Shown here piece after piece: positions 1 to 64,000 of a stretch of 64,000 nt of DNA. The first letter of the stretch is position 1, and every line of letters begins with the position of its first letter. Source of the DNA: Planctomycetota bacterium. GTDB lineage: Bacteria > Planctomycetota > SZUA-567 > H5-PLA8. Location of the stretch: positions 32,409 to 96,408 of the forward strand of contig JBBRPR010000031.1 in NCBI GenBank assembly GCA_038227875.1. Direction: 5' to 3'. The position numbers and the translations under genes were made by a program. The notes beneath the pieces are model-generated. The model saw nothing but the letters and a program-made list of their open reading frames with translations, was not told the origin of the DNA and made no database searches.

Positions 1-1945
1 TCCCGGCTACAGCGACCTGGCTTCACCAGCGCTCAGTCGCATCCCCATTGCCGCCACGCGATCGGGATGCGCCAGCCTTCTGCCCTCGCCGGATAAAGAT
101 GCCGTCACGGTCAGCCTTCTGGCAGCATGGGACAAGCCCACCAACCTCGGCGCGCTGATCAATATCGGAACAGACGGAACCCTGCAGGACAACAAATCCA
201 CGCCTGTATTCGCCGACGCGCCGAAACCGGACAACCTCGCCGGTCCCCTCACCTGCGCTTACTCGCCGGACGGCAAATTCATGTACGTGAACGGAATCTT
301 CTCCTACACCGACGACAAAACCACCGCGGTTCAGTCCACGGGTTTCTGGCGCGACGGTCAGGTGTGGAAAGTGGACCTCGCCACCCGCAAGTCGACCGTG
401 TTCTTTTCACTCGACGAGAAGGATGTAGTCGGCGACATGAAAGACCGCAGAACCTCCCCCATTGGCCACCTCACCCGCTACACGCCCTTTGCCGCGCTCC
501 AAGGTCTCGCGGTCGACGACAAAGGCAATGTGCTGATCGGCGACCGCCAGAACAAACGGGTCGTGGCGCTGGATCCCGCCGGAAAACTCATTCGCGAAAT
601 TCCTGTCCTGTATACCGACGCCCTCGCCCTCGATCCGGCTTCGCACGCGCTCTACGTGACGACCCGCACGGGCGACGTCTACACCAAAGGCGAAGTCAAA
701 CTCCTGAAGTTCAACGATTGGACCAAGGATACCGAACCGTCCATCACCCGAACGATCTGTCCGAGTTACGGCTACTCGCCGCGGACTTTCCTCGGCGCCT
801 GCAGGAGCGGCACTGACACGCTGGTGTGGCTGGCCTACACCACGCTCCCGGTTCACATTTACAAGGACAAAGGCAATGCGTTCGATCTGTTCAAGGACTT
901 CTATGAAGCCGGCCCGCAACGCGCGCTGGACCTTCAGCACATCGTCGCCGATCCCCGGACCGACCATCTCTACATCTCCGACGGCTCGGGCGCCTGCTTC
1001 CGCATTACGGATTGGAAAAACCCGGTCTTCGTCCGCTGCATGCAGGACGAAAAGACCCCGCTCAGCGCCCTGAACCTCGCCGTCGACGCGCGCCACCGTG
1101 TGCTCTACGGTCACGCCGACCGCAAGCCCGTCGTCCGCTACAAAATGGACGAGGCCTACTTCACCCCGATCATGAATCCCAACTCCGATACCGCCGTGAC
1201 CCCCGCCTACAATAACGACTGGCGCATCGGGCTGGGCTTTGGCGATCGCGGCTTGGCCGTTGCCCCGGACGGCAGCGTCGTCACGCTCGGTGCGCTGATC
1301 AACGGCAAGTTCAAGGGCGACGACTACGGCGGATACCTGCACTTTTTTAAAGCCGATACCACACAGGCGCCGTGGCACGAGGTGTATTTCGAGGCCTTCG
1401 GTGCGGCGCGGTCTGGCGGCGTGCGCTTCGATTCCCGTGGAAATCTGTACGTCGGCAGAACCGACACCCGTCCCAAAACGCCACCGGCCGGCTTCGAGAA
1501 GGACAGCCTCTTCCTGGCCAGCCTCGGCCACATCTACAAATTTGCTCCGACGGGAACCGCGGGGAATCTGTTTCCGAGCGAACCCGCCGCGCCGGCTAAA
1601 ATTTACGATGTCAATTACGGCTCGATCAGCAACTTTTTTGGCCGCACCTGCCGCTTCGGCGTCGACGCTTACGGCCGCATCTATTATCCGACGTCGCTGG
1701 AACCGAAAGTCTCCGTCATCGACAACGAAGGCAATCCGGTCGTGAGTTTCGGCACCTACGGCAATCGCGACTCCATGGGCGGGCTGCCCGGCGACCAGGT
1801 CCCGACCAAAGACATTCCAATGGCCTGGCCTAACAGTGTCGATGCCACTGACGATTACATTTACGTCAGCGACCTCGTCAACATTCGCGTAATGCGGCTG
1901 GCAAAATCGTTCGCCATCGATGCCACGGTCAAAATTCAGAACTGA
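1..1945 (+). CDS. NHL/SMP-30-like beta-propeller protein, 5'-partial
   Basis: Frame is open from position 2 (PGYSDL...SPDGKFMY), so the start lies outside the window. Repeated blade motifs: GLAVDDKGNVLIGDRQNKRV, GLAVAPDG, GVRFDSRGNLYV, FGVDAYGRIYY, AWPNSVDATDDYIYVSD. Confidence 0.7.
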   Translation, partial: PGYSDLASPALSRIPIAATRSGCASLLPSPDKDAVTVSLLAAWDKPTNLGALINIGTDGTLQDNKSTPVFADAPKPDNLAGPLTCAYSPDGKFMYVNGIFSYTDDKTTAVQSTGFWRDGQVWKVDLATRKSTVFFSLDEKDVVGDMKDRRTSPIGHLTRYTPFAALQGLAVDDKGNVLIGDRQNKRVVALDPAGKLIREIPVLYTDALALDPASHALYVTTRTGDVYTKGEVKLLKFNDWTKDTEPSITRTICPSYGYSPRTFLGACRSGTDTLVWLAYTTLPVHIYKDKGNAFDLFKDFYEAGPQRALDLQHIVADPRTDHLYISDGSGACFRITDWKNPVFVRCMQDEKTPLSALNLAVDARHRVLYGHADRKPVVRYKMDEAYFTPIMNPNSDTAVTPAYNNDWRIGLGFGDRGLAVAPDGSVVTLGALINGKFKGDDYGGYLHFFKADTTQAPWHEVYFEAFGAARSGGVRFDSRGNLYVGRTDTRPKTPPAGFEKDSLFLASLGHIYKFAPTGTAGNLFPSEPAAPAKIYDVNYGSISNFFGRTCRFGVDAYGRIYYPTSLEPKVSVIDNEGNPVVSFGTYGNRDSMGGLPGDQVPTKDIPMAWPNSVDATDDYIYVSDLVNIRVMRLAKSFAIDATVKIQN

Positions 1946-2036
1946 CCCAGTGCCTCATTCTGGCAATGACGTACTCCTCGATTTTCGTATGCTGGGTTGA
2001 CCTGTCTGGCCATCCCAACGATCGTCGAGGACCACC

Positions 2037-2684
2037 GTGGCGCTAAAGTCTTCCACCCTCACCCACCTCAACACCTTCACCACGCGTTACGCCCGCATGA
2101 GCGACTTTGCGCCCGCGCTCTCGCGCGCGACGGAGCTGATCTGCGGCTGCGCGCGTTCCGGATGCAAGGTGCTGACCTGCGGCAACGGCGGCAGCGCCGC
2201 GGACAGCGAACACATCGCCGCAGAGCTGATGAAAGCGTTCATCCTGCCCCGCCCCGTTTCCAGCGACGAGACGCAAAAGCTGAACGCCGGCGGCGCCGGC
2301 GAACTCGCGCCAAAATTGCAGCGCGGCGTCGCCACCGTGGCGCTCACCTCCAACGCCGCGATCATGACCGCCGTCGCCAACGATACCGATGCGCAGATGA
2401 TCTTCGCGCAGCAGGCCTTCGTCCTCGGCCGCGCCGGAGACATCCTGATCGGGCTGAGCACCTCCGGGAATTCCGGCAACGTCGTCAACGCGCTCAAAGT
2501 CGCGCGATCGCTGGGGCTGCACACGATCGGCTTCACCGGCTCGAAAACCGCCGCGATGGACAACCTCTGCGACGTGCTCTTCAAAGTTCCTGAAACGGAG
2601 ACGTACAAAATTCAGGAGTGCCACTTTCCGATCTACCACACGCTGTGTTTGATGGTCGAGCAGGAATTGTACGGCATCGATTGA
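2037..2684 (+). CDS. gmhA: SIS-domain phosphosugar isomerase, GmhA (phosphoheptose isomerase)-like
   Basis: CGNGGSAADSEHIAAEL, STSGNSGNV and IQECH...H motifs; GTG start preceded by GAGG. Confidence 0.8.
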   Translation: MALKSSTLTHLNTFTTRYARMSDFAPALSRATELICGCARSGCKVLTCGNGGSAADSEHIAAELMKAFILPRPVSSDETQKLNAGGAGELAPKLQRGVATVALTSNAAIMTAVANDTDAQMIFAQQAFVLGRAGDILIGLSTSGNSGNVVNALKVARSLGLHTIGFTGSKTAAMDNLCDVLFKVPETETYKIQECHFPIYHTLCLMVEQELYGID

Positions 2685-2716
2685 ACCCAGGTATTCAAAC
2701 GACTCGAGGACCACCC

Positions 2717-3685
2717 ATGAAAACGTACACCATTCCGCACACGACGCTGAAAACTGCACGCATCGCCTATGGTTGCGGTTCGATCGGCGGCTCCTGGGAT
2801 CAGACGCCCAACACCGATGCGCATCGCGCCGCCGCGGTCAAGGCGCTTCGCGCCGCGCTCGACGCCGGCCTGAATTTCTTCGACCATGCCGACATCTACT
2901 GCTATGGAAAATCGGAATCCCTCTTCGCAGAAACCATGCGCGAGCTCGGTGCCAGCCGCGACCATTTCATTCTGCAATCGAAGACCGGCATCTGCTTCAA
3001 AGGCGACACCGCGCCCGACGCCGTCGGCCGCTACGATTTTTCCCACGCGCACATCATCGCCTCGGCCGAAGGCAGCCTCAAACGGCTCGGCACCGAGTAC
3101 CTCGACATTCTGCTGCTTCACCGTCCCGATGTGCTGGTTGAACCCGAAGAAGTCGCGCGCGCGTTCGATTCGCTGCAGAAGAGCGGCAAGGTCCGCCACT
3201 TTGGCGTGAGCAACCACAACGTCCAGCAGCTGGAGCTGCTGCGCAAATACATCAAGCAGCCCTTCGTCGCTAATCAGCTTCAGTTCAGCCTTGTCCACAC
3301 CGGCCTGGTCGACGCCGGCATCAGCGTCAATCAAGCCAAGCCCTCGGTGGGTTGCGAAGGCATCGTCGACTACTGCCGGCTTCACAACATCCAGATTCAA
3401 GCCTGGAGCCCCATGGCCAACGGCCGCGCCACGGGAACGTGGACCGACGGCAAACCCGCCGACGAACTCGCCCGCGTTGTCGCTGAATTCGCGCAGAAGA
3501 AAAACGTCCCGCCCGACGCCATCGCGCTGGCCTGGGTCCTGCGCCATCCCGCCGGCATTCTCCCGATCATCGGCTCAATGAAACCCGACCGCATCGCCGC
3601 CGCGAGCAAAGCCGACGGCGTCGAATTGACTCACGGCGATTGGTACCGGTTGTATCAGGCCGCGCGCGGACAGGCGGTGCCGTAG
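2717..3685 (+). CDS. Aldo/keto reductase (YdhF-like)
   Basis: FDHADIY, SLKRLGTEYLDILLLHRPD, GKVRHFGVSN, ALAWVLRHP; ATG at 2717 follows GAGGA. Confidence 0.9.
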   Translation: MKTYTIPHTTLKTARIAYGCGSIGGSWDQTPNTDAHRAAAVKALRAALDAGLNFFDHADIYCYGKSESLFAETMRELGASRDHFILQSKTGICFKGDTAPDAVGRYDFSHAHIIASAEGSLKRLGTEYLDILLLHRPDVLVEPEEVARAFDSLQKSGKVRHFGVSNHNVQQLELLRKYIKQPFVANQLQFSLVHTGLVDAGISVNQAKPSVGCEGIVDYCRLHNIQIQAWSPMANGRATGTWTDGKPADELARVVAEFAQKKNVPPDAIALAWVLRHPAGILPIIGSMKPDRIAAASKADGVELTHGDWYRLYQAARGQAVP

Positions 3686-3700
3686 GGCGGCTCCGGAAGA

Positions 3701-3791
3701 TAATTTTGAATTCTTAATTTTGAATTGCTGCCGCAGCGAAGTAATTCAAAATTTAGAATTCAAAAGTCAAAATTGCCAGGAATCCGATCGG
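3701..3791. repeat. AT-rich heptamer-periodic inverted repeat (TTTTGAA / TTCAAAA arms) between convergent genes
   Basis: TAATTTTGAATTCTTAATTTTGAATT-GCTGCCGCAGCGAAGT-AATTCAAAATTTAGAATTCAAAAGTCAAAATT. Confidence 0.75.
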
Positions 3792-3800
3792 CTCAGCTCC

Positions 3801-3860
3801 GGCTCTTGGGAGAGCGTGCGAACTCGCTCTCCCAAGAGCCAAGAGCAAAGAGCCAAGAGC
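3801..3860. repeat. Hairpin GGCTCTTGGGAGAGCG...CGCTCTCCCAAGAGCC followed by CCAAGAG heptamers; probable terminator role
   Basis: 16-bp inverted repeat running into four CCAAGAG-like units at the 3' end of the Gfo gene. Confidence 0.65.
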
Positions 3861-3862
3861 TA

Positions 3863-4918
3863 CTAATATTCGAGTTTCACTTCCTTACCTTCAGCCGCGC
3901 TGCGGTACAGGCCGTCGAGGATCGCGATCACGTCCAGCGATTGTTCGGGCGGCACCGGCGAGGGCTTGCCGTTGGCGATGGCTTCGGCAAACGCGACACA
4001 TTCTTCCGCGTGCGGTTCGCCGCCTTCGTTCGACAGCAACTGCGTGTTGGTGTGAATTTTCAGCGTGTTGTTCGTCTTCAGGATTTCGTTGCTCGGCCAC
4101 TGACAGCCGCCCTTGTCGCCGTACAGCCACATCTGCATGTCTTCGCCGGTGGTCTTGTGGTTGAGCAGCCACGAACATTCCAGGATCAAGGTCGAACCAT
4201 TGGCGAAGCGCACGAACGCGCTGGCGAATTCCTCGACGTCCCACTCCTTGGCGATCGGACCGCCCCAGTTGCTGAACGCGCCGGGCAGCTTGCGCAGCCG
4301 GTCCTGCGTCACGCCGGAAACGGAGACCGGCCGCGGGTTGCCCATCATCCAAAGCGTCAGATCCAGAATGTGGACGCCGATGTCGATGCACGGTCCGCCG
4401 CCGGAATGCTTCTTCATGATGAAGCCCGGCCGCATCGGCGCGCCGCTGCGCCGCAGCATCCAGCTTCGTGCGTGGTAGATCTCGCCCAGCGTGCCGGTGT
4501 CGAGTTCCGCCTTCAGGGTCTTCGTGCTGCTCATGAAGCGGAAGTGCTGCGCGGTCATCAGCAGCTTGCCGCTCTTGTTGCGCGCGACGATCATCTTCTT
4601 GATGTCATCGGGCGTCGGCGCGAGCGGCTTTTCGCAGATCACGTGCTTGCCGGCTTCCAGAGCTTTGATGCTCAGCGGCGCGTGGTAGGCGTTGGGCGTG
4701 CAGACGTCGACGATGTCGATCTCCTTGTTCGCGATCAGCTCTTCAGCCTTCTCGTAAACATGAGCGACTTTGAATTCTTCACCGATTTTCTTGGCGGTCG
4801 CGGTATCCAGATCGGAAACGGCGACGAGCTCCGCGTCCGGGCTCTTCGCCCAGCCGGGAAAATGCGTGCGCGCGATTCCGCCGACGCCGATCACGCCGAC
4901 TTTCAACTTTTTGGCCAT
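3863..4918 (-). CDS. Gfo/Idh/MocA family oxidoreductase
   Basis: KVGVIGVGGIA Rossmann start, GKHVICEKPLA, GGGPCIDIGVHILD. Confidence 0.93.
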   Translation of the reverse strand: MAKKLKVGVIGVGGIARTHFPGWAKSPDAELVAVSDLDTATAKKIGEEFKVAHVYEKAEELIANKEIDIVDVCTPNAYHAPLSIKALEAGKHVICEKPLAPTPDDIKKMIVARNKSGKLLMTAQHFRFMSSTKTLKAELDTGTLGEIYHARSWMLRRSGAPMRPGFIMKKHSGGGPCIDIGVHILDLTLWMMGNPRPVSVSGVTQDRLRKLPGAFSNWGGPIAKEWDVEEFASAFVRFANGSTLILECSWLLNHKTTGEDMQMWLYGDKGGCQWPSNEILKTNNTLKIHTNTQLLSNEGGEPHAEECVAFAEAIANGKPSPVPPEQSLDVIAILDGLYRSAAEGKEVKLEY

Positions 4919-5007
4919 GAACGTTCCTGCCTCCTGTGGTGGTTGGGTGGGTTGGGTGTCTCGCTAATGGTATAGAACGCCGCTTTCGGCGCGCAACTCC
5001 GAATGGT

Positions 5008-5123
5008 GCCACGGATGCGCCGTCACGTGAGCGCAGCGAAAGTGGCGGTTCATCCGTGCGAGACGCGTCGCGAAACACGGAATGTCCCGCAACCGGTTGG
5101 CGAAGCGCACCGCACGGATGAAC
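5008..5123. repeat. REP-like palindromes (CACGGATG / CATCCGTG)
   Basis: GCCACGGATG...CATCCGTG, and GTTCATCCGTGCG...CGCACGGATGAAC inverted pair. Confidence 0.55.
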
Positions 5124-5136
5124 GAAAGTCTTCGCT

Positions 5137-7041
5137 TCAGCTCGTCGTCGCGTGCTTGGCAATCATCAGCGTTCCCTGCGGCAGCGTCACGCCGCCCCAA
5201 TCCGGGACCAACCGCACCAGATGCGCTTCGCCGGCGATGCCCTTCAGCGCGGCGTGGAACGGTTCGGTCTTGAAATGGTAGCGCGTCAGAATCTCTTCCA
5301 TCGCCGGATCGCGGAGAAGCTCTTCGAAAAAGACGATGTCGCCGCCGCGGCTCTCGTTCTGGATGCGCGCGGCCAGGTTCACCGTCGTGCCGAAGTAATC
5401 GATGCGGTTGTTGAAATTCACCGCGATGCACGGCCCGCGGTGGAAGCCCAGCTTCACCACCATCGCCGCCATCTGCGGGTGATGCTTCCACAGCTCGACG
5501 AACGCGTGTTGAATCTCGAAGCAGCATTCCAGCGCCTGCGGAGCGGAGAAGAACATCGCCATCACCGCGTCGCCGATCGTCTTCACGATCCCGCCGTGGT
5601 GCTTGCGGATGACGTCCTGCATCACTTTGAAATGCTCCCGCACCAGCGCGTACGCCGCGGCGTCGCCGATCTGCTTGTACAGCGCCGTCGAACCGCGCAG
5701 ATCGGAGAAGAGCAGCGTCAGCGAGCGGACGGAAAGTTCCTCGTCGGGAATCAGCACATCCTTGGAGGCGAGGTCGTAAAATTCCGGCATCGACGTCACC
5801 AGCACGCCGCTGGCCGCGTGATCGTCCCACGCCGCGTGTTCCAGCTTGATATCCATGAAGGCCGAGGCCGACGACGTGACTTCGAATTCGCAGTGCCCGC
5901 TGCCGATCGTCATTTCCTTGCCGGGCCCGAAGCCCAGGTCGCTCACGAAGATCGCCGCGCGGTTTTCCGCCTCCGGCCGCGGCGCGCCGACCTGCACATC
6001 CATCGTCTCCTTGGCCTGCGTGGCGCGGAAACGGTAGAGCCCCGGCGTGAGATCGATGCCGATGCGCCGCGCCTCTCCCGGCTCAAGGCGCAATTGCGCG
6101 CGGATGTGAGGCGTGCGGCTGGGGTCGCCGGCGCAGTAGATGCGGTCTTCCGTCGCGCGCACGGCTTTGTTGACTGTGAATCGCGCTTCCACCGACCGGT
6201 CGAATTCCGTGGTGAAATCGATGTTGCAGGAATCGCAATGCGACTGCTTCTTCAGGTAACGCAGGCCCGTCAGCCCCGAGCGCGCGCTGCGGCAGTGCGG
6301 GCAGATCACCTGCCAGCGCAAGTCCATCAATCCGGCGCGGACGGCGCGCATGTAGAAGGTCAGAACGTCCATGCGCGGCAGTTGCCAGCGCTGCGCCACT
6401 TCAAACGGCCGCACGCGCACCACGTCTTCGTCAGGAAGTCTTTCCAGATCGGCGCTGATCTTCGCCAGCATCTCGTCGCCGCAGCCCAGTTCGCGCAGCT
6501 GCCGGCGCGCGCTTTCCAGAGCCGCGCCGTTGACCACCGGGCGCCTGTTCGCGTGCAGCACCACCGTCTGAGCGCGTTTGGTCACGGCTTCATCTGCCAC
6601 GCGCGCGGCCATCACGGCCTTGTCGAGCCAATTGTTGACCGCCATCTTTACCAGCCAGTGCGTGGTCACCGACGGCGGCGCGTACTCGCAGGCGAACGTG
6701 ACTTTCGTGCCGCCGGGATCGTTGTCGAGATGCATCTCGTAGATGCCGACCTTGAACGGCCCCTTGCTGTAGTTGCGCTGCACGCGCCAGAGCACCGGCT
6801 CGATCCATTCGAACGGCAGCTCTTCCCATTGCAGGCTCATGCCCAGCACCGCCGCGTTGCCCTGCACATCCGAGCCGCCGCGCGCGTTGGCCGTGACCGT
6901 GTAGTCAATCGTGGGAAGTCCCCATTCGCGGTTGAGCGAATTGGTGGACGAGAGCAGCGGCCACAGCGCGGTGCGCGACGCGCGCACAACCACCGAGCGG
7001 CTGCGTCTTAACAGCGGGACTGCAAGAATGGTGGTGGGCAT
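5137..7041 (-). CDS. Class III adenylate cyclase with N-terminal SRPBCC-like and DUF5939-like (CxxC..CxxC) regions
   Basis: LFSDLRGST, VKTIGDAVMA and DYFGTTVNLAARIQ cyclase motifs; CPHC...CDSC; WEELPFEWIEP. Confidence 0.88.
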   Translation of the reverse strand: MPTTILAVPLLRRSRSVVVRASRTALWPLLSSTNSLNREWGLPTIDYTVTANARGGSDVQGNAAVLGMSLQWEELPFEWIEPVLWRVQRNYSKGPFKVGIYEMHLDNDPGGTKVTFACEYAPPSVTTHWLVKMAVNNWLDKAVMAARVADEAVTKRAQTVVLHANRRPVVNGAALESARRQLRELGCGDEMLAKISADLERLPDEDVVRVRPFEVAQRWQLPRMDVLTFYMRAVRAGLMDLRWQVICPHCRSARSGLTGLRYLKKQSHCDSCNIDFTTEFDRSVEARFTVNKAVRATEDRIYCAGDPSRTPHIRAQLRLEPGEARRIGIDLTPGLYRFRATQAKETMDVQVGAPRPEAENRAAIFVSDLGFGPGKEMTIGSGHCEFEVTSSASAFMDIKLEHAAWDDHAASGVLVTSMPEFYDLASKDVLIPDEELSVRSLTLLFSDLRGSTALYKQIGDAAAYALVREHFKVMQDVIRKHHGGIVKTIGDAVMAMFFSAPQALECCFEIQHAFVELWKHHPQMAAMVVKLGFHRGPCIAVNFNNRIDYFGTTVNLAARIQNESRGGDIVFFEELLRDPAMEEILTRYHFKTEPFHAALKGIAGEAHLVRLVPDWGGVTLPQGTLMIAKHATTS

Positions 7042-7219
7042 GCCGTATCAGCCGCTCGCGCCGGACCAACCGGAAGACTAAATGTGACGTATCACTTTAA
7101 TCTGAAGGTAGGCATGGCACTACTGTATTCCTGAATATGGTATGCGCTGCTGGCGGACATGTTTCATTGCGAATGTGATCGGGCAGGCGCCGTAAAATCT
7201 GTCCGATGCCCGATACCAT

Positions 7220-8654
7220 CTATCTGTCACGCAAATGGCCCTGCAGCTCTTCAATATGATGCTGGCAGTCGGATTTGTGATCCGGGCCTGGACCGGTGCT
7301 GGGCTTGTTGTGATTGTTCTGCGGGAAGTTCTGCTTGAAGTCTTCGTACAGGCGCTTGGCATCCTTCCACAGTTCGATCTGTTCCTTGCGGGGCCGGTTT
7401 TCTTCAGCCTGCAAGCGCCGGTTTTCGGCGGCAATCCAGAGCGCATCGCCCCAGGTGACATTGCTGTTCTTAGGATACTTGTCGATCATCGTCAGCGCTT
7501 CGTCGGCGGATTCCTTGTGCAATTCCAAATCGTTGCTGAGCAGATTTACCAGGCGCCACTGCGCTTCTCCGCTCTTGACCTGTTCGTGGGTGGGATTCCA
7601 TTCGCGCATCTTGATCAGCGTGCTGATTTCGTGGAGCGGATCGTACGGGTGCAGTCCGTGGTAGCGGTGCGAGAGCTCCCACATCATGTTGGCATCGCCT
7701 TCGGCCTGCTGCTCGCGCTTGATTAAAAATTCCGCCAGCGTCGGCTTCTCGGTCAACATCTTTTCACGTTCGACGGTGTCCCACTGATCCCAGGTCTTCC
7801 AGTCCTTGTTGAAGTCCGGCCGCGCTTCGTCGGCTTTCATCTTCGCCAGCTTGCGCTCTTTCCACTCGGTGAACAGCGCTTCCAATTCCACGCGCCCCAT
7901 CGGCGGAGTCATGATGCAGCCCGTTTCAAAATACTTGTCTTTCACCCACGTTTCCTTGCCTGGAAACCGTTTCGGGTCCTGCTTCATCGCGATCAGTTCC
8001 TGCAGCGCCGTCGGGTACCGTTGCATGCGATAATAAATGTTGAACGCACGCTCCAGGTCCTTGCTCTTTTCAGCGCGATCGGCGATCGATTCGGCGCGGC
8101 GCACGTACTGCAGGCGGTACTCCGCGATCAGTGGCGGTTCCGGCCGGTGTTCGCCGGGACGCGAGGGCGTCCACGTCGGCTTCACGACTTCCGGCGGCGG
8201 GGGCGGTGGAGCAGGCGTCGCGGGCGCCACCGGCGGAGCGGGCGTGGCCGGCGTCGCGGGCGCCGGTCCGGGCGCGGCTTTGTCCGCCGGCTTCGGATCG
8301 GTCTTCTTCGGGCCTTCCGCGTTCTTGGCCGTGTCCGGCATCGCGCCGCCACTGGCCCACGCTTCAATCTGATCCCACGGCACTTCCGCTGGCGCAGCCG
8401 GAGGTGCCGGCGGCGCAGGCGACGCCACGGGTGCCGGCCCCGCCACTGCGGGCGTAGCCGCCGGCGCAGGTGCTGGTGCGGGTGCGGGAGCAGGTGCAGG
8501 TGCTGGTGCTGGTGCTGGTGCCGCCACGGCAGGTGCAGGGGCAGGTGCGGGTGCGGGAGCGGGAGCGGGCTTGGGTGCTTCTGCGGCGTTCACCACGGCA
8601 CTCCACATCAGCACGGGCGTGCAGAACGCGGCCAGTTCCCAACCCCATGCGGAG

Positions 8655-8677
<23 letters not shown>
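7220..8677 (-). CDS. Secreted hypothetical protein with Pro/Ala-rich N-terminus and helical (TPR-like) C-terminus
   Basis: GTG at 8677 lies 6 nt after GGAGG; signal-peptide-like MRANRR...VVNA-AEA; (PA)n linker; overlaps the kinase stop. Confidence 0.65.
8465..8572 (-). repeat. Hexamer tandem repeat encoding (Pro-Ala)n
   Basis: GGTGCN-type units on the + strand; PAPAPAPA in translation. Confidence 0.8.
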
Positions 8678-11237
<2,560 letters not shown>

Positions 11238-11739
11238 AGAAGAACTCCCCACCCACCGCGATCGCGCGACGAATTGCACCATGCGACCACATGTCATGAC
11301 GCCGTCATACTACCGTCTATGTTTCTTACTACCACTCAAGGGTGATGCCTATTTCGAAAAAATCCGCGCACAAGCGCAAACTTATTGAAAATCAGCGAAT
11401 GCAGCATTGGGAACGCTGTTGTCGAAAGTGGGCTATTAGCATTATTTCATGCCAGAAAACCCATGTCGATCGGCCCCGCAGCCGCCTGCCGGTGCTGATA
11501 GCTCTGTTCAGACGTACCATGCGGATCGATCGTTAGCCAAATTGCAGTGCGGAGCGCGTGAAGGCGCAGGACCCATCCGTGCTACAAAGCCGGCGACGAA
11601 TTGGTGCGTTCGGCTCCATTCGGCGTGGAAGGCCGAGCCAACGCCCGTCTGCAAACCTCATCTCACTCGCGAGATCCAACTCCTTTAAACAATGGAACAT
11701 AGAAGAAATACCGTGATTTAACTTTATTTTATCGGTTTT

Positions 11740-11775
11740 TTGTTGAATTTAGTACCGGCCGCAGCGTATATTACT
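11740..11775 (+). promoter_or_regulatory. Possible sigma70 promoter for the ParB-like gene
   Basis: AT-rich tract with TTGTTG/TTGAAT followed by TATATT/TATTAC upstream of GGAGG-N6-ATG. Confidence 0.3.
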
Positions 11776-11822
11776 AGTAATTAGGTTCTTCAGATGAAGA
11801 CCATCCTATACGGAGGTGCTTT

Positions 11823-12878
11823 ATGCACTCGCCGCACACTGCCGCGGCCTTGCCCGCGGCCAACAACGGGAGTCCCACCCAATCGGCTCCCTGCCCGTCC
11901 ATCGAAACGATGGAGCCCCACGACCTCACGGCGATCTTCCCGTTGATGAGCGAGGCGGATTATGCAGCGCTGGTCGCCGACATCCGCGACAAGGGGCAGC
12001 TCGAGCCGGTCTGGACGTACGCCGGCAAGGTCATCGACGGCCGCCACCGCTTGCGCGCCTGCAAAGAATTGGGCGTGACGCCCAAGACGCGCGAATGGGA
12101 CGGCAACGGCTCGCTCCTCGAGTTCGTGATCTCGCTGAACTTGCGGCGCCGCCAGCTCAAGGAAAATCAGCGCGCGATGGTCGCCGCGCGGCTGATGCCG
12201 ATGTTTACAGAGGAAGCGCTACAGCGGATGAATGTCAAAGGAGTGGTCAAAAGCCAACCCCAGGCAAATTTGCCTGAGGGTCAGGCACGCGATCAGGCGG
12301 GCAAATGCCTGAATGTCTCAGGCAGAAGTGTCACTCATGCTCGCAGACTCCTTGATCGTGGCATCCCCGCTCTAATCGCCAAAGTCGACACCGGCCAGCT
12401 CGCGGTGTCGGCGGCGGCGAAGATCGCGGCGCTTCCGGCGGAGGAGCAGAAGCGCATGCTGATGCTCAACCGCCGCGAAATCGCCGACGCGTTCCGGCTC
12501 GCCAGGCCGGCCCAGCCACCGGAACCGGCGCAGACCAGCACGCCCGCCCCGGCCCAACTGGAAAAGGCGGAGCCGCCGGCACAACCCGCGGCGGATCCAT
12601 CACCTCCGCCGCAGGAAGCGGAGCGACCGACGTACCGCTATCCGCGCGCGGTGCGCAAACGCGAGACGGAAGCCGATGAGCGTCGTGACGACGCGTTCAT
12701 CAAGGCGATCTACAACGGCATCTGGTGCGATCTTCGCAAATGCGACGAAGGTCTGCGTTTGAAGGTGTCGGTGGGCAACTGGTACAACGAGCTGGCCGAG
12801 TTGTTTCGCCACCCGCTCTTCCCCGACCTGCTCGACCGCGGCGTGCTGGTGATGCGCAGCGACGAGCAACAACTGTAG
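11823..12878 (+). CDS. ParB/Srx N-terminal domain protein with HTH (mobile-element type), Pro-rich linker and unknown C-terminus
   Basis: LVADIRDKGQLEPV, VIDGRHRLRAC, NLRRRQL; HTH-like QAGKCLNVSGRSVTHA; GGAGG RBS. Confidence 0.8.
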   Translation: MHSPHTAAALPAANNGSPTQSAPCPSIETMEPHDLTAIFPLMSEADYAALVADIRDKGQLEPVWTYAGKVIDGRHRLRACKELGVTPKTREWDGNGSLLEFVISLNLRRRQLKENQRAMVAARLMPMFTEEALQRMNVKGVVKSQPQANLPEGQARDQAGKCLNVSGRSVTHARRLLDRGIPALIAKVDTGQLAVSAAAKIAALPAEEQKRMLMLNRREIADAFRLARPAQPPEPAQTSTPAPAQLEKAEPPAQPAADPSPPPQEAERPTYRYPRAVRKRETEADERRDDAFIKAIYNGIWCDLRKCDEGLRLKVSVGNWYNELAELFRHPLFPDLLDRGVLVMRSDEQQL

Positions 12879-12883
12879 TCGTT

Positions 12884-12980
12884 GTTGAACGATGAATGAG
12901 GAGCGATGGATGATGAACGCCGAAAGCTGATCGTGGATCGCAGGCTTGAGGCTTTATCATTCATCGCTCTGAGCTCTGAG
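12884..12980. repeat. Heptamer-periodic element (GATGAAC/GATGAAT ... TCATTCATC; CTCTGAG)
   Basis: 7-nt periodic TGAACGA/TGAATGA/TGGATGA run, with a complementary TTATCATTCATCG downstream. Confidence 0.5.
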
Positions 12981-13053
12981 CAATCTACCCTCTTGAAAAG
13001 GGGGGGAGGTCCAAGGCCGCCGGACGCGCGCGAAAATCGAAGGCAGACCCGTT

Positions 13054-13506
13054 ATGCTTCGAAACATGCTGAGTGACGAGATCCACACAAAAATTACAAC
13101 GCTCTGCGCCTCGGCCGATGCGTACGTGGAAGGGAAGAAATTTGAACTCGCCATGCGGCTTTATCAGGAAGCGTGGGATTTGTTGCCGGAACCCAGGCAC
13201 GACTGGGATGCGGCGACGTGGATACTTTCGGCGCTTGGCGATTGTTGTTATCTGAGTGGGGATTACGCGCGATCAGTGGCCTTGTTCACGGAATGTTTGC
13301 GCTGCCCCAATGCGCTGGCCAATCCATTTATTCATCTCCGCCTGGGTGAATCGCACTTCGAATTGGGAAATGAAACGTCAGCCGCAGATGAATTGACGCG
13401 CGCGTACATGGGCGCAGGGAAGGAAATCTTCGCGGACGAGGCACCCAAATATTTTGAACTGCTCAAACGAGTACTGAAACTTCCTCCGGGGCAGACTGAG
13501 CTTTGA
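13054..13506 (+). CDS. Tetratricopeptide-repeat protein
   Basis: TPR-like helices YQEAWDLLPEP, ILSALGDCCY, NPFIHLRLGESHFELG; start 13054 or 13066; more AT-rich than its neighbours. Confidence 0.8.
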   Translation: MLRNMLSDEIHTKITTLCASADAYVEGKKFELAMRLYQEAWDLLPEPRHDWDAATWILSALGDCCYLSGDYARSVALFTECLRCPNALANPFIHLRLGESHFELGNETSAADELTRAYMGAGKEIFADEAPKYFELLKRVLKLPPGQTEL

Positions 13507-14076
13507 AATCGCGGGCGGCGGAGCATCTGTCCGGCTGATCTAGCCCCCTACCCCCTTTTCAAGGTGGGGGAGAATTTCTCGAAGTCGTACGTGTTTTTCG
13601 GCAGGGGTGCGTCTGTCCTGGAGCTTCTTGTTGCTCAGGCAACCCGGCCCGAGGGGCCGGCCACCCATCGCGGGTTTCGCCACGCTCGCCGCTTCCGGAT
13701 TCATCATTCATCAATCTGAACTCTAATTTTCTCCCGCCTCCGAATTTCTCCGCCCCTACCACGCTCAAACCGACCGCTCGCACCTGCGCGCCCCCAACTC
13801 TGAGCCCTGGCCCCTGACCGCTGCCCCCTCGCGCTGCGAAGCGTCAGCGTAGCAGCGCGCGCACGCATATATCGAAACTGCGCATTATTTTCCGAAAAAC
13901 GCTAAAGAAATAATCTTTCAGAACTCACCATTCGGCGGCCCTTTTTCTGCATTCCCACCTTAGGAAGGCCGATATTTCCATACTGGTCGGCAAAGAAAAC
14001 CGGATCTCAGTGCGCAGCGGCAGCGATGCGCGCGCTTCACGATCCGTAGCTTAAGGCACTGGGGAGCCCACCTGAG

Positions 14077-14850
14077 ATGACGCAACCACGCAGCTCGATC
14101 GCCGCCATTCTATTTTTGCTCTGCGCCACGGCTCTGACGGGTCTGAGCGGCACGGCCAACGGCGCTGAACTCGGCACGAAGCTCGGCACGCGCCCGTTGA
14201 CGCCGGAGAATTTTCTCGATGGCACCGTGCGCCTGCGGCTGCGCACCACCGACGGCGGATTCGTGAGGACCGGCTGGGGGGCGGCCTTCGCGGTGGACCT
14301 TTCGCGCTACGGTTTGATGAGCTCCCGCTACCTGCTCACGGCGGCGCATTTGATCAACACGGAAAACGGGCAGATCATGCCCCGCGGCGATCTGGACGTC
14401 GAAGTGGAAAACAACACCTGGGCCACCTGCAAAGTGGTGGCGATGGACAAGAACCGCGATCTGTGCCTGCTGGAATGCAGCGTGCGCATGCCGGTGCTCT
14501 CGAAGCTCTCGACGGGCGGCGATGTTAAGACCGTCGGCGACAAAATCGTGGTCGTGGGCTGTCCGCGCGGTGTGCCGCCGTGCGAAAGCCGCGGGATGAT
14601 GACGGATTTCCAACCCAATGTTAACGGCGTGCGCTGGCAGGCTGCGGCGCAGTTCAATCACGGCAACTCCGGCGGCCCGGTTTACAGCGAACGGACCGGC
14701 GCGGTGATCGGCGTGGCAGTGGCCGGCGTTTCCGATGGCATGGGCGACATGCGCCCCGACATCGCGCTCTTCGCACCGTACACGGAGATCCGCAATTTTC
14801 TGAACCTGACCATGGCCGCGCGCTCCGTCGCGCAAGCCAGACGTCGCTGA
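14077..14850 (+). CDS. Secreted trypsin-like (S1) serine protease
   Basis: Signal peptide; catalytic triad LLTAAH, RDLCLL, HGNSGGP. Confidence 0.88.
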   Translation: MTQPRSSIAAILFLLCATALTGLSGTANGAELGTKLGTRPLTPENFLDGTVRLRLRTTDGGFVRTGWGAAFAVDLSRYGLMSSRYLLTAAHLINTENGQIMPRGDLDVEVENNTWATCKVVAMDKNRDLCLLECSVRMPVLSKLSTGGDVKTVGDKIVVVGCPRGVPPCESRGMMTDFQPNVNGVRWQAAAQFNHGNSGGPVYSERTGAVIGVAVAGVSDGMGDMRPDIALFAPYTEIRNFLNLTMAARSVAQARRR

Positions 14851-14871
14851 GCGATCTCGGAATGTCGAATG

Positions 14872-14905
14872 AAAAACGCGCCGCTACATGCGGCGCGTTT
14901 TTTTT
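14872..14905. terminator. Bidirectional intrinsic terminator
   Basis: AAAAACGCGCCGC-TACAT-GCGGCGCGTTTTTTTT between the convergent protease and clpB genes. Confidence 0.85.
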
Positions 14906-14925
14906 AATTTGCGTGAGTTCCACGA

Positions 14926-15116
14926 GCTTTTTGTAGTCCGGGCGTCTCGCCCGGTCTGACCTTGGCACAGACAGTTAGATGAATTCGTTCGTTAAACGTG
15001 CTGTATTGCGAAGCAAAGGCTGTTTGCTTCGCGATAAAGCAAGCGCTGCTTGGGAAGTTTGCTTCAGTTGAATTGGACGAGGTTAGACCGGGCGAGACGC
15101 CCGGACTACAAAAAGC
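14926..15116. repeat. REPIN/MITE-like element: inverted pair of GTAG-type REPs
   Basis: Perfect 32-bp inverted repeat GCTTTTTGTAGTCCGGGCGTCTCGCCCGGTCT (14926-14957 / 15085-15116); each copy is GTAG followed by an internal palindrome. Confidence 0.8.
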
Positions 15117-15170
15117 ACTCGCTTCGCCCTTCGACATTCCTTGTTCGCGCCATTCGCCATTCGACATTCC

Positions 15171-17777
<2,607 letters not shown>

Positions 17778-18079
17778 ACGGTACCCTCCTTGACCGGCCA
17801 TGCGCGGGGAACGGAGTCATTGGGCATTGGGTCATCGGTCATTTTTCATTTTTAACTGCTCGCAAGCGGTTCAATAACAACCCACGTACCAACGGATGGG
17901 TTTCAGGGTAGTTTTATAAATGTTGAATGGGATTGGTGTTGCGACGTGACGTTGGAGGGCGCGAGGAGGGGGGCGTGTCATTCTGACGTGGCAATGTTCT
18001 CAGACTTGAGAACGAGCAGGCACGGTGGCGCGTTGGCCACCGTACCTTCTATAGAAGCGGGCTATCTGTGCGTGGAGCT

Positions 18080-18748
18080 TTATTCGTCGGCGGGGCCGGA
18101 GGGGCGCTTGGTGGCGATGGGCGTCGCCTTCTTGTCGTCCTTGGGCTTGTCCTCACCGGGCTGCGCGATGCCTTTGATCTTCAAGTCGTCGCCCTTGGCG
18201 GCGACCTTGTCCTTGTCTTTATCCTTCTCTTTGGGCGCGTCCTTTTCCTTCTCGACCTTGTGCGACTTGTCGTATTCTTCGATCTGCTTGGCGGCCGCCA
18301 TGAAGCGTTCGGGCGTCATCAGGTCGGCGGCGGTCTGGCGATCGAACCAGACGAGCATCAGGTTGTCGGAGGACATCAGGAGCACCGAGGCGCCATTCTT
18401 GGAATGTTCGCGGAGTTCCTTGGGCCAGCCGCGGGCTTCGAGTCCATCGTAACGGACTTTGAAGCGCGAGAATTTTTTCAGTGCGGCCTGTACGTCCTCG
18501 TTGCCGAGCCAGTCCTTGCCTTCCATTTTTTCGGCGAAGTTGTTGCGGTAGATATCCAGATCGTAGAAGTAGATGACCTTGGGCGAAGCGAGCGCTTTGA
18601 CGTCGTCGTAATTGCGGGCGGACCAGGTCTTGACCGAAGCGGCCGAGCCGCCGCGGTATTCGGTCGCGGAGACGCGGACCTGAGCGAGCAGAAGGACGGG
18701 CAGCGCGATAAGAATCAATCTACAACATGCGGATGGACGCATGGGCAT
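18080..18748 (-). CDS. Secreted hypothetical protein (possibly thioredoxin-like fold without CxxC), Lys/Asp-rich tail
   Basis: Signal peptide, GAGG RBS, typical codon usage; the fold guess is weak. Confidence 0.6.
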   Translation of the reverse strand: MPMRPSACCRLILIALPVLLLAQVRVSATEYRGGSAASVKTWSARNYDDVKALASPKVIYFYDLDIYRNNFAEKMEGKDWLGNEDVQAALKKFSRFKVRYDGLEARGWPKELREHSKNGASVLLMSSDNLMLVWFDRQTAADLMTPERFMAAAKQIEEYDKSHKVEKEKDAPKEKDKDKDKVAAKGDDLKIKGIAQPGEDKPKDDKKATPIATKRPSGPADE

Positions 18749-19024
18749 TTCCTCTTCGTAAAGGGCTCGGGACGAATTACAGTCGAAGTATTGACGAATG
18801 CAACGTTACTGCCGATGCGAAAATTATCGTGGTTTTGACTAAGTTTCACAACAAAAATACGTCATTCCGCTCTTCGCACACGTGCATAATGTGTTGTCGT
18901 TTGTAATATAGCGAATGATTATCACGGGTGGTTTTTCGAGTCGCCGACCAAATTTATTTCCGGCGCGTGCGGAGACGGGCTGAATTTCAATCAGCTCTGA
19001 CTGAGGATCGGTTATGGGCGCCTT

Positions 19025-19178
19025 GCGTGTGATGGGCGGCTTGGTTGAAGTATGCGGCCTCGCGAGGTCTGGATCAGTCCGGTGAACAGTGGTCGGGGGC
19101 GTGGGCGTGTGTGATGGACGGCAGAGTCGAAGAGTGCGCGCTGGTAAGGTCTCGATCAGTCCGGAGAAAAGTGGTCGG
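19025..19178. repeat. Degenerate tandem direct repeat, 82-bp period
   Basis: 19025-19096 and 19107-19178 align without gaps, 56/72 identical by hand count. Confidence 0.75.
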
Positions 19179-19276
19179 TTACTGATCACCGGTCATGCGT
19201 CGATCACTGCAGTGTCTTCTTGAAGAAATCGCGGTGAGGGAGTAATGTGAATTTTCACACGCAGCGAAGCACTCAC

Positions 19277-19347
19277 TTCCGGGTGGTGTAACGGTAACAC
19301 TAGGGATTTTGGTTCCCTCATTCCAGGTTCGAATCCTGGCCCGGAAA
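19277..19347 (+). tRNA. tRNA-Gln(TTG), CCA not encoded
   Basis: Acceptor TTCCGGG/CCCGGAA, D-arm GTGTAACGGTAACAC, anticodon arm AGGGA-TTTTGGT-TCCCT, T-arm CCAGG-TTCGAAT-CCTGG. Confidence 0.97.
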
Positions 19348-19505
19348 TATCAAATATTGCAGGTTGTAGTGTAAGACAATTCGCGAAGGCACAAGCGATT
19401 CTGATATTGGATAACAATCCCGATTTTGACCAATGTAACAAGGTAATGAGACAAAAACGCCGCCGCAGGTGAAGTCGTCCGTTCCACACGCAGGCAGGTG
19501 ACACG

Positions 19506-20024
19506 ATGATGCCCAAATTTTTCGGCCTGTTCGCTCTCTCCATACTGACGCTGAGCGTCGTCGTGCATCTCTCGACTTTTCTGCCGACGCCAATGTTCTT
19601 CATGGCATCCGCATGGCCGCTCCATATCGGCGCGATGCTTGCGTTTTTTCCGATGATCTTCTGGCTGCAGCGGCTGAAGAAGCAGACCAACCTGGCGCCG
19701 GACGTCACGCGGAATTTCAACCGCCTGCTCGGAACCTATCTTTCCCCGCCGCTGCGGATGCTATTTTTTGTCGTCGGCATGTATACGATAATCAACTTCT
19801 GCATCTTTGGTTACAATCTGTCGGAAGGCACTCCGACGCCCGTCGGCGACCACTACGAAATTAAATCCCACGGCCGCTTCGTCCGCACCATCACCAAAGA
19901 CGAATACGACCACCTGCAGGCCTGCCTGCTCCGCGGCTTCTCGGGCCACTGGATCTTCTTCTCGTTTGCGCCCACTGTTTTTTTTCTGGTCTGCGTTCCA
20001 AAACTGCCGGTGAAGGAAACGTGA
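19506..20024 (+). CDS. Hypothetical membrane protein (about 4 TM)
   Basis: Four hydrophobic segments; AGGTG RBS; RGFSGHW motif near the C-terminus. Confidence 0.7.
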   Translation: MMPKFFGLFALSILTLSVVVHLSTFLPTPMFFMASAWPLHIGAMLAFFPMIFWLQRLKKQTNLAPDVTRNFNRLLGTYLSPPLRMLFFVVGMYTIINFCIFGYNLSEGTPTPVGDHYEIKSHGRFVRTITKDEYDHLQACLLRGFSGHWIFFSFAPTVFFLVCVPKLPVKET

Positions 20025-20060
20025 GCTTGAGACTCCGTAGGAACTCCGGCTAACTCGATT

Positions 20061-20702
20061 TCAGATTCGTATCTGGCCGGCCCCTCTCGCGCGCCGCTGC
20101 ACCCAGATGACGGGCACGAAGATCAGCGCGGCGCTGAGGTATTCGCTGGCGGCAATCAATTGGGGGCGGTTGACGGCGCCGAGGATTGTGCTGCCGCTGC
20201 CGAAGGCCATGATCACGCAACCGATCCCAATCAGGATTGAAATGGGGCTCAGCAGCGACGCCCACGCCAGCAGCACCAGCGCGGCGCGGACGAGGGCGTG
20301 TTGAATTTTCAGCGCGTGAATCCATTCCAGTGCCAGGAGCGTGCCGGGAAAGGTAACGAGTAAGCCCGCGGCCAGATAGAAGGCCAGGGTTGCCACGTCC
20401 ATGGCGGTCAGCGCGTTGGCGCGGATGCCAAATCCGCGGATGCCGTAGATCATCGCCAGCGAGCCACCGAAAACCGAGAGCAGCAATTCGAGCAGCGGCC
20501 ATTGCATCCGCGTCAGCAGTTCATAAAAAATTCCGACGATTAATAACGCGAAGCTGCCCAGACCGAGAACGACCGCACAACCACACAGCACATTGCTGCG
20601 ATAAAGGTCCCCTGCGATTCCCACCGGAAACGCGGAGAGGATGCTGCCAAAAAGAAGAGCGGCATGCCGGACAAGGAAATTGGGGCGACGCTGCAGTTCC
20701 AT
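20061..20702 (-). CDS. Hypothetical polytopic membrane protein
   Basis: About 6-7 hydrophobic segments; start 20702 or 20738. Confidence 0.6.
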   Translation of the reverse strand: MELQRRPNFLVRHAALLFGSILSAFPVGIAGDLYRSNVLCGCAVVLGLGSFALLIVGIFYELLTRMQWPLLELLLSVFGGSLAMIYGIRGFGIRANALTAMDVATLAFYLAAGLLVTFPGTLLALEWIHALKIQHALVRAALVLLAWASLLSPISILIGIGCVIMAFGSGSTILGAVNRPQLIAASEYLSAALIFVPVIWVQRRARGAGQIRI

Positions 20703-20809
20703 GCAGAAATTGAACCCATCCCGCTGCAAAATAGCCACAAAAATCCCGCTCGACTTGCTAGACTTTCTTTCATCCCAGGTCCGTCAATTTTCACCCGAGG
20801 TTTTACGCG

Positions 20810-22660
20810 ATGACTGAACGCGAAATCTGGCTGCCTTCGATTTTTGGCGACAACATGATGCTCCAGGCCGACGTGCCGACGGTGATCTGGGGGCACGCAG
20901 AGCCGCGGGAGCGGATCGTGATTGAGATCGCCGGGGCGCGGGTGAAGACCACGGCGGACGCGAAGGGCGATTTTCGGGCCCGACTGCGGCCGCTTAAGGC
21001 GGGCGGGCCGTTCGTGCTGAAAATTCGTGGCGGCACCGAGCGCACGCTTGAGAACGTGCTGGTCGGCGATCTCTGGTTGTGTTCGGGGCAGTCGAACATG
21101 GACTGGTCGGTGTCGAGTTCCCGCGATGCGGACTCGGAGATTGCCGGCGCGCGCTTTCCGAAGATCCGGTTGTTCAGCGTGGCTCAGCGCGCGTCGCTGG
21201 TGCCGTGCCTGGACGTGGAAGGAAAATGGGCGGAGTGCAGTCCGCAGACTGTCGGCGATTTTTCGGCGACGGCGTATTTCTTCGGCCGGGAAGTGCATCA
21301 AAAAAGCGGGCGGCCGCTGGGGCTGATCAATGCCTCGTGGGGCGGTACGAAGGTTGAGCCGTGGATCAGTCCGGCGAGCTTGAAAAGCTACGATGGCTAC
21401 ACGGCGCTGATCAAGCCGTATCGCGAGTACTTGCGGCCGGGCGTCGCTACGGAGGCCAGCTCGTTTCATAAGGACCGTTCGAACATTGGCGTTGGACAGG
21501 GCTGGGCCACGACGGAGTGCTCCACGGCCGGTTGGAAGACGATGCAATTGCCCTGCTACTGGACTGGCCAGGGGATCAAGCAGGTCGGCGCGTTCTGGTT
21601 TCGGAAGACTGTGAACGTTCCGGCGTCGTGGAAGGGCGAAGACCTTTATTTGAGTCTCGGGCCGATCGTGGACTTCGACACGACGTATTTCAATGGCGTC
21701 AAAGTGGGCGGCATTGGGATCGAGACGAAAGGGTTCTGGGACGTGCCGCGCAAGTATCTGGTGCCGGCGGCGCTGGTGAAGCCGGGGCGCAACTGCATCG
21801 CGGTGCGCGTCTTCGCTCATAATTTGAACGGCGGCTTCGGCGGGAAGAAAGAGACGCTGCAATTGTCGGTGATCAACAAGCCTGGCAAGGGCACGGTGGC
21901 TCTGGCCGGCACGTGGAATTATCGGATCGAACGCGCGCTGCCGCCCAAGGGGCAGCTCAGCCGCGCGGTGGTGCCGGGCACGCTTTATAATGCGATGATT
22001 CATCCGCTGGTGGACATTCCGGTCAAAAGATTTCTCTGGTACCAGGGCGAATCGAATGTTCACGATGCGCCGGCGTACCGAAAACTGTTTCCGCTGCTGA
22101 TCACGGATTGGCGGAAGCGCTGGGGCCGGGCGGGTCTTCCTTTTTATTTTGCGCAGCTCCCCGACTACGGCGGTCCGGTCGGCGACAACCTGGCGCTGTT
22201 GCGCGAAGCTCAGTTGATGACGCTAAAAGTTCCACAGACCGGAATGGCCGTGATCGTGGACGGCGGCGAGCGGGACGTGCATCCGCGGAACAAGCAACTG
22301 GTTGGGCATCGGTTGGCGCTGCAGGCGTTGGCCAAAACGTACGGCAAGAAAATCGACGCGTCGGGGCCGCTCTATAAGAGGTGCCGAATTGAGGGGCCGA
22401 TCGCGCGGATTGAGTTCGAGCATGTCGGCCGGGGCTTGAAGTTGCGCGGCGGCAAAACGCCGAGCGGATTTATGATCGCTGGAGCTGACCGGCGCTGGGT
22501 GGAGGCGGAGGCTCGCGTTCAGAAGGATACGGTGCTGGTGTGGAGCCCCGAGGTTTCGCGCCCGCGGGCGGTGCGGTATGCGTGGGGGTCGACGCCGCCG
22601 TGCACGCTTTACAATCAGGCGGGGTTGCCGGCTTCACCGTTCAGGACGGACGGTTGGTAG
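20810..22660 (+). CDS. Sialate O-acetylesterase (SASA/SGNH) with inserted sugar-binding domain
   Basis: LPSIFGDNMMLQ, CSGQSNM, WYQGESN, DVHPRNK, PASPFRTD. Confidence 0.92.
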   Translation: MTEREIWLPSIFGDNMMLQADVPTVIWGHAEPRERIVIEIAGARVKTTADAKGDFRARLRPLKAGGPFVLKIRGGTERTLENVLVGDLWLCSGQSNMDWSVSSSRDADSEIAGARFPKIRLFSVAQRASLVPCLDVEGKWAECSPQTVGDFSATAYFFGREVHQKSGRPLGLINASWGGTKVEPWISPASLKSYDGYTALIKPYREYLRPGVATEASSFHKDRSNIGVGQGWATTECSTAGWKTMQLPCYWTGQGIKQVGAFWFRKTVNVPASWKGEDLYLSLGPIVDFDTTYFNGVKVGGIGIETKGFWDVPRKYLVPAALVKPGRNCIAVRVFAHNLNGGFGGKKETLQLSVINKPGKGTVALAGTWNYRIERALPPKGQLSRAVVPGTLYNAMIHPLVDIPVKRFLWYQGESNVHDAPAYRKLFPLLITDWRKRWGRAGLPFYFAQLPDYGGPVGDNLALLREAQLMTLKVPQTGMAVIVDGGERDVHPRNKQLVGHRLALQALAKTYGKKIDASGPLYKRCRIEGPIARIEFEHVGRGLKLRGGKTPSGFMIAGADRRWVEAEARVQKDTVLVWSPEVSRPRAVRYAWGSTPPCTLYNQAGLPASPFRTDGW

Positions 22661-22802
22661 CTTAGGGGCGATTCACGCTTCGGGTATTTTCGAAATCCCC
22701 AGGTCGGAATCGTCCCTCTTTTATACGGTATTGGCCTTGGTATTTCCCCGAGCGGGAAGTGTATGTGATTCTGTGCGACTAACGACCACACAGGAGATTT
22801 CT

Positions 22803-25391
22803 ATGGGAAAAACATTGACCTTGGCAGTGGTGGCGATGGTCTTGTGGTCCAGCGGCGTGGCGGCGGAAACTCCCGTCGCCGGTGAGATGGTGACAGTTCC
22901 GACTGCGGAGCTGGTCAGCACGTTCACGTCAGAAGACAAGACGATGCCGAAGACGTTCCGTATTGGGAACGGGTTTCAGAAGATCGGCGATTACATTTAC
23001 GTCAGCCTCGGAGGGGACCGCATCGGCGGCGGCATTATCCAGTACTTCAAGTGGGATCCGAAAGCGTCGGGCAATCAGTTTACGTATGTGGGGGAAGTTT
23101 CGCATTCCACGATCAAGGGCGGCTTTTCGCTCTGCGCCGTCGGCAACCGTTTGTACGCGCTGGCCTTGTTCGTGTGGGGCGCGGGGTTGGATGGTCACCC
23201 GGAAACATTCAACGCGATCACATGGTTTGACATTGAGAAGGAGACCGGCAAGCCGATCGAGAAGGGCACGCTGCCGGGCATCGTGCCGCGCAGCGCCACG
23301 TTTGAACCGATGCTGATTGCCGACCCGGAAGGGAAGAATCTCTATGTCACCACGGCTCAGGACAATTACACCAATCGCCTGACGTGGGTGAAACTGGGGG
23401 ACGACGGCAAGGCCGAACGCGGCGGCGATATCAACGGGCTGGGTTTCCGCTCCAACCCGAAGATGAGCCCCGATGGCAAGCACATCTACTGCGTCGGCGA
23501 TCACAACATCGCGATCGTCGAGCGGAAACCGAGCGGCGAGATCGTGTACAAAAAGTCGCTGAGCCTGGATTGCCTGGCCAAAGCGAAGACGCCGAACGTG
23601 GGAAATGTCGAAGAGCTGAAAGGCAACATCGCCGGGATCTCGCCCGACGGCCGGTGGGTTTACGTGGTGCTGACCAGCGAACAGGTCTGGACCAAGAACT
23701 GCTTCGGCATCTTCAAACGCGATCCGGCGACCGGCGAGTTGGAGTTCAGCTCGGGCGGTTCGGAGTACGACAAGGAATTCGACGCCTTCGCCAATCTGCG
23801 CGGGATGAACCTGATGTTTGCGCCCGACGGCGTGAGCGGGTTCATTTCGTCGGACATGCATTTGATCCAGAATTTCAAGCAGGATCCCAAGACGGGCAAG
23901 CTGAGCAATGTGTCGGACGTGGTGACGCCCGCGTTGAAAGGCCGGCCGACGCCGCTGATGGTCTACGATGCCAAGGCCGGATACTTGATCGGCGCGGCGA
24001 CGTTGCAATACGAAGCGTACGGTGGAACGTGGCTGGGCGTGTGGGCCGCGAAGACCGGCACAGCTCAGGTTCGGCGCGGGGAGCGCGCGGACCTTACCGC
24101 GACGACGGCGGCGGCCGCGGATGCCAAGCCTGGCAGCACGGAAGACTGGCCGCGCTGGCTGGGCCCCAACGGCGACGGGAAGAGCACGCTGAAGGGAATT
24201 CGCAAGGACTGGACCGGGGGCTTGAGGAAAGTATGGGAGGTGTCAGGGTTGAGCCCGTATCTGACCACCTGGTCGCCCCCGTCGGTGCAGGGCGAGAAAC
24301 TGGTGGTCCTCGGCAAGCATGGGTGCATGGACGAAGTGCTGTGCTTCAACGCCGACACAGGCGGAGCGCCGCTGTGGATCGCGGAACTTCCCGGCGACGG
24401 AGGGGGCGATGGTTGGGCGGGCGGGCCTGTGGCGCAGCCGTGCATCGACGGCGACCGGGTGTATGTCTGCCATGCGACTTCGCGCTACTCGTGCCTGAGC
24501 ATGGCCGATGGCCGCTTACTGTGGAAAAAAGCGTTCGCTCAATACAGCCACACGCCGGGCAATCCCCCGGTGGTGTGGGAAGACCTGGTGATCCTGACGC
24601 ACGTGATCCGGCCGGAGACCAACAAGCGGAGCACCTTGTCTGCATTCAAAAAAGACACGGGCGAGTGGGTCTGGAGCTACGGCGAGGACAGTAAACGAAT
24701 CGACTTGAGTTGGACGGGCGCCCTGAGTTTGAAAGTAAATGGCCAGGCTCAGCTCGTTTATAACACCGCCGGATTTGCCGTCGGCTTGGATCCCCGCACC
24801 GGAAAACCACTCTGGGAATTGGTTCCGGAATCGGTACCGAGCGGCGATTTCGGCATGTACACCGATCCCTTGACGGACGGCAAGACCGTGGTTCTGGTCA
24901 GCGCCAACGCCAAGAACGAGCACGTGCGGTCAGCGGTGCAGATCGAGAATGGCATCGCCAAGGAACTGTGGAAAAACGTGGTCGCCTTCACGGGTTGGAC
25001 CAATCCGGTGCTGCACGACGGCTACCTGTATACGTTTGTCGCCGATGGATTGTACAGTTCCGTCAACAGTGGTTTTCAGTGCGTGGATGTGAAGACCGGA
25101 GTGGAAAAGTGGAGCGAGAAGAAAATTGGATGCGGATCGATCGTGGAAGTGGACGGCAACTTGCTCTGCCTGAAATACAGCGGCGACCTGCTACTGCTGA
25201 ATCCGACACCGGAGGGTTTCAAGAAGGTGACGGAATGGAAGGGTGCGGTGAAAATTCAGCCGTGGTGGACGCACCGCGGTTCGCCGGCGGCCTATGGCGG
25301 CGCGCCCTGCTGGACGATCCCGGTGATTGCGCGTGGGAAGGTGTACTTGCGCTACAACGATTCGCTGGCGTGTTATGACCTGATGAAGTGA
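22803..25391 (+). CDS. Secreted double beta-propeller protein (lactonase-like plus PQQ/BamB-like)
   Basis: ATG 22803 after AGGAG; signal peptide; SPDG blades; EDWPRWLGPNGDG followed by repeated G..LW docking motifs. Confidence 0.8.
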   Translation: MGKTLTLAVVAMVLWSSGVAAETPVAGEMVTVPTAELVSTFTSEDKTMPKTFRIGNGFQKIGDYIYVSLGGDRIGGGIIQYFKWDPKASGNQFTYVGEVSHSTIKGGFSLCAVGNRLYALALFVWGAGLDGHPETFNAITWFDIEKETGKPIEKGTLPGIVPRSATFEPMLIADPEGKNLYVTTAQDNYTNRLTWVKLGDDGKAERGGDINGLGFRSNPKMSPDGKHIYCVGDHNIAIVERKPSGEIVYKKSLSLDCLAKAKTPNVGNVEELKGNIAGISPDGRWVYVVLTSEQVWTKNCFGIFKRDPATGELEFSSGGSEYDKEFDAFANLRGMNLMFAPDGVSGFISSDMHLIQNFKQDPKTGKLSNVSDVVTPALKGRPTPLMVYDAKAGYLIGAATLQYEAYGGTWLGVWAAKTGTAQVRRGERADLTATTAAAADAKPGSTEDWPRWLGPNGDGKSTLKGIRKDWTGGLRKVWEVSGLSPYLTTWSPPSVQGEKLVVLGKHGCMDEVLCFNADTGGAPLWIAELPGDGGGDGWAGGPVAQPCIDGDRVYVCHATSRYSCLSMADGRLLWKKAFAQYSHTPGNPPVVWEDLVILTHVIRPETNKRSTLSAFKKDTGEWVWSYGEDSKRIDLSWTGALSLKVNGQAQLVYNTAGFAVGLDPRTGKPLWELVPESVPSGDFGMYTDPLTDGKTVVLVSANAKNEHVRSAVQIENGIAKELWKNVVAFTGWTNPVLHDGYLYTFVADGLYSSVNSGFQCVDVKTGVEKWSEKKIGCGSIVEVDGNLLCLKYSGDLLLLNPTPEGFKKVTEWKGAVKIQPWWTHRGSPAAYGGAPCWTIPVIARGKVYLRYNDSLACYDLMK

Positions 25392-25397
25392 TGCGAC

Positions 25398-26267
25398 TTA
25401 GCGGACACGTCTCCGGTAATCGCGCGGAGATGCTCCGATGACATGCTTGAACGCGGTCGCGAAGTATTGACTCGATGAAAAACCCAGCCGCAGCGCAATG
25501 GCGGTGATTTCCGCGTCAGTGCGGCGCAGTTCTTCACACGCACGTTTAAGACGAAGGCGGAGGTAGTAGTCGGCCGGCGCGACGCCCATCTCGGTTCGGA
25601 ACCGGCTCTTCAGGTGCGAGATACTCCAGCCGAGGCGTTGAGCCAGCGAATCCAGGCGTAACGGATGTTCGATATTCGCTTCCATCAGTTTGATCGCTTC
25701 GCTCACCACATTCGAATGGCCGTGCGCTTTCGCCGCGCGTCCAGCCGCAACAAGGCCTAGCAGGATCTGGGTCAGGTTCATGCGCGCGTGAATGGTGGCC
25801 AGGGCGTCCGAGCTTCCAATGGCGCTCAAGACCATGGCGAAAAGCCGGGCGGTTTGAGCCGGAGCGGGAGCGGGAAAGCATCGCTCGGGGAGACCATTGA
25901 TCGCTTTGAGCAGCGATCGCGATTCGCCGGCCGGAAGATGCAACAGACGGACGCTTGAAACGCGCAACCCCACGTAGCTATACGAGCAGGGCTGGTGGAT
26001 TTTATCGATTCCGCCGTGAAGTTCATGCGGCCGGATCATGAAAAACTGCCCGCCGGCAATCGCGTACGATTTCCGCCCGACCCACCATTCCGCGATGCCC
26101 TTCTCAATGTAGCAAACTTCGAGAGACGCGTGGCGATGAGCGATCATGGGGGTTGCATTGCGAGCCTTGTACCGCCCGGCATAGAGCAGTTCCGGAATGG
26201 CAGCAATGGGCCTGGCCGACGGGGCCATCCAGTATTCTGCCTTGCGGTGGCGTGAAAACGTCTTCAT
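25398..26267 (-). CDS. AraC family transcriptional regulator (cupin plus HTH)
   Basis: HRH..LE cupin; IALRLGFSSSQYFATAFKHVIGASPRDYR. Confidence 0.92.
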   Translation of the reverse strand: MKTFSRHRKAEYWMAPSARPIAAIPELLYAGRYKARNATPMIAHRHASLEVCYIEKGIAEWWVGRKSYAIAGGQFFMIRPHELHGGIDKIHQPCSYSYVGLRVSSVRLLHLPAGESRSLLKAINGLPERCFPAPAPAQTARLFAMVLSAIGSSDALATIHARMNLTQILLGLVAAGRAAKAHGHSNVVSEAIKLMEANIEHPLRLDSLAQRLGWSISHLKSRFRTEMGVAPADYYLRLRLKRACEELRRTDAEITAIALRLGFSSSQYFATAFKHVIGASPRDYRRRVR

Positions 26268-26353
26268 GTTCGATTTTGTACAGTGGATTGCGTCGAAAGC
26301 AATGGCGTGATGACGTGGTATTATTCCATCCTCTCGCTGAAAGGAGCACAGGG

Positions 26354-27142
26354 ATGTCCATTGCCGATCAGATGTACCAACTGGGTGTTCGAGAAAACAC
26401 ACTCACCGACGAGGAGAAGTACTGCCTCGACTACGAAGGATACGTTGCGCTTGCAGAGGTCGTGCCGCTCTCCCAGATCCGAGTCATGCGCCGGGAAATG
26501 GAACGGCTGTTTGAACTCGAAAAAACCGGGACCGCGGAAAATCCAGGTGACTTGGGACAACTCCAGAACAAGTCGACAGCATTCGATCTCTGCGTGTCGC
26601 ATCCGCGCGTGCTGGCCGCAATCTGGCATGTGTTGAAAGAAGACTTCCGTTCCTTTGGCGTGCATTCCCGCCCCAATCGCCCGGGGGCTGGACATCAAGC
26701 CTTGCACGCGGATTGGAGCGGGCCGGTGCCGAAAATCGGCGAGTACTTTCACTGCAACTCGATCTGGCCGCTGGCGGACTTCACAGAACTGAACGGCGCC
26801 ACCCGAGTGGTGCCGGGTTCGCATCGCTGGCCGCTGGAGGTGCGCGCTGAGTTGTCCGATCCCCTGGCGCGTCATCCGCGTGAACGAAAACTGATCGCGC
26901 TGGCTGGGACAGTCGTGATTTTCAACGGTCACGTCTGGCATGGCGCCACTCAGAACAACAGCGCGCAAGACCGCCCCAACGTGACCAGCTTCTTTGGCCG
27001 ACGGCGCTATGCCGAAGGCCCCGGCAAGCCGAATCTTCTGAGCGCTGAAGCGCATGCGCGATTCAGCGAACCTGTTCGCGCGTTGTTTGACGGCGTGGAC
27101 GCAGCCACATGCAGCGACCGGTTGGAGACCGCGACGGCGTGA
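26354..27142 (+). CDS. Phytanoyl-CoA dioxygenase (PhyH) family Fe/2OG oxygenase
   Basis: LHADW (HxD), NGATRVVPGSH, VWHG...R; AAGGAG RBS. Confidence 0.9.
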   Translation: MSIADQMYQLGVRENTLTDEEKYCLDYEGYVALAEVVPLSQIRVMRREMERLFELEKTGTAENPGDLGQLQNKSTAFDLCVSHPRVLAAIWHVLKEDFRSFGVHSRPNRPGAGHQALHADWSGPVPKIGEYFHCNSIWPLADFTELNGATRVVPGSHRWPLEVRAELSDPLARHPRERKLIALAGTVVIFNGHVWHGATQNNSAQDRPNVTSFFGRRRYAEGPGKPNLLSAEAHARFSEPVRALFDGVDAATCSDRLETATA

Positions 27143-27153
27143 GATGAAAACGA

Positions 27154-27180
27154 GATCGCCCGGAACGGCTCCGGGCGATC
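27154..27180. terminator. Hairpin between convergent genes
   Basis: GATCGCCCGGA-ACGGC-TCCGGGCGATC. Confidence 0.6.
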
Positions 27181-27205
27181 CTTACTCGGTTCACTTTTGC
27201 TGCGC

Positions 27206-30200
27206 TTATTTCTTGATGATCACTTTCAAACTCTTCGCCATGCCCGTCTTTCCTTTCTTTGCGGTGTAGACCAGGTCCTGGGCTTTGCGGTAGAGGGACT
27301 TGTTGAGGATCAGGTTGAACGTCACGTTCACGGGGAGTTTCCTGGCGTCGGCGTTCTTCAGGCCGGAGCCGTCGAGCGTCAGGGCCAACGCGACCTTTTT
27401 GAACATGATCGAGAACTTGGCGTCCTGTTCGAGCACGACTTTCTTCTTGGTCTTGATCATGAGCTTGAAGGAACTGTCGCGCGTCTTGCCTTTGCCCTTG
27501 GCGTCCAGCGTCCAGCTCCGCACAACGCTGCCGACCACCAGCGCGACTTGATTCTTCAGAGGACTGTAGCCCTTCGGAATGTGGAGCGTGCCGCTGGCGG
27601 AAAGTCCATCGGCGCTGACGCTGGCGAAGTTGAGCTTGATGCCGGCTTTGAGCACGGTCAGCGGGAGGACCGGCCCGGAGTACGGGGTGCTCAGCGGATC
27701 GGTGGGCGAGGTGCCCAGCGTCGTTTCGATGCCATCGGAGACGCCGTCGCCGTCGCTGTCCGGTCCGGTGCCGACCAGCGGCGCGGAGACAGTGACCGTC
27801 ACCGTGCTGGTAGCACTATTCCCAAACGTATCAGAGACGGTGACGGTGGCCGTGTAGGCGCCTTCGGTCTGATACGCATGCGTGGGGCTGGCCTGCGCGG
27901 AGGTGGGTGAGCCGTCGCCAAAATCCCAGGAGTACGTCAGCGTGCCCGAGCCGGTCACGCCGACAGCGAACTGTACGGTCTGACCGAGGCCAGGATTCGG
28001 CGGCGTCGCCGACGCAGGGGACGTGACCACCACGACGGGGGGCGGAATGAACGTGACGGTAACGGTCGTGACCTTGTCGGTGACGGTGGGAGCGATGCCG
28101 TCACTGAGCGTGACGGTCATGGTTGTCGTTTCGGATTGACCGGGCGGAAGATGGCGCGGCGCGGCAGCGAAGACGAGCTGCCGGATGGCGTTGGTCGCGA
28201 TCGTGGTTGCGCCGTTGAAGGTATAGCGGCCGGCACCGGCGTCGGTGAATCCCGACGCGGTCAGCGACGCGGGAGTGAACGCGCCCTTGGCCGGATCGTC
28301 GAGCGTGACGGAAACGGCGAGTGTCTGCGCGGGGACGTCCAGGTCGCGCAGGATCGCGATGGCAAAGGGCGGAATCGTCTGCGTGTCGTTGATCTGCAGA
28401 CCGCCATTCATGCCGAGAATCGCCGGACCGTCGTTGAGGGAGGTGCTCACGACGGTCGTGATGCTGTTGAGCACCGCCGGGGCGACGCCATCGTTGGCCG
28501 CAACGGAGAGCGTCGTGATTTCGGTGCTGCCCGGCGCCACGCGATTGGGCGTGGGCGCGAAGACGAGCAATCGGATTGCGGTAGTCGCGGCCGCTGGAGT
28601 TCCGGAGAACGTGTAGACGCCGTTGCCGGAGTCCGCGAAGCCGGAAGCGGTAAGCGACTGGGCCGTGAACTTGCCTTTCGCCGCCAAATCCAGCGAGACG
28701 GAAACGGTGAGCGTCTGCGGGTCCACGTCGGCCACGGTCACGCCGGTGAACGTGGCGAGCGTTTGCGTATCGTTGAGCGCCTGATTGGCGACGGCGCCGG
28801 AGATCGTCGGCGCGTTGTTGATGGAGAGCGAGTTCACCGACGTGGTGGAGTCGGTGACCGCCGGCGAGATGCCGTCGTTGACAGAGATTGTAAACGACGT
28901 GGCTTCCGTGGTGCCCGGCGAGACGCGGGTGGGAATGGGCGCAAAGACGAGCTGGCGGATCGCCGCGGTGAGCGCGGCGGCCGTGCCGTTGAAAGTGTAC
29001 GAACCGCCTCCGGCGTTGGTGAATCCCGCGGCCGTCACGGATCCGGGAGTGAAATCGCCGTGCGACGTCGCGCTGACGGTGACCGAGGTCGTCAGGGACT
29101 GCGCACTGTCGAAGTAGAAAATCGTAACTGGCGTGAACGGCGCGAGCGTGGCCGTGTCGTTGAGCGCCTGATTGGGAAGCGTACCGGAGATCTGCGGCGC
29201 TTGATCGGGCAGGACGGTGGTCGAATCGCTGGCGGTGTCGTTGGTCGTGTTGGTTTCACCACCGCCGGAAATCGTGACTGTGGGAATGAGCGTGGCTGCG
29301 GCGTTGCTGGCGATGTTGGCCGTCAACATCAGGTTGGTATCGGTGCCGGCCGCGGCGATGGTGCCTGAGAACGTAGCCGTGGGCGGAGCGAGCGAGGTTT
29401 GAACCCACCCGGTTCCGGTGAACGCCGTCGGCGTGAGGCCAGCGGGGATACTCATCGTCGCGGTGATGGTTCCGGAGCTGGCCAGCGCGCCGGTGTTGGC
29501 GACAGAGACGCTGTAATGAACGCCGCTCTGTCCCTGCTTGAAGGTGCCGGTGTGCGAGAGCGCGGGCACCAGATCGATTCCCGGCGTGCTGCCGACGGTC
29601 AGCACAAAATTGGCAGTGCCGACCAGGCTGGTGCTGTCGGTGGCGGTGATGGTGAAGGGAAAACTTCCGACAGCCGTAGGTGTGCCGGCCAGCGTTGTGC
29701 CGTCGCAGGTCATGCCGCTGGGCAGCGAGCCGGAAAACACCAGCGCATACGCGGGCGTGCCGCCGGTCGCGGAGAACGTAACAGTCGGGTAGAGCGTTCC
29801 GGATTGGCCGGCTGGAATGGTTGCGGGGCTGACGACGACTTGCGCTTCAATTGCGCCGATGTCGGCGGCGGCTCCGCGCGGGCGGACCAGGCCGCGCTGA
29901 TCGTTCAGCGGCGCGACGAGCGCCGGTCCCATCGTGCCGGTGAAGGACGTATTCGATCCTTTATTGTAGGCCAGGCTGCTGGGCGTGATCAGATGCGTTG
30001 GCGTCGGGCCGCCGTAATTTCCCAGCGGGCTCAGGCCTGGATCGAGAATCGCGCCGGGCGTGCCGACCTGATCGCCACTGACACCGTTAACAAAGTACGT
30101 CGGTCCGACGGTTCCGCCGAGGGTATAAACGCCGATGTTGCCGATGAGATTGTAGCCATCTGAGTAGATTTTCCCCGTTCCGCCAAAGATTGGATCGGGA

Positions 30201-33200
30201 ATACAAATGTCCGCGGTCTTGGACGTGGCCGATCCGCCGTTGGTATTGCCGGCGATGATGGAATTGAAAACATAGGTGTTATTTTGCAAGGCTATCAAGC
30301 CGCCGGTTGACGTACTGTCATTCAAATTTGAATTATTCGTGATCGTGCAGTTAACGATGGTGGTCGTGCCGCTGAAGGTACACACACCGCCGGCGGAATC
30401 GCTGGCGGAGTCGTTCGAATTGCCACTAATGGTGCAATTCTCCAACAGCATCGTGCCGCCTTGATAATTGATGCCGCCACCAGCATTGCTAAACCCCGTA
30501 TTCACGGCCTGATTATTGGAGACGGTGCAGCGTCGGATCGTCAAGAAATTGGAGACGACGGAGACGCCACCGCCGAATTTCCCGACATTGCCGGTGATGT
30601 TGCAATCCAGGATGGTCACGCTGTTGACGGTCGCAGCAGCTCGTGTCGTGACGCCACCGGCAAAGTTGAGGGAATAGTTGTCATGGCCACCGGTCAGGGT
30701 CATTCCGATCAATGTAATGTCGCCGTTCAATAGTTCGAAGACGGGATAGTTGGTGTTGTTGCCCGCCACCGTCAAGAGATTGGCGCCTGGGCCGTTGATC
30801 GTCAGCGATTTGTTGGGCTGCAGCGAACTGGCCAGATTGATCGTCCGGGATGTGTTGAAGAACGTGGGATCGAAGGTGATGACACCGTTGGCCGTGACAT
30901 CGCTCAACGCCTTGCGCAGGGAGCCGGCTCCCGAATCGTTGGCGTTGGTGACGATGATGGTCGAGGAGAATCCGGCGTTGACCGTGACGCTCGTGAGCAG
31001 CGGCGGCGTGAAGGTCAGGCCACCATTGTTCCCGGCAACGTCCTGAATCGTGGCGCCGTTCAGCACCAGCGGCGATGCGCAGTCGATGCCATCGGTGTCC
31101 ACTTCTCCGATGACGACGGTGTGCCGGAAGGTGAGCAGCGCGGTGCCGTTGCCGGATATATAGGTCGCGGTGACCGGCGACGCGCCGATGGTCAGCGACA
31201 TCGTCGGCGTTCCGTTGGCGACATACACAACGTGGTCGTATTGGACGATGAAATCGAGATTCTGATTCAGCAGGTATTCGCCGTCCGCGGGACCCGTAAC
31301 GCTTAAGATTGCAGGCGAGACGGTATTGACCAGGACGCTCGTGGTGACTGGAGGCGTAAACGTCAGCGCGGAATTGTTGCCGGCCAGGTCACGGATCAAG
31401 GCTCCGTTCAACTGAATGGGCGAGGTACTGACGATGCCATCGCTGTCGCTCTCACCCGCCTGAACGGTGTAGCGGAACAGGAGCGCCGCCGAACCACCGC
31501 CGGAGATGTAATTGGCCGAACGCGCTGTCGCGCCGATGGTCAACGCGATCGTCGGCGTTCCTCCGGTGACGAAAACAGGTTCGTTGAAGTTGGCGGTGAA
31601 ATCGAGATTGCGGTTCACGCCGTACGTCGCGTTCGCGGGGCCGGTAACGCCGGTGATGTTCGGTGCGGTGGTATCGACCAGTACGGCCGTGGTGTTGGGC
31701 GGTGTGAAGGTCAGTGCGGCATTAGTATTACTGGAATTCTTGATGCTGCCGCCGTTGAGGATAATGGGCGAGGCCGAGGCAATGCCGTCGGTGTCCGTAT
31801 CGCCGGGCTGGACGACATAGCGGAACGTTAGCGTCGCCGTGCCGCTGCCGCTGACGTACGTGGCGTTGACGGGTGAGGCGCCGATCGTCAACGCGATCGA
31901 TGGCGCGCCGGTAACGACGACGGGCTGCGTGTACGTGACCTGGAAGTCGAGATTGGTTCCGGCCCGGTAGCTGCCGTTGGCGGGGCCGGTGACTCCCGCG
32001 AGCGCAAACGCGGGAACGTTGACGGTGAAGGTCTGAGACGTGGTGGCGACGGCGTTGCCGCTGATGTCGCGCACCTGGCCGGCCTGCACGGTGGCCGTGT
32101 AGGTGTTGTTGTCAGCGGAATCCCAGAAACCGCCCGGTGGCGTGAAACTGTACGTCGCGACACGCGGCGTGCCGTGGCTGGCGTTACTGACGCTGACGAA
32201 CGTCGCCGGCACATCGAATCCGGCCGGAGACGTGACGCGCACGTTGGTGTTGCTCAGCGTACCAACATCGATCGCGAAGTTATCGGAATAGGTCACCGTG
32301 AACGTCTGCGTGGTGGCGCCGTACGTCGTCACGTTCGAGAGCGTTTCGACGGCCGTGGGCGCGGTGAGATCGGGCGTCAAGGTGCCGTCGATGAAGTACT
32401 GACCGACGCTACCATAATTGGTGTAGCCAGATGGGGGATTGCTGAGCGGCGTGCCGTCGCCTTCGTTCGACACATGAAGGTAGTAGACACCGGCGGCGAG
32501 CGTGGTGCTAATGACGGCGTTGGTGTCGCCGGCAATCGAACTGGTCTGGACCAGAGTGCCGACAGAATTATAGAGTTCGGCGTGAAGATCGACATTGCCG
32601 CCGCGCGTGTCGACGCTGCTGCGGAAGGGATTGATGTTGAACGTGACCGGTCCGGCCTGAGTCGCAAAAGTGAAGACGTCGACGTTGGACGTCTGCTCGA
32701 TGACGCCGCGGTTCTTGGGATCGCTGCTGACGATCGTGGTGCCGCCGGTCACCGCAAAGGTGCTGGCGGTGGCATCGGTGCTCCCATGATCGGCGGGGCG
32801 GTAATTAATTTTGCCGGCGATGATCGCGAGCTGGTCTTCGGTATTGTTGGCGTCGAAGTATTCTCCGTGAGTCCACTGCGTGACGTTGCGGCCGAATCCC
32901 GTGCCCATGATCGGCCCCCACGAGGTCGCGCCGGTGCCGTGCCCGTTGTAATAGGCGCTCAACGAGGTGCCGTCGTGCGAGAGGCCAAGGTTGTGGCCCA
33001 TCTCGTGTGACGCGGCTTCGGCACAAAGATCTTCAAAGGGCTGCGGAATCGGTGGCGGTGAGCCGTAGGCCGGGAGGTTTTCGTAGTAGACCCACGCCGG
33101 CGTAAAGAAGCTGTAGTTGGCCAGACCGTAGACATCGAGGTAAGCGACGCCGCCGATGTTTCCCGCGAAGGGGCAGGTGTTGCCGTTCTTGTCCTTGTTG

Positions 33201-33898
33201 CGGGTGAAGAGCACGTGGCCGATATTGGGGCCGAAGGCGGGTGGTTCTTCAGTAGTGACATCGATATCGAAAGGCGAATAGTCTTCCGCGACGCGTTCCC
33301 AGACATGTTGAATGAACGTCTGCTCGGCATCGTTAAAAGTGGTTTCGTCGCCGTCGAGATCGAAGGGACGTGTCTGAAACGACAGCACGCCAAAGCCTTG
33401 ATTCCAACCGGTGTTGGTAACGGTCGCGCCTTTGAAATCGAGATAAACGGTATGCGCCGAACCCTGGCGGCTGTGCAGCGCCGGCAGCGAGGAGATCGGA
33501 ACATTGCCGCGCGCGATCTGGGAGCTGGTGTGCACGACTGATTTGGCGCGGACGAAGGCCACCGCATCCTTGCTCAGCTCGCAGGTGTAGTAAAGGGAGC
33601 CGGCATCGTCGGCGCGCATGGCGTGGATGTCTTCGGTGGAGAACGATTTTTTGTGGAGGTGTTCGAGCGCGGCCTTGCGCGCGCCGGAGTCCAGTTTGCG
33701 GAGCTTGGTTTTCAGTTCGCCGTCGGGCAGGTCTTCCAGTTGAAAAGGATGACCTTTGCCAAAGAGGCGGGGAGCGGGATGGGTTGCGGGAACGGGAGTG
33801 GGGGCTGAAGTGGGAGCGGGGCTTTCACCTGCAATTACAGCAAAGAAGGAGAAACAGAAAGCAAGTATGGCGCAGCATAGCGCGGTTGAGTATCGCAT
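27206..33898 (-). CDS. Giant secreted zinc metalloprotease (reprolysin/M12-like) with PPC-like, Ig-like repeat, choice-of-anchor Q, DUF11-like, PKD and C-terminal Lys-rich domains
   Basis: Signal peptide from ATG 33898; HEMGHNLGLSHD and Met-turn PIMG; three 'VTGPANG..LDF' repeats; YGGPTPTH...DQRG..R...DIGAIE; three 'ALNDT' repeats; YSWDFGDGS; DSDGDGVSD. Confidence 0.88.
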   Translation of the reverse strand: MRYSTALCCAILAFCFSFFAVIAGESPAPTSAPTPVPATHPAPRLFGKGHPFQLEDLPDGELKTKLRKLDSGARKAALEHLHKKSFSTEDIHAMRADDAGSLYYTCELSKDAVAFVRAKSVVHTSSQIARGNVPISSLPALHSRQGSAHTVYLDFKGATVTNTGWNQGFGVLSFQTRPFDLDGDETTFNDAEQTFIQHVWERVAEDYSPFDIDVTTEEPPAFGPNIGHVLFTRNKDKNGNTCPFAGNIGGVAYLDVYGLANYSFFTPAWVYYENLPAYGSPPPIPQPFEDLCAEAASHEMGHNLGLSHDGTSLSAYYNGHGTGATSWGPIMGTGFGRNVTQWTHGEYFDANNTEDQLAIIAGKINYRPADHGSTDATASTFAVTGGTTIVSSDPKNRGVIEQTSNVDVFTFATQAGPVTFNINPFRSSVDTRGGNVDLHAELYNSVGTLVQTSSIAGDTNAVISTTLAAGVYYLHVSNEGDGTPLSNPPSGYTNYGSVGQYFIDGTLTPDLTAPTAVETLSNVTTYGATTQTFTVTYSDNFAIDVGTLSNTNVRVTSPAGFDVPATFVSVSNASHGTPRVATYSFTPPGGFWDSADNNTYTATVQAGQVRDISGNAVATTSQTFTVNVPAFALAGVTGPANGSYRAGTNLDFQVTYTQPVVVTGAPSIALTIGASPVNATYVSGSGTATLTFRYVVQPGDTDTDGIASASPIILNGGSIKNSSNTNAALTFTPPNTTAVLVDTTAPNITGVTGPANATYGVNRNLDFTANFNEPVFVTGGTPTIALTIGATARSANYISGGGSAALLFRYTVQAGESDSDGIVSTSPIQLNGALIRDLAGNNSALTFTPPVTTSVLVNTVSPAILSVTGPADGEYLLNQNLDFIVQYDHVVYVANGTPTMSLTIGASPVTATYISGNGTALLTFRHTVVIGEVDTDGIDCASPLVLNGATIQDVAGNNGGLTFTPPLLTSVTVNAGFSSTIIVTNANDSGAGSLRKALSDVTANGVITFDPTFFNTSRTINLASSLQPNKSLTINGPGANLLTVAGNNTNYPVFELLNGDITLIGMTLTGGHDNYSLNFAGGVTTRAAATVNSVTILDCNITGNVGKFGGGVSVVSNFLTIRRCTVSNNQAVNTGFSNAGGGINYQGGTMLLENCTISGNSNDSASDSAGGVCTFSGTTTIVNCTITNNSNLNDSTSTGGLIALQNNTYVFNSIIAGNTNGGSATSKTADICIPDPIFGGTGKIYSDGYNLIGNIGVYTLGGTVGPTYFVNGVSGDQVGTPGAILDPGLSPLGNYGGPTPTHLITPSSLAYNKGSNTSFTGTMGPALVAPLNDQRGLVRPRGAAADIGAIEAQVVVSPATIPAGQSGTLYPTVTFSATGGTPAYALVFSGSLPSGMTCDGTTLAGTPTAVGSFPFTITATDSTSLVGTANFVLTVGSTPGIDLVPALSHTGTFKQGQSGVHYSVSVANTGALASSGTITATMSIPAGLTPTAFTGTGWVQTSLAPPTATFSGTIAAAGTDTNLMLTANIASNAAATLIPTVTISGGGETNTTNDTASDSTTVLPDQAPQISGTLPNQALNDTATLAPFTPVTIFYFDSAQSLTTSVTVSATSHGDFTPGSVTAAGFTNAGGGSYTFNGTAAALTAAIRQLVFAPIPTRVSPGTTEATSFTISVNDGISPAVTDSTTSVNSLSINNAPTISGAVANQALNDTQTLATFTGVTVADVDPQTLTVSVSLDLAAKGKFTAQSLTASGFADSGNGVYTFSGTPAAATTAIRLLVFAPTPNRVAPGSTEITTLSVAANDGVAPAVLNSITTVVSTSLNDGPAILGMNGGLQINDTQTIPPFAIAILRDLDVPAQTLAVSVTLDDPAKGAFTPASLTASGFTDAGAGRYTFNGATTIATNAIRQLVFAAAPRHLPPGQSETTTMTVTLSDGIAPTVTDKVTTVTVTFIPPPVVVVTSPASATPPNPGLGQTVQFAVGVTGSGTLTYSWDFGDGSPTSAQASPTHAYQTEGAYTATVTVSDTFGNSATSTVTVTVSAPLVGTGPDSDGDGVSDGIETTLGTSPTDPLSTPYSGPVLPLTVLKAGIKLNFASVSADGLSASGTLHIPKGYSPLKNQVALVVGSVVRSWTLDAKGKGKTRDSSFKLMIKTKKKVVLEQDAKFSIMFKKVALALTLDGSGLKNADARKLPVNVTFNLILNKSLYRKAQDLVYTAKKGKTGMAKSLKVIIKK

Positions 33899-34142
33899 GG
33901 AGGTCCTTTCTCGGTTTTGGGAAGCAGACATTAATATACGCAGTTCCGTTTCGCTATCGTATAATTTCCAGAAAGTATCGAGGATTTAGGTAACAAGTGC
34001 AATCGCTCAATGCGCAGCTTTTTGTGCGGTTATTTTTTGATTTGAGGATTATTTCGGAAGCGTAGTGAGATCAGGTAGGCGCTACGAGACGTGACTTCAA
34101 TGCGGGCATTTTAGGCGTGTGATTTACAGGTTCAGTCGCGAG

Positions 34143-34610
34143 CTATTTTTGTTCCTTCTTTTCTTCAGCGATTAATTTTTTGACTTCATCCAGCGCGGCG
34201 GCGATTTCCTTTTTGCCTTGCTCTGACGGCACTGTCGTCGGAATTCTTCCGCCGGAGTAGAACGTCGACCAAGTCGTCTTCTCCCCTTCCCCATCCTTCT
34301 TCAGAAACCAGATGCCGTCCTCTTCGCCGGAATACGTCCACGTGGCTGTGCTCCCGGGCTTGGCGAGGTACTTCAAGGTGACCTGCTTGATTCTGGCGTC
34401 GCCTTTCAACGTCTCGCGGATCGTGAGCGTGGAGGTCGCCCAAGTGGCGTCCACTTCCTTGCGATCGCTGAGTTTGCCGATGGCGATCAATTCCGATTGC
34501 GAAACCAGTTCGGCGCGCGACATCACATCGCCCGAGGCCACGGCGGAATTGGCGCAGCAGGCCAGCAACAGGGCGCAACCGAGAGCGAGCAGCGGGATGT
34601 GTGTCTTCAT
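34143..34610 (-). CDS. Small secreted hypothetical protein
   Basis: ATG 34610 after AGGAGG; signal peptide; 'ELVSQSELIAIGK' TIMP/NTR-like start. Confidence 0.7.
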   Translation of the reverse strand: MKTHIPLLALGCALLLACCANSAVASGDVMSRAELVSQSELIAIGKLSDRKEVDATWATSTLTIRETLKGDARIKQVTLKYLAKPGSTATWTYSGEEDGIWFLKKDGEGEKTTWSTFYSGGRIPTTVPSEQGKKEIAAALDEVKKLIAEEKKEQK

Positions 34611-34770
34611 GATGCCTCCTGAACCACGGCATTGGACGCGCACGGCTTCTGCGTGGTTCGCGAAATCGTAATGAATTTGAAAGCCGGACGTACGCATCTT
34701 TCAAGATTTTTAGATGTAACTGCCGGGCGGCAGATCTTATTTAATCATCGTACATTTGAGAGGACATTCC

Positions 34771-35250
34771 ATGAGCATCGAAGCTGATCCCGTTGAAGTG
34801 GCTTGGTTCTGGGAGATCATCGAATCCTCTCAGCGCAGCTTGCGGAAACTGTGCGGACGGCTTGAAGGGCTCACGCAGCCAGAGTTGATCCGTTTTCAAT
34901 GCCGGTGCTGGCATGCCAAGGAAGACGTGAATCCGTTCACGCGATTCGACGAGATGAAACTGAGCCGTCCGTGTTCGGAAGATCACGGTGATGATTTTTC
35001 CGGCTGGGTGATCGGCGAAGGGCGCGTTTTTTTTGAGCAGGTCAGGGACAATCCCGCAGAGGTTCAGAAGTACAACGACTTGCTGGAGAGCCGCACGTGG
35101 GTGAAGTGGGACACCAGCGTGGAGCACGAAGAGTACGAAGGATACCAGCGCGCGGATCTCATTGCCAAAGCTGTCTACGAGCGAAAATTCGGCGAGGACC
35201 TCGACGAAGCGGTTGATGCAGCGTTGGATGAGGAGTTTGGCAATACCTAG
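34771..35250 (+). CDS. DUF4240-like protein
   Basis: FWEIIE...L..L...E...F, SED..DDF.GWVIGEGRVFFEQV..NP, YERKFG; acidic. Confidence 0.7.
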   Translation: MSIEADPVEVAWFWEIIESSQRSLRKLCGRLEGLTQPELIRFQCRCWHAKEDVNPFTRFDEMKLSRPCSEDHGDDFSGWVIGEGRVFFEQVRDNPAEVQKYNDLLESRTWVKWDTSVEHEEYEGYQRADLIAKAVYERKFGEDLDEAVDAALDEEFGNT

Positions 35251-35271
35251 AGCCCAGTGGGAGGAAATCAC

Positions 35272-35859
35272 ATGGCATTGATGGCCACACGGTTAGTCCC
35301 GAAGGATCCCGAGGAACAGCCGACCATCTTCGATCTCGTGCAGCGGAAGGGCTGGATCTATTTAAAGCGGGTGAAACCCGATCCCGAGAAATTCATTCCC
35401 GGCGAGAGCATTTTCAAGCCCAAGGACGCGGACGTCACGGTTCACTACGTCGACGATTTCATCGCGCAGGTTGTGTACATCCTGCTGAAAGCCGAAGACC
35501 TGGATGAGCTCACTGATGTCGCCGATGAAATCGCAGAAGAGCTGCCGACGTATTCGAGTGATGAAATTCTGCAGCTCTATCCCGCGGCGAAAGACGAAGC
35601 GGAGAGGAGCAAGGCCATCCGGCTGACGGGTATCGCAGCGCCGGGCAGGTATGACGAGCGGTACTTTGCGATTTTTCGCGCCGCACTTGCCGCAAGCGAG
35701 ACGCCGGTGCGGCTGGCGGCCGTCCAGATGACCGCGTATCTGGGCTGGCGTGAACTGGGCGCGCTGCTGGAACCACTGCGCGATTCTGATGCAGACGAAG
35801 GTGTGCGAACGTCGGCCGGGAATATCGTCAGCGCAATGAAGGCCGCTCAGCGACCCTGA
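35272..35859 (+). CDS. HEAT-repeat-containing protein
   Basis: GGAGG RBS; C-terminal PVRLAAV...L..L..D.DEGVR..A repeats. Confidence 0.7.
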   Translation: MALMATRLVPKDPEEQPTIFDLVQRKGWIYLKRVKPDPEKFIPGESIFKPKDADVTVHYVDDFIAQVVYILLKAEDLDELTDVADEIAEELPTYSSDEILQLYPAAKDEAERSKAIRLTGIAAPGRYDERYFAIFRAALAASETPVRLAAVQMTAYLGWRELGALLEPLRDSDADEGVRTSAGNIVSAMKAAQRP

Positions 35860-36093
35860 GCGTTTTTTGTGCGAGAGCACCCTGGTCGTATTTTTCCGCA
35901 CCCTCCCCAAAATTCGTGTCTGGATATTCCTCCGGCAGTTCACTAGCCGTTGAAACAACGATAGGCACTAACACGGATACCTTACTGCCGGCGTTTCTCG
36001 AACGATTTTTCGGGACAGATCTCACGCGTCAACACGGGCTCCTTGCGGTCGCGTGGACAGTGTTGTCACGTCTTCGAAAATCAGGGGGATCGA

Positions 36094-37845
36094 TTGAGTA
36101 CGTTTAAGCGCCGCGCGTGGCGCGGTTTATCTCTGACGGAAATGCTGGTGGTGCTTTCCATCATGGTGATTCTGATGGCGGTGCTGATTCCCGCGCTGGG
36201 TTCGTTTACGCACACCAGCCGCGTGATCGCCGCCGCGGACACCACCGCCAAGGTATTTCGCGAAGCACGCTACTATGCCATGAGCAATGGCGTGCCGGTC
36301 GTTCCCATCATTCTGCGCGACCGCAAGGGGCAGTTCAGCATCGCCTACGCGGCCAAGTGCATGCAGTTCCACGGCACGTATTTGAACACCGATGCCGCGC
36401 CCAAAACCTGGCTGCCCTCGGGCGGTCCCGGGGTCAGCGCGCAACCGTGGTCGATGGTCCGCCAGGAAGTGGATTTGAAAAGCCTTGAAAAAGGCGGGTT
36501 TGTTTACGTGGTCGCGTCGCCGACGTTGAACATCCAGAATCCCGGATTGCTCCCCGGCGGACCCAACAGCGCGGCGGGCAAGAACCCGTCGCTGGGCGCG
36601 CCGGCGCAGGCCTACAACGAAATGATGTTCATGCGGGTCACGCCGCAACTGGACGCCATGGGCAATCCCGATCCGAAGTTTCTCATGGACACGTCCACTT
36701 ATAAGTACGAAGTGCTGATGCGCGGCGTTCACAACACGGCGCTGGGCAACTTCGATCCCGCGCAATCGTGGTCGGGCGGAATTACCGGCACGTCCTCATT
36801 TGGCATGAACCGGGGATCGGCCGATGTCTACCTGGTCATCGGCGGCAACAACAGCGGCAGCAATGAAGTGACGGCCAATCCCACCGACATGCGCGACATT
36901 CGCGCACCGGGATTCGATCTGCCCGACCGCGTCATGATCGACCAGCTCACGCCCGCCGACGCCGCCGGGACTACGAAGCAGGGGCCTGTCTACTGCACGC
37001 TGACGGCCCAGGCGCAGGCTTTCCAGGAAGCGAGCCTGCATCTGTCGTGGGGCGGCAAGTACGAACCGGCTTACGAATACCCGCTCTTCCTGCCCATTTT
37101 CATGCCCGACGGCACGGTGCGCGGCGGTTCGGCGCGCAACGACGTGGGTTCCGTGGGCGCGGATCGCGGCGCGTATTCCGGCATCGACGACCAGACAATC
37201 CGCGTCATCGACACGCTCTCGCGGGAGTACCGGTACATCACAATCAAGACCGGCGGGCAGGTGCAGATCGGCACGTCGCTTCCGCCGCGCCGACAAGGCT
37301 TGAAGAATAACCTGTCGGGCGGCCCCGGCGGCAGCGATCCGGGATACAATCCGTACACGGATTTTTATCCGCCGCCACCACCGCCGCCCCCGCCACCACC
37401 GCCCCCGCCGCCTCCTCCACCACCCCCACCGCCGCCGCCACCGGTGCCGCCGCCACCACCTCCTCCGCCGCCGCCTCCGCCGCCTCCGCCGCCGCCGTCG
37501 AGCAGCACGAGTTCGAGCAGTGGAGCGAGCAGTTCGACGTCGACGTCCTCATCCACGGGCAGTTCGAGCGGGAATTCGAGCAGCGGAGCCAGTTCGAGTG
37601 GATCGAGCAGCTCGTCGGGCAGCACCAGCACTACGAGTAATTCTTCAAGCGGCGCGAGCAGCAGCAGTGGCGCGAGCGGCAGCAGCAGTTCCAGCAGTTC
37701 CAGCAGTGGCGCAAGCAGTTCCAGCAGCGGCGCATCGAGCAACGGCGGCACGGGCTCGGGGCCCGGCGGTCAGACCAGCAATGGAGGAGGCGGCGACGGT
37801 GGAGGAGACGGGGCCAGCGAACCTCAGCCCCCTAACAAACCATAA
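36094..37845 (+). CDS. Prepilin-type N-terminal cleavage protein with polyproline and Ser/Gly-rich tail
   Basis: Basic leader RRAWRG|LSLTEMLVVLSIMVILMAVLIPAL (E at +5); IFMPDG GspH/FimT-like motif; TTG start after GGGGG. Confidence 0.8.
   Translation: MSTFKRRAWRGLSLTEMLVVLSIMVILMAVLIPALGSFTHTSRVIAAADTTAKVFREARYYAMSNGVPVVPIILRDRKGQFSIAYAAKCMQFHGTYLNTDAAPKTWLPSGGPGVSAQPWSMVRQEVDLKSLEKGGFVYVVASPTLNIQNPGLLPGGPNSAAGKNPSLGAPAQAYNEMMFMRVTPQLDAMGNPDPKFLMDTSTYKYEVLMRGVHNTALGNFDPAQSWSGGITGTSSFGMNRGSADVYLVIGGNNSGSNEVTANPTDMRDIRAPGFDLPDRVMIDQLTPADAAGTTKQGPVYCTLTAQAQAFQEASLHLSWGGKYEPAYEYPLFLPIFMPDGTVRGGSARNDVGSVGADRGAYSGIDDQTIRVIDTLSREYRYITIKTGGQVQIGTSLPPRRQGLKNNLSGGPGGSDPGYNPYTDFYPPPPPPPPPPPPPPPPPPPPPPPPPVPPPPPPPPPPPPPPPPPSSSTSSSSGASSSTSTSSSTGSSSGNSSSGASSSGSSSSSGSTSTTSNSSSGASSSSGASGSSSSSSSSSGASSSSSGASSNGGTGSGPGGQTSNGGGGDGGGDGASEPQPPNKP
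37369..37497 (+). repeat. CCN trinucleotide tract encoding P25-V-P17
   Basis: Counted from the nucleotides; mixed CCG/CCA/CCT/CCC codons. Confidence 0.9.
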
Positions 37846-37884
37846 GCCTGTTGCAATTGACGCGTGCCCGCCGACGATTGTGGG

Positions 37885-38349
37885 ATGCCGACCCACACGT
37901 CAATGCTGGATGAACTGCGGGCGATTAAGAAACGCGATGGCATCCGTTCGATGCTCGTGCATCTGAACAGCCTGACCGAATTCCGTTTCACCGCTCTGTA
38001 CCGCTTCAACGACGAATCCCTGCAAAACGTTTTCTTTTTCGACAGAGAACGCCCGGAGGTCAGTTCCTGTCCCACGATTCCAATTATGGCCTCGTACTGT
38101 GTGTTCGTAAAAAACGGGAAGACCACCTTCAAGAGCTGCGATTCGCATCAGGACGCCAGGCTCAACGGCCATAGCAAACAAATGGAAGTGCGCTCCTACT
38201 GCGGTGTGCCGCTGGTGGGCGAAGACGGGAAGATGTTCGGAACGGTCTGCCACTTCGACTTCCGGGCGCTTCCCATCAGCGACGAGAATGTGTCGCTGAT
38301 GGAGCGCATCGCCGAGATGCTCCAGCCGGACGTCAAGACTCTGAGCTGA
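37885..38349 (+). CDS. Stand-alone GAF domain protein
   Basis: SYCVFV, DARL..H, VRSYCGVPL...G..FGTVCHFD; start uncertain (37864-37903). Confidence 0.82.
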   Translation: MPTHTSMLDELRAIKKRDGIRSMLVHLNSLTEFRFTALYRFNDESLQNVFFFDRERPEVSSCPTIPIMASYCVFVKNGKTTFKSCDSHQDARLNGHSKQMEVRSYCGVPLVGEDGKMFGTVCHFDFRALPISDENVSLMERIAEMLQPDVKTLS

Positions 38350-38359
38350 CCATCCTGTG

Positions 38360-39094
38360 CTACTTCGCGAACCATTTCAGCAATTCCGCAGTAACCAGAT
38401 CGTGGCCCTTGCGGTTGGGGTGATTGCCCTGGGACATCAGGTCTGGAAGCTTGGCGCCGGCTTTGATGGCCTGCTTGAAGGCCTCGAGGCTATCGACGAG
38501 CGCGACGTGGTACTGCGCGGCGAGTTTCCGGACCTGCTCGGCATTCTTGTTCAGCGGATCGGCGGGGTCGTCGAGCTTGGATGCCTGATCGGGCGTGGGC
38601 GTGAGCAGGATGACTTTGATTTTCGCAGCCAGCGCCTTTTCGATCATCGAAGACCACGCCTTCGCCGACTGCTCCAACGGCAAGCCGCGGTCGTTGAGCA
38701 CGTAGTCGATGGTGATCACGTCCGGATGCAGGCTTAAGACATCGCGTTCAAAACGTTCCGCGCCGCTGAGGCAATTTTCGCCGCCGATGGCGGTGACGAT
38801 GACATTGATCACGGCGTTGGGGTAATTTTCCTTCAGGCCGACGTGAAAGAGATGCGGATACGCGTTGAAGGTGTCGACGAACGGCGTTTTGAAGTAGCCG
38901 GCGGGGACGCTGTGGCCGTGGCAGACGAAGTTGACGCGGCGGTTGCCGGGCCAGACTTTTTTCAGTTCGGCAGTGAGGTCGCTGAAATACGTGGCTTTTA
39001 CCGCGAGCGCCGGAGCATCGGCCGCGGCCACCGGTCCGAAGACTGTCGCCAGCAGCACCAGGCTCAGCAGCATCGCGTCGTGCGTAATGGACAT
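38360..39094 (-). CDS. Secreted SGNH/GDSL hydrolase
   Basis: HGHSVP (block I), AIGGE, YVLND, NHPN..GH; AGGAGG RBS; signal peptide. Confidence 0.85.
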   Translation of the reverse strand: MSITHDAMLLSLVLLATVFGPVAAADAPALAVKATYFSDLTAELKKVWPGNRRVNFVCHGHSVPAGYFKTPFVDTFNAYPHLFHVGLKENYPNAVINVIVTAIGGENCLSGAERFERDVLSLHPDVITIDYVLNDRGLPLEQSAKAWSSMIEKALAAKIKVILLTPTPDQASKLDDPADPLNKNAEQVRKLAAQYHVALVDSLEAFKQAIKAGAKLPDLMSQGNHPNRKGHDLVTAELLKWFAK

Positions 39095-39130
39095 GCGAAC
39101 TCCTCCTTCGAGGCAATTGATTCTTTCCGA

Positions 39131-39228
39131 CAGTTTTGAGTTGTTAGTATTGAGTTTTGAAATTATTGCCGCCGCAGCGTCAACTCAAAACTCAAAACTG
39201 AAAACTCAAAACTGCTCAGGATGATCGG
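39131..39228. repeat. Heptamer-periodic inverted repeat (TTTTGAG / CTCAAAA arms), relative of the 3701 element
   Basis: CAGTTTTGAGTTGTTAGTATTGAGTTTTGA...GCCGCAGCG...AACTCAAAACTCAAAACTGAAAACTCAAAACTG. Confidence 0.75.
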
Positions 39229-39267
39229 TGCGAATACTACACGTCGCGTCGCGATTTGGGAGTTGAA

Positions 39268-39302
39268 TAAAAAAACAGGCGTCGCGGTGAACGCGACGCC
39301 TG
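39268..39302 (-). terminator. Intrinsic terminator of the csp gene
   Basis: Minus strand: CAGGCGTCGCG-TTCAC-CGCGACGCCTG-TTTTTTT. Confidence 0.85.
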
Positions 39303-39332
39303 CCTGAATTGCTTTTTGGTTATGATCCGCTT

Positions 39333-39539
39333 TTACTGAATCGGGCGGACGTTGGTAGCCTTCGGTCCCTTGGTATCCTGGATCGAATCGAATTCAACGG
39401 CCTGGCCTTCCGCGAGTGAGCGGAACCCATCTGCCTTGATTTCACTGTGGTGGCAGAACAGGTCTTTTCCGCCTTCATCCGGGGTAATGAATCCAAAACC
39501 CTTTTGATCGTTGAACCACTTCACTTTGCCCTTGGCCAT
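39333..39539 (-). CDS. cspA: Cold-shock protein (CspA family)
   Basis: [15 protein letters not shown] (RNP1), LFCHHS (RNP2), KGPKATNV. Confidence 0.95.
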
Positions 39540-39671
39540 CGAACTTCTCCTGACTTCTTTCTTTGCCCACCATCATAGCGGCCGACATGGCCGTTTTGTT
39601 CGGAGCACTGGTATCAGTGTTACCGCAAAGCCGTGGAATACAAGTAATTTAAAAAATAGGTTCCATTCCAA

Positions 39672-40442
39672 TTATATATATGCCTGGAGCCGCTTGCGGT
39701 CTTTCGAGCGCACATTCGGCGCTTCGAGGATTTCGCGCTGGCGGCGCGTGAGCTCCGGCCAGCTGGCGCCCACCTCGTCGAGATACAGTTCGCTCAGCCC
39801 AATGCAGTTGGGTGTGTATTTGTAGAAAACCGCGCGGCGGTCGCGCTTGCCGGTCCACGGGATCGTGCCGTGCGCCAAGGTTTCGGTGAAGAGAATGGCG
39901 GTGCCGGCGGGGCCGGTGACCTGCTTGACGGCCGGCTGCGGTTTGCGCAGGTCGCGGAATTCTTCGGGGATCTTGAAATTGGAGCGGTGAGTACCGGGCA
40001 CGCAGCCGAAGCCGCCGTCGCCTTCGTGGACGTCGTTCAAGAGATAGACGACGGCCACTTCCGCGCCGTAGACCTTGCCGTCGTAGACGCCGTAGTGGTG
40101 GTTGGGTTCAAACGGAATCGCGCCCCCGTGCAGAATGTACGCGCCGCCGTCCTTGAATCCCGGCCGCAGATTGAACGCGTAGTTGTGATCGAGGCGGAAG
40201 TTCGGGCCGCAGATTTCTTCCAGGCAGCCAGTGACGCGCGGGTTGTCGATCAGGTCAATCATCGGCCCGCGCCAGGCGAGCACGTTCGCGAACGAAATGC
40301 TGCCGGCCTGCGGCGTGGGGTGCTCTTTGAGTTTCTCGTCCATCAGTGCGTTGATCGCAGAAACCTGTTCTGAAGAAAGCGCATTGGGAATGGTCATGTA
40401 TCCGTTGACATCGAAGAGGTACCGTTCGATTTCTGTCAGCAT
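39672..40442 (-). CDS. PhyH family Fe/2OG oxygenase with HGG in place of HxD
   Basis: YLFDVNGY, LHGG, GGFGCVPGTH, LAHGT..W....RR; AGGAG RBS. Confidence 0.85.
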   Translation of the reverse strand: MLTEIERYLFDVNGYMTIPNALSSEQVSAINALMDEKLKEHPTPQAGSISFANVLAWRGPMIDLIDNPRVTGCLEEICGPNFRLDHNYAFNLRPGFKDGGAYILHGGAIPFEPNHHYGVYDGKVYGAEVAVVYLLNDVHEGDGGFGCVPGTHRSNFKIPEEFRDLRKPQPAVKQVTGPAGTAILFTETLAHGTIPWTGKRDRRAVFYKYTPNCIGLSELYLDEVGASWPELTRRQREILEAPNVRSKDRKRLQAYI

Positions 40443-40581
40443 GGTGCGCTCCTAAATGAGACCGACATTTAATTTTTGCATCTCTGACTGCTTACGTGCT
40501 CCTGAGTATGCAATGGGGCAAGGAGGAATGGAATGTAGTGGGTGTTCAATAACATGTTGTTTTTGCTACGGACGAAACGGA

Positions 40582-40724
40582 AGGACCGAGGACCGAGGAC
40601 TGAGGACTGAGGACTGAGGACTGAGGATAAACCGCACGCATTCGAGAGAGGCTTTTTCTTTACTAAATTCAAAAGCGAAGCGACGCGCCGTAACCTCAGT
40701 CCTCAGTCCTCGGCCCTCAGTCCT
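40582..40724. repeat. Heptamer inverted repeat (GAGGACT)n ... (AGTCCTC)n
   Basis: About 6 GAGGACY units and about 4 complementary units around a roughly 65-bp core. Confidence 0.85.
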
Positions 40725-40757
40725 TTCTTTCTTCCCGGCTCCCGGTAAATTTTGGGC

Positions 40758-41783
40758 ATGACATCTTCGACATCCAATCCATCCCCCTCCCCCACTCCAG
40801 TGGAGCTGGCGGCGGCGTGTAAGAATGGCGATCGACGTGCGGCATCGCGGTTGATTACGCTGCTGGAATCCGGCGACCCGCGGCTGGTCAGCGAGACGTC
40901 GCGGGCGGTTTCGCATTTCGCGTTACCGCGGCAGACGATCGGGCTGACCGGGCCGCCCGGAGCAGGCAAATCGACGCTCGTGGATTACGCGGTGAATCTT
41001 TTCCGCGCGCGCGGCGATCGCGTCGCGGTGCTCGCGATTGATCCATCGAGCCCGTTCACCGGCGGCGCGCTGCTCGGCGACCGCATCCGCATGTCGAGCT
41101 TGCGCAACGACACGGGTGTTTTCATTCGCTCGATGGGCAGCCGCGGCGCGACCGGTGGCATGGCGGCGGCAGCCAGCGACGCGCTGCGCGTGCTGGGCAC
41201 GGCCGGGTATCAGGTCGTCTTTCTTGAGACTGTTGGCGCGGGACAAGCGGAGACGGAAGTGGTGAACCTCGCCGACACCGTCTGGGTCGTGCAGGTCCCC
41301 GGCCTCGGCGACGACGTGCAGTTGATGAAGATGGGCATTCTCGAGATCGCCGACGTTTTCGTCGTGAACAAAGCCGACAAGCCCGAAGCCGAACACTTGA
41401 AGGTACAGATCGAACTGGCGCTGCAGACGAGCATCGAGCCGCCCTGCCGCGCGATACGGCAGCTGGGTCCGAAGTTTTCGAAAGCGTTCACCGGCACCCG
41501 CTGGACGCCACCGGTCCTGCTGGTCAGCGCGCTGAAACACACGGGCGGCCCGGAGCTCGTGACAGAAACCGAGAAACATCTGGAGTTCCTGCGCCAGCCG
41601 GAACTCGCGCCGGCATTGAAGCGCCACCGCATGTCGCGCGAATTGATCTGGCGCGCGGGGCTGCGTTTTCAGGCGTCGCTGCTCGATCAATTCGAGCCCG
41701 GCGCGGAGCTTTCGGGGCTGCTGGATCAATGCGCGAACGGAGAGATCTCGCTGGAGGCGGCCGTCGAGCGGATCCTTGAATAG
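40758..41783 (+). CDS. meaB: MeaB/ArgK family G3E GTPase
   Basis: GLTGPPGAGKST, AIDPSSPFTGGALLGDRIRM, ETVGAGQ, GDDVQLMKMGILE, NKAD. Confidence 0.9.
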   Translation: MTSSTSNPSPSPTPVELAAACKNGDRRAASRLITLLESGDPRLVSETSRAVSHFALPRQTIGLTGPPGAGKSTLVDYAVNLFRARGDRVAVLAIDPSSPFTGGALLGDRIRMSSLRNDTGVFIRSMGSRGATGGMAAAASDALRVLGTAGYQVVFLETVGAGQAETEVVNLADTVWVVQVPGLGDDVQLMKMGILEIADVFVVNKADKPEAEHLKVQIELALQTSIEPPCRAIRQLGPKFSKAFTGTRWTPPVLLVSALKHTGGPELVTETEKHLEFLRQPELAPALKRHRMSRELIWRAGLRFQASLLDQFEPGAELSGLLDQCANGEISLEAAVERILE

Positions 41784-41795
41784 ACCAGCTCTTTT

Positions 41796-41943
41796 ATCTC
41801 ACGCAAAGCCGCTAAGTCGCAAAGAACGGCAACAGACGGGATTCGGAAGTAGGGAATCGGGATTCGCCGATACGAATCCCGATTCCGGAATCCCCATTCC
41901 CCCCGTTCGCAGTTCTTAGCGTCTTTGCGGCTTTGCGTGAGAT
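41796..41943. repeat. MITE/REP-like palindromic element, copy 1
   Basis: Perfect 17-bp terminal inverted repeat ATCTCACGCAAAGCCGC / GCGGCTTTGCGTGAGAT enclosing GGGATTC/GAATCCC heptamer arms. Confidence 0.8.
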
Positions 41944-41953
41944 TTAGAAACGC

Positions 41954-42829
41954 CTACATCGACCTTGCCCTCCCCTGCCGCCGGTACGCCACGGGGCTGA
42001 CGCCGATTTCCTGTTTGAAGGCGCGGCTGAAGTGGAAGGGGTCGTCGTGGCCGACTTGGGCGGCGATTTCTTTGACGGGCAGGTCGGAGCCGAGCAGTAG
42101 TTGTTGCGCTTTCAGCATGCGTTGGCGCTGGATGTAATCGCGCGGCGGCATACCGAGCGCCTCGCGGAAAACGGTCTGGAAACGCGAGCCGGACAGATGC
42201 ACGACATTGGCAACGGTGTCGCGGCTTAAGTCCTCGTGCAAATGCGCGTGAATGTACGCCAGCGCCGGGGCGACGCGGTGCGTGCTGCCCAGACGGGTAA
42301 GGCTGTCGGGTTTCAGCGTGGAAAGTTGCGCGATTTCAGAGAGCAACTGGAAGCCGAGCGCTTTCTTTTTGAAGACGTGCTGTAGCGTTGGTGTGGCGAT
42401 GGTGCGGAGCTCACCAAGCTCTTCGTTGATGTCGCCGATTTTCTCGGCGGCGGCGTCCTTGATCACCAGCGGGATGTCGAGCAGCGCAGAGACATCGATC
42501 GAGCCCATGATCGCATAGTTGACATGCGACCAGCGGCTGTAGGCCTGGCTGTCGGTCACGAGTTCGGCGTTGTGGAGCACATTCGGCGGCATCGCGAACA
42601 TCTGGTTGAGCCGGGTCGTGACTGTTGCGTATCCTTCGGCCTGGATGTGAATCCGGCCGTTGACGCACTGCGCGGTGATGAGCGACGGGCAGCGGCGCCA
42701 ACCAGTTCCGTGCGGGCGCTGAATGGGCGTGACGTCGCCGGATTCGTAATCGAATTGGAGCGTTTCTTCGGCCAGTTTCAGAAAGGCCAGGACTTCCGGA
42801 CTCACCTTAAGCCCTCCCGAACACCTCAA
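41954..42829 (-). CDS. AraC family transcriptional regulator
   Basis: IAAQVGHDDPFHFSRAFKQEIGVSPVAYR; start uncertain. Confidence 0.9.
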   Translation of the reverse strand: MRCSGGLKVSPEVLAFLKLAEETLQFDYESGDVTPIQRPHGTGWRRCPSLITAQCVNGRIHIQAEGYATVTTRLNQMFAMPPNVLHNAELVTDSQAYSRWSHVNYAIMGSIDVSALLDIPLVIKDAAAEKIGDINEELGELRTIATPTLQHVFKKKALGFQLLSEIAQLSTLKPDSLTRLGSTHRVAPALAYIHAHLHEDLSRDTVANVVHLSGSRFQTVFREALGMPPRDYIQRQRMLKAQQLLLGSDLPVKEIAAQVGHDDPFHFSRAFKQEIGVSPVAYRRQGRARSM

Positions 42830-42971
42830 TGCGCATGTTTGTGATAGTCGAAAACGACATGTCTTTAGTCGCTCGTTCCATGGCAGACCGTCCTTACCAT
42901 GAGCTAATATGCTAGCACGAAATTGGACGGGCGGCAGGCTTACTTTCTTAGATTACTGGAGGCAGCGCTTC

Positions 42972-43805
42972 ATGAACAAGCTCACCCAGCAGCAGATCGA
43001 CTTCTTCGAAACGTTCGGGTTTCTTTCGTTTCCGGGGCTGATGGCGGACAAGGCGCAGGCGATTTCGGACGCATTCGAAGGCGTCTGGCAGAACCGCGGC
43101 GGCGGCCACAACGGACAGAAGCACGACGGCAAGGCGCGGTCGTGCATCGTGCCATTCATCGATCAGAGCGCGGTGTTGAGCGGACTGCTCGACGACCCGC
43201 GCATCGATGCAATTCCGACGAGCCTGCTGGGCGTTGATTACAATTACATGGGCAGCGACGGAAACTATTACGTCGGCGACACGGGCTGGCACTCGGACGG
43301 CTGGCACATTCACGTGCGGCACATCAAGATCGCGTTTTATCTCGATCCGCTCACGAAGGACACCGGCAGCCTGCGCGTGATTCCCGGCAGCCACCGCATC
43401 GACGACAAATTCGCGGAAGATCTGCAGAAGAAACTGGGCCGCAGCAGTGAGAACTGGAATATGGCCGGCAAGGACGTTCCGGCGCTCGCGCTGGAGACGA
43501 AGCCCGGCGATGTCGTCTGCTTCAACCACAACACCAAGCACGCGGCGTTTGGCGGCGGGCAGAACCGGCGCATGTTCACGATCAACCTCTGCCAGCGCTA
43601 CCCGGCCGACAAACTGCAGGAACTGCGCGATTACCTCTCCGGCCACGCGCGCTTCTGGGTCGATCGCAACTACGGTCCGGAAATGCTGCGCACGGCGGGA
43701 CCGGAGCGGATGAAGCATCTGGAGCAGGTGATGCAGAACGACGGTCACTTAAAGGAACTGTCGCGGCAGATGAAGGAAAAGATGCTGGAACCGTCGAGGG
43801 GGTAA
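42972..43805 (+). CDS. PhyH family Fe/2OG oxygenase
   Basis: FFETFGFL, GWHSDG (HxD), LRVIPGSH, KHAA...RR; GGAGG RBS. Confidence 0.9.
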   Translation: MNKLTQQQIDFFETFGFLSFPGLMADKAQAISDAFEGVWQNRGGGHNGQKHDGKARSCIVPFIDQSAVLSGLLDDPRIDAIPTSLLGVDYNYMGSDGNYYVGDTGWHSDGWHIHVRHIKIAFYLDPLTKDTGSLRVIPGSHRIDDKFAEDLQKKLGRSSENWNMAGKDVPALALETKPGDVVCFNHNTKHAAFGGGQNRRMFTINLCQRYPADKLQELRDYLSGHARFWVDRNYGPEMLRTAGPERMKHLEQVMQNDGHLKELSRQMKEKMLEPSRG

Positions 43806-43814
43806 GTCCTTTCA

Positions 43815-43957
43815 ATTCACGCAAATCCGCTAAGCCGCAAAGAACGGCAACAAACAGCGGGAATCGGCATTCGCCGCACTCTGCACGGCGAATCCCGAGT
43901 GCCGAATCCGATTCCTGCTGTTGCTGTTCTTTGCGCTTTTGCTGCTTTGCGTGAGAT
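43815..43957. repeat. MITE/REP-like palindromic element, copy 2
   Basis: TCACGCAAATCCGCTAAGCCGCAAAGAACGGCAACA is nearly identical to the left end of copy 1; ends GCTTTGCGTGAGAT. Confidence 0.8.
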
Positions 43958-44030
43958 AAAAATTGATCGCACGATTCTCTAATCCGCAATTCCGTTTCAA
44001 CCATCAGTATTACCTTATTCGAGCAGCAGT

Positions 44031-44079
44031 TGTTTCCAGTTTGCGCATGGCTGTGCAATAATGTGCAGACTGGAGAACA
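44031..44079 (+). promoter_or_regulatory. Hairpin sequestering the metH ribosome-binding site
   Basis: TGTT-TCCAGTTTGCGCAT pairs with ATGTGCAGACTGGA-G-AACA (two G-U pairs, one bulge); GGAG at 44072-44075. Confidence 0.55.
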
Positions 44080-44083
44080 TGCC

Positions 44084-47803
<3,720 letters not shown>

Positions 47804-47869
47804 GGCGCCTGGTTCCGCGTATGCTTTCGTTGCGAGATCGTTTCGATCCGCAACGGAGGCTCCATCACC

Positions 47870-48862
47870 ATGCTTAAACGCCCGCTCGGATCCCACGGAC
47901 TTCGCGTCTCGTCGCTTGGCCTTGGCTGCATGGGGATGAGCGAGTTTTACGACCCGAAGCAGATGAACGACGCGGAGTCGATTCGCGTGATTCATCATTA
48001 CCTGGATGCGGGCGGGAACTTTCTCGACACGGCCGATATGTACGGTGTCGGACGCAACGAAGAACTGGTCGGCAAGGCGATCGCCGGCCGGCGCGACGCG
48101 GTGGTGCTGGCCACAAAGTTCGCGAACGTGCGCGGTCCCAAGGGAGAATTCCTGGGAATCCGCGGCGACGCGAAATACGTGAAGGAATGCTGCGACGCCA
48201 GTCTCAAGCGGCTGGGCGTCACGCATATCGACCTCTACTACCAGCACCGCGTCGATCCCAAGACGCCGATCGAAGAGACCGTCGGCGCGATGGCGGAACT
48301 GGTAACGGCGGGCAAGGTGCGGCACCTCGGCCTTTCCGAAGCCTCGCCGGCCACGATCCGCCGCGCCGCGAAGGTCCATGCGATTGCCGCGCTGCAATCG
48401 GAGTACTCCCTGTGGAGCCGCGAACCGGAAGAACAGATTCTCCCGACGCTGCGCGAGCTGGGAATCGGCTTTGTCGCGTACAGTCCGCTCGGCCGCGGCT
48501 TTCTTACCGGACAGTTCAAGACGTTCGAAGATCTGCCGGCCGACGACTACCGCCGCCAGTCGCCGCGTTTTCAGGGCGAGAATTTCCAGAAGAATCTCGC
48601 GCTGGTCGAACAGATCAAGCAGCTGGCCGCGAGCCGGAAGTGCACGGCCGGTCAACTGGCGCTGGCGTGGGTGCTGGCGCAAGGGCAGGACATCGTGCCG
48701 ATTCCGGGCACCAAGCAGATCAAATACCTGGACGACAATCTCGGCGCGGCCAACGTAAGCCTCTCGGCAGCGGAGATGGCGCAGATCAACGCGATCATGC
48801 CCGCGGGTGCGGCCTCGGGAACGCGCTATCCGGCGCAAAGCATGAAAACGCTCGACGCATGA
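47870..48862 (+). CDS. Aldo/keto reductase
   Basis: [36 protein letters not shown]. Confidence 0.93.
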
Positions 48863-48924
48863 ACGCTCTCAGACCTGGGTTGATCGACAGCTCGGCATAA
48901 ATTTATCCGATGGTTAAAACGGGA

Positions 48925-49014
48925 CACCTCGCCGCCAATTGGCGGCATGGTCAAAATGACCTGTGCATCAATTGATGCAGGGGTCTGACCTTGGAGACAA
49001 TTGTCTTCAGGGTA
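48925..49014. repeat. Three tandem 28-bp palindromic units (ACCT-N6-CAATTG-N7-GGT)
   Basis: CACCTC-GCCGC-CAATTG-GCGGC-ATGGTC; GACCTG-TGCAT-CAATTG-ATGCA-GGGGTC; GACCTT-GGAGA-CAATTG-TCTTC-AGGGTA. Confidence 0.8.
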
Positions 49015-49159
49015 GTCCGTTGTTGCACTTCGATTCGGCCGGTTTTCTCCTCTGTAAATTGATTTGCGACAATTCGAAAGAATTTTGTCGCATTCGTTCA
49101 CGTGTCTCCGTTGGAAGGGGAAAGCGGATTACTGTTTTCGGCGACGGAGGTAGATTAAG

Positions 49160-52100
49160 ATGCTGACACTGGATGATCGCCGCACGCGCACGCTTCGGAG
49201 CGAACGGATGAGCTCACGGACCGACCTACTTGCGTATGGCGATGCGGCTTATCTCCTGGCCTATCGCATCACCGGAAACAGCGCCGACGCCGAAGACGTG
49301 GTGCAGGACGCGTACTTGCGCGCGTTGCGTCACGCGGCTGAACACACGCTGCCGGAAGGCGATGAGTTGCGGAAATGGTTCCTGCGCGTCGTCGCCAACG
49401 CCGCGAAGGATTTCCGTTCCGCAAAACAGAGCCGCCAGGCCCGGGAGAAAACCGCCATGTCCGAATCCACATCCAGCGCCGCGCCGCATCAGGAACAGGA
49501 CGTCCTGCGCGACGCGATCGCCGAAGCGCTCAACGGCTTGGATGAAAGTTTGCGCGTGCCGGTCTGCCTGCATTACGAGCAGGGACTTTCCTACGCGGAG
49601 GCGGCGGAGGTGCTGGGCGCGCCCGAAGGGACGCTACGCAAGTACGCCAGCCGTGGAATCGAACTGCTGCGCGAGAAGTTGGCACGGCAGGGACACGTGG
49701 TTGCACCGGCACTGATCACGGCGACGCTGGCCAAAGGTCTGGGCATTGCAGCGCCGGCATCGCTGGCCGCTTCCGTGAGCGGACTTGTTGCGGGTGGCGC
49801 GCTGCCGGCCGCGAAAGCGGCGGCCACGGCGACCACCATTGCGGGAGCCACCGCGGCCACGGGGCTCACGGTGAAATTGGTGGTCGCGGCGGTGCTGGTT
49901 TTTGGAGCGTGTACGGCAGTGAAACTCGCGGGCACTGGTCCCGTCAAACCCCTCGAAACAGGCGGCGAGAAGGAGACTGCGTCAGCGGCTGATCCGGAAC
50001 ATTTGAAGGCGGTCGCCAGCGCCTGGCTGTCCAGCTACCCGGGCGAAGAGAACACGAGTTGCGGCAAGGGCGAACAGTTCAAGTTGAAGACCTACCAGGA
50101 GTGCGCTCTGCTCCGCTTTGAAAATGGACCGCGCCGAGGGCGCGAAGTGGCCAGCGCGCGGCTCTTTTTGAAACCTGCCGGTCCGATCAAGATCCGCTAT
50201 CTGCGCCTTTCCACAGTCAATGGCGACTGGACAGAAGGAAATGGTACAAAAAATTATGGACCCGCCGACGGCGCGACATTCTCGCAGGCCGATTCCACCG
50301 CGAAACGCGCGTGGTCCTGGCCGGGATCGGAAGCCAGCGATGTGATCATGACAAACGGCAATACGCTGGCGTGCTACGGCGAAATCAAGGATGAGGCGGA
50401 CGGCTGGATTTCGGTCAACGTCGCTCCGGAACTGATTTACGCGCTGGCCAACAACGACACGGATGGCCTGGCGGTGTTAGAGGGCGGCACGATTCTGCTG
50501 GCCAACAATTTCTTCTACAGTTCGCATTCAAAGGGTAACGAGCCGCGGCTGGACATCACCTATGGCGCGGAGGTCAAAGAAGCTCCCGCAGCACCGGCGC
50601 TCGTCGCAGAAGGTGCGGCCGCGCAGGCGCATCTCAAAACGGGCGCTGCGAAAATTGTGATTTCGGAAGCGGCCGGCGTAGCGTGCTGGAAACTCAAGCT
50701 CGACGGCAAGCCCGTCGAACGCTGGCGCGTGAAGCATCCGGAGTCAAAGGGCGCGACGACGTTGGTGCTCGAGGATCTGGAACCGAACAGCGTTCACGAA
50801 TTGGAAACGGTCGCAATCGGGCGCGGCGGACAGACGTCGGAGCCGACGCGGGTGAAGTTCACGTCCTCACCGGCGCTGCCAGTCCCGGCGGAGATTCAGG
50901 TCAAGGTTCCTGAGAAGAGCACCGGAACTGCTGCGTCCAACGCCGTGATCCGCGCATGGGCGTTTCCGCCGCTGGTGAAACTGAGTCCTGAGAAGCCGGA
51001 ATTGATCTGCGGCGACGAGAAGGCCACGGAGCATCCGCAGAACGGCAATGCGGTGTGGAATGGCAAGTCGATCCAGCTCTGCGGTGCGCGTGGCGAGATT
51101 GTCTCCTATCAACTCTGCATTGAGAAACTGGGCGAGGAACCGCTCAGCGGCGTGACGGTAACGCCACTGGAATTGAGCGGGCCCGGCGGTGCCGTGATCG
51201 GCGTGCAGAACATCGAACTCTTTAAGAATTGGTACGCGCAGAATTCCGCCAAGCAGTGGCAGCCCGCGTACGGCGTGCCGCTGCCGACGGGGCATGAGTT
51301 CAGCATTCCGGATCCCAAGCGCACGTTACTGCCGAAACAGCAGAATCAGAGTCTGTACGTGGACCTTTTCATACCGAAGACAGCCGCTGCTGGCGCATAT
51401 GCCGGAAACATTGTGGTTCGGGTCGGTGGCGAGAATGCGCTGACGCTACCAGTCGCGCTCACCGTCTTCGACTTTACGCTGCCGGACGAACTGTCCTTCC
51501 GCCCGGAGCTCAACGCCTACTCCACGCCCGCGGAATCCGAACAGTACTACCGCCTCGCCCAGCAGCACCGCTGTGTGCTCAATATTCGCGACAAGCATCA
51601 GCCGATCCGCCTGACCGGCAGCGGCAAGAACGTGCACGTGATCTGGGACGAATACGATCAGTACTTCGGACAGATGTTCTCCGGCGATCTCTTCGCCGGG
51701 AACCACCGCGCGGGAATGCCGCTGGAGTCCCTGTATTTGCCCTACCACGACAACTGGCCGACGGTGCTGACGCAGCAGACCTACAACTATGCGGGCCATT
51801 GGCCGGGCAAGGGCGAATCAACGGAATTCATCCATGAGCACAGCATGAAGGCTCCGCCGATCGAAACGGCGCTGAGCCAGGATTACAAGGACGCGTTCGT
51901 CGCGGTCGAAAAGCAATTCATCGAGCATTTCAAAGCGCGCGGTTGGACGCAGACGGAAATGCAGATGATTTTCGATGGCAAGGATTACCAGCGCCTCGAT
52001 TTCGGCGCCAACTACTGGTTCACGACCGACGAGCCGTCGCACTGGAACGATTGGCTGGCGGTCCGTTTCTTCTGCAAGCTGTGGAGCGACAACCGCGGCG

Positions 52101-53125
52101 GGGCCGATGCGCGGATCTGGCCGGCGCGGGCGGACATTTCGCGGCCGCAGTGGCAGGCCGCGACGCTCGATGGCGTGGTCAACACGGTTTACTTCGGCAC
52201 CGGCGGATTCAGTTCACCGGCGATGGCGCGGCGGTGCGAAACTCTGGCGGCGCAGGTGCCCCTGAAATGCAACGCGTATGGCGGCTGCAACGCGGATAAT
52301 ACGAGCAACACGAAGACCGTTGCGATCCTGCTCAACGCCTGGCTGCACGGCTCCGAAGCGTTCACGCCATGGCAGACGCTGGGCAACACCGCGTCGCTCG
52401 ATGCCAACGATGAAAACGGCAACGGAAATTCCCTGCTGGCGCCGGCGCGGCGCCTGGGGCCGGCGGTCGTGGCGGACATCCGCCTGAAAGCGATGCGCGA
52501 TGGCGAGCAGTTGATCGAGTATCTGAACATCCTTGCCCAGCGCAACGGCCTGAACCGCGAGCAGCTTCGCGCCATGCTGCTGCCCTCGTTGAACGTGAAC
52601 GCCACAGTGCGCGCCGGAGCCAATGCCGACGACGCCGATGCGCTGGAGGCCAGCACGATTGAGCCCTGGCGCATGGCTGAATTGCGCCAGCGCGTGGCGG
52701 ACTTGATTGCGAAGGGCGAGAGCGCGGAGGTCCTGAAAGTGCAGTCCGTACGTTTGGAGAAAGGCAGCGCGGACGAGAAAATCGGTGCGCTGAAGTCCGT
52801 GAGCCAGACCGGCAATCCCGAACTTCTGAACCGGATGATCGCATTGACGGCCGACGCAGATGTGCGGGTGCGCATCGCCGCGGCGAGCACGCTGTTGAAG
52901 CGCGGCGACGTTCGGGGCGTGGCTCCGCTGCTGGAAATTCTAAATGGGAAAGAGTTGGACTTGAGAACGGCGGCGTACTGGCCGCTGAAGATTCATTCGC
53001 GCACAGCGGTGGCCGATGCCGCGGTGCAAGCCGCGCTGACACAGTTTGAAAAGGAGCGCGCTGAGGCGGTCAAACAAGCGTCAAAAGTGCCGCTGGAACC
53101 GGACGTTAAATCGCAGGACTTTTAA
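49160..53125 (+). CDS. ECF sigma factor fused to a TM segment and a large extracytoplasmic region (FN3-like, GH123/DUF4091-like, HEAT)
   Basis: sigma2 DAEDVVQDAYL...WFLRVVAN; sigma4 LHYEQGLSYAEAAEVLG.PEGT; TM LVVAAVLVFGA; GARGEIVSYQ, DEP and MRDGEQ..EYL motifs; VRIAAA repeats. Confidence 0.85.
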   Translation: MLTLDDRRTRTLRSERMSSRTDLLAYGDAAYLLAYRITGNSADAEDVVQDAYLRALRHAAEHTLPEGDELRKWFLRVVANAAKDFRSAKQSRQAREKTAMSESTSSAAPHQEQDVLRDAIAEALNGLDESLRVPVCLHYEQGLSYAEAAEVLGAPEGTLRKYASRGIELLREKLARQGHVVAPALITATLAKGLGIAAPASLAASVSGLVAGGALPAAKAAATATTIAGATAATGLTVKLVVAAVLVFGACTAVKLAGTGPVKPLETGGEKETASAADPEHLKAVASAWLSSYPGEENTSCGKGEQFKLKTYQECALLRFENGPRRGREVASARLFLKPAGPIKIRYLRLSTVNGDWTEGNGTKNYGPADGATFSQADSTAKRAWSWPGSEASDVIMTNGNTLACYGEIKDEADGWISVNVAPELIYALANNDTDGLAVLEGGTILLANNFFYSSHSKGNEPRLDITYGAEVKEAPAAPALVAEGAAAQAHLKTGAAKIVISEAAGVACWKLKLDGKPVERWRVKHPESKGATTLVLEDLEPNSVHELETVAIGRGGQTSEPTRVKFTSSPALPVPAEIQVKVPEKSTGTAASNAVIRAWAFPPLVKLSPEKPELICGDEKATEHPQNGNAVWNGKSIQLCGARGEIVSYQLCIEKLGEEPLSGVTVTPLELSGPGGAVIGVQNIELFKNWYAQNSAKQWQPAYGVPLPTGHEFSIPDPKRTLLPKQQNQSLYVDLFIPKTAAAGAYAGNIVVRVGGENALTLPVALTVFDFTLPDELSFRPELNAYSTPAESEQYYRLAQQHRCVLNIRDKHQPIRLTGSGKNVHVIWDEYDQYFGQMFSGDLFAGNHRAGMPLESLYLPYHDNWPTVLTQQTYNYAGHWPGKGESTEFIHEHSMKAPPIETALSQDYKDAFVAVEKQFIEHFKARGWTQTEMQMIFDGKDYQRLDFGANYWFTTDEPSHWNDWLAVRFFCKLWSDNRGGADARIWPARADISRPQWQAATLDGVVNTVYFGTGGFSSPAMARRCETLAAQVPLKCNAYGGCNADNTSNTKTVAILLNAWLHGSEAFTPWQTLGNTASLDANDENGNGNSLLAPARRLGPAVVADIRLKAMRDGEQLIEYLNILAQRNGLNREQLRAMLLPSLNVNATVRAGANADDADALEASTIEPWRMAELRQRVADLIAKGESAEVLKVQSVRLEKGSADEKIGALKSVSQTGNPELLNRMIALTADADVRVRIAAASTLLKRGDVRGVAPLLEILNGKELDLRTAAYWPLKIHSRTAVADAAVQAALTQFEKERAEAVKQASKVPLEPDVKSQDF

Positions 53126-53976
53126 TGAGCGGTGGAAGCCGAGGCGGGCAACACGGCGCACTTTCGCGGTCCCATCACATCCACTTTCGTACCGGCATCC
53201 ATGAAGAGGAAAACGTTGACGACCGCCTTTTCGTCCGACGATCCGGAATCATTTTCATCCTTGATGTAGTACGCAAGGAACTCCGGTCCGTAGAAATACT
53301 TCAGACCGGTCATCGGTTCCCAGAGCGGAACTTTGTCTTTGAATTTCAGATCCGGCTGACCCAGCAGGGCGCAGACTTCGGCGGCATTCCGCACTGAACT
53401 CAGGCGTTCTGCGCAGATCTGAAAATCGCTCAGCATCTTTGGGCCGCTGACGTGCAAGCGGTCCAATACGGCTTGCTGCCCGGAATTCGCGGTGCGGTGG
53501 CGTGCCCAGATGACCGTGAGCGTGATGGCGAGGACGACTGCCAGACTCCCCAGCGCACCGGCGAGAATCAACATTTTCGGAATCCGCTCGGCCGATACAG
53601 GGGCCAGTCTGGATGCGCTTGCGTCGGAGATGCGCGCTGACGCGCGATTTCCGGCAGCGAGATTGATGCGCGAATGCGTGACCGTTCCCAGGCCCTGAGG
53701 CGCGCTAGGAGCGCCCGCGGATTTGGCGGCATTGGCAACGGGAATGCTGCTTTTCGACGCCGCACCCATGCGCGGCTTAGCGGCCTGGCTGCCCTGATTG
53801 GCCACCGGTTTCGGCTCGGGTTTGGACATCGTGTTCAGGCCACTCATCGAGCCAATTCTGTTCACCGGGCGGACGGGATGGTAATTAGAATTCACTGCGG
53901 GAATGCTTGACGCGGTCAGTCTTCCCACCGAGCCCTGCGTCGGCACGTTCTGGCTTCGGGAACTGGACGTTATCAT
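53122..53976 (-). CDS. Hypothetical single-pass membrane protein
   Basis: Low-complexity N-terminus, TM MLILAGALGSLAVVLAITLTVIW, V..LLGQPD (SmpA/BamE-like) motif; start uncertain. Confidence 0.55.
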   Translation of the reverse strand: MITSSSRSQNVPTQGSVGRLTASSIPAVNSNYHPVRPVNRIGSMSGLNTMSKPEPKPVANQGSQAAKPRMGAASKSSIPVANAAKSAGAPSAPQGLGTVTHSRINLAAGNRASARISDASASRLAPVSAERIPKMLILAGALGSLAVVLAITLTVIWARHRTANSGQQAVLDRLHVSGPKMLSDFQICAERLSSVRNAAEVCALLGQPDLKFKDKVPLWEPMTGLKYFYGPEFLAYYIKDENDSGSSDEKAVVNVFLFMDAGTKVDVMGPRKCAVLPASASTAH

Positions 53977-54124
53977 CGTCGCGCCCTGTCTTGAAATCTG
54001 CCGCACGCCGTTCTCTAAAAACTCCCTTTGTTCTTTAAATAGTACACCGAGACAAGGGCCGATCAACACTGAAATCGGGCCCATTTCCGAAAGAAAATCA
54101 ACGCCGGCGTCCAGCATGGCGGGA

Positions 54125-57100
54125 TTAGCGCGCCGTGTCGCCCTTGCCCATGCTTCCCACCTGCTGGTAGTGCATGCGGAAGGTCATGGCCAGGTAGACC
54201 TGCGACCCGATGGAGACGGTCGCGGGTACCGACATGAGGCTACGGGCACCCTTTTTGGTCGAGATGTCATAGGTGGCGCCCAGCGCGATGGCCATATCTG
54301 TGAGGGCGGCGCGGTCGGAACAGGAGAACGAGAACGCTTTCTTCTTTATGCTAAAGGCCACTTTCCGCAACGATGTCGCCGAGCCGCTTCCCGACTTGCC
54401 CAGGAAGAACAGGAAGGTTTGGGCATTGCTGCCCTGCCCCAGCGTCAGGTATCCGGGAAGACCGGTGAGATCGCTCTGCTTTAACGAGGCCGGGAGATTG
54501 ATGGTGCTGACGAAGCCCGTGACGGTGGTCTTGCTGTACCTGGAAAAGTTCACGAGCATCTTTCCGCGGCCCAGCTTCGAAGACAATCCGCCATCGCCGA
54601 CGATGATGCCGCCGCCCGCGGAGTCCGGCGGCGTTCCGCCAGCGCCGGCCGTCGAGCCGACGAACTGTGAGATGTGGACAGTCGTGGTCAGACCGTCGGA
54701 GCCTGTGGCGACGATCACTACATCGTAAATGCCGGGAAATTGCCACGTGTGTTGAATGCTGGTGCCGGTGCCGGTCGCGCCGTCTCCAAAATTCCATGCG
54801 ACCGTGGCCGCGCCGTACGGGACGAAAGGGAAGGCTGAGCCGATAACCTGCTGTCCAGCCAACGACGGATTGGGAGTCAGCACGGGCGCAACAGGAAATG
54901 CCGGCGGAATGCGCGGCGTGATCGACAGGGTGCCGTTGACGAACGCGAACGAATAGTTGGCGGTGCTCAGCGAGCCTGCCGCAACGATGATCGGATACGT
55001 TCCCACGGGGCTGTTGCTATTGGCGGCCGTGCTCAACGCTGGCGAACCTGAGACTACGGCTGTGGTGTCGCCATTGACAAACCCGGAGATGGTGGCGGTG
55101 AGCGTCGGAATGGGGTCGCCAAAGAGTTTGGTCTGCGGATCGGCAGTCACCGTCAACACGTTCTTCAGCACAGTGATCAGCACGGTCGAGGTGGCCGGCT
55201 TGTAGTTAACGAGATCCGTCGGCGTGAAGGTCACGGTCAGGACCTGGCCCGCGCCGGCGCCAAGCACGGTGCCCGCAGGCGGAGCGTAGGAGAACGTGCC
55301 CGGCACGCTGGCCGTCGCGTTCAGTTGGGTTCCGCTCAGCGGCGTCCCGTAGACGATGTTCGACGGAGTGTTCCAGGTGATGGCGACGCCATTCTTGAAC
55401 CAATTGTTGTTGTTGCCGGAGTCGACGGAGTTCGCCGGATTGACGACTGGAAAGGCGAGGTTGCTGCCGTCCTGCACGTCCACGAAGCTGACGTTGCGCG
55501 TGCCCGGAAGGCTGGCGAGCCACTGCGAGCCGGTGAGATCCGAACGGAGATTGAGCAATTGGCCGGAGGCGCCGAGCAGGGTCAAGGTTCCTCCGACGGT
55601 CTGCGTGGTGCCGTGTTGAAAGGTGAGCGTCGATGATGCGGCGACGGTCTTGGAGAGATTGTTAAACGTGGTCGAACCGAGAATGCTCTGTTTGGCGCCG
55701 TTCAAGGTCAACGTGCCCGAATTGTGTGTGAAAGTGCCGCCGGCGTGATTGAAGTTTCCAGCTACAGAGAGTGAGCTTGCACCGTTGGGCGCGATGAATG
55801 TGCCGGCGGTGATGGTGAGCGTGCCGTTAACGGCCAGTGGCTTGGAAGTCTGGAATGTGGCCGGAGTGGCATGCGTGTCGTTGATGCTGAGGTTGAAGTA
55901 GTCGGTGGCACCGAAGTCGGAAAGCGTCAGCGTCTCGGCGAGGTTACGGCCGACGTATTCGACCAGGCCTTCGACGGTGTCCATGGGAAGACTCACGGCC
56001 TCGTTGCCCTGCAGGCGGAGCGTGGCCTGATTGACAAAGGAGACTGCGGTGACGTTGAAGCCGCTCAGAAAGGTGATGCTGTTGGAGAGCGTCAGCGTGT
56101 TGATCGTGACGAGATTGGCTGGGAATGAGAAGACAGAGGTCGCGCCGCCGTTGATCTTGAGGTTGGAATAGGTGTAGTTCTTGAGCGTATAGGCGGCGCT
56201 GGTGCCGTTGTAGAGCACCGTCGAGCCGGCGTTCAACACGGGATTGGGCGAGACGGTTTCGCTGCCCTGCAGTTGCAGAATTCCGGCGGCATTAACGGTG
56301 AGCGCCAAGGTCGTTAGATTGAATCCGGCGAGGTCCAGTGTTGCGGATTTGACGACGACGTTTTCCGAACCAATGTTGAAGAGCAGATTGGAAGCCAGCG
56401 CGGCCACTCCCGAAGCCTTGTTGATGGTGATTGTACCGTTTGGAAAAAGACCGCCGCCGGTCTGCGAAATGGTCTGGGCGCCAGTACCGTTCAATTCGAT
56501 ATTCGCGTTGTAGGGCGTGGAACCGCTGGAGCGCGCGGTGGTGAGGTTACCGCCGACGAAGATGGTATTCGTGAGAGGAGATAGCGAATTGGTTCGCTTG
56601 ATGCTGAAATCTCCGGCGACCTTCACAGGGTTGGGCAAGGACTGGTCGCCCTGAGAATCGAAAGTCACATTGCCGAAGGTCATCGAGGGTCCGGCGCCGC
56701 AATCCACCGAGCACGATCCACCGTCGAAAATAACAGTGCTGGTTCCCGCATTGACTGTCCCGGCGGCGTAAATCCAATTGCTGCGAACGTGGATGGTGTC
56801 TTGAACAGTGAGCGATCCGCCGGACTTGTTGATCTGCACGGCCGGAACAATCCCGGAACCGCCACTGGCAGAGAAGGTCTGCGCACCTGCGCCGGTAAAG
56901 AGCACGATCGTATCCATGGGTGTACTTGTGCCTGGAGCGGTAGAGCCCACATTTCCCGAGACCGCCAGGGTGCCACCCGCCATGCTGTTGACTCGGGTAA
57001 TTGTGAGGTTTCCGTTCACTGGAGTTGTTCCAGTCAGCGTGAAATTGCCCAAGAGATTCATGGAAAGGTCATTCAATGTGCTGGCACCGCTAACGTTGAG

Positions 57101-57556
57101 AGACGCATTTCCGCCCGTCAGGTTGACCGAGCCTGTGCCGCCATTGAAAACGCCAGTCCCGCCAACAGTAAAACTGGTGTTTCCCGACATGAAGAGCGCA
57201 CCCGACGCGCTAAACGTGCCGCTGGATTGATTGAAATTCGACGAACCGACAGTGACGCTAAATCCGCTTTGTGTGATCGTGCCCGTGTAGCCGGCGATGT
57301 TGATTCCGGCGACGTTGACGGCCAAGTAGATGGTGCAGGCCCCGTTGGCTCCGCCCGCGCCGTCAAAAACGGCTATATCACTGGCACCTGGAATACTCGC
57401 GCCGCTGGAGCCTCCAGATGACGTCGACCAATTGGTCGTACTGCTGAAGGTACCGGCCGACGTGGCAACCCAGTAGACGTTTGCAGCGTGAGCATCAAAC
57501 GCCGGAATCGAAAAAAGACAGACCAGGAATGCGCAACTTGCAACGAACTTCTTCAT
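54125..57556 (-). CDS. Large secreted adhesin-like protein (beta-helix, MBG-like, PKD, C-terminal Lys-rich domain)
   Basis: Signal MKKF...AHA-A; Thr/Gly/Asn-rich beta-solenoid; ITWNTPSNIVYGTPL, LTVTADPQTK..G; WNFGDG. Confidence 0.82.
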   Translation of the reverse strand: MKKFVASCAFLVCLFSIPAFDAHAANVYWVATSAGTFSSTTNWSTSSGGSSGASIPGASDIAVFDGAGGANGACTIYLAVNVAGINIAGYTGTITQSGFSVTVGSSNFNQSSGTFSASGALFMSGNTSFTVGGTGVFNGGTGSVNLTGGNASLNVSGASTLNDLSMNLLGNFTLTGTTPVNGNLTITRVNSMAGGTLAVSGNVGSTAPGTSTPMDTIVLFTGAGAQTFSASGGSGIVPAVQINKSGGSLTVQDTIHVRSNWIYAAGTVNAGTSTVIFDGGSCSVDCGAGPSMTFGNVTFDSQGDQSLPNPVKVAGDFSIKRTNSLSPLTNTIFVGGNLTTARSSGSTPYNANIELNGTGAQTISQTGGGLFPNGTITINKASGVAALASNLLFNIGSENVVVKSATLDLAGFNLTTLALTVNAAGILQLQGSETVSPNPVLNAGSTVLYNGTSAAYTLKNYTYSNLKINGGATSVFSFPANLVTINTLTLSNSITFLSGFNVTAVSFVNQATLRLQGNEAVSLPMDTVEGLVEYVGRNLAETLTLSDFGATDYFNLSINDTHATPATFQTSKPLAVNGTLTITAGTFIAPNGASSLSVAGNFNHAGGTFTHNSGTLTLNGAKQSILGSTTFNNLSKTVAASSTLTFQHGTTQTVGGTLTLLGASGQLLNLRSDLTGSQWLASLPGTRNVSFVDVQDGSNLAFPVVNPANSVDSGNNNNWFKNGVAITWNTPSNIVYGTPLSGTQLNATASVPGTFSYAPPAGTVLGAGAGQVLTVTFTPTDLVNYKPATSTVLITVLKNVLTVTADPQTKLFGDPIPTLTATISGFVNGDTTAVVSGSPALSTAANSNSPVGTYPIIVAAGSLSTANYSFAFVNGTLSITPRIPPAFPVAPVLTPNPSLAGQQVIGSAFPFVPYGAATVAWNFGDGATGTGTSIQHTWQFPGIYDVVIVATGSDGLTTTVHISQFVGSTAGAGGTPPDSAGGGIIVGDGGLSSKLGRGKMLVNFSRYSKTTVTGFVSTINLPASLKQSDLTGLPGYLTLGQGSNAQTFLFFLGKSGSGSATSLRKVAFSIKKKAFSFSCSDRAALTDMAIALGATYDISTKKGARSLMSVPATVSIGSQVYLAMTFRMHYQQVGSMGKGDTAR

Positions 57557-57837
57557 GGGCAAATGTTCCCAAAGTGGGTGCTATGAGCACGCAGAGTTTT
57601 TGACGAATTTCACGTGGTATTGAACATCGAGGCGATCGGAGACCGTACACGTCCGCGCTACTTGAAGTTCATCATCAACTACCAGTGTTCTGTATACAGT
57701 ACACTGTGACTACATTTCGATCAATACTGAAAATACAAACGATCTGCGGATTTCGCAGATTCCCGGCAGAAAAGTCCCTTCTATTTAATGCCACATACGA
57801 AACGCACCACGCGCGCAAGGTTGGCAGCGGTAGTCAG

Positions 57838-60090
57838 CTATTTTGTGCTGAGCTCGACGATTTTATCGGAGAGCAGTTTGCGCCAGCGATCCATCTTCGA
57901 CGCGTCGCGGCCTTCCTCCCAGAAATCGTTGACGGTGTCCCGGCCGCCGTGGCCGCGGTCGTCGAGAACTTCCTTGCGAATCTGTTCCAGCAGTGGAGCG
58001 ATGTCTTTTCCAGCAGCTTTAGCGGCGGCCTTCGCGGTCTCCAGGTAGCGGCGGTCGTCCCAGCCTTCGCGGATTTCTTCGTACGCGGGCGTCGTCACGG
58101 TTGCGAACGGGGAGTACCAGGCATATTCCCAGTTGCTGCCTTCGGTGATGTCGAAGCGCTTGCCCCAATTGTACGCCCAGCACAAGGAGCCTCGCGAATC
58201 CCAGACTCCAAAGTAGAAGCCGAATCCGTAGCGCTTGCTGGCGCTTCCGCCGTATTGCCAGAATTGGCAGCCGGCTTTCCGTGCTTTGTTGCCCAGCTCG
58301 GCGTCCTCATCGATCGCGTTGGTGCAGACGACGTTCACGTCTTGAATGAAAATCTCGCCGTTGCGGCCTTTGTAGCCGTGAACGTCCACCTCTTTGTTGT
58401 GGTGCATGGAAATGTAGACCTTGGCGTCGGGCATGGCCTCGTGAATTACTTTGCAGGCGGCTTTGAAATGGTCGCGAATCCACGGACCGCAACCAATCGC
58501 GAATTTTCGGCCAGATTCCACTTTGGGTTCGGGATAGGACCATTTAGCCGGCTCGTCGAACGGAGTGACGATGATTTCCGGCCACTCTTTTTCTTTCGCG
58601 TGGGCGTACACGCCCTGAATCCACTGGGTGTAGAGTGGCACGATCTCTGGCAGGATTTTTCCACGCTGTTCGGCCGTACCCATTTTCTTGAAGTACTCTT
58701 CGCGCGTGCCGCCGGTCAGCTTGTAGAGTTCCCGCTCCAGGGTCACGGTCTCCGGATAGCCGTTGGGATTGCCGCCGAGGAACCAGACCATGGTCTTCTG
58801 ACCATTGGCTTTGGCCAGCGCCATCCATTCGTCGATGTAGCGGAAATCGAGCTTGAGCTGGCCATTCTCCAGCGACATCGCCGGAGCGATGCCCGCCACC
58901 CAGATGTTGACCATGTTGTGATTGTGGTCGGCGAGTGTGCGCATCTCCGTGACGGATGCGAGTCCTGAGGTGCAACCGCCCATGCGCAAGCCGGTCTCGT
59001 CCATGGTGAGGAGCTTGATGGGCAGTACTTCCACTTTAAGCGGCAATTCAGCGGTGGTCGTTCCAGACGTGATGGTGATGCGACCTTCGTATTTTCCGGG
59101 AAGCGAGACGTCGCCTAATGTCTTCACGTTGAAGTAGAACCAGCCCGACGCGCCTTTGTTGATGCGTGCCGGGAACGCCGGCCAGAGCCGCTGCGGTTGC
59201 CAGGTGAGCTTGCCGCCCGCGGGTTCCAGTGCGTACTCCGCCGTCAGCGGCTGGAGTTCGCAGGCCAGCGTGCCGGCAGGACCTTTGAGCTCCGAAATGG
59301 AGTAGGTCACGGATGCCAGATCCTGCTGCGCATACACTCCAAATGCGGCGGGCTCGAATTCGTTTCGTGCCATACGGATGTAAATGGTCGCGCCCACTTC
59401 CTTGGCCTTGGGCGCGCTGGTTGGATAAACGTAGTCAAAATACGGGCGCACATACGGCACGAATGGCTTGTCGTGCCACGCGTCTGGAATTGCCGGCGTT
59501 TCCGGAGCCGCAACCGCGACGGACTTGGCTTTGTCCCGCTGGGCTCGCGCGATCCAGTCGCGCGTCTCTTGCTCCCAGCGGACTTGATCTTCGGGCAACT
59601 TCGCATCGCGTACGGTCACGTTTTCGATCGGCAGATCTGCCGAACATTTGAATGCCAATTCGGCCAGCGGAGAGTCCAACGGCGTGCGGATCAGATCCCA
59701 GCTCACGGGAATGCTCGCGACTTTCCATTGGCCATCGTTGCTACCGCCGAAGCGGTGCAATTCGCTCCGCTCGAAATAGGCGCCCAGGGCTCCGAAGGAT
59801 TCGCAGATGGCCGGCTGCGTCAGTACGTCCTTGTAGGTGACTTCGATTATATAGCGCTTGCCATCGGCAGGACGAACCGCGTCACCCCACCAAGGCTTGA
59901 CGCGCAGCAACACCGCCTTGCCTTTCTGCGCCGTGCGATAAGTGTGTTCGCCGTCTTTGGCGACGTCGCCCCATCCGTCTGCACTCAGGGTTTGTGCGTC
60001 GCTAAGCAGTGAGATGTTGGGAGCTGTCTCAGCGACTGCAGAGCGAAGCACGCACAGCAAAACCAGAAATGACAGACAGGCAATCCGCAT
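57838..60090 (-). CDS. Secreted GH123/DUF4091-like putative glycoside hydrolase
   Basis: Signal peptide from ATG 60090; MARNEFEP, PFDEP, YEEIREGWDDRRYL. Confidence 0.65.
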   Translation of the reverse strand: MRIACLSFLVLLCVLRSAVAETAPNISLLSDAQTLSADGWGDVAKDGEHTYRTAQKGKAVLLRVKPWWGDAVRPADGKRYIIEVTYKDVLTQPAICESFGALGAYFERSELHRFGGSNDGQWKVASIPVSWDLIRTPLDSPLAELAFKCSADLPIENVTVRDAKLPEDQVRWEQETRDWIARAQRDKAKSVAVAAPETPAIPDAWHDKPFVPYVRPYFDYVYPTSAPKAKEVGATIYIRMARNEFEPAAFGVYAQQDLASVTYSISELKGPAGTLACELQPLTAEYALEPAGGKLTWQPQRLWPAFPARINKGASGWFYFNVKTLGDVSLPGKYEGRITITSGTTTAELPLKVEVLPIKLLTMDETGLRMGGCTSGLASVTEMRTLADHNHNMVNIWVAGIAPAMSLENGQLKLDFRYIDEWMALAKANGQKTMVWFLGGNPNGYPETVTLERELYKLTGGTREEYFKKMGTAEQRGKILPEIVPLYTQWIQGVYAHAKEKEWPEIIVTPFDEPAKWSYPEPKVESGRKFAIGCGPWIRDHFKAACKVIHEAMPDAKVYISMHHNKEVDVHGYKGRNGEIFIQDVNVVCTNAIDEDAELGNKARKAGCQFWQYGGSASKRYGFGFYFGVWDSRGSLCWAYNWGKRFDITEGSNWEYAWYSPFATVTTPAYEEIREGWDDRRYLETAKAAAKAAGKDIAPLLEQIRKEVLDDRGHGGRDTVNDFWEEGRDASKMDRWRKLLSDKIVELSTK

Positions 60091-60107
60091 CAGCAACCTC
60101 GACTGTG

Positions 60108-62045
60108 TTAGAGTTCCGGACCGGGAATCAACACAATCCGGAGAATGCGCAGCTTGCAACCCTCTTTCGGCGTCTTCAACATCGCCAGGCTGATCTTGGA
60201 GACGGCATTCAGCTTGGTTTTGAACAGCGACACCGTCGGAAACACCATGCTCTCCTTCCCCGCCGCGGCAGGAAGTTGGATCTCAGACTCTTCCTTCTTA
60301 TTATCGTTGGAGGTGACGCGCAGAGCCATATTCTGGCGCTGCGCTCCCAGATTTTCGTACTCGATGACTATTTCCTTATAGCCTTTCCAGTCGTCCTTCA
60401 GCGCCAGTGATATCTGCGGGCCGGGAAGTTCCTTCGTGACCTCCATGAGCAAGCCTGTGCCATCGTGGCTGAGCGCCACCGTGTTGTCGGCGGTCCAGCC
60501 CTCAGTGGACTTCGCAACGCCAAAATCCACGATCGTCTTCGCCTTGCGTTCCGCGGTCGGGTCCCAGCTCAACGTGCCGCAGCGCAGGGTGAGATCCTGC
60601 ATCTGCGGAAGCTTGGCTGACTCCGGCAACACGGCGTCGAACGTCAGCGGTGCTCCAGCGAAACTGTGTTCGACAGTCTTGACGTCGCCTTTCCAGTCCG
60701 GAGCGTCCTTGTAGCGATAGACGACCGAGAGCGGAGACTTCGCCAGAACGTCAGCGTTGGCCACTTCGAGTGAGACAACGTTCTTGCCCGGCATGAGATG
60801 CGGAGCTGCCATGGCATTGTGCTGGAAATTGGTGCGTAGGTAGAAGCCTTTGAGTGTTGCCTTACCCTTGAGCTCAAACTTGATCTGATAATTATGGAGC
60901 GCCGTCGTATTGGCAACCGCAACGGAGGACAGATCGCCTTTGTAACGCTTCAGCGCTTTTTCATTGGCCGACAGGATCGGTGCCCAGGTTTTGCCATCGG
61001 CGGAGGCGGTCAGTTCGACGGCATCGCCATCATCGGCGCAAGTCACTTCGAAGCTAACCGTGCCTCCAGTGATGTAATAAGGACACGTCACCGGGACAGT
61101 CAGTGAACCGGCGCCGACCAAACCGTTCGGCGAAGACTTGACGCCGGTAGCGGTCGTCTGACCGTCCAGGAAATCATCGGTGGTCAGGTTCGGCGCGTAG
61201 TTCAAGTATCCATTGAAAATATGCCGGTAGCTGACAGATGTGGTCGGTCCGAGTCGGACGACGCCGTAAGGTTCCCAGTATTTGTAGAGTTCCGGATTGT
61301 CGCCACGGTCGTGCGTGCCGCAGGTATGGATGGGGCCGCTTCCGTGCTGGAGTTCATATGTTCCCGGCAGCGCGTGTCCGTCCGGCCACCAGCTGCGGAC
61401 GAGTTCTTCGCCTTTGCGCAGCGAAAAGCTCTTCACGGACCACTTTAACTTCAGCACTTCGTAGTCAGTGACCTGAATCGCGTCCTTGAACGCCATGGGG
61501 TCGTCGCCACAGGGACAGATGCCCGCCGGACAGCGATTTTCCTTCTGTGCTTCTGTAATCAGTGTGGGGTCGGCATGCAACTCTTCAAAGGAAGCCACGT
61601 GCGGCTTATCGCCACGGGTGAGAATGTAAAAATTCGTAAACGTGTCGAAGCCGTGCCATTGGCCGTCGTAAAATGCTTCGTAAAAGGTGTGTCCCGGGTG
61701 TGACACCACGCGCGCCTTGATGCCCGCCGCATCCAGTAGACCCTTCATGCAGGTACCTTGAGACCCGCAAAGCGTGTTGCCCAGCACGTTGACGGTCATC
61801 AACGGGTCGCGGCTCTCGGGAATATTCTTGTAGTGATACACGCGCTGACGAAAGAAATTGAAGAGCGCAATGGATTTCTGCTCGTCGGTCATGCCCTCAT
61901 GAAGCACACCTTTGACGATGGATTGATAGCTGGATGTGTCGATGGTTCGATCGGTGGAAACCCAGGGCGACGCGACTTCAGCACGCAGCGCGGTGAAAAA
62001 TGTAAACGCCAAAAGAAGCGCACCGTAGCGCAGCACCGTTCTCAT
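60108..62045 (-). CDS. Secreted transglutaminase-like (Cys-His-Asp) protein with C-terminal CBM-like domain
   Basis: Signal peptide from ATG 62045; LCGSQG...AGIKARVV..GHTFYEAFYDGQWHGFD. Confidence 0.72.
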   Translation of the reverse strand: MRTVLRYGALLLAFTFFTALRAEVASPWVSTDRTIDTSSYQSIVKGVLHEGMTDEQKSIALFNFFRQRVYHYKNIPESRDPLMTVNVLGNTLCGSQGTCMKGLLDAAGIKARVVSHPGHTFYEAFYDGQWHGFDTFTNFYILTRGDKPHVASFEELHADPTLITEAQKENRCPAGICPCGDDPMAFKDAIQVTDYEVLKLKWSVKSFSLRKGEELVRSWWPDGHALPGTYELQHGSGPIHTCGTHDRGDNPELYKYWEPYGVVRLGPTTSVSYRHIFNGYLNYAPNLTTDDFLDGQTTATGVKSSPNGLVGAGSLTVPVTCPYYITGGTVSFEVTCADDGDAVELTASADGKTWAPILSANEKALKRYKGDLSSVAVANTTALHNYQIKFELKGKATLKGFYLRTNFQHNAMAAPHLMPGKNVVSLEVANADVLAKSPLSVVYRYKDAPDWKGDVKTVEHSFAGAPLTFDAVLPESAKLPQMQDLTLRCGTLSWDPTAERKAKTIVDFGVAKSTEGWTADNTVALSHDGTGLLMEVTKELPGPQISLALKDDWKGYKEIVIEYENLGAQRQNMALRVTSNDNKKEESEIQLPAAAGKESMVFPTVSLFKTKLNAVSKISLAMLKTPKEGCKLRILRIVLIPGPEL

Positions 62046-62287
62046 GAGCAACCCTCTTGCTGGATCCGCCTGCATTGCACGTGTCGACAGTCTTTTTACA
62101 CCACTGTCGCGACGAGTACGGTTTAATAATCCCCGCCGTGTCATAATGTGTTTCTAATTCAAACGCGTCGGACGACTAAAGACGCAAATACACACGCCTT
62201 GAGGAATACTTATTCATTTCATCTGTGTGGATATGCGTGCCTAAATATGACATGAAGCCGCCGGGGGGAACCGCATTGAAAAGAAGT

Positions 62288-63376
62288 TCAGGTAGTCAAC
62301 GGTTGCGCAGTTCCGCAGTCGGCCCATTCTGTCGCGACGCGGCGGCGGATGACGGGGCTCTTGGGCTCGTTCAATAATGGCGCGGCGAGTCGTCCAAGTG
62401 CGGTGAAGTCCACCCGCGGACCGGTGAATTTTCGTTCAGAAATTCCCGCCATCGTCACCAGGCTCAGGTCGCGCGGAATCTTCCGTTCAAATTGCTCCGC
62501 CGCACGCACGACCAGATTTGCGCCGTACCCGTCGGCGGCAACAACGGCCGTGAACCGGGACCCCGGTCCCACCAGACGTCGCAGAGTCTGGGGATTGGGC
62601 TTTCCAGTGCCCAGCGCGTTAAAGATCCAGTCATTGGTGAAGGGCAAATTGGCTTCCTTGCATCCTTCGACAAATCCCTGTTGCCGTTCCACCGAATCCG
62701 GATCGACTTCGCGCAAGGAGAACAGGACGTACCTGACGAAGCCGATGCGGCGATGTCCCATCTGCGCGAGCCGCAGCACCGCCTCTTTCATCGCCGCGGC
62801 GTTATCAACGGTGACGGAATGAATTTTCCGATCGATCACCGGCGTATCCGCAATGACCACCGGAACCGGCAGACGTTCGTAGGCTCTAAAAATATCGGGC
62901 TTGAAATGTCCCAGCAGAATAATGCCGCGGAGTGAATAGTCCAAAAATCCCACTGGCATGGCCGTCTGCATGCCATGCTCGTGGGCGATCAGCATCGGCG
63001 CGCCAATGTCAGCCACGCCTTGAATTACGCCGGAATACAACGGCCCCGTGTATTCCGTCCATGGACTCTCCATGGGCACGGCAGTGACAATCAATACCAG
63101 GTCGCGACCATCCATGGTCGGCACGCCGGCACGCGAGATGACCATTCGCTTGCGCGCGTTGAGGGCGATACGACCTTCCTGCTTCAGCAGATCGACGGCC
63201 TGGCGGGTGGCGCTCAAGGTTGATTTTAAGCGATCCGCGATTTCGCGGAGCGACGGCAGCACCTGTCCGGTACGCATGCCGGGATCCGAGAGGTACGTTC
63301 GCAAATCGACCGCGACGCGACGATGTTCCGCCAGCGGATTTTTGGGTCGTCCACGCTTTCGAGGTTCTACAGCCAT
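62288..63376 (-). CDS. GntR-HTH / LacI-type sensor transcriptional regulator
   Basis: GQVLPSLREIA...RQAVDLL..EG; VTVDN, MGHRRIGF, IPRDLSL; start 63376 or 63412. Confidence 0.88.
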   Translation of the reverse strand: MAVEPRKRGRPKNPLAEHRRVAVDLRTYLSDPGMRTGQVLPSLREIADRLKSTLSATRQAVDLLKQEGRIALNARKRMVISRAGVPTMDGRDLVLIVTAVPMESPWTEYTGPLYSGVIQGVADIGAPMLIAHEHGMQTAMPVGFLDYSLRGIILLGHFKPDIFRAYERLPVPVVIADTPVIDRKIHSVTVDNAAAMKEAVLRLAQMGHRRIGFVRYVLFSLREVDPDSVERQQGFVEGCKEANLPFTNDWIFNALGTGKPNPQTLRRLVGPGSRFTAVVAADGYGANLVVRAAEQFERKIPRDLSLVTMAGISERKFTGPRVDFTALGRLAAPLLNEPKSPVIRRRVATEWADCGTAQPLTT

Positions 63377-63495
63377 TCGGTTTCTCTGGGGGAGCAGCTT
63401 TATTGGACACATAATAGCACACTCGCCCTGTTATTCAAGCAGTCTCGCCAACGCATCGCCCCGCAGCGATGCGCCAGCGGACTGCGCCAGGATTC

Positions 63496-64000
63496 CTAGG
63501 GAAGACAGAACGTGAATTCGTCTTTCGTTAGAAATCCGAGTTTGCCGTCTTGAACAATTCCGGAGACTCGGCCGTGGATGCCGAGTGGCCCGTCGCCCTT
63601 GGTCACGAGTTTGTGCACCATTTTTCCCGTGGCTACTTCGTAGACTCGCATTTCAAAATTGCGCCCGTCTTCGATCTGCGCGACCAGGTGCTTATCGAAC
63701 ACGTGCGGGTACAGGTAGACTTTCGGCTTGGCCTGGAAACCCTCTTCCTTGGCGGGATTGAAAAGCTTTTTTCCCGTCGCGCATTCGTAACCGACCAGCA
63801 GAAAGCCCTGTCCCGGATGCAAGGCCAATCCGTATAGATTCTTGCCATCCATCACCACCGAGTACGTGGGCAACGGCGCATTGCCATCCTTTGGATTGGT
63901 CGTCCAGAGCATCTCGCCGGTTTCCGCGTTCATCATGTGGAACGCCTTGTCCGTGAAATCCTCCTTGAGCACCCCGAAGTATTTTCCCTTCGCGAAGAAG
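63496..64000 (-). CDS. PQQ-like beta-propeller protein, 5'-partial
   Basis: NAETGEMLW, ECATGKKLF, EVATGKMV repeats; the frame appears to run off the window end. Confidence 0.65.
   Translation of the reverse strand, partial: FFAKGKYFGVLKEDFTDKAFHMMNAETGEMLWTTNPKDGNAPLPTYSVVMDGKNLYGLALHPGQGFLLVGYECATGKKLFNPAKEEGFQAKPKVYLYPHVFDKHLVAQIEDGRNFEMRVYEVATGKMVHKLVTKGDGPLGIHGRVSGIVQDGKLGFLTKDEFTFCLP

Follow-up and report, generated by a model that had tools for sequence, protein, structure and literature searches.

Between the genes for an aldo/keto reductase and an ECF-type sigma factor, the window (the whole stretch of 64,000 nucleotides analysed here) carries an array of short inverted repeats, and this raises the question of whether the array serves the sigma gene or belongs to something less local. 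The first-pass annotation, which was made from the sequence alone, argued for selection on structure and named several candidates: an RNA with many hairpins acting as a CsrB-like protein sponge or as a leader of the sigma gene, sites acting as single-stranded DNA or cruciforms, and tyrosine-recombinase sites. According to our analysis, the array is probably a BIME-like cluster composed of four copies of a dispersed family of REP-like extragenic palindromes. This answer builds on the observed family with its fixed length, the covariation of its arms, its place behind genes, and its clustering. All features of the locus are summarized in Table 1.

Table 1. Genes, array units, and further elements of the reductase-ECF locus (positions within the window).
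Feature	Position	Strand	Description
Aldo/keto reductase gene	47870..48862	+	PF00248, E 7e-79; from ORF list
Unit 0	48889..48914		26-nt AAATTT-centred unit of a bulged subfamily, foot AGC...GGT
Unit 1	48926..48951		ACC-stem-CAATTG-stem-GGT hairpin, inner arms GCCGC/GCGGC
Spacer CAAAATG	48952..48958		joins units 1 and 2; recurrent flank of hairpin-family members
Unit 2	48959..48984		ACC/CAATTG/GGT design, arms TGCAT/ATGCA
Unit 3	48988..49013		ACC/CAATTG/GGT design, arms GGAGA/TCTTC
GAAA-loop hairpin	49065..49092	+	fold −9.1 kcal/mol, z −4.2; outside the hairpin family
ECF gene	49160..53125	+	ECF-type sigma domain and long C-terminal part in one gene; Sigma70_r2, Sigma70_r4_2, HEAT_2; from ORF list

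The array starts 27 nt past the stop of the reductase gene and ends 146 nt ahead of the ECF start, with its four units spaced 37, 33, and 29 nt. The three adjacent units with fixed ends and a CAATTG centre, previously described as 28 nt long, are real and consist of a 26-nt core with one further base on each side. All three follow the pattern ACC T N6 CAATTG N7 GGT, for which six matches were found in the window (three sites, both strands) against 0.05 expected, and none of 100 shuffles equalled this number. The CAATTG hexamer alone was about as frequent in the window as expected (17 sites vs 18.2). As had been read in the first pass, the inner arms differ between the units and are complementary within each of them, including the wobbles in units 2 and 3. 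Unit 1 has two stem mismatches as read from the sequence, unit 2 contains a T-G wobble at pair 4/23 and one G-G mismatch, and unit 3 shows two wobbles on the + strand (T-G at pair 4/23 and G-T at pair 7/20). The calculated DNA folds on the + and − strands reached −8.7 and −9.3 kcal/mol for unit 1, −9.0 and −7.4 kcal/mol for unit 2, and −5.0 and −2.0 kcal/mol for unit 3, respectively. The AATT-centred palindrome that had been seen to flank these units turned out to be a fourth unit of the array (unit 0), and the five genome copies of its bulged subfamily are all in the 26-nt frame with ACC/GGT-like ends.

The design of the units extends well beyond this locus. In the assembly (9.34 Mb, 59.6% GC, 176 contigs), ACC-N8-AATT-N8-GGT occurs at 178 sites compared to 0 for the reversed control, and the pattern of the first-pass annotation with at most one mismatch gave 61 forward and 67 reverse matches, compared to 1 and 0 for its reversed control. 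When 26-nt near-palindromes were sorted by their four central nucleotides, AATT accounted for 242 of them and the next centre, ACGT, for 27; ACC...GGT ends were present on 132 of the 242. Counted by length, ACC..GGT palindromes amounted to 195 at 26 nt and to 15 or fewer at each other length from 21 to 36 nt. The centres of these 195 include AATT (112), TTTG/CAAA (24), CATG (11), ACGT (8), and AGCT (7), and both censuses united give 355 hairpins in the genome. The earlier claim of a fixed loop therefore holds for units 1 to 3 but not family-wide, where the AATT-centred near-palindromes are closed as AAATTT (137), CAATTG (83), GAATTC (21), or TAATTA (1). The family unit is a 26-nt palindrome in which an 11-bp stem with an ACC/GGT foot encloses a 4-nt centre, mostly AATT, and the middle seven to eight stem pairs are free to vary provided that they pair.

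Most AATT-centred copies are unique in sequence and keep their pairing, with 149 distinct sequences among the 178 AATT sites. Further copies with new complementary arms, which had been named in advance as support for a structural role, were thus found many times over. Several AATT-centred variants are present three to six times each, and a 26-nt variant with the same foot but a TTTG loop occurs in 23 identical copies, whose flanks are unrelated, and in one further copy that deviates in sequence; both the identical copies and the recurring AATT variants are signs of recent copying. The asymmetric TTTG-loop variant is found in both orientations relative to genes, and its orientation with regard to the local GC skew, which is weak, gave counts of 9, 9, and 5. 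The flanks of the family are unconserved except for a recurrent TCATTTTG / CAAAATGA extension, which is the spacer of units 1 and 2. Among the 390 flanks of the 195 ACC..GGT palindromes, the commonest 8-mers were TCATTTTG (14) and TCAAAATG (9). Short BLAST matches elsewhere in the genome numbered up to 14 for the stretch of unit 0 and approximately 20 for unit 1, and the arm sequence of unit 2 had no other match and is unique in the genome. A covariance model built from 22 CAATTG units, which is biased towards CAATTG copies, re-found units 1 and 2 in the window with 34.8 bits and, despite its unique arms, 37 bits, respectively. In the genome, this model gave at least 111 strand-matches from 150 scored candidates, and because of this number of candidates and the CAATTG bias, the pattern censuses were preferred.

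Covariation was measured on the 178 sites picked by ACC, AATT, and GGT alone, for which pairing was not a criterion. Watson-Crick pairs fill 1181 of the 1424 variable pair cells (83%), compared to 550 ± 18 (39%) and a maximum of 608 in 500 shuffles, in which the 3' halves were exchanged among the sites. Three to four Watson-Crick pair types are found at each of the eight variable stem positions, and the 8-nt arms differ on average by 4.96 nt between sites and by 1.37 nt from their own partner. In the alignment of the 22 CAATTG units, 89.3% of the positions are paired vs 71.7% after shuffling, a value that 0 of 500 shuffles reached, and sliding the partners by one to three columns reduced pairing to 24–46%. 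As this covariation appears in a set that was not selected for it, the first-pass inference of a structural constraint was right. Copies that are unique and yet paired argue either for hairpins under long-term selection or for arms that were repeatedly corrected against each other, and the high share of distinct but paired sequences (149 of 178) is explained by long-term selection on a host function no less well than by selfish spread.

The genomic position was determined for the 272 copies in which 9 or more of the 11 pairs form, using our own rough gene caller based on codon usage (5588 genes, 81% coding). Outside the called genes lie 238 of these copies, 234 in spacers and 4 at contig ends; the rough gene calls make the remaining 34 'coding' copies, as well as the exact distances, uncertain. 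The density was highest between convergent genes (63 copies, 0.234 per kb), followed by tandem genes (149 copies, 0.176 per kb), and lowest between divergent genes (22 copies, 0.058 per kb). Copies in tandem spacers lie at a median of 50 nt past the upstream stop and 123 nt ahead of the next start, with 100 of them closer to the stop and 49 closer to the start. The neighbours at other hairpin loci include genes for the ATP synthase epsilon subunit, YdjC, and oxidoreductases. The 272 copies form 201 single, 28 double, and 5 triple loci, and in the 33 of 234 loci with two to three units, these are mostly 27–41 nt apart from start to start. The array between the reductase and ECF genes is a typical cluster of the hairpin family.

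Concerning possible RNA functions, the Rfam scan of 48500–49500 returned one match, which lies within the reductase gene and is due to chance (15.5 bits vs a gathering threshold of 41.2, E 7.1), and five scanned copies of a composite repeat gave no match in Rfam either; the check proposed in the first pass thus found no known family at the locus. A scan of the spacer revealed no sigma-70-like promoter and no terminator. In the metatranscriptomic library X7, a 151-nt contig spans 48893–49043 with four differences, and a contig without differences spans 49062–49212 and reaches into the ECF gene. At 48991 and 49007, the contig across the array has C where the window has T, so that the two G-T wobbles of unit 3 become G-C pairs. 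Near-identical contigs of the flanking coding sequence were not found in library X7. Since the contigs show neither strand nor ends and DNA carry-over is possible, they are a weak hint that the array spacer may be present in RNA. Of the locus's sampled words, DNA run X2 contains 34% and another DNA run, from which the assembly may have been made, all, and the stretch from 48740 to 49020 is almost uncovered in DNA runs X2 and X4. Canonical intrinsic terminators were ruled out for the family, as at least five T within 8 nt follow 12 of 212 oriented copies downstream vs 34 upstream, and none was predicted at the locus.

The main rival to the REP-like reading is that the hairpins are 3'-UTR elements of the RNA selected by the host, in which case they would act as exonuclease barriers or as factor-dependent, bidirectional transcription stops. 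A protein reading the ACC/GGU foot and the AAUU loop would possibly be bound, and duplication would merely be the origin of the copies. Both readings may hold together. The location of the hairpins close behind stops and their depletion between divergent genes speak for such a role, as do the old, diverged copies that still pair and the fact that palindromes fold alike in transcripts from either direction. The X7 contigs across the array and the G-C pairs of unit 3 in the relative that they represent point the same way, with the reservation that DNA may have been carried over into these contigs. However, G-U pairs are not favoured on the transcribed strand: counted by gene direction, G-T and A-C mismatches stand at 65 vs 62 in tandem spacers and 24 vs 18 in convergent spacers, and the absence of this strand signal across the genome removes the main argument for an RNA acting from one strand. 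Considering also the scarcity of downstream T-runs, the lack of a terminator at the locus, the asymmetric-loop variant lying in both orientations relative to genes, and the relatives of the same family that do without the hairpins, we regard this explanation as unlikely. A far lower probability has to be assigned to the RNA proposals of the first-pass annotation. Upstream of the ECF gene, at 146–270 nt from its start and on the strand common to both genes, there are four stable hairpins; units 2 and 3 fold more stably on the + strand, the whole reductase-ECF spacer folds with a z of −4.8, and one X7 contig begins at 49062 and extends into the ECF gene. All of this would suit a locus-specific RNA with multiple hairpins, acting either as a leader of the ECF sigma gene or, in the manner of CsrB, as a protein sponge that presents C(AAUU)G loops. 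Nevertheless, the same hairpins lie at approximately 230 other intergenic loci beside unrelated genes, typically 50 nt behind stops and not before starts, and a special link to the ECF gene is therefore unsupported. For a sponge of the CsrB/RsmZ type, the AAUU loops lack GGA, and the hairpins are dispersed over these loci and not gathered in one gene. Besides the negative Rfam and promoter scans, no orthologue of the fused ECF gene was found in 16 genomes of the same family (best match 34% identity, C-terminal part only) or in metagenome contigs (at most 39%, sigma domain only), and the GAAA hairpin is the only element unique to the locus. Such a locus-specific RNA is thus extremely improbable.

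Sites recognized as double strands, whether operators of a dimeric regulator or nucleoid protein or core sites of a tyrosine recombinase, are very improbable too. Their perfect two-fold symmetry, the fixed 26 bp, the conserved outer ACC/GGT, and the AT-rich centre would be in line with this idea, but half-sites that are read independently leave the matching of arms within a site unexplained. In addition, the sites are depleted between divergent genes, where promoters lie, and the non-palindromic TTTG loop in 23 copies implies that the centre need not be symmetric. Tyrosine-recombinase sites in particular are unsupported because the arms that would be bound are the variable part and hundreds of copies exist; the first pass had itself seen no recombinase in the window. 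Among the earlier proposals, the data suggest that single-stranded DNA or cruciform sites came closest.

If the array is a BIME-like cluster, as we prefer, the analogy to REPs and RAYTs offers a plausible mechanism. The units would be spread and kept as single-strand hairpins, arising in DNA while it is replicated or transposed, and passively in every transcript that runs across a unit. They may be copied in trans by an enzyme, as REPs are by RAYTs, which would make the hairpin units mobile, and arm complementarity could result from selection on the hairpin, from intrastrand repair, or from a combination of the two. At the locus, the units most likely lie in the 3' region of the aldo/keto reductase transcript. 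A dedicated role for the ECF gene would not be expected; a read-through transcript would carry four stable hairpins, and the local effect, again by analogy, would at most be the generic one of stable hairpins on a passing transcript.

With regard to candidate enzymes, PF01797 (Y1_Tnp) gave eight matches from seven genes in the genome. These comprise four IS200-like genes and one frameshifted IS200-like gene (DHVH ... Y-x3-Q motifs), one class-3-like gene (NHVH ... YTIDEQ), and one RAYT-like gene on contig C24 (EHIH ... YLHNNP). No copy of the hairpin family lies within 3 kb of any of the seven, and the inspected genes, including the class-3-like and the RAYT-like one, are flanked by other inverted repeats or hairpins. 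Nine genes have a family hairpin on both sides, and the six of them that were scanned against Pfam were five housekeeping or structural proteins and one without a match. Judging by these sequence searches, the genome appears to encode no known mobilising enzyme for the ACC..GGT family.

The comparison with known systems shows both agreement and differences. As described in the available parts of PMC2817692, PMC3116915, and PMC3733652, the REP and BIME elements of Proteobacteria, which are mobilised by RAYT/TnpA-REP, are likewise short imperfect palindromes of 20–40 nt in more than 100 copies. They share with the hairpin family the extragenic position, the regular and close clusters, the restriction to certain lineages, and the presence of several sequence classes per genome. 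The ACC..GGT hairpins agree in size and copy number (26 nt; 178 sites of the exact pattern, 355 in the union), in lying outside genes at their 3' ends, and in forming regular clusters. Unlike the classical REP, however, their unit is fully symmetric and has no orientation, so that an alternating orientation is undefinable. The classical GT[AG]G tag was found 0–2 nt from either foot at 16 of the 178 sites vs 3.1% of random positions, and the RAYT-like gene is flanked by different repeats and not by units of the family. In PMC3733652, as far as its text is available, CGTC-tagged REPs and 'untagged' stem-loop families without a dedicated transposase are reported, which resemble our family in being abundant, extragenic, and without an adjoining tyrosine transposase gene. 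The CGTC tag is present at 1 of the 178 sites vs 4% of random positions, and the ACC/GGT foot on both sides, the AATT centre, and the strict 26 nt set the hairpins apart from CGTC REPs; the string 'AATT' does not occur in the available text of that paper.

Further related systems are described in the accessible portion of PMC6006769. Subclass 2.4 TnpA-Y1 'double-foot' REPs are perfect palindromes with the foot reverse-complemented at the 3' end, and row 104 of its supplementary file 2 lists a 28-nt REP consensus in which a 12-bp stem carries an AATT loop. There is thus a known example of a symmetric REP with an AATT loop, although its foot is GTAG/CTAC; the double-foot REPs in this source flank a tnpA-REP gene, whereas the hairpin family has an ACC/GGT foot and no such gene. 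The same portion describes class 3 TnpA-Y1 hairpins in Planctomycetes and Acidobacteria, with approximately 600 copies in Solibacter usitatus, and these structures resemble our family in their occurrence in the same two phyla, their high copy number, and their REP-like nature. Their consensus (file 2, rows 432–449) has a CnGA foot followed by GCCGCGAC... and, as far as these rows go, is unrelated to the ACC..GGT family. A CnGA foot was found at 22 of the 178 sites (12%) vs 10.8% of random positions, and the class-3-like gene, although present in the genome, is flanked by other hairpins and not by ACC..GGT units. Within the accessible literature outside subscription journals, no earlier description of an ACC/GGT-footed, AATT-centred 26-nt family was found. 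The ACC..GGT hairpins are a new family of REP/BIME-like extragenic palindromes.

Among the genomes searched, the hairpin family is confined to few lineages. Forty relatives from the same family, order, or class contained 0–8 ACC-N8-AATT-N8-GGT sites each, which is about the level of the control counts, and a few true palindromes were present in relatives G003, G006, and G012. One of the 40, the unpublished G017, has a single site. In 400 genomes sampled evenly across the phylum, 0–13 sites were counted per genome, and the highest counts came with equally high controls. When one genome per species was searched, repeated matches were restricted, among the at least 109 stretches listed, to three Terriglobia assemblies, which belong to another phylum and carry 26, 18, and 21 sites vs 0–1 in the control. 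Perfect or near-perfect palindromes with the layout ACCT-N4-GCAAATTTGC-N4-AGGT make up nearly all of these sites, and the arm variants are particular to each assembly. The three Y1 loci of these assemblies (in G041 and G042) contain no palindromic ACC-N20-GGT, and no match to Y1 was obtained for the third assembly. Two further assemblies hold just three to five near-identical copies. Among the matches listed, single perfect palindromes of the same design appear in many unrelated phyla, and viral contigs gave 33 single matches, 10 of which have at least four of the five variable pairs complementary. These single palindromes in unrelated phyla and viral contigs are most simply explained as chance members of a general palindrome pool. 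There was no sign of a phage origin, with no viral contig carrying more than one match.

The occurrence in two phyla leaves room for a further, tentative idea: the hairpins could be orphan symmetric replicators of one design that expanded in both phyla, copied by an enzyme other than Y1/RAYT or kept by a dedicated hairpin-binding host protein. We consider this possible, albeit doubtful. If it were true, a horizontal spread of the partner between the two phyla would be implied (approximately 350 vs 18–26 copies), and one would expect, among the genes exclusive to these genomes, one for a new nuclease, transposase, or binding protein that is specific for hairpins. Orphan palindrome families are an open end of the REP field with regard to both their copier and their role. 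The look-alike in another phylum provides a small and tractable set of genomes for a partner search by phylogenetic profiling. Beyond this, the analysis adds a clearly delimited REP-like family from a lineage that has received little study. Its covariation is unusually clean (three to four pair types at eight positions), its length is strict, its foot is symmetric, and the genome shows no link between it and any Y1 transposase. The analysis also removes a false lead, the riboregulation of the ECF sigma gene by the array. The GAAA-loop hairpin downstream of the array, which had been noted together with it, is real as well; it has no second copy in the genome and may be part of the 5' region of the ECF gene.

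Unit 3, the family hairpin at 48988-49013 in the spacer between the aldo/keto reductase gene and the ECF gene, has C instead of T at its two wobble positions (48991 and 49007) in a close relative seen in the metatranscriptome library X7. With both changes, the unit becomes a perfect palindrome, identical to the copy at C15:9686 of G000, the assembly that holds the window. Palindromes of the form ACC-N5-GCAAATTTGC-N5-GGT were also found as near-identical small sets in two unrelated assemblies, with three copies on contig C6 of G423 and five copies in G424.

Within G000, a 26-nt hairpin with a TTTG loop occurs in 23 identical copies and one variant (Table). It has the ACC/GGT foot of the main family and an asymmetric loop. 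The copies lie in both orientations and their surrounding sequences are unrelated, and the set appears to reflect the recent expansion of a sister subfamily. The 26-nt family hairpin is also part of a composite repeat of approximately 200 nt, present in 6-12 copies, in which a short AAATTT hairpin and then a conserved core of approximately 35 nt precede the family hairpin, with a conserved T-rich tail after it. The composite repeat had no match in Rfam; it could represent either a MITE-like element or a family of small RNA genes.

The RAYT-like, class-3-like and IS200-like genes of G000 are flanked by repeats or hairpins of other kinds, and the genome therefore carries several separate hairpin/transposase systems besides the orphan family, the dispersed hairpins with no adjoining Y1 transposase.

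Table. Coordinates of repeats and transposase genes in G000
Feature	Location	Flanking structures
RAYT-like gene	C24:22394-22978	own REP pair
Class-3-like TnpA-Y1 gene	C108:10655-11182	other long hairpins
IS200-like genes (n=4)	C9:158264-158740 and three similar loci	29-91-nt inverted repeats
TTTG-loop hairpin (example sites)	C7:6453; C10:49722; C45:29171	
Composite repeat	C19:50100-50310; C70:16444-16618; C57:7475-7679; C14:171202-171349; C85:31500-31634	

The ECF start lies 68 nt downstream of the GAAA-loop hairpin at 49065-49092. This hairpin occurs only once in G000 and, of the structures in the spacer, it alone could be specific to this locus. The downstream gene (49160-53125) had been described in the first-pass annotation as an ECF-GH123 fusion. 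Pfam recovered the sigma-70 regions 2 and 4, together with a HEAT_2 repeat; at E <= 0.001 it showed no GH123 domain. The C-terminal part of the protein (residues about 280-1190) has several paralogues without a sigma domain in G000 and its relatives.
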